Both the position numbers and the translations under genes were made by a program. Below the pieces are notes generated by a model that was not told the origin of the DNA, did not search any database, and worked only from the letters and a program-made list of their open reading frames with translations. Shown piece after piece: positions 1 to 64,000 of a stretch of 64,000 bases of DNA. This stretch comes from Vitrella brassicaformis CCMP3155 (lineage: Eukaryota; Protista; Chromerida), in NCBI GenBank assembly GCA_001179505.1, contig CDMY01000287.1:1-64000 (forward strand), written 5' to 3'. How positions within the stretch are numbered: the first letter of the stretch is position 1; each line of letters begins with the position of its first letter.

Positions 1-1500
1 CGCACCACCTAGGGCCTTGCGTGAAACCGCTGCTTCCGGTGAAAGGGCTCCCCGCAGTTCCGCAAGCTTTCCAAGAGGCAGATCTGGTGAGAAGCTGTCT
101 TCCCTGAGCAGTCCGCGCCACTCAGTCGATACTATACCGCCTTTCACCTCAACAGCACCCATGCCACGCGTCACTCACCTCCAGGCTTCTGTACAGCATC
201 GAAGGCAGCCTGAGGCTGTCCACTCGAGGGGCTTGGGGTTCCACTCAACTCGTGGAGAGTCGTCAGGCACCCGCTTCCACTCAACATGTGTCCCCTTCTG
301 GGCCGCAAAACAGACTAGCAGCGGAGCACAGCTCGAGTCGGAATACAGGTCAGTCGCACGACCTGGATGCCGCTCTTGCCATGCCTGTGACGCCTGACTG
401 TAGCTACCCCACCGCCATGCATGCTTGCTAAAGGCAAAAGGGGTGGGGAGGGAGAGGTGGAGTAGCTCAGCAGGCTGCCAAGGCTCGTGCACAGGGAGGG
501 GGTCAAAGCCAGGGGGCGCATGCACAGAGGGGGGCACACGACGCAACCGACATACAACGCGGTCAACTAGCGATGATTCTAGCCCTTTTCTGTGCATGTT
601 GGCATCCAAGTGAGTGGAGAGAGAGCCACTGTCCATGCGTCGGCGCCGCCAGGAGCCAGGCCTGCCTCTCTGCACACCACCACCCACCAAGGCAACGCGA
701 AAACCCCTCGCAGCAAAGTGTGGGTATGGATTGTCATACACATTGCCTTTCGGCTGATATGCATGTAAAATGGAACGCTCAATCTCACGCACAACATGCA
801 GCTGCTGGTGGGGAAAGAGGGGGAGGAAGTGAAGTGAGTTGGCGTTGTGCCGCCGCCACACACGATACCTCCTCTCTAGCCTCACTGGCTGACGCACAGC
901 AGAGCCACGCACACGCACATCGGTCGGAAAAGGATGATGCATTTTGTGCATGTGCTCCATGTGCCTCCCATGCAGGTGCGCCGTGGAGCCAACGTAGTAG
1001 ATAGTTGAGTCAGGCGAGAAGAGAACATACAGCCATGCCAGTGAGTCGTCAGCCAATCGTTCAGACATCCAATCCATCCATTCCTTCACACCACTCCACT
1101 CACTGACAGGCCCTTCCTGACCACCACAAAGCAACGCAGCTTGTACAGACGGCGGCAGGAAGCGAGAAATAATGCGGACAGTATGGCTCGACTCATGCGC
1201 TGCAACACACGACAGAGATGCAAACAGCCAGTCACGCAACGTCCCCACGTCACTCTCATCACGACGCGCACTCGTACATGATCTCTCTTTGCATCTCTCT
1301 GCAGCCCTCTCTAGCAGCTCACGCGCACTCACCATCGTCGCCACGACCGTCACCATTAGCAGTATAGATCGCCACATCATTCATTTCTCTCAGATCTCTC
1401 GCCTCTCGTCTCTTCTCTGTCTCGTCTTGCCTCTTCTTCGCCACGATAACTCCGACCCCGACACTGAAGCGGTATTGGTGGAGTGCAGCTTCTGATGAGG
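1..1500 (-). mobile_element. Possible Penelope-like retroelement with N-terminal GIY-YIG (Chlamys/Naiad-type domain order), truncated by the window edge
   Basis: Long, essentially intron-free GIY-YIG ORF in an otherwise intron-dense genome. RT domain and termini are not visible, so the element class is an inference. Confidence 0.4.
175..1380 (-). CDS. GIY-YIG endonuclease domain protein (probably the N-terminal part of a longer ORF running off the left edge)
   Basis: Translation contains WLYVLFSPDSTIYYVGSTAHLHGRHMEH (GIY...YIG-T...R...H pattern) and VVREIERSILHAYQPKGN (conserved Glu and Asn). The same frame stays open for 58 codons past the TGA at 175-177, to position 1. Confidence 0.8.
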   Translation of the reverse strand: MMWRSILLMVTVVATMVSARELLERAAERCKERSCTSARRDESDVGTLRDWLFASLSCVAAHESSHTVRIISRFLPPSVQAALLCGGQEGPVSEWSGVKEWMDWMSERLADDSLAWLYVLFSPDSTIYYVGSTAHLHGRHMEHMHKMHHPFPTDVRVRGSAVRQPVRLERRYRVWRRHNANSLHFLPLFPHQQLHVVREIERSILHAYQPKGNVYDNPYPHFAARGFRVALVGGGVQRGRPGSWRRRRMDSGSLSTHLDANMHRKGLESSLVDRVVCRLRRVPPSVHAPPGFDPLPVHEPWQPAELLHLSLPTPFAFSKHAWRWGSYSQASQAWQERHPGRATDLYSDSSCAPLLVCFAAQKGTHVEWKRVPDDSPRVEWNPKPLEWTASGCLRCCTEAWR

Positions 1501-1818
1501 CTGTAGTTGGTTGTCTTGTGCTCTGCTTAGACCATTCGATGGCGATGGTCTAGATTAACACAGGTTGACTCAAGCGTGGGGACTCGAGAGCGACTAAATG
1601 AATAAACGTCAGTCGTGAAAAGTCCTCCACGCAGTGCCGGTCATGCAGCGAGCTCAACCAATGGGCGCTGTGAGCGTTGACAAGGCAGGGAACTGCCGCT
1701 GCCAAACTCGCAGACGACCGGCAAAAGCAAATACCACGTCTGAGGACATCGCATGCACAGCCAGGCAGCCACACAGACAGTGTGGTGTGTGTGGTCGGTG
1801 TGTCTGTCTGCCTGTCTT

Positions 1819-1832
<14 letters not shown>

Positions 1833-1849
<17 letters not shown>

Positions 1850-3347
1850 TGATGCGCACCAGAGAGTGATGGCAAAAGTGCACCCGAACGAAAAGCGAGA
1901 CGACAGAGGGTGCGAAAACCAACCTGCCACCGACACACACAACACCACCAACACGATGGACACTCACAAGCCAGCCATCCAGTCAGTGTGTGCGCTTGCC
2001 AACCAGATAGTATTGTACAGCGCACCCAAACGGAACAGCGAGGCGACAGAAGAGTGCGAAAAACAACCTGCCATACCACACCACAACAGCACAACGACGA
2101 CGCATGGACCCATACACGAACACACCCACATATGCGTCCATTTCCGTGCCCTCGTTCCCTTTCCGTGTCCGCACGCATGCATACCAGGAAGGCAGATGGG
2201 CGATTCAGGTGTGAGGGAGACGATAGCCAGGCCCTTGGCAGTGTTGTACAGCGGCACTGGGCCGAAATTCAGGTGTGAGGGAGACGATAGCCAGGCCCTT
2301 GGCAGTGTTGTACAGCGGCACTGGGCCGAAAAAGCAAACTGAGAAGGCAAGGCGCGATCCACGAGACGCAAGATCACAAGCACGCAGCCAAAACGTCAGG
2401 CCCGGTTGTATTATGGCCAGTCGTGCTCTGTGGATCGCTGCTCAGCTTGCGGGTGTCGATTCGTGGCNNNNNNNNNNNNNNNNNNNNNNNNNNNNNNNNN
2501 NNNNNNNNNNNNNNNNNNNNNNNNNNNNNNNNNNNNNNNNNNNNNNNNNNNNNNNNNNNNNNNNNNNNNNNNNNNNNNNNNNNNNNNNNNNNNNNNNNNN
2601 NNNNNNNNNNNNNNNNNNNNNNNNNNNNNNNNNNNNNNNNNNNNNNNNNNNNNNNNNNNNNNNNNNNNNNNNNNNNNNNNNNNNNNNNNNNNNNNNNNNN
2701 NNNNNNNNNNNNNNNNNNNNNNNNNNNNNNNNNNNNNNNNNNNNNNNNNNNNNNNNNNNNNNNNNNNGTCTGTCTGTCTGTCTTGATGCGCACCAGAGAG
2801 TGATGGCAAAAGTGCACCCGAACGAAAAGCGAGACGACAGAGGGTGCGAAAACCAACCTGCCACCGACACACACAACACCACCAACACGATGGACACTCA
2901 CAAGCCAGCCATCCAGTCAGTGTGTGCGCTTGCCAACCAGATAGTATTGTACAGCGCACCCAAACGGAACAGCGAGGCGACAGAAGAGTGCGAAAAACAA
3001 CCTGCCATACCACACCACAACAGCACAACGACGACGCATGGACCCATACACGAACACACCCACATATGCGTCCATTTCCGTGCCCTCGTTCCCTTTCCGT
3101 GTCCGCACGCATGCATACCAGGAAGGCAGATGGGCGATTCAGGTGTGAGGGAGACGATAGCCAGGCCCTTGGCAGTGTTGTACAGCGGCACTGGGCCGAA
3201 ATTCAGGTGTGAGGGAGACGATAGCCAGGCCCTTGGCAGTGTTGTACAGCGGCACTGGGCCGAAAAAGCAAACTGAGAAGGCAAGGCGCGATCCACGAGA
3301 CGCAAGATCACAAGCACGCAGCCAAAACGTCAGGCCCGATTGTATTT
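1833..3347. repeat. Tandem duplication, offset 934 bp (about 1833-2413 vs 2768-3347), spanning an N-gap
   Basis: Near-identical sequence on both sides of the 2468-2767 gap. The copies differ at caggcccggttg vs caggcccgattg and diverge after ttgtatt. Confidence 0.9.
2203..2330. repeat. 64-bp tandem repeat x2 (also at 3137-3264)
   Basis: attcaggtgtgagggagacgatagccaggcccttggcagtgttgtacagcggcactgggccgaa occurs twice head-to-tail in each 934-bp unit. Confidence 0.95.
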
Positions 3348-3416
3348 ACGGATTGTCTTTGCCGAGCTGCTAAGTCTGACGCCACATCAGTGAGAGCAAC
3401 ATTCGAGTTCTCAAGG

Positions 3417-6400
3417 ATGCCATCGCCAGACGAGTCATCAGACATCATCTGCTTCACCGACACCCTGCGGCGCTTGACGATGCCGAAGGAGGAGTACTGC
3501 AGCCACGACCACCTGCACGCCTTCAGATGCGAGATATGCTACGATTATGCGGTACACACAGAGAGGAAAACTTGTAACCAAATCTCACCCCACATCAATT
3601 CCTCTCTCTTCTGTTGATGTGCGTCGATTTCTGCCCACAGATTGGTCGTGTGCTGGTTGGGTGTCGCCACGTCATGTGTTGGTTGTGTGCGCTGCGGCTG
3701 CGGGTGAAGCAGGGCCAGACGGTGTGCCCCGTGTGTCGCGAGGACCAGCCGACGGCCATCGGTGTGGACGTCAATGACCACCGCACATTCGATGAGCTAA
3801 AGGTGAGTGAGAGTGTTGATGTGTGTATTCTCACATGTGTGTTGTCTTGTCTGCCTGCCTGCCTGCCTGCCTGCCTGCAGGGGCGCCTACGTGGCATCCG
3901 TCCTGTTGGTGGGGTGCGCGGCATCTACTTCCTTTCCCCCTCCCTTCAGTCGCTTGCAGAAGACCTGCTTAGCTACAAGTGCTGGTACCCGCAGTGTCTA
4001 GCCAAGAACAAAGTCTTCGAATCGATGCAGGTGGGTGCGACAGCACACACACACATATGAACGAAAAACAAACGGGGTCACAGAAGCGTTTGTGTGGTGA
4101 GTGGGTGCTCAGGGTTTGTCGCGCCACCTGTCGGATGTGCACCAGCGGTCGCCGTGCCTCGTGTGTGTGCAGGGGCAGCCCTCTTTGTTCCTCATCGAGC
4201 AGCCCCTCTACACCAAGAAGGCCCTCGACGAGCACATGAGCCGATACGAGGAGGGCGAGGCCAGAGGCACAGACGGCCGCCCACCCATCCCCCCTCACCC
4301 CACTTGTCGCTTCTGTCGCGAGGCATTCTACTCGGCTGAGGAGCTGCAGCAGCACATGCGCGAGAACCACGAGCACTGCCCCTTCTGCCCCTCCCAGCCC
4401 ACTCAGTGGTTTCGCGACTACGCGAGCCTCTTCCGCCATTTCGAGACGGCCCACTACGTGTGTCGTGACCCAGTGTGTCTGGAGAGCCGTCACGTGGCCT
4501 TCAGGACACAGGCGGAGCTGCAAATACACCGTGCTGAGGTGCATGGGGACGGCAGGAAGAAGAAGATCCGGCTGGATGTGCCCCTCAACTACGTCAGCTA
4601 TCGGGACGAGGTGCAGATGGGCGCTCGGTCGGGTTATTTGGGCGATCTGGGTCAGCAGAGAGGTGGCAGGGGAGGGGGAGGGAGGGGCAGAGGCGGCCGT
4701 GGGCGGAGAGAAAGGGCCCAGCCGGACATGATCTCCATGTCACCAGGTAGAAAAAAAGGAGAAGAGTCTCACACACATCCTCTCATCGCAGACCGACATC
4801 GCTTGTGTTTGTCTGTTGTCTCTCTTTCAGACGGCCCTCTCTCCCCAGCGAACGACCGTCCGTCCTCTTCCTCGGCTGCCCCACCGGCACCAGCACAGCC
4901 ACCGAGTGCGCCGTCACAGCCCTCCGTGCTCCCCCCTCATCTCACCCCCTCAGTCACCCCTCCATCCCAGCAAGAGGTTTCTCTCAAGGAGGTCGTTGAG
5001 CGTCTTGACGGCAAGCTGGACCTGCCAGAGGTGCTGCCCAAGGATGACTACAACGAGGCCAATCGGCGGTTCCGAGAGGAGATGCAAGCATTCCTCGGCC
5101 AAGCGGCCTTCCAGACGTTTCTGGGGCACGCCAAGGCCTTCCAGCGGTCATTGCCCGACGACCACCAGGCGGCCGACACGTTCGTGCGGCAGGCAACAGA
5201 GCTGTTTCTCGTGGATGTGTCCAAGGGTGTGGATCTGCTGACGTCGCTTGTGACGCTATTGCCGAACAGAGGCAAGAGGGAGCGGCTGGCGGCCAGCCTG
5301 AAGAGCCTGCTAGACGAGCAGACCAGGGCGAGGACGGAGGAGGCCAGGAACGGCGTGGGACCAGCGCCACCGTCAGAGAGCGATGGATCACCTACCGACA
5401 GGCCGAGGGACGACAGAAGGTGAGAAACTGCCACACCGCGTCGACAGATCCGATCACCACTGTGTTGTGTGCCGTGTTCCTTCAGCGATTCGCGCCCGTC
5501 TCCCTCACCAGCAGCAGCAGCAGCAGACGACGACGACGACCACATGGCCACCCGGGAGCGGCGCGAGCGAGCCCGCCGTGAGTGTGGGGAGATAGCCGCC
5601 CTCATCAAGTCGGCTGACCAGGAGGCCTACACGTTCCCATCGGCCCTCAGGATAGTGGTCATGTGGCTGGCCGACAGGCAGAGGAGCACATACCGGGAAA
5701 ACCACTCCCTCTACTACGACACCGATGCGGACACACAGCAACAGCAGCAGCAGGAGGGCGGCGATGGCGATGGTGGTGGTGGAGAGGGCAGGGCGTGGCC
5801 AGGGCTGCCAGAGAGGCGACGCCAGCAGAAGAAGAAAAAGGGTGCAGCCGCGGCTGCTGCTGCTGCATCTGTGAGGGCTGCGCCGAGCCGGGATGCGCCA
5901 AGGCCGAGCGATGAGGTGGTGGCCACCGTCAGGAGCAAGGCTCAACAGGGCAGAAAGGTCAGAAAATGGAGACAAAACGTACTAGGCGGAGGGTGGATGA
6001 GGTCCTTGTATGTGTTGCGTTGTTCGTCAATCAGGCTGACTGTGCGTCCCTCACGCGACTGTCTGGCGATTTGGCCGGGCTCCTGCCCACACAGGCGCTC
6101 GAGCGATGCGAGAGCCTCGCGTAAGCATTAACAGGCCAACACACCAACAGAAACACTCACACGTACGTATATGAATCGAGACTGTGCTCTTTCGATCTCT
6201 GTGTGTGCAGGGCTCAGTTTTTCATGAGTCGGCAGAAAGAGAAGGACAGCACCGGCAGCGGCCCATCGACGGCACACACAGGGGACCCTCTCACAGACTG
6301 GGTGGAGCGGTGTGTGAGCGTCCTGACCGACATGCGCTTCCTGGGAGACGACCCTCTCGCCGACTCTGACGCGCTGCCACCATTCCGCTCGCTAGCCCGG

Positions 6401-6796
6401 CTGTGTGTGGGTCTTGATGTGCTGTTCGAGTACCTGACTGCCGCCCACCAGCAGTACCTCGCCACCACTGACAGCGCCGCCTTCCCCGAGCTGCCCTCTG
6501 GCCAGAGCGCCCCTCCGTCCTCATCCCTCTGGTCACAGTCCAACCGACCTCGCAACGCACCAGCAGCGGGATCGCGAGCTGAGTTCCCCTCCCTGCCTGT
6601 GACGCAGAGCAGCACGCAGAGGGGCGAGCATGCGGCTGCTGATGGCGACGTTGGCGGGGAGGATGGGGGAGGGCGGCAGGGGAGTGTGATGGAGAGCTGT
6701 GGGTTGGGTGGCCTTGGGTTGGCCGGTCGTGTGATGGACGCCAAGCAGGGCAAGAAGGGCAAGGGGGGCAAAAAGATGGTCATCAAGTGGGGGTAG
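3417..6796 (+). CDS. ZNF598: ZNF598/Hel2-like E3 ubiquitin ligase (ribosome quality control), multi-exon
   Basis: N-terminal RING (CEIC...GCRHVMCWLC...CPVCR), then C2H2-type fingers (HPTCRFCREAFYSAEELQQHMRENHEHCPFC; RHFETAHYVCRDPVCLESRHVAFRTQAELQIHRAEVH), low-complexity C-terminus with FPxL motifs. GT-AG introns give a continuous frame to TAG at 6794-6796. Confidence 0.9.
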
Positions 6797-6949
6797 ACAG
6801 ACGGACGGACGGACGGACGGACGGACGGATCGACTCGCTGACATGTGTGGGTGTGTCTGCATCGTGTGCATCGTCTGCATCGTGTGCATCGTGGTGTGAT
6901 GTAATGGATCCCATCGATTTTGACCATTCATGCAGGTGAGGTGTACTGT

Positions 6950-9900
6950 ACAGTCTGTCGTTGAATCGAACGAACAAGGGAACACGAATTGAAAGTCACA
7001 CCAGCCCAGAAATATCTTCACATGCAAGTGCAAAACACCAGCTGCAAACTGTCGACGGATATAAAATGTAGACAGCGTCCTGGTGCTCTTGGCGGCGTTT
7101 CTTGACGGCGCACATCCGTCCATCCATGATGGCGTGTATGGCCAAAAGCAAAAACCACTGACTGATATACGACAATTGTGACCGTGAACCCTTCGGCTCT
7201 CTTGCTTGGCTAAGTCGGCTTTCGTGCGCTTGCCTCTCTGGCGCACCTCGTCCTCCGGCCCTGCAGCCCGGTTGCACACAGAGGTCTGGGCAGACCTGTC
7301 GCTACCTGCCGCCTGCCTGCCCCCATCCTCCTCCTCAGCCCCCTGCTGTCGGCCAGCTGCACACACAGACACGGAACGTCGCTGGATGGATGGATGGACG
7401 AGTGTGTTTATCTTCGTACGTACCGTCGAGTGACATTTCGACAGCAGGGCCGCAGCAGCAGCACCTGCGGCCTCGTCGCCGGTATCCTGACCCGACCGTG
7501 CTCTCGTCGCCACCACTGGCAGACACAGACGAGTCATATGACGGTGTGCCAACCTCCCCCCCACCTGCTCGCTGTCGTCCCACACACATATGATCTCTTT
7601 CTTCTCAGCCTCACGCTCTCGCTTGCGCCCTCCATCAGCTGCACACAGAAGCAAACAAGAACAAACAAGGCATCGTCCGACCGGACGTCGTGGGACGAGA
7701 CATGAGCCGCAAGGCCGAAAGGATAAGAGACCGCTGAAACCTTCAGGTCATCTTTGCCGATATAGGCCTGTTGCTGGCCGGCACTGCGAGTGACGCTCGG
7801 CACATTCTCTGGGTCACGGTCAGTTGGTTTGATGAGTCTACCGACTGAAATGAGATGGCTGGGTGTCAAGGTGACCTTTTCAGACACCTGAACCGCCAGA
7901 AAACACGAATAGACAGCACATACACTCATATAATGTAGCCGGCAATTTCCTCGACCTCTTCATCATCCTCAGCCGCTCTGAAGAGTACAGACGCCACACA
8001 CAGAGTGCATACAGCACAGAGCCCCACGTGTTCCTCATCTCATTCGTGTATTACCGGCGCTCGAGCAGAAACACTCACTTGCACATGAGTCCCGGAGACA
8101 GGAGACCGCCAGATATAAAATGTAGCCAGCGAGCGATATCTGCATACGCACACAAACAGTCATGAATGCACCATAAATGCAAATCACTTGAGTGCGACCT
8201 GGCGATTGCTTCTGCCAGTACTTGCGTCGCGTGCCATCACGTCTGAGACATATTCCGAAGCCGACTTACGGCCAAACCAGCAGCGCACAACACAACACAA
8301 ACACGTCGATCACGATCACGATCATTTCCCGAGACACACACACACATGCACACAGACAGACAGACAAGGAGAGAGGGACTCACTGATCTTTTGCTGACAC
8401 GAGGACTGACGAAGGGTGGTCTTGTGAATCGCACCTACCAGCTGCAGTCAACAACCACGAAGATGTCACACCTTTGAATCAAAAGCTGACGGACATAAGC
8501 TACATAAACACAGAGACGGCAATCAATCTTGCCTTGGCCCGCCCACCTTCTTGAGCTCTGCAATTAGCCCGTCGTCCGTCAGACCCTCGGCCCCCTGGGG
8601 CTCGCCTACGCCCACAGGCGGTGGGGGCCGAGATCGACGATGTCCCACTCCGCCTGGCTTCAGCTCAGCTAATGCCCTCGTCCAGGCTTGGCAGTGGCAC
8701 CGATGTGGGATTGCAGAGGTATTGCGGGGAAAGGACAACTGCGGACACGCAGTGCAGACACTCAGACCCAGCGGATACGCAAAAGCTTTCTTTGACCGAT
8801 GAAAGTCACCTTCAATTCTTTGGCGCTTCGGAGGGGGATAGATGAGCGAGGGTTTAGCCTGTGGTGTGACACAGACAGGAACATACAGACAGGAAAAGAC
8901 CATTCATGAGCCAGAGGATTCCTGTCTGGCTGATCAATATACCTCGTCAGCGAGTTTCTCTTGTGATTTTCTCTCCTCGTCGGAGGCCATCCTCTCTCTG
9001 CAAGTCGTCCACACGCGCACTACACCGTCCTCGCAGCACGACACCACATCCCCATTCGGCAGCTCACACAACTGACACAAACATGAAAAATGCGTCGACT
9101 CATGTGCGATCTCTGCTGTGAAAACCGCACTGCCTCACCTTCCATAAGCACACCTACACACAACACTGTCTTGAAAGGCAACACGCGTGTATGCAGTTGT
9201 CGATGCCCGTCCGCCAAAACGGGTCCGCCGATGGATGAGCCCGCCAGCCATCCAGTCATACACGTGCACCACACTCTCCCCACTCAGTCTGCCTGCCGTT
9301 CTGCCTGCCTGCCTGCCCACGACGCCTTTCGGAAGGGGGGCCCTAGCAAGCGGGCTCATTGCAGCAGCGCCAACGCCCAGAAACGGTGTACGGTGTTCCA
9401 AGTGGACGTCCTCCAAGTCTGCTTCTCGGGCGCTGTTGGCGGCAAACAGTGCGAGGAAAGCACCGGCCACAATCCAAAGGCTGCAATGATATACCTGCCG
9501 ATATAAACACACGGGGTCCTCAACGATTCTCGTCTTGAGTCTACCCAAGTGTCCTTACTTGAGTTGTCCTCGCTGCTTCAATCTTCTGGTCCTCTCTGCC
9601 GATGATTTCTCTCGTAGGGTTTAAAGAAATCGGGCCATCCGGGGGTGTATGCGATGCCGAATAGGACAGCCGCTTGGACGAAGGAGGCGATGAACTGCAA
9701 CATGCAGCATCAATGCAGCTTTCATCCGAAGCGTGTATATTCGTGTGCAGCTTACATGAACTCAATCGATCAGCAGGGTGGTGAATCGGGCATCCTCTCT
9801 CTCTCTCTTTCCACCTGCTGTCGACGCGTCAGCGTATCCGAAAAATGGGAAGAGTGCGTCGAATCCGCCCCGCCAAAGTTGATTCTCGATGTCTTTGACG

Positions 9901-10350
9901 AATGGGTGCAGTTGTCGCGCTCTGATTTCCGCCTCCCTCATCAGATATGTCCTTCCCTTTGGCTCATGTAGGAGGCGGGCGCCGTTGTAGGACCAGTGTG
10001 TAGGAAGGATGCAGGCTTTCGACTGCCTTTGCGAAAGAGCTCGTCACATGCCGACCACTTGGCTGTCGGATAGTGACCCAAACTGCAACCGACACAATCA
10101 GATGCGAGCATCGAGTAGCCAGCTGCGTCACTCTCCCGCCCCGCTTACGAAAAAGATTCTTGGACTGCCGCGTCAGCAGCCGCATCCGTCGAATGCTGAG
10201 GCTCCTGATGAGTGAGCATGTCAGCAGGTGGTGCAGAGGGGGCGGCCGCTGTATCGGCGTCTGCCTGTGTGTCGGGGACGTCGAATGGGCGGCGCGGTCG
10301 GGGGGCGCCTGTTGACCCACCCACACCCCACACAACGAACGATATCCACA
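6950..10350 (-). CDS. Hypothetical multi-exon gene(s); internally deleted paralog of the + strand locus at about 56.5-59.3 kb
   Basis: Minus-strand splice signals throughout. 9360-9800 (revcomp) aligns with 56770-57640 (e.g. KTRI(V/I)EDP(V/M)CLYRQVYHC; QKIEA(A/V)RTTQV). Start, stop and number of genes are uncertain. Confidence 0.45.
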
Positions 10351-10412
10351 CACATACAGAGGAGAGGCAGGATAAGGCTCGGATGGATGAAGGAAACGAA
10401 CCAAAACAAGGC

Positions 10413-10450
10413 TAGGGTTTCTGGGGCTGTCTCGGATTCGAATTCTCGCC
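10413..10450 (+). promoter_or_regulatory. 38-bp motif beginning with a telo-box (TAGGGTTT), upstream of the RING gene; second copy at 24444-24481
   Basis: TAGGGTTTCTGGGGCTGTCTCGGATTCGAATTCTCGCC vs TAGGGTTTCCAGGGTTGTCTCGGATTTCAATTCTCGCC (33/38 identical). Both lie about 50-80 bp before a + strand ATG. Regulatory role is inferred. Confidence 0.45.
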
Positions 10451-10497
10451 GGGCGATTCTCGCCATCTTTTCCTCTCGACGGTTTTAAGTTCTGACC

Positions 10498-11915
10498 ATG
10501 ACAGACCGAGGCTGGCGCAAGAAGAACCATAGCGGGCACCAACAGGCAAGAACGCAACTCGGATGCATCGAGCTGATGACGATGCATCTCGCCACACATG
10601 AGCATCTGCGTCGTTGTGGTCGCTGTGGGTGTTTCAGGGGTCGGCCACAGCAGGCTATGGCGGCCCCTTTCCTGTGAGTTCAGGCAGGCCGAACGCGAGT
10701 GGCGCTGAGGCGAGTGCGAGTCGTGCAGCTGGTCATAGGCACGGTCTCAATGACCCCGCTGTGCTCAAGGCATATGCCAGCGGCAAGGAGGTCCGCGCCG
10801 GCAAGCACACACCCGCATCCGCGAGGTGAGCTGACTGCACCGCCATCCTCCTTCCCTTCCTTCATCACACAACTCTCTGTTGGTGCAGTTCTCAGGTAGC
10901 TACTACCTCTGCTGATGGGAAGGTCGGTAGCAAGGTTGTGGATGGCGGCGTGCCCAGCCGCCAGACGGCCCGCACAGGTGAGGGCATGGTGCTGCAGCAC
11001 CTCCTCCGCGGCAAGCAGGGCGAGACAGAGGGGCTTCGCAAGGAACTCGAAAAGGCCAAGAAGAGGTGGGTATGTGAGCAGCGAGGTGGCGAGGTGACGC
11101 GTGTGTGTGGATGTGTCAGTCACCACGAGTTGGAGGAGCGGTGGAAGGAGAAGTTGCGTGTCATGGAGGCGCATTATCGGGAGAAGTAACACACACCCAT
11201 CCGCAGAGAGAGAGGGATGCACTTTGACGGATGGATGGGTGTGGGTGTGGGTGTGTGGTTGTGGTCAGACTTGAGTCGATGAAGAGGGCATCGGATGGCA
11301 AGAAGGTTGGCGAGATGGACGTATTAGCTCGGTAAGTCTGGCTGGACACCCCACACGCACCACATATGCAGAACGTCACTTGAGGTGTGTTTGTGTGTGT
11401 CAGTGGTTTCCCCGTTGTCGATAGCCTGGCCTCGATGGACCTGGAGGGCGTTACCGCGTTCATCAACGACGTACACAACAAACAGGTATTCCACACACAC
11501 ACAGACGCCCTCCCCCACAACACTCACATATTCCCTGCCATCTCTGCAGGCCCGTTTGTCGGAGATAGAACAGCAGGCCCAGATGCGCCTGAAGGAGTTG
11601 ACGGCCGACTCCCCGTCCACACGCACCGGGGAGCAGACCCCGGAGGCTGATCCGGACGGCGGCCTCTGTGGCGTGTGTCAGGAGAACGAGAAGGACGTCA
11701 GATTTCTCCCCTGCGGCCATACGGCCATCTGCTGGGTGTGAGGGGGGAGGGGGGAAGGAGCGGAGGGGGGCGTGCATCTGTGTTTGTGCGTGTGGGTGTG
11801 GGTGTGTGGTGTGGTTCACTAGGTATGTTTCGAGAGGTATGTGTTGCAGCTGCCGGTGGCGGATCGGCAGTGCCCCCAGTGCTACACGGCATACGAGAGC
11901 GCCACTTACCAGTGA
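10498..11915 (+). CDS. Coiled-coil protein with C-terminal RING-HC (C3HC4) finger, putative E3 ligase
   Basis: Exons give ...LRKELEKAKKR / HHELEERWKEKLRVMEAHYREK / ARLSEIEQQAQMRLKEL...CGVCQENEKDVRFLPCGHTAICW / VCFERYVLQLPVADRQCPQCYTAYESATYQ*. The first intron would need a GC donor (cag|gcaag at 10546), so the start is less sure. Confidence 0.8.
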
Positions 11916-13311
11916 CGCGGCCACACACCCAATACACCCATACATCCAACACCACATAGAGCTCCCTGTCGAACACTCGCCGTGAGCGGATGACGTGGGC
12001 GTGTCGGTGATGGGGCCATCACCAACACGCTCACACATGCGGGGGTGTGTATGGGTGTGTCTCTGCATGATCGTGATGTGTGTACAGAGAGAGGGGCGTG
12101 GGTGTGAGGGAGGCATGGGAATGGACGTAGACGGCGAGATGCAATCACTTCGCCAGCGTGACAATATGAGACACGGTTCAAGAAAGGAACACTGGTTGGT
12201 TGATGTCCAACGAAAGAAGTGTCGTTCATCGTTGTGTGTGAAAGATGGAAATGCATGGTAGGTTACTGCAGTCACTGATGTCCACCGCCACCACACGAAC
12301 ATGCAAATTAAATCACCACCGCGACACAAAGAAACCACGACGCCCCACAAGCTCATTTGGAGCTTGGTTCGAATGGCGCGTCGACGTAGACGGAGACGTA
12401 GGCGTGTACGTGTCAGTGTGTGTATCGTCCCGCTCCCACAAAGCAGGCCCACTAGACAGAACCCCCCCAACACGAAGCATAGACGATATAGTGAACCCTG
12501 ATCATCTGCCCTTCCCCCCTCTCTTGCTGTGTCTTGCAACAGGTGCACACCCCACCACGCAACCTCATTGCAGCGGCCCATTTCGTAGGCACCTACAGCG
12601 AGGGCTGTAGCGGCAGATAGACCTGTCTGCAAGGCCACAGGCGAGAAGGCAACACGGACGAATGCTTCAAAATCCGACAAGCTGCGATGGTAACCCGCCA
12701 CCCACCCAATGACATGACTGACTGACTTGGCTGACCTGACCTCTCTGAAACGGACCCATCGCTCATCAGTCAGCACGCGCTGTGTCCCCGTTCCGCCGTT
12801 TGCCCTCTCGCCGTGACGCAAGTCACTTCAGGACTCCCAACGTCTTGCAACACCCGGTGTAAAGCATTGCAATGCGCTGGATGCCCCCGGCTGATCCACG
12901 TCAGGGGAGAAGAACATAGGGAGGAAAGGTGACACGTAACACACAAGACGACCAACCAACACACTTTACCAGACGATGAGATACGAACCGAACAAGGCCT
13001 CTCTGTCGATCGGCTGACATCCAGCTGCGCAAAACCACAGCCAAAAACACCTGCCTCTCTCTCTCTCTCCCACTCTCCCCCTTGTGTCCAAAACTGCTGC
13101 AGGCAGGTGTCCATCGACACGCTCACACACATGCACACACACACGCACACGCATCCCCCCAGACACACCGCCTACCTTCCCCCCTCTCACCTCAATGAAT
13201 GCGCCAGTGGATGCGTGGATGCGCCCACCACACACGCGGAAAATTGTCACGCCAGCTCTCGAGCGGTGTGGCCAGCCAGCCAGCCAGCCAGCCAGCAGGG
13301 TGGTGTGGTGT

Positions 13312-15928
<2,617 letters not shown>

Positions 15929-16126
15929 TCAGCTGGCGACGAGAGAGAGGGGTGCGGTTGGCAGGTGGGGTGACGCGGGGGAACGCAGAGGCAAAGAAAT
16001 GCACGCAGATCTCGTCAAAGCACTGGTCGACAAAGAGTTTTGTGGGCGCCTCCTCTCGCCCTAACACAAGAACCTGCGAGCTCAGAGGCGGGATTGATTT
16101 CTCCCCTGCCATCATTGCTGTGAGTC

Positions 16127-19100
16127 ATGGCGGACAAAGCCAAGGCTGCCGAAGCAAAGGCGCGAGGAAACACGGCTTTCCAAAGTCACGACTACGCGAA
16201 GGCTGCGGAGTGCTTCAGCGAGGCCATCAGCCACGACCCGAACGACCACGTGCTCTACTCGAACCGCAGTGGCGCTTATGCATCCCTCAAAGACTTCAGC
16301 AAGGCGCTCGACGACGCCGAGAAGTGCGTTGAGCTCAAGGGGGATTGGCCGAAGGTGAGATGGGATGAGATCTGGGATAAGAAGCAGGCAGATCCATTCC
16401 ATGCAGACAGGGAGAGGGACAGAAGAGAGGGGAGGAGATGATGAACGTGTTCTTTGCTGTTTTGTCAGGGGTATGGTCGCATGGGCCTGGCTCTGTTCAA
16501 CCTGGGACGGCTCCAGGAGGCAGAGGTCGCATACAAGACCGGTATGTGGGGCGCGGACCACACCACACCACACCACACCACACCACAACCACACACCACG
16601 ATCATTGGTCGACCGATGCAGGTCTGGAACTTGACCCGAACAATGCAAGCCTGAAGGAAGGGCTGGACACCGTCATGAGGGCCAAGCCAGGACCACCACC
16701 TCCTGGCGGCCAGTCAGGCGGTGGGTGGACGGGCGGACGGGGGAACAGATGGATGGATGGATGGATGGATCATTGTGTGTGTGTCTGTGTGTGTGTGTGT
16801 GATGGTTTGTGTGTGCAGACAAGACGCAGACGCTCTCACTCGACCCAATGAAGATCATTGCCGCCCTCAGCGACCAGGTGAGTGAGTCAGGGATGGACGG
16901 CCACACACATCGGCTACTTTCTGCCTCTGTGGTCATCAGCGTTTCAAGGGCTACGTGGAGGACCGGACCTTCATGAGCGGCCTGGAGCAGCTGATGCAGT
17001 GCAAGGACCAGGCGAAGCTCAACCAGCTGCTCACCCAGGACTCTCGCCTCCTGGATGTGCTCATCGCTGCACAGACAGCTCAGCCCCCCAGAGAAGGACC
17101 CGTTAGACACACACACACACACGCGCGCACATCCGGTCAAACAGGGCCGACATCCGGTCAAACAGGGCCGACACATGACCTTCCGCGTGTTTTGTTCTGT
17201 CGTCAGTTCGGCAATGGTTTTCCCTCTGAGCCGCCGACACGACCACGCGAGGCCGAAAGGCCGAAGCCCAAAGAGGAGACGATGCCGCCTGCAGACAACA
17301 GGACGGACCAAGAAAAGGTGTGTTGGATGGATGGATGGATGCACAAGTGAATGGGAGTAGTGGACACCTTAAGGCGCGCGCGTGTGTGTGTGTGTGTGTA
17401 GGCGGCGGATAGGTGGAAGGAGAAGGGCAACGCGCTGTACAAGAGCCGCCAGTTCGAGGAGGCCCTCGAGGCCTACAGCAAGGCCATGGAGGTCAACCCC
17501 AGCGACATCACTTACAGGAACAACAAGGCCGGTCAGTCAGTGAGGGTGGGGGACACCCACATGCACGAAGAGGAAGGGACATGTGTCTGTGTGTGCGTGT
17601 GCGTGTGCGTGTGCGTGTGTGTATGTGTGTGTGGCAGCTGTGTACTTGGAGATGGAGGACTACGAGAGGTGTCTGGCGGAGTGCCAGAAGGCCCTCGACA
17701 TCAGATACGAGGTCAAGGCAGACTACTCCAAAGTCGCTAAGGTACGATCTCCACACCACACCAGATGCATGAATGGATGAATGGATGGATGGACGTGTCG
17801 GTGGGCGGCCACCTTGTGTGTCAGGTCTACAACCGCATGGCGGCCTGCTACACGCGCATGAAGCAGTTCGACGACGCCATCCAGATGTAACCACACCACA
17901 CCACATCACATCACATCCACGCATCTACACCTGCCTTCATCTGTGCCTCTGTCTGTCTGTGTATCTGTCTGTCTGTCCGTCAGGTACGAGAAGTCCCTGA
18001 TGGAGGACAACACGAAGCAGACGCGCGCCGCCCTGCAGGAGGCCAAACGGATGAAGGAGAAGTATGACGCTGAGCAGTACATCAACCCGGAAGTGGCTGA
18101 GGAGGTACATTGTGCGTGTGTCTGGGTGGCCACCAGCATCAATCACATGACGTGGGCTGTCTGAATGTGTGTGTGTGTGTCAGCACCGAGCCAAGGGCAA
18201 TGAGTACTGGAAGGAGATGGACTACCCTGCCGCCAAGAAAGGTAAGAGACACAAGGAGGCCGCCATCCATCCATCCATCCACACAAGAGGCGACATCCAC
18301 TTCTCTGTGTGTGTTCGGGTGTGTGTGTGTCACACAGAGTATGACGAGGCCATTCGGCGCAACCCCAAGGACGCCAAGCTATACAGCAACCGGGCGGCCG
18401 CCCTGCTGAAGCTCATGGAATTCCCATCAGCACTCCAGGTCACACACACACACACACACACAGGGAGAGAGAGAGAGGGAGAGAGAGACGGACGACTGTG
18501 GCCCACGTGTGTGCATCTGTCTGTTTGTTTGTCTGTCAGGATTGCGAGAAGTGTCTCGCGTTGGATCCCACCTTTGTCAAGGCCATCATCCGCAAGGGCC
18601 AATGCCACTTCTACATGAAGGAGTACAACAAGGCCATGCAGACGTATCAGGTCAGCCAGCAACGAATCCCTGGCCTCCCACCTACCCACCCACACACCAT
18701 CTCCCCCGCTCGCACCTTGTGTGTGTGTGTGTGCGTGTGTGCAGGAGGGTCTCAAGATTGAGCCAGAGAACGACGAGCTGCGCAAGGGCATGGAACAAGT
18801 CAGACACCACCAAGACAGCAACAGACGGGCCAGACAGACACACATGGCGCGTCCCTCTCTCTCCCTCTCTCCCTCTGTGTGTGCGTCTCCTCTCCCACCC
18901 ACAGGTCTTGATGAAGGTTCAGGAGACTGCCACAAGCGGTGAGGTCGACCAGGAGCAGGTGGCCCACGCCATGGCCGACCCCGAGATACAGCGCATCCTC
19001 GGCGACCCACAGATGCAGCTCATCATCAAGTCCATGAGTGAAGACCCCAAACACGCTGCAGAGTGAGCGACCACCATCGCCACACGCACACACGGGCTGG

Positions 19101-19332
19101 GTGCTTTGCTTTGTGGGAGTCTCTCTGCCTTGTGTGTGGCTGTCTGTGTGTCTGTGTGTCTGTGTGCAGGGCAATGAAGGATCCCCAAGTGCGAGCTGCC
19201 ATATCAAAACTAGCGGCGGCCGGTAAGAGAGAGAGAGAGAGAGAGAGATGGCAAACAAACAGGGGGGCTGCACACCGAGCACTTATGGGGTTGCTGTGTG
19301 CTGGATGTGCAGGCATTCTGCGTCTCGGCTGA
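16127..19332 (+). CDS. STI1: Hsp70/Hsp90 organising protein STI1/HOP (TPR1-DP1-TPR2A-TPR2B-DP2), multi-exon
   Basis: MADKAKAAEAKARGNTAF...HVLYSNRSGAYASL; WKEKGNALYKSRQFEEALEAYSKAMEVNPSDITYRNNKA; INPEVAEEHRAKGNEYWK; KLYSNRAAALLKLMEFPSAL; AMADPEIQRILGDPQMQLIIKSMSEDP; ISKLAAAGILRLG*. Confidence 0.97.
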
Positions 19333-19876
19333 CGGATGGATGGATGCGCACTCGAGCATCGTTTTTCCATACGTGAGTGTGCGGTGCGGCTGAGCACTTT
19401 ATTCACGTACATGCCATGCGTGAGGGAATTGACGTGCATAATGGTGTGGGGCTGTCCCTGTGCGTGTGCGTACGAGTATGTATGTCGCCCAAGACATTAC
19501 GTGCGCTTGGGATGTGCGTGAGTGACTGACATGACAGCTGTTTCATTTGTCGGTTTGCCGTTCTGTGTTGTCGATGCGGTCCATTTCCTCTCTCACACAC
19601 GCACACATACACAGACGCGCATATGGTTAGTCAGGTGTCCTAGGCAAACATACGCATGCACATCGCACATGCATCCTACCCGTCCCATCCCTCACTCGGC
19701 GTGTGTTCAATGCTGTTGCGCTTCCTTCTACGGTAGCTTTGTTCTTGACTGTACACACACCAGCTGCTGCTGGCCTCTCGACTCAAGCCTGTATCTGCCG
19801 CACGAGTCGTGATGGCCCTCCTCCAGGAACCTGCGTGTCATCACGAGACAGATACGCACATACAAACGTCCGTCGC

Positions 19877-20669
19877 TTACTCGCGGGGTGAGCCGTTCCA
19901 GCCGCACATCTCGCCCCCCTCGTAAGCGTGCATTTCCTCCATGAAATCACGACGAGTGATGCCCTTCTCCTGAACACACAGGAATGCATCAGAGCTGCTG
20001 TGTGTCCTTTGTGTTGTCTGGTGCATGCCGCTACCAGCCGACCGACCGGGTCTTTGGCTTTGATGGCGAGTGTGAGCAGGACATTCTCGAAGTCCGTATA
20101 CTTGCCGATGCGGCCCAGCTTGCACTTCTCGAAGTCACGCCAGCCTGACGCACACACAGAAGGGGCGGGGCCACACGTGCATTCACGAATGAGGATGGGA
20201 TCGGTGCGGACGCACCTTGGTTGGGCTGCTGGCGGTAGTGCTCGGGTACGTTGGTGATGATGATGCTGGGATACGGGTAGACTACCACCTGCCACATAAT
20301 CCATCCATCCATCCGTCCAACTGAAGAAGTGCAGTTGGCATACCTTCATTTTCTTCTCGTGCTCCTCAGGGTCGTCAGCGGCCGAGTGAACGTACTTCCG
20401 GAGTCCCTCCTGGAAGTCGGGGGCGTAGATGCCTCCGAGATCGATGAACTGCGGCTCGTTCGGGCGGCTGGCCTTCTTGACCTCCTTGAGCACCTCCTGC
20501 AGACCCATGCAGCACAACAGATGGATGGATGGATGGATGGATGGATCTGTGCCAATTCCATGGTGCAATTGTCGGCACGTACCTTCAGACGAGCCTCATA
20601 GTTCTCGGCCGACACTACGCCCTTCTGGTGGGCCACCTCCTGCCGCGGCGCTGCCGACGACGAGCTCAT
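19877..20669 (-). CDS. Hypothetical protein (lineage-specific family); last exon and downstream flank repeated at about 22244-22485 and (inverted) 61140-61380
   Basis: Spliceable exons MSSSSAAPRQEVAHQKGVVSAENYEARLK / EVLKEVKKASRPNEPQFIDLGGIYAPDFQEGLRKY... / WRDFEKCKLGRIGKYTDFENVLLTLAIKAKDP / EKGITRRDFMEEMHAYEGGEMCGWNGSPRE*. Confidence 0.6.
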
Positions 20670-20945
20670 GGTGAAAAAGGGCGATGGTTGCACACACCGA
20701 CGATGTTGACGATGGACACGCAGGCCGAGAACACCAGGACGTGGTCCGATGCCAGGATCTGCCAGGATCCACTGGGCCAGGATCGCACACCGGTTTCAAG
20801 CTCGCAGAGGCAGATCTGGCTCTAAGCTTCGCACCATCTCTCAGGGAGGCCTACCTATCGACTACAGCCGCTTTGACCAGCAGGAGATATCGACTCATCT
20901 GACGATGAATGACCTTCGAATGTCGGCTGAGTGCCGAGAGCCGCT

Positions 20946-21510
20946 ATGGGCTGCGAGTGGAGCAAGAGAGAACCTGAGGGGAGACATCCGAAGAGCGAGG
21001 AGGACTGGGATGCTTTGAAAAGGGTGGTGAAGGCCATTGATTCGATTGACGATGAGCTGCCGTGCATCCTTGACACCGGAAGCCTCTGGATGAAGCACAT
21101 ACATCTTCTCGACGCCGTACTCAACGAAGACGGGGTGGGTACACACACACACGCATGAGCACATGCGCCTACACAAAAACAACGCACGTGGTCCTGGGTC
21201 CGTGCGTCTGTGTGTGCAGACGATCAAGGATAGGTATCGGAGGGCGTTCATCGAGAGGTGTGGCATGATGTCCTTGCGGAGAGCGCGGAAATTCAGAGAG
21301 AAGCTGCTGCGCGAGTGGGGCGGGGCGGCCCGCCTCAGGTGAGTGACGGACTGACACCCGCTGAATGAACACCACTCGTGTGTGTGTGCGTGTGTGTGTG
21401 TGTGTGTCAGGAGGCTTGAAGCACTGGGGAGCCGCCTGCTGCCACCCGTTGAGCAAACATCGCCATCAGGCGGGCAGCAACTGACGGATCCCCTGCTGCA
21501 CAGGAAGTAG
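20946..21510 (+). CDS. Small hypothetical protein (~135 aa) with MGCxxS N-terminus (predicted myristoylation/palmitoylation), 3 exons
   Basis: MGCEWSKREPEG...DAVLNEDG | TIKDRYRRAFIERCG...GGAARLR | RLEALGSRLLPPVEQ...LLHRK*. Canonical GT-AG introns keep the frame, and an intact paralog lies at 47904-48459. Confidence 0.75.
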
Positions 21511-21599
21511 TGATTGCATCGGCAGGTTGGCAGACAGGAGGGAGAGAAGCAGGAAGCCACGACAGGAGGTGTGCGCTCGGGATGCTTATGTGTATGCAG

Positions 21600-21868
21600 A
21601 CGGCGCCAGCAGCCCCATCGTCTGTCGTGTGAGGCTCAGGTCGCCCAACGTCCGCGGCAGCTACCGGCTGTTCCTGCTCACCGACAAGGCGACGTCCCCC
21701 TTCCTGGCGTATTCCCACGTGCTGCGCGAGGAGGGGGCCGACAGCGTGTCGGTGTCGGTGGGCGCCTTCTGCGACGAGGGTGCCCCGTACGACGCCACGC
21801 GGGAGCTGTTTGTGCGGTGTGTGGGCGCCGAGATGGGTATGCGCCTGTGTGAGGAGATCGACGGATGA
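21600..21868 (+). CDS. Orphan coding-like exon of a hypothetical protein
   Basis: After acceptor gtatgcag: DGASSPIVCRVRLRSPNVRGSYRLFLLTDKATSPFLAYSHVLREEGADSVSVSVGAFCDEGAPYDATRELFVRCVGAEMGMRLCEEIDG*. Upstream exon connection unresolved. Confidence 0.45.
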
Positions 21869-22879
21869 AGACGCTGCAGCAGTGCCGAGAGATAGGCCGC
21901 AAGACGTTTATCGTCAGGTGTGTAGAGTAGCCAGCCTCTGTAGCTCTGTAGGTGGTCTGTGTAGCATGGGTCCTTTTCTGTTGGACGGACAGATGCGATG
22001 CTGTCGTGATACATTGCGAGTGGATTCATTTGCCATCCATCCATTGTGCGTGATCGATTCAATCCATTCCACACACGAACGCATGAATTGTCGGGCTGTC
22101 CTAAGCAGCATCGCACAATGCAAGCAGACACAGACACACATCTGCGCAGACGTACATGAAATGAACGAATTCAACAAACCAAAAGCGATTCTGCTGCGCT
22201 AGCGACGGTGGCCTTGTATTGATCTGTGTAGCTTTGTCTTTGCCTGTACACACACCAGCTACTGCTGGCCTCTTGAGTGGTCAGCGGCTGTAGCGGAGTC
22301 TGTATCTGCCGCACGAGTCGCGATGGCCCGTGCCCAGGAACCTGCATGTCATCACGAGACAGATACGCACATACAAACGTCCGTCGCTTACTCGCGCACT
22401 TCGCCGTTCCAGCCGCACATCTCGCCGCCCTCGTAGGCGCGCATCTCCTCCATGAACTCACCACGAGTGATGCCCTTCTCCTGAACACGCAGGGGCACCA
22501 TACCCAAACCACACGTGTGTGGTTCGGGCGACACAGACAGGCCGACATGGAGATTCAATACATGGTTGATACATGAGTACCTTCATCTTGTCTTCCGTCA
22601 ATCTGTTGTCATCTGAGACACATGCCTCCTCCTCTCCCCCTCTCTCTGCGCGTGTGTGTGCTAGGTGTGCGCGTGTTGCTCCTCTTTGTCTTCAGAGAAG
22701 CGCATCAATCGCTCGGGAAATGAACCAAGATATAAAATGTAGGCAGCGATTCCCTCTCCTGCTGTGTGGCAACAACAACAAAGGGGATGCGATGTCCGTG
22801 TGAGTGTGATGTGTGTCATACAGGAACCGCCCTGCCCCACTCCCCTTGGCCACTCGCTGCCCTGCGCCGTTACTGTACT

Positions 22880-24330
22880 GTACCTGCACGGTGCTGACAC
22901 ACACACACACATTCAAACAGCCCACGTCATGTAAGTGATGCTGGTGGCCACCCAGACACACGCATTGATACCTCCTCAGCCACTTCTGGGTTGATGTCTT
23001 CAGGCGGCCGTTGTTGGTAATCTGAAGGAAGGCCGAATGAACAGATTGTGTGTGGTGCCGATGCGGAGCTCTCACCATCAAGCTGCTGCTTGAGCCGGTT
23101 GATCTCATTTCTGAATCGGGCGGCAACGGCGTACACCCCCTTCACGAGCTCGTCTCTCTCACGGGCGAATTTCGCCTCCATTGTGTCCTTCATTGCCACT
23201 GTCGCCTGGTAGATGCATGCACACAAGAGAGAGGAAAGGAAGCGCACGGACCGATGCATGTACGAGGGCGTGTGGATGGAAAATGTGTCGTTGGCTCTCA
23301 CCGCCAGCTCATCTTTGGTCTTTGTTAGCGTGTCTCTGGTAGAATGCATGGCATAGGATGCGCAAAGATTCCATGTCTATGCGTGTACGGTACCTCAGCT
23401 CATTCAGCCTGCGATACTCGGCCATGGCCTCCTGCAGCTCCTGAACAATCTGGCCGCCCGTCGCCGTCTTCTCAACCTTCACCAACACCTGTGGGTGGCA
23501 GAGGACAGCACACACACACAGAGGGAGAGAGAGAGGGAGAGACGCCATGTGTGTGTGTCCAGCCGTCTGGTGTTGTCTGACCTGATCCAGGCCCTTGCGA
23601 GGCTCGTCGTTCTCTGGCTCGATCATCTTCAGACCCTCCTGCACACAGAGAAAGTCCCTGAAGCCACATACACGAATAAATGACACAATGACATCTTGAT
23701 GAGATCATCGATGATTTCATTGATTGTTCTCGTCCGCGAGCTCCTGCTTCTCCTTCTTGAGCGTTTTGTTCTCCATCTCCAGACCCTCATTCTGGTCGCT
23801 GAACCAAAGCAAGGGAAAGTGACACCGCACAGGCATGACATCGATGTGCACATGTGTTGATCTGTATGCGCACCTTCCCTTCCTCCTCCAGTCTCTCGTA
23901 GAGGCGGCGATTCTCCTCTTCCAGCTCTGCTGATCGGCCCTCCAGGTCCCAAATCTCCTTGCTCGCACTGAGATTAGCTTCCAATAGATTGTGATTGGAC
24001 TCGATCGCGAGGCCTCGGAAGGCACTGGCGCGGTGCTTGTGCTCGAGCATCTGGTCGGTTGAGAGGAGGCGCATACAATAGGCAGACATTCATGCCCCTT
24101 CCATACTGGTCTTTCTGACCTCTTCCCTCGTCCTCTTCTCTCGTCATCCTTGGTCGCTTCTCGGTCCGTCGGCCTTAGTCGGCTTCCTTTCTGAAATCGC
24201 CCAAGAGGCTTGCCAGAAAGTGAGCGTCTCTTGCCTTCTGCAGGCGTACATACACACCTACCGTCCAAAGAGAGGGAAACAGAGAGCGGGCAACGGGTCA
24301 GGTATGTGACTCGGAGCAGTCGGAATGGGC
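22880..24330 (-). CDS. Chimeric coiled-coil gene or pseudogene containing STI1-derived exons
   Basis: Coiled-coil exons (LLEANLSASKEIWDLEGRSAELEEENRRLYERLEE; MKDTMEAKFARERDELVKG...RLKQQLD) flank exons homologous to STI1 (EGLKMIEPENDEPRKGLDQ | VLVKVEKTATGGQIVQELQEAMAE; EDINPEVAEE | HRA) with STI1 intron sequence retained. An in-frame stop after ADENNQ may split it. Confidence 0.55.
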
Positions 24331-24443
24331 GGCGGCACACGAGGGGCAGGGGGCGGGTGGAAGGGTGGTCGCACAGAGCACACAGGCAGGAGAAGGTGAA
24401 GGCCGAGGGAAGGCGCGTGAAAGCTGAGAACGTAGAAAAAAGG

Positions 24444-24481
24444 TAGGGTTTCCAGGGTTGTCTCGGATTTCAATTCTCGCC
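24444..24481 (+). promoter_or_regulatory. Second copy of the telo-box-containing 38-bp motif, between divergent genes
   Basis: 33/38 identical to 10413-10450; about 80 bp upstream of ATG 24562. Confidence 0.45.
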
Positions 24482-24561
24482 GCGATCTGTCACGTGCCAT
24501 CCAGAGATATTCCGGGGGAACGTTACGTGGCCGATTGCGCACATCGTTTTTCACGAAGACG

Positions 24562-25353
24562 ATGGGTCGTTTCGGTTTTGCTGCCATCCTGCTGGTCGGC
24601 TTCGTAGCCGTTGTGGCATCTCAGCGCACCAACGACCGCCGTCAGCAGAGGGGGGACGCACCTGCGCCGAATCGACCGTGCACCATGCAGCAGCATGGCA
24701 GATCTGCCCACATCTGCCCATACTGAGTGTTTTCTCTGCTCTTTTGTCCATACGGATGGATGGCTGATGTATGGCTGCAGAGGTGTCGGTGGCTGCTCAT
24801 GAGGACGGTAGGTGTTCTTGCCGGCGCCGGATCCTCCATCCGACTGCACTGCATCCAGCGCATCGCATATGTATGTCTATTTTTGCAGGTGGGGAGGTGT
24901 CTGCGGCAATAGGTCTGCGGCGTTCGTGCAGCTGCAGCTGGACCACGCCAAGAGCACCCTCACGGCCGCTTGTGATCTGATCACCGCCGCCATCAACACC
25001 ATCGACACGGCCCACCGGACCATCATCTCAAAACCAGGTCAGCTCGGTCACATGGCACGTATACGCCCTGGCCACAGGTGGGTGTGTGTATGCGTGTGTG
25101 TGTGTGTGCATGTGTGTGTGTGTATGTGTGTGCAAAAGGGGCTTCATGCGGTTACGACGATTTCGGCGACGAATCCGGTGCCGGCGTGACTCTCTGCGGC
25201 GGCGAGGACGAAGTGTGTCTCATTGAAATGGCGGATTCGTTCGGAGGTTATGGCAAGTGCATCAAGGAGAGCGAGGTAAAGGGAAAGCACGCGCCCTGCG
25301 ACGGGGAGAAGGGAATCTGGAAGAATTGGGGGGGCAAGTTCCTCTGCAGCTAG
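24562..25353 (+). CDS. Small secreted protein with Cys-rich C-terminus, multi-exon
   Basis: Signal-peptide-like MGRFGFAAILLVGFVAVVAS; later exons SAAFVQLQLDHAKSTLTAACDLITAAINTIDTAHRTIISKP | GASCGYDDFGDESGAGVTLCGGEDEVCLIEMADSFGGYGKCIKESEVKGKHAPCDGEKGIWKNWGGKFLCS*. Middle exons uncertain. Confidence 0.6.
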
Positions 25354-25779
25354 CTGATGGGGTGGATCCAGCTCGATAGTAAGTAGGGTGGGGCTGAGTG
25401 GGGTGGGGCTCGTACGGGGATCACTCCACTTGTCTGTCTGCCTGTCTGCATGATGGATGGGTTTTAAAACACGTGTGCTCTATTTGTGTGTGCCTGTGGT
25501 GTGACGTGTTGTGGTCTGCCGCTCTCCTTCTTTTCCGGTGAGTATAGACAGCGCAGAGGAGACTCGATGGATGGATGGATGGCCTGTCTGTCTGTGAATC
25601 GGTGGTAGGAGGGCTGTCGCCGTACACGTCGCATCAGAGAGAGGGACCGTCGTGTGTCGCGCTCTATACCGACCGGTGTGCATATTCGTGTGGGTACATA
25701 ATGGTGAGGGACGCACGGACGCATCAATTACTGGTGGAAGAAGGTGCACAAAGCGCTGCTTTCACACACATGGTGCAGG

Positions 25780-26910
25780 TCTGTGCCGCACACAAGTCAG
25801 TCGTCGAGCCAGCCGAATAAACAGAGAAACACATAACACGTATACGGGCTGAATATGCACAACACAAATCTATGCGATCGATGCACATCAAGACATACAT
25901 ACCGACAGGTACTTACCTGTGTGTGTGTGGATGGTGAAGGAATGCATTAACAGTACAGACAGACCAACGACCGACGTCAGACAGACACAGTACACACGGA
26001 CATAGACAGACAGACAGACAAATGACGGGTGCCCATATACGCCTACAAAGCCCTACCTACTGGTACCACACACCAACGAACGTACACGCACAGATGCGCC
26101 CGTCAGTCACATCAATCAGTCAATCACACCCGGCGATTCTGCGACCGCTCCCATCTCATGACACACCTGCACACACACACACACACAGCGCACACAGAAT
26201 GGGGTCGACCGACCTTCGTCCCAGACACAAGGAAGGCTGTCTGACCTCCAAGCGACCAGCTGCACAACGTAGGCCACACACGCCGGCCCGATTGTCGCCC
26301 AAAAGGCCGCGGCCGCCAGCATCTGGGGGTCCGTCAAGGCAGTCAGCGAGCGCACCACCAACCGTCTCCCAGCAGCGTCCCTGACCGAATCGAATGATAC
26401 ACACGCAGAGCAGCCGTATGTGTTTGTCTCTCTGTTGTTTGTGTCAGTCAGGTTCTCACCATCCACACACGCCGTGGGGGTAGAATGGCTGCATGGTGCC
26501 TTTGTTGGCGTCGAAGGGCAGCTGGGCGGGGCCGTTGGTCGCCAGACCGATCGCACAGGCGCTCATGGCCGACAGGTACGGGCTCACCGCCTCACACACA
26601 CCTGCACACACACGCGTGTGTGTGTGTGTGAGGCGTTGACTGATGCGCGTGTGTGTGTACCTCCGATTGCGAGTGCGACTGACCCCCAGACGACGACACG
26701 CCAGCGGGACTTGAGCAGCTGTATCTTCAACACCTGCGCCAACACACACACACACACACGTGTGTGTGTGTGAGCAAAGGTGCGTGTGGCCGACTGACTG
26801 ACCCCAGCGGCGCTCATCTTGACGTTGTCGAGCAGCAGGGTGCCCACCACCACCACCAGGGCACACACATAGCTGCCCCGATCTGTCACCACACACACAT
26901 ATGATGACAC
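25780..26910 (-). pseudogene. Duplicated 3' end (last five exons plus downstream flank) of the glucan-synthase-like gene
   Basis: Near-identical to about 30940-32250: DRGSYVCALVVVVGTLLLDNVKMSAAG / VLKIQLLKSRWRVVVWGSVALAIG / AVSPYLSAMSAC... / LTALTDPQMLAAAAFWATIGPACVAYVVQLVAWR / CVMRWERSQNRRV* (stop about 26124). No 5' part. Confidence 0.8.
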
Positions 26911-27133
26911 ACACCCCTGTCTATGTAAAAGCGTCCTAAGCAGCATCGCACAATGCAAGCAGACACAGACACACATCTGCGCAGACGTACATGAAATGAA
27001 CGAATGGGTCCGTCTGCGCTAGCACTCGCAACGTTAACACGCTTCGAAGCGCATCAATTGCTCGGGAAATGAACCAAGATATAAGATGTACGCAGCGATT
27101 CCCCCGCCCTCCCCCTGCTTGTCAACCAGTCAA

Positions 27134-28050
27134 TCACACCCGTCGATTCTGCGACCGCTCCCATCTCATGACACACCTGCACACCCACACACACAGCGCA
27201 CACAGAATGTGGTCGACCGACCTGTGTCCGTCCCAGACACAACGAAGGCTGTCTGTCTGACCTCCAAGCGACCAGCTGCACAACGTAGGCCACACACGCC
27301 GGCCCAGGCGTCGCCCAGAAAGCCGCGGCCGCCAGCATCTGGGGGTCCGTCAGGGCAGTCAGCGAGCGCACCACCAACCCTCTCCCAGCAGTGTCCCTGA
27401 TCGATTCGAATGACACACACACACAGACACAGGCAGACCTGGGGGTGGATTCCGCGAAGTGGGTTGGAGAGAAGAAGTGGGTTATAAATAGAAGGGTTGT
27501 TTGGATGGTTTTCGCACCAAGCCCTGGGTGGTCTTGGTTCTTGTCTATCAGTCGTATGTGGGCCTGCAGGTGGCCATCAATGGTCATCCTACGGTCAAGC
27601 TTGCGTAGCGTCGTCGGTTTGCTGACCCGCCCCTCTCTCTTGGCGTGTGTGGCCAACTCGAGGTGCACTTGACCCATGTGTTGGATGGGCCGGGCCACAC
27701 ACACAGAGCGAAAGACGTGCCTGAGGAGATGACACTCACACAAAGAGGGGAGGGAGCGGGTCAGTCAGAAGTAAGTACCTCAGAGAGCACCGCTCGATGG
27801 CTGTGCGTACCAAGTCGGATGCCCCGGTCAATCTATTGCCCAGAAATCTCCGGCACACGCCCTCGTGGCTGAGCTGCACATGCGGCAGATCCCCACACAC
27901 ACAACAGTATGTCTGTGAGTGATTGCAGGCAAACGCACAGTGGGCAGAGGCCAATCAACGCATAGCATAGCGCTCACCGAGAGCAGTCCTCTGACACCCA
28001 AATGAGCCTTGGGGTCTTCGCGCAACTGACGCGGCCATCTCGACCTGCGG
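27134..28050 (-). CDS. Putative chimeric gene: unique 5' exons spliced in frame to the last two exons of the glucan-synthase-like gene
   Basis: LSHEGVCRRFLGNRLTGASDLVRTAIERCSLR | HVFRSVCVARPIQHMGQVHLE...FAESTPR | DTAGRGLVVRSLTALTDPQMLAAAAFWATPGPAC...VAWR | CVMRWERSQNRRV*. Splice phases are consistent; start codon not identified. Confidence 0.45.
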
Positions 28051-28154
28051 ATCAGAAATAGTGGGACAGGCGGACTTTTTAAACCCCCTCCCCGTTTCCC
28101 CCCGCCGCCGCCGCCCCCGGGTTTCGAGGGCCTGGCGGAGTCGTTTTCTGTGGC

Positions 28155-30415
28155 ATGGCCTTCCGTCGCGCCCTTTTCACTCTTGCCGTCTTCATCCTCG
28201 CTGTGCACCAATGCTGCCAGGTACACAGTTGAAACGGGACGCAGTGCTTCCCCCTGTCTGTCGTGCGAACTTACAGGGTGCCGGACCAGGCAACCGCTCG
28301 CACAAGGGCCAGCCAGGCAACCACACACAAGACCACACACACAAGGGCCGGCCAGGCAACCACACACAGAAGGGCACGTGCACGTGTTGGGACGACAAAG
28401 AATCCGTGAGGGCCGACATCCACAGGGAGTTTGCCAGTGGCGGTGTGATTTGGGGACAGGAATCTGAATCCATCTCCGAGGGTCTGCTTGACAAGTTCGC
28501 ACGAGAACTGAGTTTCGATTTGGGTCGGTTCGGCACACCAGTGCCAGCTGTGGATAAGGAGACCATTCGCTGGCTCACAGACAGTAAGACCGTCCTACAG
28601 GGAGCCTTCCTCCTTCTGATCCTTTTGGTTTCTCAGATGCCCTCTCAGCGAGGAACTTCGTTGTTGACGACAAGCTGGTTCGCTGCGCTATCAGACAGCA
28701 CACAGGTCTCCATCTCCGTGCATCCATGTGTGCAGGTGTCCGTGGTGTATCGTCGTGCTTTATATCCGAAGGAGACTTGCAATCCCCGGTTTTGCTGGCC
28801 ACACGGATTTTCATGCAGCAAATGCGGATGTTCATCGCGAGGGTGCAGGCTTTCTAAGACCGACCAACCTTATGTGGGCTGGAAGATCGTCACGCACGGC
28901 GTGAGTCCTGCACAGCCATGCCGACACCCAGCCGCCTTCAAGTCGTGCCCAACGGACCCCGGCGACCGCTTCGTGGTCTTCCCGCCCAACCTTGACCCTT
29001 GGCGCGGCAGGGCGGTGGCCGATGCTACAAGCCTTGGCCCCTGGGAGGTGGTGTGTCTCATCACCCTCAACAACAATGACGGTCGGTTGATGGCTGAAGA
29101 GGAGGTCGCCATGATCTCTCACGGTCATAATAGTCGCGACCAACAGTTCATCACGTCGCTTCCAGAGGGAGTGTTTGCCGCCCGCAAAGCAATCAGCAAC
29201 TGGGAGCGCATGCGCATCTTCAAGCTGGGTGGAGACCGCCAGCCCATTGGCGGCCAGATCAGCTATGGTGACAAGGTGGCGGTGTGGAGCAAAGCATCGG
29301 GAAAGTGGTGGGCTGCTGAGCAGTGCAATGGCGGCGTCAACGCCAACAGGGAAACCATCGGTCCGTGGGAAACGTTCCTGTATACCAAGGGCGAGTGCAC
29401 GTGTTGGGACAACAAAGAATCCAAGAAAGCCGACATCGCCAGGGAGTTTGCCAGTGGCGGTGTGATTTGAGGACCGGTTTGGGGACCGGAACATTCAGAT
29501 TCCTCCTTTTCCGTCACTGAGGATCTGCTTGACGAGTTCGCACGAAAACTGAGTTTCGATTTGGGTCGGTTCGGCACACCAGTGCCAGCTGTGGATAAGG
29601 AGACCATTCGCTGGCTCACAGACAGTAAGACCGTCCTACAGGGAGCCTTCCTCCTCCTTCTGATCCTTTTGGTTTCTCAGATGTCGGCTCAGAGAGGGAC
29701 TTCGTTGTTGGCGACAAGCTGGTTCGCTGCGCTGTCAGAGAGCACAAAGGTCTCCATGTCCGTGCTTCCATGTGTGCAGGTGTCCGTGGTGTATCGTCGT
29801 GCTTCATATTCGAAGAAGACTTGCGAGTCCGAAAGGATTTGCTTGGGGTGCAGCAACTGCGGATGTTCATCGCTAGGGTGCAGGCTTTCCTCGAGCAACC
29901 AACCTTATGTGGGCTGGAAGATCGTCACGCACGGCGTGAGTCGTGCACAGCCATGCCGACACCCAGCCGCCTTCAAGTCGTGCCCAACGGACCCCGGCGA
30001 CCGCTTCGTGGTCTTCCCGCCCAACCTTGACCCTTGGCGCGGCAGGGCGGTGGCCGATGCTACAAGCCTTGGCCCCTGGGAGGTGGTGTGTCTCATCACC
30101 CTCAACAACAATGACGGTCGGTTGATGGCTGGAGAGGAGGTCGCTATGATCTCTCACGGTCATAATGGTCGCGACCAACAGTTCATCACGTCGCTTCCAG
30201 AGGGAGTGTTTGCCGCCCGCAAAGCAATCAGCAACTGGGAGCGCATGCGCATCTTCAAGCTGGGTGGAGACGGCCAGATCAGCTATGGTGACAAGGTGGC
30301 GGTGTGGAGCAAAGCGTCGGGAAAGTGGTGGGCTGCTGAGCAGTGCAATGGCGGCGTCAACGCCAACAGGGAAACCATCGGTCCGTGGGAGACGTTCAGG
30401 ATCCGATTCCTGTGA
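28155..30415 (+). CDS. Secreted protein with two tandem modules (Cys-rich segment plus fascin-like/actin-crosslinking beta-trefoil); single in-frame TGA at 29468-29470 between modules
   Basis: Signal peptide MAFRRALFTLAVFILAVHQCCQ | GAGPGN (phase-0 intron). Beta-trefoil-type repeats AVADATSLGPWEVV, VFAARKAISNWERM, VNANRETIGPWETF. Unit of about 1.02 kb repeated (about 28367-29386 and 29387-30400). Frame continuous except for one TGA. Confidence 0.7.
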
Positions 30416-31425
30416 TCGATTGATGTCAGGGGTCTGGAGTGTGGGGCTGACTGACCCGTCTGTGTGTGTGTGTCGGGTCCACGGGACACAGACAGTCCTT
30501 TGCATATGGATCGCTTCTCTATTCGGGTGCATTTTTTCTTCCGTACGTATTTGTATACGTGCTCGGCTGCATGATCATTTTTCGGCTCTCCTGTGCCTGC
30601 CTTGCAGAATTTTCTGTGTGCGTGTGTGGATGCGTGTGCTGGTAGTTAGTGCATGGAGCCATCGACAAATGTCTATCGGTGGATAGAGACGTGCCTGTGT
30701 AGTGTTTCGTGTCTATTTCAGTCAGCACCGGCCTGCAAGTAGAAGTCCGTTGTGTCTTTGCGTGGGTGGTGGAATTCCGACACCACATCGTTCGAACATG
30801 TCATTATGCATCACTCACAGACCCATCCACACACACACGATGCTGTAGCCCTAAATCCACCTAAGTATGTGGTGTGGATGAAGGCATGAGCGCGTGGAAA
30901 CAGCGCTTTGTGCACGTTGGAAACCACACATGATGTGTTCAGGTCTGTGCCGCACACACGTCAGTCAGTCGGCCAACATACACCATTGATTGCATGATGC
31001 GATCCATACACATCAGGCAGTCAGTCGTCGAGCCGAATAAACAGAGAAACACATAACACACGGGCTGAATATAGACAACACAAATCTATACGTGCGATGC
31101 ACATGAAGACAGACAGACATACACAGACATACCGACCGACAGGCACTTACCTGTGTGTGTGGATGATGGATACGAAGGAATGGACAGTACAGACCAACGA
31201 CCGACGCCAGACAGACACAGTACACTCCGACACAGACAGACAGAGCGCAGACAGACAGACAAAACCGGTCGGTCGTCAGTCGTCATATGTGTGTATGTGT
31301 GTGGATGGCACCGACAAATGACGGGTGCCCATATACGCCTACAAAGCCCTACTTACTGGTACCACACACCAACGTACACGCACACTGCACACTGCACACA
31401 TGCGCCCGTCACATCAATCAGCCAA

Positions 31426-32078
31426 TCACATTCGTCGGTTCTGCGACCGCTCCCATCTCATGACACACCTGCACACGCACACACACACACACAGCACGCA
31501 GCGCAGAGAAATAGCACGTTCATCGCGGCGTGAGTGGGGTTGGCACACACAAGGAAGGCTGTCTGTCTGACCTCCAAGCGACCAGCTGCACAACGTAGGC
31601 CACACACGCCGGCCCAAGCGTCGCCCAGAAAGCCGCGGCCGCCAGCATCTGGGGGTCCGTCAGGGCAGTCAGCGAGCGCACCACCAACCCTCTCCCAGCA
31701 GCATCCCTGATCGATCGAATGACACACACGCAGAGCAGCCGCAGCCGCATGTGTGTGTCTCTCTGTTGTGTGTGTCAGGTTCTCACCACCCACACACGCC
31801 GTGGGGGTAGAATGGCTGCATGGTGCCTTTGTTGGCGTCGAAGGGCAGCTGGGCGGGGCCGTTGGTCGCCAGACCGATCGCACAGGCGCTCATGGCCGAC
31901 AGGTACGGGCTCACCGCCTCACACACACCTGCACACACACGCGTGTGTGTGTGTGAGGCGTTGACTGATGCGCTTGTGTGTGTACCTCCGATTGCGAGTG
32001 CGACTGACCCCCAGACGACGACACGCCAGCGGGACTTGAGCAGCTGTATCTTCAACACCTGCGCCAACACACACACAC

Positions 32079-32109
<31 letters not shown>

Positions 32110-35100
32110 AGCAAAGGTGCGTGTGGCCGACTGACTGACCCCAGCGGCGCTCATTTTGACGTTGTCGAGCAGCAGGGTGCCCACCACCACCACCAGGGCA
32201 CACACATAGCTGCCCCGATCTGCCACCACACACACATATGATGACACACACCCCTCTCTATGTATATGCGTTTGACCGTCCCGGTGCGAGTGTGTGTGTA
32301 CCTCCCCCGGTGGCAGCGAGGTGCATTCCGAGTGCTCTCAGGATTGCGGGCGGCGGCACCAGCAGCGCCAGGCCGGTCACCGGCCACAACGACTTTTGAC
32401 GCATACGCGAGATCAGACCGAAGATGGCCATGGACACGACGGCCGCCAGCACGCCCGTGACACCCAGCACCACACCGACCGTTGAGGCCCCCTCACCCCC
32501 TGAACACACACACATGCGCTTCTTTGTGTTTTGTGTTCGTGTTTGTGGGTATTCCGTCACCAGAGGCATCGGCAGTCCCCGGCTCTCCCATGTCGTCGGT
32601 AGCCAGCCGTCTCAGCAATGAGTGCAGGGCCATCTGCTGGTGGTGGTGAGATGAAGCGCTCTCGGTGCTTGTGCCGGGCTCCTGAGGCATGGGTGTGGAG
32701 GTGGCGAGCATCAGCAGCCACGCCAGCCACAGCACAGAGGGGAACGACGACAGCGAGCTGAGCCACAAGCAACCAAACAGACAGACAGAGGAGATGTGTC
32801 TATGTGTGGGGGCGGGGCGGTTTGTCTGACTTGATGCAGTCTGCTGCAGCGATGGTCCAGAAGCATGTGGCTGAGGAGGGATGGCCGGCCTTTGGTGTGG
32901 CTGCTGGTGGCTGTGAGGCCTTGTGGCGCCTCTTCGAGCACAGTAAAGGCACGTCGAACGGCCTGCAAAGATGCCATGCGTGGACACACACGCACAGGTA
33001 TCTCATGGTGTGTGTGTGTGTGTGTACCACTCGACGCTGGGCAGCTTGGTCTCTCCGATCACCGGCGGGAGCCCCAGCAGCAGTGCAAGACCCACCAGAA
33101 ACAGCAGCACACTGCACACACATTCCCCCCCCCCCCCCCCCCCCCNNNNNNNNNNNNNNNNNNNNNNNNNNNNNNNNNNNNNNNNNNNNNNNNNNNNNNN
33201 NNNNNNNNNNNNNNNNNNNNNNNNNNNNNNNNNNNNNNNNNNNNNNNNNNNNNNNNNNNNNNNNNNNNNNNNNNNNNNNNNNNNNNNNNNNNNNNNNNNN
33301 NNNNNNNNNNNNNNNNNNNNNNNNNNNNNNNNNNNNNNNNNNNNNNNNNNNNNNNNNNNNNNNNNNNNNNNNNNNNNNNNNNNNNNNNNNNNNNNNNNNN
33401 NNNNNNNNNNNNNNNNNNNNNNNNNNNNNNNNNNNNNNNNNNNNNATTCCCCCCCCCCCCCCCCCCCCACACACACAGATCCGTATGTGTGTTTGACAGG
33501 TGGGGTGGTGGGTGTGGCTGCTCACCACATGACGCCCACAGACGAGAGCACAACCACACTGCTGGGCGCCAGGCCACCCCTGTTGCTGCTCATCGCTGGT
33601 GGTGATGGTGATGATGGGATGCCACCATCCTCGCGCAGGGTGGTTGTGGAACTGGCCAGGTCGGCTGCATCTGCCACAGCCCTTGTGAAGTTGAGGAGCA
33701 CCTTCCTGCTGGCGCCCGATAAGACGTCAGGCGAGCCGAGAGCCTGAACCGAGCGCCACACACACAGAGAGGGATGCAGGGGTGTGAGCATGTGGGAGGG
33801 GGGGGGGGAGGGCTACGTGTGCAGCCGTCTTGTTGCCGGTGTTGTTGCTCTTGTGGGCGACGTGCTTCCAGCCGGGGGGCAGCTTGCCTTGCAGCAGATC
33901 CATCACCTGTTACATGCAGCGCGCAGCTAGCTACCGGTGGGCTGGTGGGTGGGAGATGGGAGACGTGTGTCCATGATGCTTGCTGCTTACGTCTTGCGTG
34001 TGGCTCTGGCCTGGCGGCACCACTGGCATCGGCCCCACATCGGTAAAGGCAGATGGGGGCGCTGAACAGACGCATGACACACAGACACAGGAGTGGGGTG
34101 CGATTGGATGCGTTTGTGTGAGGGGGGGGGGGGGNNNNNNNNNNNNNNNNNNNNNNNNNNNNNNNNNNNNNNNNNNNNNNNNNNNNNNNNNNNNNNNNNN
34201 NNNNNNNNNNNNNNNNNNNNNNNNNNNNNNNNNNNNNNNNNNNNNNNNNNNNNNNNNNNNNNNNNNNNNNNNNNNNNNNNNNNNNNNNNNNNNNNNNNNN
34301 NNNNNNNNNNNNNNNNNNNNNNNNNNNNNNNNNNNNNNNNNNNNNNNNNNNNNNNNNNNNNNNNNNNNNNNNNNNNNNNNNNNNNNNNNNNNNNNNNNNN
34401 NNNNNNNNNNNNNNNNNNNNNNNNNNNNNNNNNNGGGGGGGGGGGGGCCTTTGCTGACTGGGCGATCCTGTGAGTGCGGCGAATATGATGACGTCCAGCA
34501 GGGCGTATGAGATGAGGTGCCGCACCGACTCACCCACCGCAGTACGGCCAGTGGCACACGACAGAGACCCTACACACATACACAGAGAGAGAGGGAGACA
34601 GAGAGAGGCGCATTCGTGTGCGTGGCCATCCCATCCACAGACCCATGCCCACCTTCAGGCATGTCCATGAAGTTGAATCCCAGAAAGATCGGGAAGCCTG
34701 TCGCAGCGAAGACCGAGTGGACGGTCGAGACCACCGCCAGACACACCAGCAGCAGACAAGGTGGGGAGGCGCCTGAAGTTGTGTCGCTGCTGGTGTGGAG
34801 GAGGTGTATGCCCGTGGCCGTTGCTGCCACGGCCAGTAGGGAAATCGCCTGAGAGACCGACACGTGCAGTTGTGTGTGCTGCCATCCATCCATCCAGCCA
34901 TTTGCCCACACACGCACCTGGGCCACCATCCCGGTGCAGAAGAGCTTGTTGACTTGAATGCGCCGGCTCGCCACAGCCCAGCCGAGCGAAGACACACCTG
35001 CCAGTCCAGCCAGCATCACACACACACACACACACACAGACACACAAAGACACCCACATGCGACGTGCGAAGCTTCTTTCCCTTCACTTTGTCATTCACC

Positions 35101-35482
35101 AACCGTAGCATAGCGCCCAGACAGAGAAGAGCACACACGGCAGCCACCCATTGCGGAAAAAGGCTGTGTACGTCGGAGACGGTGCTGCTGCTGGTGGTGT
35201 TGGTGTTAGTGGTGGTGGTGGGAAGGTGTGCTGTAAGGCCGAGACGGCCAGGGCGAAGATGATGTGCCCGGAGGCCGGGGCCAGGCAGTAGCCAAGCAGG
35301 ATCAGCCAGTTCCTGCACATCCATCCATCCATCCACATACACACACCGTTGGGCTGTCAACACCGACCTGATGGCGACTTCGCCGCCGAGTCCCTGCCAC
35401 GCCATTATGTGCACCAGCCACTGACGCATCCTGCTGTAGGAAGAGTCATGCTCGGTGCCTGCGTGTTCGTCAACTGACCACA

Positions 35483-35516
<34 letters not shown>

Positions 35517-37327
35517 CATAGAGGCGGGCGGTGTGTGTGTACCTGCCCTCTCTCTGTCTGGATGATGCTGTGGTTGAGGGCCCCCTCCAGAGGACAAGCC
35601 GAACTGGTAGAGTGCGTGCGCCTGCTTGACCACAGACGCCATCGTGACCTGCTTCTTCGTCATGACACTGGGGGAGGAGCCCTCCACACACACATGACGA
35701 TGGTCGTCACCTGCACACAATGTCCGTGTGGCCTTCGTGTGTGTGTGTCGGTATGTGTGGTCCCCTCACCGCCTTTGCTGTGTGTCCGTGGCCAGTTTTG
35801 CCGGAACCATCGCAACACGCCGAGCGGCCACGGCAGCCCAGAGACAGAGGACGGCCGCTCGGCTGCCTCATCGGGTAATGTCGTTCCGGCCATATCGCCA
35901 GCCCCGCTCTCAATATCCCCCTCGCCATCGAGATGCTCAATAGTCGCTGCCTCATCAGTGGGCGCCTGTGTGGTGCTCTCTGCCGGTGACGGTGAGGGGG
36001 AGGGCTGCACCTGCTCGAGGTGCTGGATAAGCAGCTCGTCCGTCACGCCCTCGGCGAAGACCCTCTCGTCCAAGTCCAGATTATCGAGACCTGGCGGCGC
36101 GTCATCGGCGGTGGTGCTGTCTTGCTGTGGTGGTCGGTGCGGGTCTTGTGGCTGTCGGGGAGATGGTGACAGCAGGGCGGGGGCAGAGCTGGTGTGCGGC
36201 ATCGGAATGGGAATCGGCACCTGACACACACACACACACACACACAGAGACACAGAGAGAGGGAGAGAGAGATGTGTGCCGGTGCTCCTGTGTCCCCACT
36301 GGTGCGTCGTCATCGAGCGGCCGTGGGGTGGTGTCCGCCGAGTGGTACCGATGCGCACGGACGGCCGACCTGCCATCATATCCACCCACACCCACTCTCA
36401 TAAATCCACACCCACCCATTCCCTCAGCTAGCTCACTTATAGAGGGCCGCCAGCCTGTGTTGCCAGGGGTACAGCGGGAACGACGTGGCCAGCGCCTCCT
36501 CGGCCATGCGCGACAGCTCGCTGTCGGACGCTAGCATGGCGCGGCGAATCGACGCTGACACACAGACACACACACACACACACAGACGCGGATGTTTGCT
36601 GGGGGATGTCCCTCTGTCCCTCTGTCTGTCTGTCTGTCTGTCTGTGCGACCTTGGAGCCCCGCTCGTATGTCGGCGTCCTCGACGGCCTCGCCCGTCTGG
36701 TCGCGAACAGGAAAGTAGAAACCGGGCACCTTCCCTGCAGACAGACAGATGCACAAGGAGGAAACGCTGTCTGGATGGATGGATGTTCGTGTGGGAGTGT
36801 CCTCACCGAGCCCACCAACGAGCGACGCCACAGCCACGCTGCCGCGCCACGCAAACTCCACATCGACATACCTGCACACACACACACAGTGGGGTGGGGG
36901 GCGGGGAGCTGTATGGTTGGTCGGCTACCCGAATGGCTCTGATCGTGAGGGCATGATGCAGAAGTCGGTGGCCCACTGCAGCGAGGGGGGCGGCCGCATG
37001 AACCGAGCCGCCACGTACAGACGACCCTCAAACGCACCAGAAGCCTGCAACCACACACACACACACACACAGAGCCGGGGGGGGAGTGTTCTCACACACA
37101 CGGATGCACACGCACGCCCGCAGAAATGCTCACCTTCAGGCTCTCCAGTTTTCTCCGCGCGTACTCGCCGTAGGCGTCGCCAACCGGGCCGATGCAGACC
37201 AGCTGTGTGTAGGGAAAGGTGAGCAGCATCCACCGCGCCACGTCGGCAATCAGGTCGATGCCCTTCTGGTGCACCCAACGGCCCACGAACACCCAGATCT
37301 TGGCGCGACGATTGACAACCAGCCCTG

Positions 37328-37361
<34 letters not shown>

Positions 37362-38182
37362 AGGGTGTGGGGGGGGGGCGGGGAGAGGGTGACACACCGA
37401 GGTCCTTCTGGGCCAGCTCTTTGTTCCTGGCCTTGAGAGCCATCAGACGGACGCGCGAAGGCTGTGGCTGCTGGCGGTCGTCAGCCGTCCACACCGGCCG
37501 CTCCTGACACATCACATGCCACAGGCACGTACAAAAGTCTCTCTGTGAGTGTGCTGTGCAGGTGAACTGAATGGATGCACTCACCGACTCAGGCACTGGA
37601 TTTGGGATGGCGTCGACCTTTGCCAGTGTGCGCAGCAGCGGCATGGTGGTCCACCTGCACGAGGGCGATTTGTGTGTGTGAGTGCGTGTGTGTGTGTGGC
37701 GGGGGCGTACAGCTCGTGTGCGTAAGGCGCCGACACGGCCGACACGCCGATGCCCCCCTGATACCGCCGGCAGTACCGCACCATCGCTGAAAGCATGTTG
37801 AAGCGACCTGGCCCCAGAAACAGACACACACACACATATGTGAGCATATACATCTCTCTCTCTCTCTCTCTCTCCGTGTGTGTGTCTGTGTTTGTGTGAC
37901 CGTCGTGGACGGCGAATGTGTGTATGGTCTTCCTGGGCAGCGCGAAGATGGCCTCGAGCTTCTCCAAGGCTTTGTCGTCCACCTGCTGGAAAATCTGCAG
38001 CCCCACACACACACACAGACACAGCACACAGACACAGACACACTGTTCCTGCACCCGTCTGCACAAACAAGTGCATCATTATATTGTTCTTACTTACCTC
38101 TCCTTGGTACTCTCCGTTGTGCAGGACGGCCATGCACGGCACCCGGCCGAATGGCCGGCAGTACAGAGGGGCCAGACCTGCA

Positions 38183-38217
<35 letters not shown>

Positions 38218-41200
38218 GGAGAGAGTTGCACAAGGGGAAGGACGATGTGTGTGAGTGAGGACGGGTACCAGAGTGGTAATCTGGGCAGTGGAAGACGTCA
38301 CACAGCTCGCTGTCAGGAGGAGGGACCTCTGCGACCTCTGCGACCTCTGTGTGCGCCGCCCCTGCCTCTGCTGCAGCACCTCTGATGTAAACCTGCACAC
38401 ACACACACACACACACAGAGAGAGAGAGGCAGCGCGGCACAGCAAGCGACTGACCTGCAAGAGCGCGCCAACACACTGGTTCCACATAGAGAAGAACGTC
38501 AGGGCACCGCGGGACGACAGCCCGCTGGGATACACAGCACCTCTCCTACACACACACACATACACCAGAGACAGGCAGAGAGAGAGGGAGGGATGACAAG
38601 AAACGGTTTGCTCACCTGCACATGGCGGAGAGGATCGGGTGCTCGCATCGGAGGTAGACGACGTGAGGCCGGTCCGGCTGCAAAGTGCTCGAGTCTGTCG
38701 GCAGTGCCACACACGCACACACAGACACAGACACACACACTCTGTCGGCAGTACATCTCTCTGTGTGTGTGCGTGTGTGCGTGTGTGCGTGTGTGTGTAT
38801 GTGTATGTGTGTGGAGCCGCCCACCTCTGGATGGCGTGGTGGTGCTCGGGGCGTCCGCGGCCGTGGCGTCGCTGTCACTTGCTGCATCGATCTCAAGAGC
38901 GATGTCTACTCAAGGACATACACACACACACACAGCGAGAGAGAGAGAGAGAGGACATCATCTCTGTGTGTCCCTCCCTCCCTCCCTCCCTCCCCTCCCT
39001 CTCTCCCTCCCTCTCGCTCACCTGTGCGCCTCTCCTTCTCTCTCTGTCTCCTCTCATATCGCCATATCATAACGGCGAGCACGCGGCCCTCCACACTGAC
39101 GTTGACCATGGGGCAGTGGGCGTCGGGCTGCCACCCACTGCCGTAGTCGACACCCCCGGCAGACGGGAAGGCGAAGACGATGTTGCCTGCACTCACACAC
39201 ACACAGAGAGAGAGAGGGTGGAGGGGGCGGAGGGGGGCTGAGAGGGTGAGAGGGGGAGGGGGCTCGGTATGTTCACCTGGGTGGTGTTGGGTCATGATGC
39301 CGATGACCTTGCCCAGCCCTCCCGCGTTGACCGACACGCCCTTCTCCGGGATGTGGTGCTCTGCACACACACACAAACACCCACGCACACACACACACAA
39401 TATCCCACCCATCCAACCATCCATCCATCCCTCCATGAGTACCAATGCCGCTGAGAAACACGCTGTGGCGCGTTACGGGCGGCATCGACGCCGGCCGGGC
39501 AGCTGACACCCACACACGCACACACGCACACACCCAAGCACACAGCCAATGTGGGTGTGTGCTTGTGTGGGGAGGTCACCGAGCTGTACCTCTTTCGTCG
39601 CAGCTCTTGACAGCACCCTCTCCAGACACAACAATCACGGGGGCCTTTTTGCGGCAGTGGGCCACCAGCAGAATCACGACGGGAATCAACACGTGGAAAC
39701 ACAGCCTGGCAATGCAATGCCGTCAGCCCCCCCACACACATATGGTGTGTGTGTGGAAGGGTGTGTGTGTGCAGGGTGCTTCACAGCTGCAGCTTACAGG
39801 AGCATGACGCCTGTTTTGGAGATGACGCTCGTCGACAGGTAGGCCGCAGAGGTGTGCAGGATCACGGCCGACTCCTCCCGCACAGTCATGTCTGTGTACC
39901 CCCCCAGACACACACACACAGACGACGTCCGTCCATGTGTGTGCATCAGCATCAATCGCCCACCCCCACCCCTCCCCCNNNNNNNNNNNNNNNNNNNNNN
40001 NNNNNNNNNNNNNNNNNNNNNNNNNNNNNNNNNNNNNNNNNNNNNNNNNNNNNNNNNNNNNNNNNNNNNNNNNNNNNNNNNNNNNNNNNNNNNNNNNNNN
40101 NNNNNNNNNNNNNNNNNNNNNNNNNNNNNNNNNNNNNNNNNNNNNNNNNNNNNNNNNNNNNNNNNNNNNNNNNNNNNNNNNNNNNNNNNNNNNNNNNNNN
40201 NNNNNNNNNNNNNNNNNNNNNNNNNNNNNNNNNNNNNNNNNNNNNNNNNNNNNNNNNNNNNNNNNNNNNNNNNNNNNNTCCCCCCCCCCCCCCCCACACA
40301 CACACACCTTTGATGCGCCCCTGCACATCGACATAAACCAGGGCATATGGCTTGCCGCACCCAAGAGAGCCCCGCCACCGAGCTAAAGCCAGGTCGCAAT
40401 ACACACCCTGCACACACACACACACACACACAGAGAGAGAGGGAGAGATGCTTCGGGGTGTGTGTGTGTGTGTGCACACCGGCGGCAGCTGTGTCTCGAA
40501 GGTGTAGTCCGTGGCGGGCTCCTGGCCGAAGTTGATCACCAGCCACCTGCAGAATGTCATGCGTGTGGCCCAGTGGGCGTCGTTGCCTGTGTGTCTTTGT
40601 GTGTGTGTGTGTGTGTGTGTAGGTATACCCTCTGTTCCACGGAAAGCGGTCGTTGCCGCGGCCAAATGAGAGGAGGTTCTGCTCACAGGGTGTGTGTGGA
40701 TGGATGGATGTGTGTGTGTGTGTGTGTGTGGATGGGGCGGCAAGCGTACCTTCTCTATGTCAGGTCTTCTGTGTCTGGGGTGTGCGGGGATGTACCGGTT
40801 TGTGTGCTCCAGCGCCACATAGTCCTTCAGCTTCTCACGCCACCCTGCACACACACGTACGTCTCGCTCTCCCTCTCTCCCTCTCTCTGTGTGTGTGTGT
40901 GTGTACCTGCCATGTTGCCAATCATGGGCAGCCTGTGCTCGCAGTTGAAGTGCAGCCCATCGTCGGACAGACTAGGGGTGGTGTCCCAATGACGCAGCCG
41001 AGACCTGCCAGCCACCCCACACACACACGTGCATGGTGCGTCTTTTGTGTGTGTGTGTGTGTGTGTGTGTTGGGAGCACTTCATCACCGAATGCTGTGCC
41101 AGTTCAGAGACCCGCCGGCAGTGTCGAGACGGTCGTAGTCGAAGCACAGCACCCGACGAGTGCCGCCTTTGCCCGTCCTCGGCGGCCCCACCCACCCCCT

Positions 41201-43970
41201 GGTCTCTTCGACACGGCCATCCGCCAGACGAATGTACTGCCGCGACCACTCGTAGGACGACAGCACCCTGCACACACAGAAGGAGAAGGACCTGTGTGTG
41301 TGTGTGTGTGTCTGTGGATGTGGATGTGGGTGTGGCTGTGGGGTGTGTGTGTGGTACCTGGGAGTGCCGTATGGCATTGCGAGGGTGAAGACGTTGGCCA
41401 GGGCCCAGAGGTTGGGGTGGTTGTAGGATGTCAGGGCGTCAAGCTGACACACACCCACACACACTCACAGCATTCGTTGTGTGTCTGCAGCAAAGGAATG
41501 AACGAACGGGCACCTCGCAAGAGTCGAGGGGCGTGTACGGCTCCTCCCAATGCTCCTCGACCTTCGACACGCCGCCACCACCTACACACACACACACACA
41601 CACACAGAGCTCACAATGGGTGTGTTGTGGGTGGATGGCTCCACGCTACACACACACTCACTCAGCGCGTTAGCCGGCTGTCTGAGCGCCATTTTGGCGA
41701 GCTTGGTCGACGGTGGCTCAGAGAAACCGATACCTAATTGGATGGATGGATGGCCCCAAACAACACAACACAACACCCTTATTGTAAGGATGGGCTGATC
41801 GCATACCTACCGAGTCGGATGCGGTTGAGCCCCGTCGTTGCGACTGTCTTGTGACCCAGGGCCGCCACATTGCCACCGATGGCAGTAGTACCACCAGCAG
41901 AGGTGTGGGTGCGGTTGGGCCTCACTGCATAGGCATCGGCAAGTGTGTCGGTCTCCAATATTGGCACCACCTGCACAGAGAGAGAGGGAGGGGGGGGGGA
42001 GAGAGAGTGCCCATCGCCCATTGCCCGTTGCCACACATCCATACACACACACACACACACACGGACCTCTCTGTCTCTCCACTTGCAGATAATCGGCGGC
42101 CTGGGCATAAACTGCAGCCGCTCATTGTCGTGGTTGGTCACAAACAGCAGCGCGCTCTCGTACGGCAGGAAATTGGCCCGCCCGGAGAAGGGCAGCATCG
42201 CCGGCGGCGAGAGGTACTGCGGCAGATACTTGAGCGGCGGGCACTCGGAGGGGTCCTGCCCCTGACAGACACACACATGGGGGAGGAGTTGCGTCCACCG
42301 TGCACCACACAAGGCACAGAACAGGCGCCCACAGACGACGCACCTGTGTGAGCCTGCTCCGGAAGCACAGCATCAAGCCGGTAATCCGCTCGCTCCAGTC
42401 GAAGAAGGTCACGTGGCCCAAGCGAGAGTAGTCGCTATACCGAAGACCAGCCTACACAGCCCCCCCACACACAGGCCAACCCTCCTCAGTGTGCAGAAAC
42501 AGACACACAGACAGAACAGACAGATAGACAGACAGACAGGCTCTCACACACACGCACGCACCTTCGGGCGAGGGTCAGACACCTCGAGCAAGAGCCTCGG
42601 GCGCGCCTTATCGGTGCAGGGGGGAAAGGCCACGCCAGCTCCCGTGCGAGCGACGATGTCGGCTGCCGGACGGACACACGCACATAGCACACAGACACAC
42701 ACGTGTGTGTCTGTGTCGAGGGGTGGGTGCGTGGGGGTGGGGGGGAGGGTGCACACCTCTAACAACGGGGGCGTTGGATGTGCAGTCGTCGAGCCCGAAA
42801 AGCTCCTCCAGGTCTTCGTCCCACATGTGCTTGGCTGACACACACACACACACACTCACACACACAGATGTCCCCCCCACGACACAGACAGCCTGTGGGT
42901 AGACGTACCAGCGTCAACACGGAAGCCGCTGATGCCGAGGTGCAGCAGCTCGCGAATCGCACGCCGCTGCAGAGACTGCACCTGCGACATCCACCAATCC
43001 GCAGACGCACACACACATATATATCGACGCACACACGCGTGTGCAGCCATACCTTGGGCGACGCTGTTCTCAGGTCCGGCAGCCCCAGGAGGCTGCAGTC
43101 TTTGATTTTCACCGGATCAATGTCACTCGGCGGGATGTAGTCGACACTGCCAAAGCAACAACAAAGGCCGTGAGGGCGTATGGCGCATCACCCCAACCAC
43201 GGTAGGTCCGCCCCGCCCACCTGCACTCGTGGAAGTCGTTCTCGGTCAGATTGAGGTCGGGGTAAGACAGCAGCGGCGCACAGGCGCGGATATCGGGGTT
43301 GTAGGCCTTCTGTTCTCGAGAGCACGCCGCTGTCTGCTGCTCCCCACTCCCACTCCCAACAGCAGCTGTGTCGCAGCACCGAAACGCCGCCAGGTTGTTG
43401 AGGACGATGTCGGCTATCACCTGTATGCCGACATCGGCGCATTCCTCGACGGTCCGTCTGAGGGCGGCCACATCGCCGCTGCGCGAAGTGAGGTTGTATG
43501 ACATAGGCTGGTACCTCTCCCACCTAAACACACACACACACACACACGCATTCAGAAGAGCGTCCTCTCCGTGTGTGTGCCACTACCATGGGTAGCTGAT
43601 GGCCTCGCCCGTCGCAGAGGGGATGCCCTCGACAGGCAGCAGCGACCGATGGCTGTGCACAGGCGACAGCTGACACACACCAAACCATATAGGGGACAGC
43701 GTCTTGGTCGTGTATTGGTTGTGTCTTGGTTGTGTTGCGTTGTGTCGTGTTGCGCACCTGCACGGCTTTCCAGCCGTCCTTTGCCAGCGTCGGGCACTCT
43801 GCTGCGATGTCGTCGTAGGGCCACTCAAACAGTTGCAGCACCGCCCCCTCCCAGTAGCACCACACAGGGCAGACACAGACACACAACCACAGCCACGCAC
43901 ACGACCACACACACACACACGGACACGCAGACGACCACAAAGCACCAGCTGCCACGGCGGCCACCTTCAT
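31426..43970 (-). CDS. AGS1: Alpha-glucan synthase-like multidomain membrane protein: GH13 alpha-amylase domain - TM - Ags1/Mok1-type GT5 synthase - Ser/Pro linker - multi-pass TM domain (many exons, three N-gaps in introns)
   Basis: Amylase motifs: LQLFEWPYDDIAAEC, AVQLSP, YPWWERYQPMSY, IADIVLNN, GFRVDAAKHM, LLEVSDP, FVTNHDNER, AMPYGTPRVLSSYEW...GWVGPP, CEHRLPMIGNM, LPPGVYCD. TM GVMLLLCFHVLIPVVILLVAHCRKK. AGS-type synthase motifs: VNAGGLGKVIGIM, FPSAGGVDY, FFSMWNQCVG, FHCPDYHSGLAPLY...LHNGEYQG, FVGRWVHQKGIDLIADV, LVCIGPVGDAYGEYA, MPSRSEPFGYVDVEFAWRG...VGGLGKVPGFYF, SFPLYPWQHRL. Then many hydrophobic exons to ...SQNRRM* at 31426. Exact start uncertain. Confidence 0.88.
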
Positions 43971-44474
43971 ATACCGCTCTGAGCGTCTGTCTGTCTGCCT
44001 GACTGTCTGCCTATTTCTGCCACCTGCGAGTACACAGAACAGACAAACAAAGAGACTTACCTACTCAATCTCCACAAATACAACACAACACAGTACAACA
44101 CAATACACAGCTGCGACGGTGCTTGACGGTGGCCGTCCTGATCTGCCTGTATCTGCTGTGCCTGCCTGCCTACACCTTCAGCTCCAATCTGCGCTGCCCT
44201 CCCTCTTTCAGGCAGATCACGCCGCTCACGACCGGCGCCCGCCCTCTTCTCGGCAGCGCTGATGGGGCAGACGCAAAAAGAGGGGGAAGAACAGACCCGG
44301 CAAGCTAAGCTCGCAGCTGAGCTTGCAAACCTCCAAAGAGAACAGAAGCGGATGGGTTAGTTGTGTTGGGTGAGGCGTGTGGGGCGAAAGAAATCATCAC
44401 ACAAAGGTGAAAGTTGCGCCGGCAATCGAGGCGTGGACACTATTTGTTCGATTGTTGTGCAGTAAGTGGGAGCG

Positions 44475-46284
44475 ATGCATCTGAAGGGGAGCGGCAACGA
44501 GACCAGCGACCGGCTGAGGGACCTCGCCACATCAGCCGTCCTGGTATGTGTGTACGTATGTCTGCAGGCAGAGAGAGAAAGAGAAAGTCATGGATGGATG
44601 GCATGGCATCAGCATTGCTGTCTGTCTGTCTGCGTGTGTTCAGGAGAAGGCCATTGAAGACCGCCTGAAAAAAGAAGAGAACAGAGGTAGGCCTACGCCG
44701 AACATACAGTCCCGCTTCACTCCTTAACGCGTCTGTGCCATCGATGGGTGCAGGTGCTGCCCAGAGTGACGCCGGTGTGGGGGGTGTCAAGCGGCAGGCA
44801 GACAGCGATGAAGGGGCGACAGATCACGGTGCGTTCGTGTCAGCACATGTCGGGCATTAGCTCGTGTGCGCATGGATGGATGGATGGATGGACCCATGCG
44901 TGTGTGTATGGCGTCCAGGCGACGATGCTGAGGACAGTGAGCTGAGCCGGCTGAGGGAGAGGCGCATACAGCAGATCAAGGTGAGCTCACACACACACCC
45001 GGTTGTTGGCGCGGGTCTAGATCGGTTGTTGGCGCGGGTCTAGATACATGTGTGTGTGTGTGTGTGCGCGTATGGATGGATGGCTGCAGGCAGCAGCGGC
45101 CGACAGGAAGAAGGAGAGCGAGATGGGCTATGGCGAGTACACGATGATCGACGAGGAGGACTTCCTCAACACCGTCACCAAGTGCAAGAGATGCGTAAGG
45201 ACAGACACACAGACAGACAGACAGACAGTGTGTTGGATTCATTGCCTGTCCGTGTGCAGGTCTGTCACTTCTTCCATCGGGAGTTTGAGCGGTGCAAGGT
45301 AAGGTGAGCCCCCTGACCGTGTGGCGACGTGCAATCACCGGTCCATTATCTGTGTGTGTGTGACTGTGCNNNNNNNNNNNNNNNNNNNNNNNNNNNNNNN
45401 NNNNNNNNNNNNNNNNNNNNNNNNNNNNNNNNNNNNNNNNNNNNNNNNNNNNNNNNNNNNNNNNNNNNNNNNNNNNNNNNNNNNNNNNNNNNNNNNNNNN
45501 NNNNNNNNNNNNNNNNNNNNNNNNNNNNNNNNNNNNNNNNNNNNNNNNNNNNNNNNNNNNNNNNNNNNNNNNNNNNNNNNNNNNNNNNNNNNNNNNNNNN
45601 NNNNNNNNNNNNNNNNNNNNNNNNNNNNNNNNNNNNNNNNNNNNNNNNNNNNNNNNNNNNNNNNNNNNNCCCCCCCCCCCACACACACAGATAATGGACC
45701 GGCATCTGTCGGTGCTCGCGCAGCAGTATGACAGAACCAGGTTCATCAAGTGAGCCAAACCGACACCACCCAGCGGTCCGTGCACACACATTCATCCATT
45801 CACACGCTTATACGTGTAGGATGGACGTCACGAAAGCCCCGTTCTTTGTGGCCAAGCTGGCCATTCGCACTCTGCCAACCGTGGTACAAACACGCGCAGC
45901 AGGGCGTCTGTGTGTGCACCCGAATGTGTGTGAATGTCTGTGTGAGCCGCTGCAGGTATTGTTCGTCGATGGCGTGGCTGTCCACCGCATTGTGGGCTTC
46001 GAAGAGCTCGGCGGTGCGTAGCGACACAAAAGAATGGCTGCTGGCTCCTTCGACCCAATGTGTGTTGGCTGTTGTGTGCAGGTGTGGACACATTCAGCTC
46101 TCGGCAGCTGGCCAAGATCATGCACAAACACCAAGTCATCACACAAAAGGCATGAAATGATTGTCCACATATACACCCTCCGATGGGTTGATTGGATGTA
46201 TGTCTGTCTGTCTGTCTGTGTCTGAGTGTGTGTCAGCTTGTGGGCGATGAGAGCGGGCGGTCCAATGGCGACGACGAGAACTGA
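44475..46284 (+). CDS. TXNDC9: Thioredoxin domain-containing protein 9 / phosducin-like protein 3, multi-exon
   Basis: ELSRLRERRIQQIK, GYGEYTMIDEEDFLNTVTKCKR-CVCHFFHREFERCKIMDRHLSVLAQQYDRTRFIK, APFFVAKLAIRTLPTV, FVDGVAVHRIVGFEELGG-VDTF. The last exon and stop are approximate. Confidence 0.88.
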
Positions 46285-46485
46285 CTGGCTCAATGGCTGG
46301 CTGATGTGTGTGCTCGTGAATCCCACCACACACACACACACACACATACGGGTCTCTGTGTATACGCACATGTTCACCAGCTTCATGAGATGGTGCACAT
46401 AGTGCATTGGCTGGTCCCCTTGCTCCACATATAGCACGCGGACCATCTGGTGACCAACTGGACCATCTGATGAAGCTGGTGAGCG

Positions 46486-46575
46486 TTCATTGTGAATACT
46501 GACCAACCGTCGACGGGGATTAAATGCCTTCATATACACACACCAACACAACACACGCATCCAAATCTCTCTCTG
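46486..46575. repeat. ~90-bp diverged direct repeat; partner at 52587-52675
   Basis: gttcattgtgaata(at)actgaccaaccgtcg...attaaatgccttcatata...caacacaacacacgcatccaaatctctctct is present at both sites. Confidence 0.9.
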
Positions 46576-46804
46576 TCTCTCTCTCTCTGTCTCTCTCTCG
46601 CTGTACACTCTGACACAACGCAGCGGGGTGCACTCACAGCACGCTTCGAATGGCGCATCAGGATGCGACGATCCGTCGAAAAGCAAACAGCAAATTCGAC
46701 ATCACCACGCCTGTCTGTCACTCAGTGAACCTATCACACACAAAGAGACAAAGAAAGAAAGCCCCCACCCATCCCGCATCCACAAACTCGTCAGTCAGTC
46801 AGGA

Positions 46805-46840
<36 letters not shown>

Positions 46841-47502
46841 AGAAGCGGCTCAGAATTGGCCTACGTGTCCGTCCAGGAAAACCAGCGGGGAGGGGAAGAG
46901 CAGACAGAAAGAAAGGGGCGCAGGGAGGGAGGCCAGCGAGCACGTGTGTTGTGTGGGCCACGGGCGGCCTGGCTGGTTCGTCCGTCACCACTCGCCTGCC
47001 TCCCCACCCTTTCTCTCACAGTACACAAAATCACACACTACAGAGGGGGAGGAAGAAGAAAAGAAAAATGCGACGTCTGTGTGTAGTGTGGTGTGGTGTG
47101 GTGTGTGCGGTGATGGAAGAGGCGTGACCTTGAAGGTGGCCTCTCCATCCCCCCCACTCCCCTTGGCGACGCGGAGCCCCTGCTTCCTGTTCGAGCGCTT
47201 CAGCAGCAGCGACTTGGGGTGGTGGGACAGGAAGGAGGCCATGGAGAGCGGCTCCCACATGTCGTCCTTCTGATTCAACCAAGCGCTGACCATGACCGGA
47301 ACTGCACTCACACACACAACACAACACAACACAAGACATAAGGCACACCACACACACGTGAGGAGCGGAGAGAGACACGGAGAGAGGGTGAGTCTGTGTT
47401 GTGTGTGTGGTGTGGATCTATCTGCCGTGCGCTACTAGCTTGCCCACGCAGGTACGTACCCGCCACATTGTGTGCGTCGGCGAGGGCGGCGCAGCAGCCC
47501 AT
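46560..47502 (-). CDS. Hypothetical protein with MGCC N-terminus (predicted dual acylation)
   Basis: MGCCAALADAHNVA | VPVMVSAWLNQKDDMWEPLSMASFLSHHPKSLLLKRSNRKQGLRVAKG...ATFK; phase-1 GT-AG intron fits. 3' exons uncertain. Confidence 0.5.
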
Positions 47503-47903
47503 GAACTGCTTGTTGCGTGTGCGTAGTGTGTGTGTGAATGTGTGTGCCGTTCGTACACAGACACAGTATATACGTGTGCGTGTGTGTGTACGTTCGTGCG
47601 TTCGTGAGCGAGGGATGTATTGAATCGATCACGCACAACTATCCCTTGCTCACAAATCAGCAAACAACGCATCAGTCGATCTGGTGTCGGTCTTGTCCCA
47701 TGCCGTCCATCACGAACAAGACGGTATGTGTGGCAAGAAGGTCCATTGCTCGACTGAGTCTCCCGACATCCATCTGGCGTCTGGCGTCCCAATCAATTGA
47801 AAAAGGAACACGACTAGCCACTTCATGCATCTATCCTGGCGTGGCTGCCTCCCTCCCTCCCTCCCTCCCTCCCTCCTGTCGTGGCTGTCTGCCGATGCAA
47901 TCG

Positions 47904-48459
47904 CTACTTGTCCTGCAGCAGGGGATCCGTCACCAAGGCTGGTTGCTGCGGTCTTTGCTCAACGGGTGGCAGCAGGCGGCTCCCCAGTGCTTCAAGCCTC
48001 CTGACACACACACACACACACACGAGTGGTGTTCATTCGGCAGGTCTCAAGTCAGTCACTCACCTGAGGCGGGCCTCCCCACCCCACTTGCGCAGCAGGT
48101 TTTCTCGAAACTGTCGCGCCATCCGCAAGGAAATCATGCCACACCTCTCGACGAACGCCTTCCGATACTCGTCCTTGATCGTCTGCACATACGGACACAC
48201 GCACCCAGGACCACCTGTGTCTGTCTTCGTGTGTACGTTGAGCTCATGCGTGTGTGTGCGCACCCACCCCGTCTTCGTTGAGTACGGCGTCGAGAAGATG
48301 TATGTGCTTCATCCAGAGGTTTGAGGTGTCAAGGATGCACGGCAGCTCGTCGTCAATCGAATCAATGGCCTTCACCACCCTTTTCCAAGCATCCCAGTCC
48401 TCCTCGCTCTTCGGATATCTTCCCTCAGGTTCTCTCTTGCTCCACTCGCAGCCCATCAT
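47904..48459 (-). CDS. Paralog of the MGCxxS small protein at 20946-21510
   Basis: (M)MGCEWSKREPEGRYPKSEEDWDAWKRVV...NEDG | TIKDEYRKAFVERCGMISLRMARQFRENLLRKWGGEARLR | RLEALGSRLLPPVEQRPQQPALVTDPLLQDK*. Same intron positions, intact frame. Confidence 0.75.
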
Positions 48460-48599
48460 GGTACCGCTTTTTCCTCCGGAGGGGTTTCACGGATTGCGAG
48501 CTGAGCGGGAATGGGGTGGCTGTGTCGCCTCAGACCCCGCGACAGATGGCGCGTGTGGGACTTTCATATGAAGCACGCAAAGGACATAGAGCTGAGATT

Positions 48600-49229
48600 T
48601 TTCATGCTGAGACCGAAAGAGCTGAGGGTACTCACAGCGCTCGTGCGGCGGAATGACGTCTCATCGTATCGAGATTCTGTACGACGTATCCGCCGTGTTC
48701 AGCAGTGGCGGGTGTCACCGTAAGCTGCGCTCTCATCCACCCAGCCACCTGCATCCATCCATCCCGTCTGTCTGCCTGCCTGTCTGTCTGTCTGTCCTTG
48801 TGTGTGTAGGCTGTGAACGAATGCCTCGCAGGGGCCTCAGTGTTCGCGCTTATAATGGTCGCCATCATCTGCATCATCTTCTTCGTTCTCACTGCAGAGG
48901 AGAGCGTGGCCGACATGACAGACGCGGAGAAGACTCGACACTATTGGACGCTTGTCCTATTCCTCCTTACGGTGGTTGCATCCGCGGCCGGGGCTCTTGG
49001 CGTCTGGTGCACCACGTGCAAAGACCGATGCTGCCCTGATAATGGTGATGGTGATGATGATGATGATGGCGCTAGTGACGAGGAGATGCGATCTCTCATG
49101 GGTAACGGGTCGCCACCCCCAAGCGAGCCAGCCGCACAGGTCCCTCCCCACGTGGGCACAACATTTCACTTCCCTCAACCTGCCCCCTCCGCTGCGGGAG
49201 GTCAGCGTGCGTGTGAACTGGTTGTGTGA
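48600..49229 (+). CDS. Hypothetical small membrane protein (2 TM); degraded copy at about 60270-60520
   Basis: AVNECLAGASVFALIMVAIICIIFFVLTAEESVADMTDAEKTRHYWTLVLFLLTVVASAAGALGVWC.... The intron plus exon is repeated at 60.27-60.52 kb with an early stop. Start not resolved. Confidence 0.5.
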
Positions 49230-49941
49230 ATGGACGCACGTGCATTTTCATGTTTTCAGGCGTCTTCTCAGGCAATGGACCTTGAGTGGCTATTCCCTGC
49301 CTGACATTCTGCTCGTATGGTACACACAGTGCACTCAGACTATGGAGAGAAGCGCACACAGGAAACGTACACACGTGTGTGTGCGTACATGTGCGTCTGT
49401 CTTAGGTCGCATGTGAGTGAGTATATATGACCTTCCGATCGGAATCGAAGGGTAAGCCACTGTACGCAGAATAGACACGTACATAAGTGTTTGTGTGTTG
49501 GTCGATGCAGGTTTTGTGTCTGTATGTATACACACCGTACATGTACATAATTATGCGTGCGCGTACAAAGGCAGTCTGACTAGCCATCCGAACATACGTG
49601 CGCCATTGGATGGATGGATGGATGCAGAAGGGAACGTGTGTGTGTGTGTGAGGAAATGGATCGCATCGACAACACAGAACGGCAGGCTGACAAATGAAAC
49701 CACTTGCAGCACACGACCTGTCATGTCAGTCACTTGCACACTCTCTCACACACGCACATCCCAAGCGCACACGGTGTCTTGGGCATGCACACGTACTTGT
49801 ACCGAGCCGCACACACACCATGATGCGATGCACGCCAAACACCCCCCCCTCCTCAGGCATGTACGTGAATAAAGTGCTCAGCCGCACCGCACACTCTTAT
49901 ATTTTGGAAAAACGATGCTCGAGTGCGCATCCATCCATCCG

Positions 49942-50755
49942 TCAGCCGAGACGCAGAATGCCTGCACATCCAACACACCAACCACACAAGGGCTCGGTGT
50001 CCAGCCCCCCTTTTTGTTTGCCATCTCTCTCTCTCACCGGCCGCCGCTAGTTTTGATATGGCAGCTCGCACTTGGGGATCCTTCATTGCCCTGCACACAG
50101 ACACACAGACAGCCACACACAAGGCAGAGAGACTCCCACAAAGCAAAGCACCCAGCCCGTGTGTGCGTGTGGCGATGGTGGTCGCTCACTCTGCAGCGTG
50201 TTTGGGGTCTTCACTCATGGACTTGATGATGAGCTGCATCTGTGGGTCGCCGAGGATGCGCTGTATCTCGGGGTCCGCCATGGCGTGGGCCACCTGCTCC
50301 TGGTCGACCTCACCGCTTGTGGCAGTCTCCTGAACCTTCATCAACACCTGGAGAGGACACATACACACACGCGCACACAGAGGGAGAGAGAGAGGGAGAG
50401 ACGCCATGTGTGTCTGTTTGGCCCGTCTGTTGCTGTCTTGGTGGTGTCTGACTTGTTCCATGCCCTTGCGGAGCTCGTCGTTCTCTGGCTCAATCTTGAG
50501 ACCCTCCTGCACACAGAGATGGAAACGGGGAGACCTTTCTGGCGGAAGGAGTGGCGTGGGGCCATGTGTTGGTTGCTGGCTGACTGACCTGGTATGTGTG
50601 CATGGCCTTGTTGTACTCCTTCATGTAGTACTGACACTGGCCCTTCCGGATGATGGCCTTGACAAAGGTGGGATCCAACGCGAGACACTTCTCGCAATCC
50701 TGACAGACAGACAGACAGATGCACACACGCGGGCCACAGTTGTCCGTCTCTCTCC

Positions 50756-50790
<35 letters not shown>

Positions 50791-52527
50791 TGTCTGTGTG
50801 TCTGTGTGTGTGTGTGTGGTGCGTGACCTGGAGCGCTGATGGGAATTCCATGAGCTTGAGCAGGGCGGCTGCTCGGTTGCTGTAGAGCTTGGCGTCCCTG
50901 GGGTTGCGCCGAATGGCCTCGTCATACTCTGTGTGACACACACACACCCGAACACACAGAGAGAAGTGGATGTCGCCTCGTGTGTGGATGGATGGATGGA
51001 TGGCGGCCTCTTTGTGTCTCTCACCTTTCTTGGCGGCAGGGTAGTCCATCTGCTTCCAGTACTCATTGCCCTTGGCTCGGTGCTGACACACACACGCACA
51101 TTCAGACAGCCCACGTCATGTAAGTGATGCTGGTGGCCACCCAGACACACGCATTGATACCTCCTCAGCCACTTCCGGGTTGATGTACTGCTCAGCGTCA
51201 TACTTCTCCTTCATCCGTTTGGCCTCCTGCAGGGCGGCGCGCGTCTGCTTCGTGTTGTCCTCCATCAGGGACTTCTCGTACCTGACGGACAAACAAACAG
51301 AGGCACAGAGACATACACCGATGAAGGCAAGTCTAGATGTTTGGGTGTGGTGTGATGTGGTGTGGTGTGGTTACATCTGGATGGCGTCGTCGAACTGCTT
51401 CATGCGCGTGTAGCAGGCCGCCATGCGGTTGTAGACCTGACACACAAGGAAGCCGCCCACCGACACGTCCATCCATTCATCCATCCATCTGGTGTGGTGT
51501 GGTGTGGAGATCGTACCTTAGCGACTTTGGAGTAGTCTGCCTTGACCTCGTATCTGATGTCGAGGGCCTTCTGGCACTCCGCCAGACACCCCTCGTAGTC
51601 CTCCATCTCCAAGTACACAGCTGCCCCACACACACATTCACACACGCACACAGAGACACAGACACATCTCCCTCCCTCTCTGTGCATGAGTGTGTCCCCC
51701 ACCCTCACTGACTGACCGGCCTTGTTGTTCCTGTAAGTGATGTCGCTGGGGTTGACCTCCATGGCCTTGCTGTGGCCTCGAGGGCCTCCTCGAACTGGCG
51801 GCTCTTGTACAGCGCGTTGCCCTTCTCCTTCCACTCATCCGCCGCCTACACACACACGCGCGCGCCTTTACGCGTCCACTGCTCCCATTCCCTTGTGCAT
51901 CCATCCATCCATCCAACACACCTTTTCTTGGTCCGTCCTGTTGTCTGCAGGCGGCATCGGCTCCTCTTTGGGCTTCGGCCTTTCGGCCTCGCGTGGGCGT
52001 GTCGGGGGCTCAGAGGGACAACCATTGCCGAACTGACGACAGAACAAAACACGCGGAAGGCCAGGTCATGTGTCGGCCCTCTTTGACCGGATGTGCGCGT
52101 GTGTGTGTGTGTGTGTGTCTTACAGGTCCTTCTTTGGGGGGCTGCGCTGTCTGTGCAGCGATGAGCACATCCAGGAGGCGAGAGTCCTGCGTCAGCAGCT
52201 GGTTGAGCTTCGCCTGGTCTTTGCACTGCATAAGCTGCTCCAGGCCGCTCATGAAGGTCCGGTCCTCCACGTAGCCCTTGAAACGCTGACGACCACAGAG
52301 GCAGAAAGTAGCCGATGTGTGTGGCCGTCCATCCCTGACTCACCCACCTGGTCGCTGAGGGCGGCAATGATCTTTATTGGGTCGAGTGAGAGCGTCTGCG
52401 TCTTTTCTGCACACACAAACCATCACACACACAATGATCCATCCATCCATCTGTTCCCCCGTCCGTCCGCCCACCCACCGCCTGACTGGCCGCCAGGAGG
52501 TGGTGGTCCTGGCCTGGCCCTCATGAC
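49942..52527 (-). pseudogene. STI1: Inverted, 5'-truncated, frameshifted copy of STI1 (lacks TPR1)
   Basis: Exons and introns highly similar to 16670-19332. Homology starts abruptly at ...tcatgagggcc. 1-bp deletion at about 51773 (gaggcctacagc to gaggccacagc) shifts the frame in TPR2A. Confidence 0.9.
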
Positions 52528-52660
52528 ACTGCCTGGAGGTACACAAACGGCGTCCGTGTGTATAGACGTTACACATGGAATATACTGTTCATTGTGAATA
52601 ATACTGACCAACCGTCGGCATTAAATGCCTTCATATAACTCATCAACACAACACACGCAT

Positions 52661-52691
<31 letters not shown>

Positions 52692-52718
52692 CCTCTCTCT
52701 GCACACACACATTGTCCC

Positions 52719-53119
52719 TTAAGCATGTCTGAACAGCTTCCACCCCACCCAGCCCCCATAGCGGAACAGATAAGTCACCGGCACCAGCAGCGGCACCACA
52801 CAGCAGTAGTACATGTCCTCGCGCATCAACTCAAGGACCCTCTCCACATAGGGGCCACAAGCATTCCCGTAATGGGACAAGGACGGCACAGGCAGGAGCT
52901 TGGACAGCACCAGCCAGTAGCTCATCACGCACAGCCACAGGAAGCCGCCTGACACACAGAGAGAGAAAGAAAGAGAGAGTCATCAGTCCAGCTGAAGGTG
53001 AAAATGTCTGCGTGTTTATAATAAGTCACACACATACCGATGACGTATGTGAGTCCGTGGCAGAAGAGTCCCCAGTCGACAGACACGGGAAGAGCATCGT
53101 CAGAGCGGGGGGTCTCCAT
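52719..53119 (-). CDS. PIGY: GPI-GlcNAc transferase subunit Y (PIG-Y/Eri1-like), 2 exons (53119-53038, 52948-52719)
   Basis: METPRSDDALPVSVDWGLFCHGLTYVIG | GFLWLCVMSYWLVLSKLLPVPS...VLELMREDMYYCCVVPLLVPVTYLFRYGGWVGWKLFRHA*. Matches the PIG-Y pattern (SKLLP...D.YYC.L.P...P......W...K.FRHA) from memory. Confidence 0.85.
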
Positions 53120-53384
53120 TCTGATGAATCAAGAGCGAGATCTGACCACAGATCCATTCGACCTGCTGCTCGTCGACGTACCCTCAAGCATGCCCAGGCC
53201 CCTCAAAGGGGGCATCCGGTCCTCTCTGATGCGCGCTTGGCAGCGGATCGTGGGAAGCCAAAAGCGTGTGCGAGGGCATTTATGCGCCAGGAGGGCCTCG
53301 GCAACACCACAGAGGGTGAGAGAAACACGAAAAGGCAACAAACAGTGACAGATCTCATGGTCTGCTCTGTGTTGTGTGTGCAGC

Positions 53385-54711
53385 ATGTCTGCAGACCGGC
53401 GTGCTTCGTATGACTTTCTGTACAAGGTGATACTCACAGGCGACACGGGAGTTGGTAAGGCAAGCAGACAGACACCAAAAGAGGTGTTTCCACCCAATCA
53501 CCAGACAGCTGGCCGGGCTCTGTGGGTGTCTGGCTGGCTGCTGGACAGGCAAGACGAACCTGCTGTCACGGTATTCGCGCGATGAGTTCAATCCCAACTC
53601 CAAGGCGACCATCGGTGGCTACACACAAAGATGCATGGTGAATGTATGTCGTTTGTTGTCGAGTCGATGGATGTACTATACACAGGTGCCGAGTTTTCGT
53701 CCCGCATTTTGGTTGTCGACTCGCACCGAGTCAAGCTGCAGATTTGGGACACAGCCGGGCACGGTGCGTACGAGGATGTGGGATGGGATAAACAGGCAGA
53801 CGCTTGGTCATTGATTGCCTGTGTCCATCCTCTGTGTGTTGTGTGCGAACAGAGAAGTACCGGGCCATCACGGCGGCCTTTTACAGGGGCGCCAAGGGCG
53901 CGCTGCTCTGCTTCGATATCACTAACTCGTGAGAGAGGGGGAGGAGGAAAGAGAGAGGCGGATCTGTGTGTGGGTGTGGGTGTGGTTGTCTGCAGCACGT
54001 CCTTTTCGTCTCTGTCTGGGTGGCTGGCGAGTGTGCGCGACAACAGCGACGACAAGTGCTGCATCATCCTCGTGAGCATGGGACGACAGACTTCCACACA
54101 CGCAGATGATATGCCAGGCAGGCTGTCTGTCTGTCTGTCTGTGTTGTGTGTGTGCAGGTTGGGTGCAAGAGCGACTTGAAGGAGCACAGGGAGGTGTCCC
54201 GGGAGAAGGCCGAGAGATTCGTCAAGGTGTCAAGACACACAAACATTGTATACACAACATTGGATACACAAACATGGTGTTGTGCAGGAGCATCAGCTGT
54301 ACGGCTACATGGAGACCTCGGCAAAGGACTCCAGCAACGTAGAGGTAAGTAGGAGGCTAGGTGGCTGACGAAACCTCATTTGCAGGAGTACTCTATCTGT
54401 CTGTGTCTGTGTGTGGCTGTGTGTTTAGGAGACCTTCCAGCGTGTGTTGGAGCACATCTACCGGAAAGAGCTGGAGGACTTGCAACACTTCACCAGCAGA
54501 GAAGACGATGACGGTCGGTACACTCAACACACATTCACTCTTCGTGTGCGCATCCATCCATCAATCCATCCATCCATCCAGCAATCGATCCGTCTTGTCG
54601 TGTGCAGAGTCCCCTGCGCACGACGACGAGAGGTTTCGGCAATCGGGTAGTGTGCAGCTGGACGGCGAGAGGAATGACAGCCAAGCGAAGAAGTCCACCT
54701 GTTGGTGCTGA
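53385..54711 (+). CDS. Rab11-related small GTPase, divergent, with C-terminal CXC prenylation motif
   Basis: [41 protein letters not shown]...[34 protein letters not shown]...GCKSDL...YMETSAK...KSTCWC*. Introns canonical. Confidence 0.92.
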
Positions 54712-54900
54712 CTGAGGTTGGGGGCTGACTAATTCATAACCACCATGTGTATGTCAATTCATAGGCATGCCGTCGTGATGCCGTGTGCGTGTGAATGTGT
54801 ATGTGTGTGTGTGTACTGTACATACCTTCCTGTGTGGGTGAGAATGCCTTTTTCCTCTTTATGTGTACTATGTGCGGTTGTGTGCATGCCCATGTCGATG

Positions 54901-54939
<39 letters not shown>

Positions 54940-54959
54940 TGTGTGTTACCGACCAGCTG

Positions 54960-55600
54960 CCGGGAGCACATGCTCACGTGGATACGCGAATGGCCGTGTA
55001 CAGACAGATACTGAGCGTACTTGTCAATCATCCATTCACAATGCTTCCAAACACAAAGCTCAACCACCTCTGTCACTTGGGAATGCATATCCAGCTCCGA
55101 TGGCCACCTCACGCACGTCTCCTGGCCAGCTGGTCCACATGGTTGCGGAGAAGCTCCTCGCCGATGGTAAGGGAGACCTGCTCGGGGCAGACGCCGAAGT
55201 GCGCCACTCCCGCGATGATCTCGGCGAATATCGGTGGTCGTCAGCGCACGAACCGGCAGCAGGGTGGTCTTGACAGCGATGCTGACATGCATCGGAAGGT
55301 CGTGGCGGAGGTAGTCGCCGTAGGCCGACAGCAGCCTGTCCTTCTCCGTCTTCGACACAGCAGCGGAGAGAACATGCCGGCCGCTGTGAGTGACGCCCCA
55401 TTGCCAGGAGCAGCCGAAGGGCAGCAGGAGGGGAGCATTCGGAGCTCGCTGCACAGGAGAGAGGTGTCCGGTCGATTCACCTCGTCAACGGTGTCCCGTC
55501 CCCAATTGTAGGTCCACGATGGGGCACTCTACAGACGCGTGTCAAGACAGCCAGTCTGCATACGGACACATTCACTGCACGTGCAGCCAATCGGTGCTGT
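54960..55600 (-). CDS. Hypothetical protein, multi-exon
   Basis: Spliceable exons SAPSWTYNWGRDTVDE | RAPNAPLLLPFGCSWQWGVTHSGRHVLSAAVSKTEKDRLLSAYGDYLRHDLPMHVSIAVKTTLLP.... Model uncertain. Confidence 0.35.
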
Positions 55601-55776
55601 GCACGGATACCCACCTGCAAAACACGGGACAGCCAGTTCGATAGATGAGCGCTCCGACACACTGAAAGGAAGCGGGTCAAAACACACGGAAGCAGGCTGT
55701 AGGTAGCTGACATAACTAACCGCAAGACCACCTATACCTACCTCTAACACCCAATCGATCGACATCCAAATGATAA

Positions 55777-56463
55777 TCAATCGGCCTTGAGCAGGTGGGT
55801 CCTCTCTCCCCCCCCGTCGCTGCCAGGGGTCGGTCCCAGCCCCTGCTGCTCCTGCTGCCCTGCAGTGCGACGCCTAATCGACCCAGCGGCGCCACCATCA
55901 TTATCATGATGCAGAGGATCGCTGCTGGGCGAGAGGGTGGTCCGCTGTGATGATGAAGTGGCGGAGGACGAGATGCTCAACCATGGCCGCACGCGGCGCC
56001 AGCCGCTGCACAAAGCCCTACACACACAGAGAGAAGGACAAGACGAGCAAGATCTGCCCGGCTGCCTGCCTGTGTGCCCACCCGATGAGCTGGGGGACCA
56101 GCGCGCGCTCCCTCTCTTGTTGCAGAATGTCCAGACGTCTTGCCCGATAGCTTCGCGTATGTTCAAAGTGTAGCTGAATTCTCTCATCCTCCTTCTGCTC
56201 CCACTCCTGTGACCCTTCCTCATACGGATCTGACACACACGCACACACAGTGCCCCGTGGTTGTTTGTTGTCCTGTCTGTTCCTCCCTCCGCCCGCCACA
56301 CGCACTGTGCCATTCTGAACATACACACAGAAGGAAAAGCAATAGTCAGGCATTCGGCTGCGTGTGTGTGTTTTTACATACCGGGTCTCTCGGACGGATT
56401 AGAACAGATCCTCTCCTTCTCCTCGTCGCTGCACGCTCTCCACCAGGCTAAAGTGGCTGGCAT
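55777..56463 (-). CDS. Hypothetical protein, 3 exons
   Basis: MPATLAWWRACSDEEKERICSNPSERP | DPYEEGSQEWEQKEDERIQLHFEHTRSYRARRLDILQQERERALVPQLIG | ALCSGWRRVRPWL...HLLKAD*. GT-AG phases consistent. Confidence 0.55.
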
Positions 56464-56499
56464 GCCAAGACCGGCAAGGAGGAAGAAGAAAGCATGAAC

Positions 56500-59300
56500 A
56501 TGTGTGTCTGTGCGTGGCTTCCCCGCCCACCTCTGTCCTCCTCCTCCTTGGCCCGCATCTGACGTGCAAACTTCTCATCGAACAGAAACATTTTGACAGG
56601 AACGAACGGATCCGAGCTCGCAGTGTGGGGGCTGGGGGCCCTGCGTCTCCTCCCTGTGAAGCTCCCTACCGTTCCGCGTGCGTGCACTGTGCGTGCCCAG
56701 GTGATTCGGATCTGCCAGCATGCCGACACGTCAGCAGATTCGACGTCAGGCGGAAAGAGAGAGAGAAGACGCCCGATTCACCGCCCGGCTGCTCCAGGAA
56801 TGGGTGTACTACTCTCTGATAGATCGACTGAGTGTAAGCGTCACGAATATACGAATATACACTCTTCAGCTGCATTGATGCCGCATGTTGCAGTTCGTCG
56901 CCTCCTTCGTCCAAACGGCTGTCCTCTTCGGCATCACATACATCCCCGGATGGCCCGACTTCTTGGAACCCTACGAGGGACTGGCGGCAGCAGTCGTGCT
57001 TCTCCGTGGAGGCGCATTTGTTATCCATTGCTGCAGATGGATTGGTGAGTTTTGCAAGGAATACAGCTCATGCGTTCTGCTGTCGTGCTTCTCCCGTGCC
57101 CGTCGACTGGCTGGGCGCACGCGAGAAGCAGGGTGATAATTTGTTTTGTTGTTGTATACAGGAACCGCTCCACTTCTTCGACTACCACCCCAAAGCAGTA
57201 ATCACTGTTGCAATTATGTGGGTGCTGTGATTGTTGTGTTTTTCTGTGTTAATCTCAGACCCCGTAAGCCGGCCTACAAACCGAAAAGGGAGGGAACAGA
57301 AGAGAATTCATCATATTCATCACCCGTTGCAGGCAGAGACCATTGATGCTATAACGACAGAGACACTCGAAATCGACCAACGCAACAATACAAAAATGAT
57401 TGAAATCATCGACAAAGAGAACCAGAAAATTGAGGCAGTGAGGACAACTCAAGTAAGCACACTTGGGTACACTCAAGACGAGAATCATTGAGGACCCCAT
57501 GTGTTTATATCGGCAGGTTTATCATTGCTGCCTTTGGACTGTGGCCTTTGCTTTCTCCGCACTGTTTGCCGCCCAGAGCGCCCCAGAAGAAGACTGGGAG
57601 GACGCCCACTTGGAAAACCGTTTCTGGGCATTGGCGCTGCTTGCCCTGAGCCAGCTTGTTGTGGATCTGGTTTTGTGGCTGACTGTGCGGCGGTTCATGG
57701 GGGGCGGCAGGGCACATGTTGAAAGCAGGTTGGAGAGAATGGAGAGAGCTGCTGCCTCTGTACAGAGCGCCAGAGAGAGAGGGTGTCCCGATTGGTGTGC
57801 CATAAAGCCCAGCTCTACCAGGTCGGTTTTGGGTTGTACGGCTTGTTTTCTCGGTAGGACGGCTTGTGACCTGCTGATGTCTGCTGATATATGTGTGATA
57901 AGTCCCTCAGCGAATATCTCGAAATACACATACAAGACATGCACACACACATACACACACACACACGAGAGAAAAAACAAAGACACTCATATCCATGTGA
58001 TGGTTGTGTCCGGTTGTCTGTCTGCCTGCAAGATGGCAGTCTCAACGAGATGAAAGTCGACCTCTTGACGCCGAGCTTCTGTAAGCTCCCTTACACCAAG
58101 GCACCCCCACCACCTCTCACCACGTGTGTGTATATCGGCAACACGCGTGACGAGCCTCAGAAGAGCCCATCGCTGGCGGGTGGCGGTCGCCCGGGGAGCA
58201 TCTCGGCTGTGCCCATCAAAGTCTCTGTTCAGGTGCCCGACCCGCTCCCACCCCCCACACACACAGTGAGAGAGGGAGGAGGGAGAGAGCGACGTCCACG
58301 GTCGAAACACAAATGACACAAATGCACCCCACTGCGTGTATATGAACAGCGATGTGGAGGACCTCTTAGGCACCGGCGGCCGGAAGAGCAAGAAGAAAGG
58401 CAAGAAGAAAGGAGTCAAAGTGGCCGAGGCACGACCGCTGCTCGAGGACCACTATGCGTAAACCCATCTTCACCACACACACACACAGAGAGAAAGGGGG
58501 AGAGAGAGAGAGAGAGAGAGAGGGGGGGNNNNNNNNNNNNNNNNNNNNNNNNNNNNNNNNNNNNNNNNNNNNNNNNNNNNNNNNNNNNNNNNNNNNNNNN
58601 NNNNNNNNNNNNNNNNNNNNNNNNNNNNNNNNNNNNNNNNNNNNNNNNNNNNNNNNNNNNNNNNNNNNNNNNNNNNNNNNNNNNNNNNNNNNNNNNNNNN
58701 NNNNNNNNNNNNNNNNNNNNNNNNNNNNNNNNNNNNNNNNNNNNNNNNNNNNNNNNNNNNNNNNNNNNNNNNNNNNNNNNNNNNNNNNNNNNNNNNNNNN
58801 NNNNNNNNNNNNNNNNNNNNNNNNNNNNGGGGGAGGGAGAGAGCGGCATGTGAGAGGTGTGAGAGGGCCGCCCTGCACGTGGAATGCTGCCGTTGGTGCA
58901 GGGGAGGATCGCCACTTACATTCCTTGGCTTCTCATCCTTGGCAGCAACCAGCCACCCACCCTATGCACGTCACACACACACACACACACACACGCGCGC
59001 GCGCGCTATCTGCGCACATCCGGGTGCTTGTATCAGGTCGTGGGTTTGTCAGGTCTGCATTTTAGAAGAACTTTGCGCCATCAGCAGCCTCAACCACAAG
59101 TACATTCTCTCGAAGTCACATTCGGTCCGCTCCACAGACACACCCATGGAGGCACTCGTATGCATGCAGGTCGTCTGTCAGCGAACAAGAAGTCACGTGT
59201 TTCTCTCTGTGTGTCTCACGTCAGCCAAGGAGAACAGCTACGAAGGCATCAACACCAGCCCCGCCGGCCGCAACAGGGAGACACAGTAAAAGGCATCCGT
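56500..59300 (+). CDS. Hypothetical multi-pass membrane protein gene(s), paralogous to 6.95-10.35 kb
   Basis: FVASFVQTAVLFGITYIPGWPDFLEPYEGLAAAVVLL; QVYHCCLWTVAFAFSALFAAQS...NRFWALALLALSQLVVDLVLWLTVRR; Lys-rich exon GGRKSKKKGKKKG. Nucleotide match to the inverted 9.36-9.80 kb segment. Confidence 0.5.
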
Positions 59301-59439
59301 CTCTGTACAACCGCGTGTGTCTCCAGGCAATTGACAGAGCACGTGCACAAGCTGCAGCAGCGAGTCAGGAAAGCCAATATGGAAAAGACACGAGTGTATG
59401 TGTCTTGTTTGGGTGTGCTGTCGATCGACCAGCTGGTCA

Positions 59440-61530
59440 GATGATGATAAAGAGCCAGAGTGACTTGCTTGACATGATGGCAGCAAAGGACATCTGGCGG
59501 CTGGAATGGAAGAAGGCGGAACAAGAGGGTGACGTTTGCATCAAAGATGAAGAGATCTACGAACTGAGCAACAAGTTGACGGAAGCGGATATGGACGTTA
59601 CGGCTTGAGCATCAACTGATCCATATCTTTGCTCTGTCAGCTGGCAGAGAGGGGGATGCGTTGAAGCGGGAGAAACGGGATCTTGAGGTGAGGACATCGC
59701 ACACACAGAAACAGCAGCTCACACAGACTTGGGATGCAGGGCCGGCCGAATGTAAGATCGTTTGCATATGTAGTGGCGGAAAGACAGGCCAGCTGGCAGC
59801 TGGCAAATTGGCTTCATGTGTTTGTATCTTTCTTGTGAGGGGACCAGTGAGCTTTCGGACAAGCTCAACAACAAGGAGCGGGAATGAGGTGCAAAGCACA
59901 CCCAGAGAGAGAGGCGCAGCCCAGAATGAGAATGTGTTGTCTGTCAGACTGACGCGTGAGCTTGCAGCCATGATGGCCATAAGAGATCTCAAGGACAGAC
60001 TAGCTGTAAGTAATGTCCAGGCACATTGCATGAGACATGCACACAGCTACGTTTTGTTTTTGTCGCGGCCACCAATCCAATACTTCAGAGAATGGGTCGG
60101 ATAACACGAAGAGGCCGCCATCCATCCATCCACACAGGAGGCGACATCCACTTCTCTCTGTGTGTTCGGGTGATCACACACACGGGCGGACAGGAGACAA
60201 TACGGACATGAGAATGCGTGGACTGTATCGTGTTGCTATAGTACGAGCCAGCAGTGACCAGCAGGAGAAGGATGTCGGCGTAAGCTGCGCTCTCATCCAT
60301 CCAGCCACCTTCATTCCATCCATCAATCCTGTGTCTGTCTGTCTGTCTCTCTGTCTATCTGTGTGTCCGCGTGTGTGTAGGCTGTGAACGAAGCGTCATA
60401 GGGTGCACACTGCTTGCGCTTGTAATGCTCATCATCATCTTCATCATCTTCTTCTTCGTTCTCAATGCTGAGGAGAGCGTCGCCGACCTGACAGAAGCTG
60501 AGAAGACTCGACATTATTGGATACTTGTCCTTCCCCCTTGGGATTGAATTCAGCAGCTGAGGTACCTAACATGGAAACACAACACACATACACACAGAGA
60601 TACGCTCACAAAGACGAAAGACGAGCTGGCAATGAGAGCCAACGACACATACATGCATCAATCCGTGCGGGGTTGATTGGTGCGCACACAGGCACACGGA
60701 AGAGCGAGTCCTTCATGTGTCTTCAGAGAATCAAGCCAGAGTACCTACCATGAAGCCTCTGTTGAGGCATGGAACAGAGCTCCGAGGACACCTAAAGAAG
60801 GAATGGAATTGAGCGGAGCTCGTCAGGTGTGTGACACACCACAGCCATTGTTGTTGTTGCCACATGGCAGCAGAGGGAATCGCTGCCTACATTTTATATC
60901 TTGGTTCATTTCCCGAGCGATTGATGCGCTTCTCTGAAGACAAAGAAGAGCAACACGCGCACACCTAGCACACACACGCGCAGAGAGAGAGAGAGAGGAG
61001 GAGGCATGTGTCTCAGATGACAACAGAGTGATGAAAGACAAGATGAAGGTACTCATGTATCAACCATGTATTCAATCTCCATGTCGGCCTGTCTGTGTCG
61101 CCCGAACCACACACGTGTGGTTTGGGTATGGTGCCCCTGCGTTAGGCGAAGGGCATCACTCGTGGTGAGTTCATGGAGGAGATGCACGCTTACGAGGGGG
61201 GCGAGATGTGCGGCTGGAACGGCGAAGTGCGCGAGTAAGCGACGGACGTTTGTATGTGCGTATCTGTCTCGTGATGACACGCAGGTTCCTGGACACGGGC
61301 CATCGCGACTCGTGCGGCAGATACAGACTCCGCTACAGCCGCTGACCACTCAAGAGGCCAGCAGTAGCTGGTGTGTGTACAGGCAAAGACCAGGCTACAC
61401 AGATCAATACAAGGCCACCGTCGCTAGCGCAGCAGAATCGCTTTTGGTTTGTTGAATTCGTTCATTTCATGCACGTCTGCGCAGATGTGTGTCTGTGTCT
61501 GCTTGCATTGTGCGATGCTGCTTAGGAATG
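59440..61530 (+). pseudogene. Degraded inverted paralog of the 22.1-24.1 kb coiled-coil/mosaic block, with captured STI1-intron and TM-exon fragments
   Basis: LLDMMAAKDIWRLE resembles LLEANLSASKEIWDLE; RDTLTKTKDELA exon shared (60595-60650 vs 23290-23340); 60870-61530 is the reverse complement of 22100-22780; 60105-60180 matches STI1 intron 18255-18330; several in-frame stops. Confidence 0.55.
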
Positions 61531-62264
61531 CCTGACTAGCCGTGCGTGCGTTCGCGAGTGAAAGAATGGATTGAATCGATCTCGCACAATGGCAACGGGA
61601 GGCTTCAACAATGCATTCAATCTTCATGTCGGCCTGTCTGTGTGCGCGTGTGTGTGTCCAGTCGGCTCATGAGAAGTTGAGGGAGGTCAAGATGAATGCG
61701 AGCACACACCCACAGAGTATGTCGATCCATGCATCCATCCATCCATCCATGCGTGTCTCTAATCCGTGTGCAGGCTCAGCAGAAGGAGATGTAGAGCTTA
61801 TCATGGCGTGTTCGAGCAAGCGTGACGTGATTGGCGATGAGAGGCGACATGAGCCAGAGACAGGGCGGAAAAGATCGAGAGGGCTTTTTCTCAGGACGAG
61901 CAGGCCAACAACGACTTCCCCAAGTGAGTAATCCCGCGCCTCCTTCCCTGACGAACAGCCACTCGTCCCGGAACGTGGGCAGCAGCACGGCACCGGCCAA
62001 CAACAGCAACACCGACCGGGTACGTATTCGCCATCAGCAAACTCAACCAGAAGTACATCTCCCAGGGCAAGATCAACCTCTCGAAGTCACATTCGGTCCG
62101 TTTCACAAACACACCCATGAAGGCACTCGTATGCATGCAGGTCGCTTGCCAGCCAACAAGAAGTTACGTGTCTGTCTCTGTGTGTCTCACGTCAGCCAAG
62201 GAGAATAGCGACGAAAGCACCAACACCAGCCCAGCCGGCAGCAACCTCAACTACAAGTACATTC

Positions 62265-62340
62265 TGACCGGCTATAGAAATGACCGGCTATAGAAAAATT
62301 TAGGGTTTAGGCCTAAGCCCTAAACCCTATAGAAAAATTG
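62265..62340. repeat. Insertion junction with 16-bp tandem repeat and head-to-head telomere-type repeats (TTTAGGG/CCCTAAA)
   Basis: tgaccggctatagaaa x2 (62265-62296), then tttagggtttagg|cctaagccctaaaccct (62299-62328), bracketed by ctatagaaaaatt on both sides. Confidence 0.85.
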
Positions 62341-62977
62341 AGTTCACCCTTTCTCTCTTGACTACTGTCTCCCTCGTATTGGTGTCGATCTGTATCTGGC
62401 TGGGCCTATCACGTGTTGTTTCAGCACACGCCAGATACGGATCGACACCAACCAGTGCAATGCCATCTGTATATGGTTGGCACAGTAGAATGCCCCCCAT
62501 GCATTGCACCACTGTTGTCTCAGTCGCGCATACGTGCAAGGCACAGCAGGTCGCCGTGTTTTTCCGACCACACGTATCCTTCGTAGCTATATCGATCGCT
62601 GCGTACATTTTGTATTCTGATGCGTTGGGACCAACTATATCATCAATTGTGCTTGCTGTGAATCGTTCCCCCGCAGATTCCATGTGACAGCCACCCTCGA
62701 TACAGCCGCATACAAAAAACGAATACACAGAATACACCAGGAGCGAAGACATAAAGCCCAGATGGGGGGCCGATACATAAGCTGCCTGCCTCATACACGC
62801 GTGACAACTAAGCTGTCCCTCTCCTCAGCATTCCCCTTGTTGAAGTAGCTCCCGTACGCTCCTGGCCGCAGATGTTCGACGAACAGAAAATGGACCCTGC
62901 ACCGAGGCAAGAAAGTCACGGAAACAGTGCATTAATGCACAATGAATGCAATTGAATTTGGTTGGAGACTCACTTAC

Positions 62978-64000
62978 TCACCTGTCGATAACACAGAGCC
63001 TGAGAATGATCCAACACGTGATCCAACTCGAGAGACTGACAAAGAAAGACACCACGTTCGTCAAAACCTCGTTCTTCCCCATTGGCTCCCATAACCCCAT
63101 CATCGATAGGGCTAACGACACGGCAGCCGACTGCACAGCATTACAGACCAGAAAAGTAATGAAATAAGAGGGCACCGGCAGGCCGGTCTGTATACATGCC
63201 ATTCCTCTCCATCAGGTGATCAATCTCACGCCGTTTCCACGCACACACGGCCACAGCAGCGCGATTGCGATGGGCGACGGAATAAGTGACGTACCAAATC
63301 GGACCCACAGCACACCATAGAACAGCAGATGTGCCAGCGACCACATGGAGATCAGCACATAGTAAGCCCCCTCGCGTACATAGAACAACGATCCAGCAGC
63401 AGCAGCAGCAGAAGCGCGTCGGTGCCGCAACCGCAATAGCACCTCTCGTGTGGCCTGGTGCACCTTCTCACCCTTGATCAGGCAGTAAGGCAGGAAGACC
63501 AAAGACATCAAGATCAACGACAGCAAGAAGGACACCCACTTGACGCCGCACGCTGCCACATTAGCATCCCATATGCCGCGAAGTCCGCCAGCTGTCGTCC
63601 AAAGGTCACGGCCGAGCACTCGAAGCATGGCGGCAAGCGTAATGATAAGCGCAACAGCCATCCGCAGACCACACCGAAGCGAAGAGCTGCCCCCATGCCG
63701 TCGCCCCGCCACCCAGTCGAAGGCGGCGAGAATGAGGCCGACCATGATGGCCGTCGGGATCACGAAATGGAGAGGGAGAGCTCTGGCGAGTATGTTGCTT
63801 CTGTCGCAGCTACAGATGGTTCCCAGCAGCAGCAACACACAGGCCATCAGGCTGTAGGCGAGAGCGAAGAGGGCGTCAGGGATGAGGCCGACCGGCAGAC
63901 AGAACGGACCACGCGGCCCGACGTCATAAAACCTGAACAACCAGACATAAGGCCCAATGCAAATCACAGCAGATCCTGTAGCGTACCGCAGACAGACGTC
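62978..64000 (-). CDS. Intronless multi-pass membrane protein, 5'-truncated by the window edge, one in-frame TGA at 63212-63214
   Basis: Frame open from 64000 to 63215 (many hydrophobic segments), then TGA, then open to the stop at 62978 (WRGMACIQTGLPVPSYFITFLVCN...CVIDR*). No microsatellite introns. Confidence 0.55.

Follow-up and report, generated by a model that had tools for sequence, protein, structure and literature searches.

A putative alpha-glucan exporter gene with Ags-like module order and an animal-type amylase domain in a chromerid alga

The window that we analysed, a 64 kb stretch of Vitrella brassicaformis DNA, holds on its minus strand what is probably one expressed gene (whole coding span 31520..43970) for a membrane enzyme of several domains, with a type-I anchor and the layout of the fungal alpha-glucan synthases Ags1 and Mok1, which we propose to be an alpha-glucan exporter. 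The encoded protein of 2031 aa runs, in residues of our model, from a signal-like start through a GH13 amylase domain (19-548), a transmembrane (TM) segment and a GT5 synthase domain (605-1085) to a linker and a multi-TM tail. This order had been proposed in the first-pass annotation, and the spliced reading frame, hydropathy and profile matches bear it out within one gene. Since the gene encodes an amylase, an anchor, an Ags-type GT5 and a tail, the cell-wall alpha-glucan machine described from fungi appears to exist also, with another kind of amylase, in a chromerid-like alga and in dinoflagellates. Ags-type synthases are regarded as a fungal cell-wall speciality and are studied as virulence factors and antifungal targets; a well-supported alveolate sister family would alter the view of how this machine originated.

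A single spliced gene and its transcripts

All introns of the 53-exon model are GT-AG (the median length is 90 nt for exons and 83.5 nt for introns), and the exons join into one continuous open reading frame of 6096 coding nt, which supports the earlier claim of a single spliced gene on the minus strand. The ATG at 43970, the first of the open frame, coincides with the upper limit of the span originally noted, and the stop codon (31522-31520) falls some 95 nt short of its lower limit. Exon 1 (43917..43970, minus strand), whose donor is uncertain (43917 or 43956), carries the ATG and a signal-like N-terminus, MKVAAVAAGALWSSA, which, judged by hydrophobicity only, may be a signal peptide. The motifs quoted in the first-pass annotation were all found on the minus strand where it had placed them, and several are formed only by splicing (WWERYQP and, joined at the slash, GFRVDA/AKHM, YGTPR/VLSSY, DYHSG/LAPLY and GGLG/KVPGF).

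The model combines a manual, profile-anchored choice of junctions with exact-length constraints from an RNA contig, and about 10 of its junctions could be off by a few codons. Automatic gene-finder models kept in-frame introns and skipped GH13 exons, and were dropped. Pfam matched almost nothing on the raw stop-free stretches because the exons are so short, and these stretches were replaced by the spliced model. No second GT5 or GH13 copy was found anywhere in the 64 kb window, which rules out tandem copies within it as the origin of the GH13 domain.

Spliced RNA contigs with minus-strand GT..AG were found at the locus, correct splicing was recovered in two runs, and the visible RNA blocks cover 2066 of the 6096 coding nt. 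One RNA contig leads from an exon of the amylase C-domain through exon 39891-39798 into the TM exon and on into 26 nt of a further exon, and spliced RNA also connects the end of GT5 with the linker and the linker with the tail. Unlisted exons were fixed by the lengths and depths of RNA contigs. Collinear homology and the open frame place the body of GT5 (39590 to 36554) as well as the majority of GH13 junctions, with no visible RNA junction across that stretch or for most GH13 exons. The RNA block end at 36194 was discarded as an exon boundary; DNA contigs break off there too, which marks it as a masked repeat.

All three assembly gaps (unstranded runs of N) are intronic, two of them bridged by RNA contigs and the third closed by DNA contigs. 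The gap at 39979..40278 lies inside intron 40307-39892, which is GT..AG at its corrected boundaries, and an RNA contig joins 40371-40309 to 39891-39798. The gap at 34135..34434, inside intron 34458-34062, is spurious and sits at a poly-G tract, where DNA contigs (X2, X3) connect 34121 with 34435 through a 13-nt overlap in the G run. Near this tract, RNA depth per bin fits exons 34569-34459, 34061-33991 and 33906-33817 (109, 62 and 100 nt expected versus 111, 62 and 99 nt), and this three-exon solution rules out an exon crossing the gap. The gap at 33146..33445 is inside intron 33525-33112; an RNA contig runs from 33526 to 32962 with 83-84 unplaced nt between, which equals exon 33111-33028, and therefore the gap hides no coding sequence.

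Downstream of the amylase, a single TM segment, TM1 (GVMLLLCFHVLIPVVILLVAHC, followed by RKK; residues 560-582; 39651..39811, minus strand), is encoded in two exons, 39891-39798 and 39705-39590, and its hydropathy peaks at residues 561-579. Because of the RKK after TM1, we infer that the GT5 domain is cytosolic; the GH13 domain would lie on the extracellular or lumenal side. Beyond GT5, the Ser/Pro/acidic linker (residues 1086-1340; 35385..36356, minus strand) is RNA-supported: a 602-nt contig spans 36194-35791 and another 198 nt upstream, a 1938-nt contig continues downstream, and there is a unique 106-nt exon solution at 35473-35368.

The stretch behind TM1 is where two or more genes might have been merged into one model, namely one for an amylase, membrane-anchored or secreted (44.0-39.6 kb), and another for a GT5-MFS synthase (39.5-31.5 kb). 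Such a merger would agree with the closest homologues, which begin with TM-GT5 and carry their amylase at the opposite end, and with the fact that no visible RNA piece spans 39590 to 39462/39360. However, the TM exon ends in open frame at a GT donor, from which the RNA contig continues into the 26 further spliced letters; the next exon follows after only 127 nt and the first GT5 residues after 127-229 nt, too short a distance for a gene end, a new promoter and a start. The frame is also open across this junction, and homologues align TM1 directly into GT5, in unbroken HMMER alignments to proteins encoded by single transcripts, of window residues 560-1090 with 1131-1664 of P0018 and of 563-1085 with 33-563 of P0061. 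Within the window, moreover, there is no GT5 upstream and no GH13 downstream. A merger of separate genes is therefore highly improbable.

The synthase and amylase domains

The GT5 domain of this single gene (36357..39457, minus strand) is spread over 17 exons and is collinear with positions 82-557 of the family profile, with the motifs AGGLGKV, FHCPDYHSG, LHNGEYQG, FVGRWVHQKGIDLIAD, CIGPVGD, PSRSEPFGYVDVEFAW and GGLGKVPGF. Over the whole domain, the phmmer E values are 1e-96 to 1e-139 for dinoflagellate proteins and about 1e-64 for fungal Ags. Identity falls from 39-42% with the dinoflagellate proteins through 30-31% with fungal Ags to 22-23% with bacterial GlgA. The window and fungal Ags have in common the motifs FVGRW..QKGIDLIAD, C[IV]GPV.D.YG and PSR.EPFG.V.VEF, as well as a 14-residue deletion that separates both from GlgA. 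In the GT5 tree, whose outgroup consists of six bacterial GlgA with plant and eukaryotic GT5 synthases left out, GlgA stands apart from a group made up of fungal Ags on one side and the alveolates with the window on the other (SH-aLRT 100, 92 and 96). The alveolate clade comprises 61 rows including the window (SH-aLRT 96), and the tree does not assign the window to any one of its five sub-lineages. Identities, motifs, the deletion and the tree with its six GlgA outgroup sequences thus uphold an Ags-type rather than a bacterial GlgA-type synthase, as had been suspected from the motifs.

The GH13 ectodomain (39845..43847, minus strand; 16 exons) gives collinear profile matches through domains A, B and C. 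Against the animal-type amylase profile it scores E 1.1e-77 and 248 bits over positions 30-472 of 475, and its best PDB matches are amylases of fish, pig, human, insect and Pseudoalteromonas. The window's GH13 has no match to a profile of GH13 domains from fungal Ags, and the PDB neighbours of the fungal domain are of the TVAII, neopullulanase and Taka types, unlike those of the window. Profile scores and differing neighbours thus agree with the first-pass annotation that the ectodomain is of the animal/bacterial chloride-type and is not a fungal Ags GH13. In CAZy, chloride-dependent animal-type amylases belong to GH13_24/15/32 and the fungal Ags ectodomain to GH13_22; by its PDB neighbours, the window's domain is probably of the former group.

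The domain looks catalytically intact as far as sequence can tell, in that Asp231 (42915-42913), Glu277 (42585-42583) and Asp350 (42129-42127) are present within GFRVDA, LLLEV and NHDNE. In region I, the histidine expected in DxxxNH is replaced by Asn119 (DIVLNNL versus DaviNHm), a substitution that may weaken or change the activity of GH13. In the GH13 tree, the window is placed among free-standing amylases of the Halomonas/Actinomycetota type. Its nearest free-standing relative, P0181, is 37% identical to it and itself matches the Pseudoalteromonas haloplanktis amylase AHA at E 1e-137. A common origin with the dinoflagellate GH13 domains is not rejected by the AU test (p 0.31). Of the two routes named in the first-pass annotation, either domain replacement or an independent fusion may have brought the amylase into the protein.

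In both trees the window sits on a long branch (1.5 changes per column for GT5 and 2.86 for GH13). Together with the His-to-Asn change in region I and the several insertions of the GH13 domain relative to the profiles, this could be read as the mark of a copy that is decaying or has lost its function, with domains that have ceased to cooperate. We give that reading very little credence, as the frame stays intact through all 53 exons (6.1 kb), both runs yielded RNA with correct splicing, and neither the catalytic triad of GH13 nor any Ags-type motif of GT5 has been lost. The branch lengths are partly due to model errors and imperfect junctions, and relaxed constraint is possible as well.

The multi-TM tail and a proposed path for the glucan

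The tail (residues 1341-2015; 31571..35384, minus strand), through eight exons of which an RNA contig runs, has at least 10 hydrophobic segments by hydropathy and is taken to be a transporter-like domain of roughly 12 helices, with an MFS fold predicted via the structure model of a homologue. It matches a profile of dinoflagellate tails (about 500 columns) at E 2.5e-23 by hmmsearch, in three collinear stretches, and at a probability of 98.9% by hhalign (E 1.8e-17, 392 columns). The AF2 model of the tail of one such homologue (P0055:624-1150, pLDDT 91) has an MFS fold, and in a Foldseek search of that model against Swiss-Prot, ranks 1, 2, 3 and 7 are the tails of Schizosaccharomyces pombe Ags1, Mok11, Mok13 and Mok12, with TM scores of 0.57-0.62 that are only just above those of generic MFS transporters. 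Profile-profile comparison of the window's tail with fungal Ags tails found no similarity (probability under 1%), and sequence homology between the two was dropped. Pfam gave nothing significant on the tails (MFS_1 at E 0.2); a Polarella relative has a precomputed MFS_1 match. Of the Ags-type multi-TM tail that had been claimed, the multi-TM character therefore holds and likeness to the fungal tails in sequence does not, and a possible link in fold passes through the homologue's model. Sister paralogues in the family carry an Acyl_transf_3 domain in place of the tail.

In the alpha-glucan exporter that we favour, and by analogy with Ags1, the cytosolic GT5 would polymerise alpha-glucan from a nucleotide sugar, the MFS-like tail would move the chain across the membrane, and the ecto-amylase would cut or transglycosylate alpha-1,4 stretches and so join or trim chains in an extracellular matrix or wall (PMC5753165). 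The glucan could be alpha-1,3- or alpha-1,4-linked, and the part in a cyst or sporangial wall that the first-pass annotation put forward is conjectural.

The same parts might instead make a storage glucan such as starch or amylopectin, with the cytosolic GT5 elongating an alpha-1,4 glucan at the membrane and the amylase and tail in another or regulatory role. GT5 is the starch/glycogen synthase family, and the characterised animal-type amylases are alpha-1,4-specific. The GT5 domain would face the cytosol, the site of chromerid starch (bioRxiv 10.64898/2026.09.25.754361), and over-expression of the SYN domain of S. pombe Ags1 leads to accumulation of alpha-1,4-glucan (PMC5753165). By contrast, the fusion to a transporter fold and an extracytosolic GH13, in three arrangements across Myzozoa, argues for export, and a survey of starch pathways in Myzozoa assigns chromerid starch synthesis to a eukaryotic UDP-Glc GT5 and omits the window's protein. 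We consider a storage role unlikely.

If a glucan is exported, it need not end up in a wall: the product could be a soluble alpha-glucan, an oligosaccharide or mucilage, or the enzyme could work inside the cell, for example at the membranes of alveoli or vesicles. MFS folds mostly carry small solutes, the Acyl_transf_3 domain of the sister paralogues hints at varied chemistry, and we found no report of a wall alpha-glucan for chromerids or dinoflagellates in the literature searched. On the other hand, Ags1/Mok of fungi, the sole relatives that have been characterised, use this module logic to produce alpha-1,3-glucan for the wall (PMC5753165), and we rate a non-wall product or an internal site as slightly less probable still than a storage role.

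Myzozoan relatives and comparison with known systems

The architecture is not peculiar to chromerids, as might have been supposed, because dinoflagellates possess a large homologous family, already auto-annotated as mok11/mok14 or ‘alpha-1,3-glucan synthase’. An exhaustive protein search with an intron-laden stretch of 649 aa as query gave 20 weak matches, which sufficed to seed this family. The gene is a member of a myzozoan family whose GT5 is sister to that of fungal Ags and in which a GT5-MFS core is combined with varied GH13 domains in varied positions; its own GT5 falls inside the alveolate clade and is followed by the conserved tail. Searches of the literature, of incomplete coverage, yielded no paper describing a dinoflagellate or myzozoan Ags-like family and nothing relevant on Ags, mok or alpha-glucan synthase in dinoflagellates, alveolates or Chromera.

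Two types of dinoflagellate proteins were compared with the window. Type I members (GH13-TM-GT5-MFS; P0005 of Polykrikos kofoidii, and also P0032-P0042 and P0018) have the window's domain order on single transcripts, with the TM about 45 residues before the start of GT5 and 39-42% identity in GT5. Their GH13 is Taka-amylase-like (PDB 6sao, 6xsj, 2guy/2taa) and scores only 14 bits against that of the window; their tail is homologous to the type A tail (99.8%), and its direct comparison with the window's tail is not significant. Type A members (GT5-MFS-GH13; Effrenium P0055, Durusdinium P0052, Cladocopium P0053/P0056 and Symbiodinium ‘mok11’ P0059 and ‘mok14’ P0060) are the best overall matches of the window (E 1e-122 to 1e-139), and all three of their modules (animal-type GH13, GT5 and MFS-like tail) are homologous to its own. 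Their order, however, is circularly permuted, TM-GT5-MFS-GH13 versus GH13-TM-GT5-MFS in the window, and the window's GH13 sits elsewhere in the tree, a separation on which the AU test does not insist. TM1 of the window aligns with the TM at the N-terminus of these permuted proteins, and the permutation may accordingly have arisen by tandem duplication and fusion.

From this distribution we tentatively suggest that Myzozoa may hold ancient Ags-type alpha-glucan exporters, sister to the fungal ones, in which an amylase was recruited at least twice (Taka-type and animal-type) and the core was permuted, and that an extracellular alpha-glucan might have gone unrecognised in their walls, cysts or thecae. 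If this is true, an unsought alpha-glucan polymer would be expected in the coccoid or cyst walls of chromerids or in the coverings of dinoflagellates, including coral symbionts, whose genomes have many copies of the Ags-like family. With one GT5-transporter core, three GH13 types and two positions, the family is a natural experiment, and its variety of GH13 domains bears on the role of the extracellular amylase domain, a question still open in fungi.

Compared with known systems, the synthase belongs to the same GT-B GT5 fold family as GlgA and plant starch synthases, and GGL, R..QKG and PSR.EP.G are recognisable in both. GlgA is, however, separated from the window by a very long, fully supported branch (100) at 22-23% identity, and is without the Ags-type deletion and without fusion to a TM or GH13. 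The chloride-dependent animal-type amylases (pig and human pancreatic, Tenebrio and AHA) have the same A, B and C domains end to end, and the window also retains regions II, III and IV together with CEHR and GPP, whereas its domain forms part of a fusion with a TM, a synthase and a transporter-like module and differs in the region I Asn, the insertions and a very long branch. Fungal Ags1 consists of a signal peptide, an extracellular GH13, one TM, the cytosolic GT5 ‘SYN’, a Ser-rich stretch and a multi-TM domain (PMC5753165), and in Ags1/Mok1 the order of modules is identical to that of the window. The GT5 of the fungal proteins is the sister group of the alveolate clade but only about 31% identical to the window's, their GH13 is of another subfamily, and they are longer, at about 2300-2500 aa versus 2031 aa.

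Gene model and transcript continuity

The region consists of intron-rich eukaryotic DNA, whose minus-strand translation yields short coding stretches with (CA/GT)n-rich spacers between them, and all of the synthase and amylase motifs quoted in the first-pass annotation were found on that strand. The raw stop-free stretches gave just one weak Pfam match (Glycos_transf_1) and were too short for Pfam; therefore, a spliced model was built. It was anchored on tblastn matches of homologues, two custom profile HMMs (from 18 full-length dinoflagellate relatives and 69 free-standing amylases, respectively), and spliced RNA contigs, with frame-compatible GT..AG pairs adjoining the anchors chosen as junctions. 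The resulting gene, on the minus strand, begins at 43970, where its frame has its first ATG, and ends with the stop codon at 31522-31520; it comprises 53 exons, with every intron GT-AG, in a single open frame of 2031 aa (median exon 90 nt, median intron 83.5 nt). Exon 2 (43847-43758), the transmembrane (TM) exon (39705-39590) with the two that follow it (39462-39418 and 39360-39277), and the last exon (31706-31520) all lie on the minus strand. About 10 junctions may move by a few codons (among them 43917/43956, 42757 to 42638, 42344 to 42216, 39462/39450, 39418 to 39360, 39022 to 38908, 38879 to 38540, 37585 to 37470, and 31986 to 31928), and the domain-level conclusions are independent of them.

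Assembly gaps inside the gene were checked first. The gap at 39979-40278, inside intron 40307-39892, is crossed by a 300-nt RNA contig of sequencing run X1 that contains 40371-40309, 39891-39798, 39705-39590, and 26 letters of a further exon; because this contig joins the flanking exons, the message is continuous and in frame over the gap. The gap at 34135-34434 (intron 34458-34062) is spurious, as DNA contigs of runs X2 and X3 link 34121 directly with 34435 via a 13-nt G run, the two sides overlapping by 13 G. The gap at 33146-33445 (intron 33525-33112) hides no exon: the 83-84 letters of a 1938-nt X1 RNA contig left unplaced there equal the length of exon 33111-33028. Poly-G/poly-C runs flank these three 300-N gaps as well as a fourth at 45370-45669, and those other than 34135-34434 may be homopolymer breaks of a similar kind. 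At two positions a single letter differs between the window and the contigs of some runs, namely 32223 (C>T, runs X1 and X3) and 42980 (A>C, run X4); strain or allele differences are the probable cause.

The RNA contigs also bear on whether the modules belong to one transcript. The 300-nt contig connects the TM exon with the amylase C-domain, and a 602-nt X1 contig spans 36194-35791 and extends a further 198 nt upstream, as far as the last GT5 exons. The 1938-nt contig joins 35706-35543, 35311-35102, 34847-34652, 33742-33526, 32963-32831, 32757-32560, and 32498-32302, and its intervening stretches of 107, 79, 272, and 83 nt correspond, respectively, to a unique 106-nt exon (35473-35368), a unique 80-nt exon (34997-34918), three exons whose lengths match the depth per 200-nt bin, and the 84-nt exon 33111-33028. 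Toward the 3' end, a contig of run X8 joins 32386-32302 with 32219-32138 and continues for 378 nt more. All boundaries in the RNA contigs are minus-strand GT..AG after shifts of 1-2 nt; these junctions were seen outside 39590-36554 and outside most of the GH13 domain, where exons were placed by anchors. The evidence for TM-to-GT5 continuity in one gene is indirect but strong: the X1 contig exits the TM exon spliced with the frame open, the distance from the TM exon to the next exon is 127 nt, and HMMER alignments to homologues on single transcripts pass from TM1 into GT5 without a break. No second GT5 or GH13 sequence was found in the 64 kb window, which excludes an artefact of tandem copies.

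The block end at 36194 was considered as an exon boundary and rejected, because dispersed short repeats account for block ends there and elsewhere. In each run, contigs and false joints pile up by the hundreds at these repeats (39409-39450, 34873-34906, 35316-35338, 36868-36898, 38548-38593, 42499-42541, and 43899-43926), among which is (ATGG)n, translated as GWMDGWMD. In addition, (CA/GT)n of at least four units occurs in 43 of the 52 introns, often right at splice sites (e.g., donors 35542, 32301, 33027, and 40906; acceptors ending GTGCAG or TGTCAG), where the sequence reads GTACACACAC... and ...GTGTGCAG; this striking intron signature looks genome-wide. Just past the 3' end of the gene, on the opposite strand, 29561-30415 (+) holds a 284-aa stop-free stretch with repeated GPWE.[FV] (GPWEVVC, GPWETFR), for which no Pfam family was matched.

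The Ags-type synthase and its dinoflagellate relatives

Residues 605-1085 are collinear with the GT5 domain of the family, sharing 39-42% identity with dinoflagellate proteins, 30-31% with fungal alpha-1,3-glucan synthases (Ags), and 22-23% with the glycogen synthases (GlgA) of E. coli and Paenibacillus. Common to this domain and fungal Ags are the motifs FVGRW..QKGIDLIAD, C[IV]GPV.D.YG, PSR.EPFG.V.VEF, and GGLG..PG[FW], the last with a 14-residue deletion that GlgA lacks. In a tree of 74 rows (IQ-TREE, PMSF model, quick search, SH-aLRT support only), with six bacterial GlgA from plasmid records as the outgroup, GlgA fell outside (support 100), and the alveolate sequences (92/89) formed the sister group of fungal Ags (100); 61 of the alveolate rows, the window sequence included, made up one clade (96), the place of the window sequence among its five sub-lineages not being fixed. 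The motifs, the deletion, and the tree position relative to these six GlgA thus bear out the earlier reading of the synthase as Ags-type. PDB matches of the family GT5 were limited to glycogen and starch synthases (E 1e-9 or weaker), and no Ags structure is deposited in the PDB.

The named relatives are dinoflagellates without exception: Symbiodinium ('mok11', 'mok14'), Cladocopium (one with the UniRef name 'Alpha-1,3-glucan synthase'), Durusdinium, Effrenium, Prorocentrum, Polarella, Polykrikos, and Amphidinium. Type I proteins are arranged GH13-TM-GT5-tail with a Taka-amylase-like GH13, as in Polykrikos P0005, a complete ORF on a Trinity transcript. Type A proteins, which include most Symbiodiniaceae copies, follow the order TM-GT5-tail-GH13, their C-terminal GH13 being animal-type. 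A small third group combines GT5 with an Acyl_transf_3 domain; in P0082, P0090, and P0110 (Symbiodinium 'mok14' and a JGI protein), GT5 is fused to a multi-TM Acyl_transf_3 (PF01757) in place of the MFS-like tail, which suggests an acylated glucan or another export route. The window protein has the module order of type I but an animal-type GH13. Its best overall matches are to type A, with all three modules alike in permuted order.

The architecture is real, but it is less singular than the first-pass annotation supposed, since a dinoflagellate family is present in public protein sets, solely under automatic names.

The amylase ectodomain and the membrane tail

Residues 19-548 matched a profile of free-standing amylases over positions 30-472 of 475 (E 1.1e-77), gave no match to a fungal Ags GH13 profile, and scored just 14 bits against the type I GH13. 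Single GH13 exons matched fish, pig, human, insect, and Pseudoalteromonas amylases in the PDB, unlike fungal Ags GH13, whose neighbours are TVAII, neopullulanase, and Taka-type enzymes. These profile results and differing PDB neighbours uphold the claim that the ectodomain is animal-type and distinct from the fungal Ags GH13. Among free-standing amylases, P0181 is the closest to the ectodomain (37% identity); it in turn aligns with Pseudoalteromonas AHA at E 1e-137 and with animal amylases at ~1e-120. The ectodomain has the catalytic residues Asp231, Glu277, and Asp350, and its region I has Asn119 where His is usual. Also present are an Arg (GFRVDA), an Asn (TNHD), and a second Arg (PRVLSSY), which we take to be the chloride-binding residues of animal-type amylases (pig amylase numbering). 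Some dinoflagellate animal-type amylases of 650-970 aa (P0135, P0136, P0138, P0142-P0144, and P0148) additionally contain fascin/FRG1-like and ricin-type lectin domains (PF06268, PF06229, PF00652, and PF14200; precomputed).

In the GH13 tree, the window sequence has a very long branch and groups with free-standing amylases of the Halomonas and Actinomycetota type (support 97), apart from the type A GH13; an AU test did not reject its grouping with the dinoflagellate clade (p 0.31). The window TM1 aligns with the N-terminal TM of type A, and, as far as the alignments indicate, the permuted modules together with this match are what a putative history of tandem duplication, fusion, and trimming would leave behind. 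The GH13 arrangement may reflect replacement, permutation, or independent fusion.

Hydropathy indicates TM1 plus at least 10 segments within residues 1341-2015. The tail matched a dinoflagellate tail profile of ~500 columns (hmmsearch E 2.5e-23) and the type A tail (hhalign 98.9%), and type A and type I tails matched each other (hhalign 99.8%), so that by sequence comparison it is homologous to the conserved tail across the dinoflagellate family. Pfam matched no family on the tail, and profile-profile comparison with fungal Ags tails gave no similarity. The fold was taken from a homologue, P0055 (residues 624-1150, 45-row alignment), standing in for the window tail, and the model is all-helical (pLDDT 91.1, pTM 0.89). 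In a Foldseek search of Swiss-Prot, the C-terminal TM domains of S. pombe Ags1, Mok11, and Mok13 took the top three ranks and that of Mok12 the seventh (TM 0.57-0.62), with ordinary MFS transporters close behind; PDB matches were VGLUT2, SV2A, and SPNS2. The tail is thus modeled as an MFS-fold domain, like the prediction for the fungal Ags tail, and common descent of the two is plausible.

Comparison with the fungal Ags1 model

A literature search, incomplete in coverage, turned up no account of an Ags, mok, or alpha-glucan synthase from dinoflagellates, alveolates, or Chromera, and a survey of myzozoan alpha-glucan metabolism from 2026 is silent on such a protein, on these GH13 subfamilies, and on the cell wall (bioRxiv 10.64898/2026.09.25.754361). 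The finding matters to cell-wall, CAZyme, and alveolate biologists.

In the model for fungal Ags1, cytosolic GT5 starts from an alpha-1,4 primer to build a chain, which then leaves through the multi-TM domain, and extracellular GH13 transglycosylates two chains (PMC5753165). All three modules are present in the window protein, with the same predicted sidedness (a signal-like start and RKK after TM1), and on this basis we take over the division of labour of Ags1, which most likely is the same here. By analogy with Ags1, the cytosolic GT5 would build the glucan chain, the MFS-like tail would export it, perhaps to a wall, cyst, sporangium, mucilage, or internal compartment, and the GH13 domain outside, with its Asn119, would either hydrolyse the chains or transglycosylate them.
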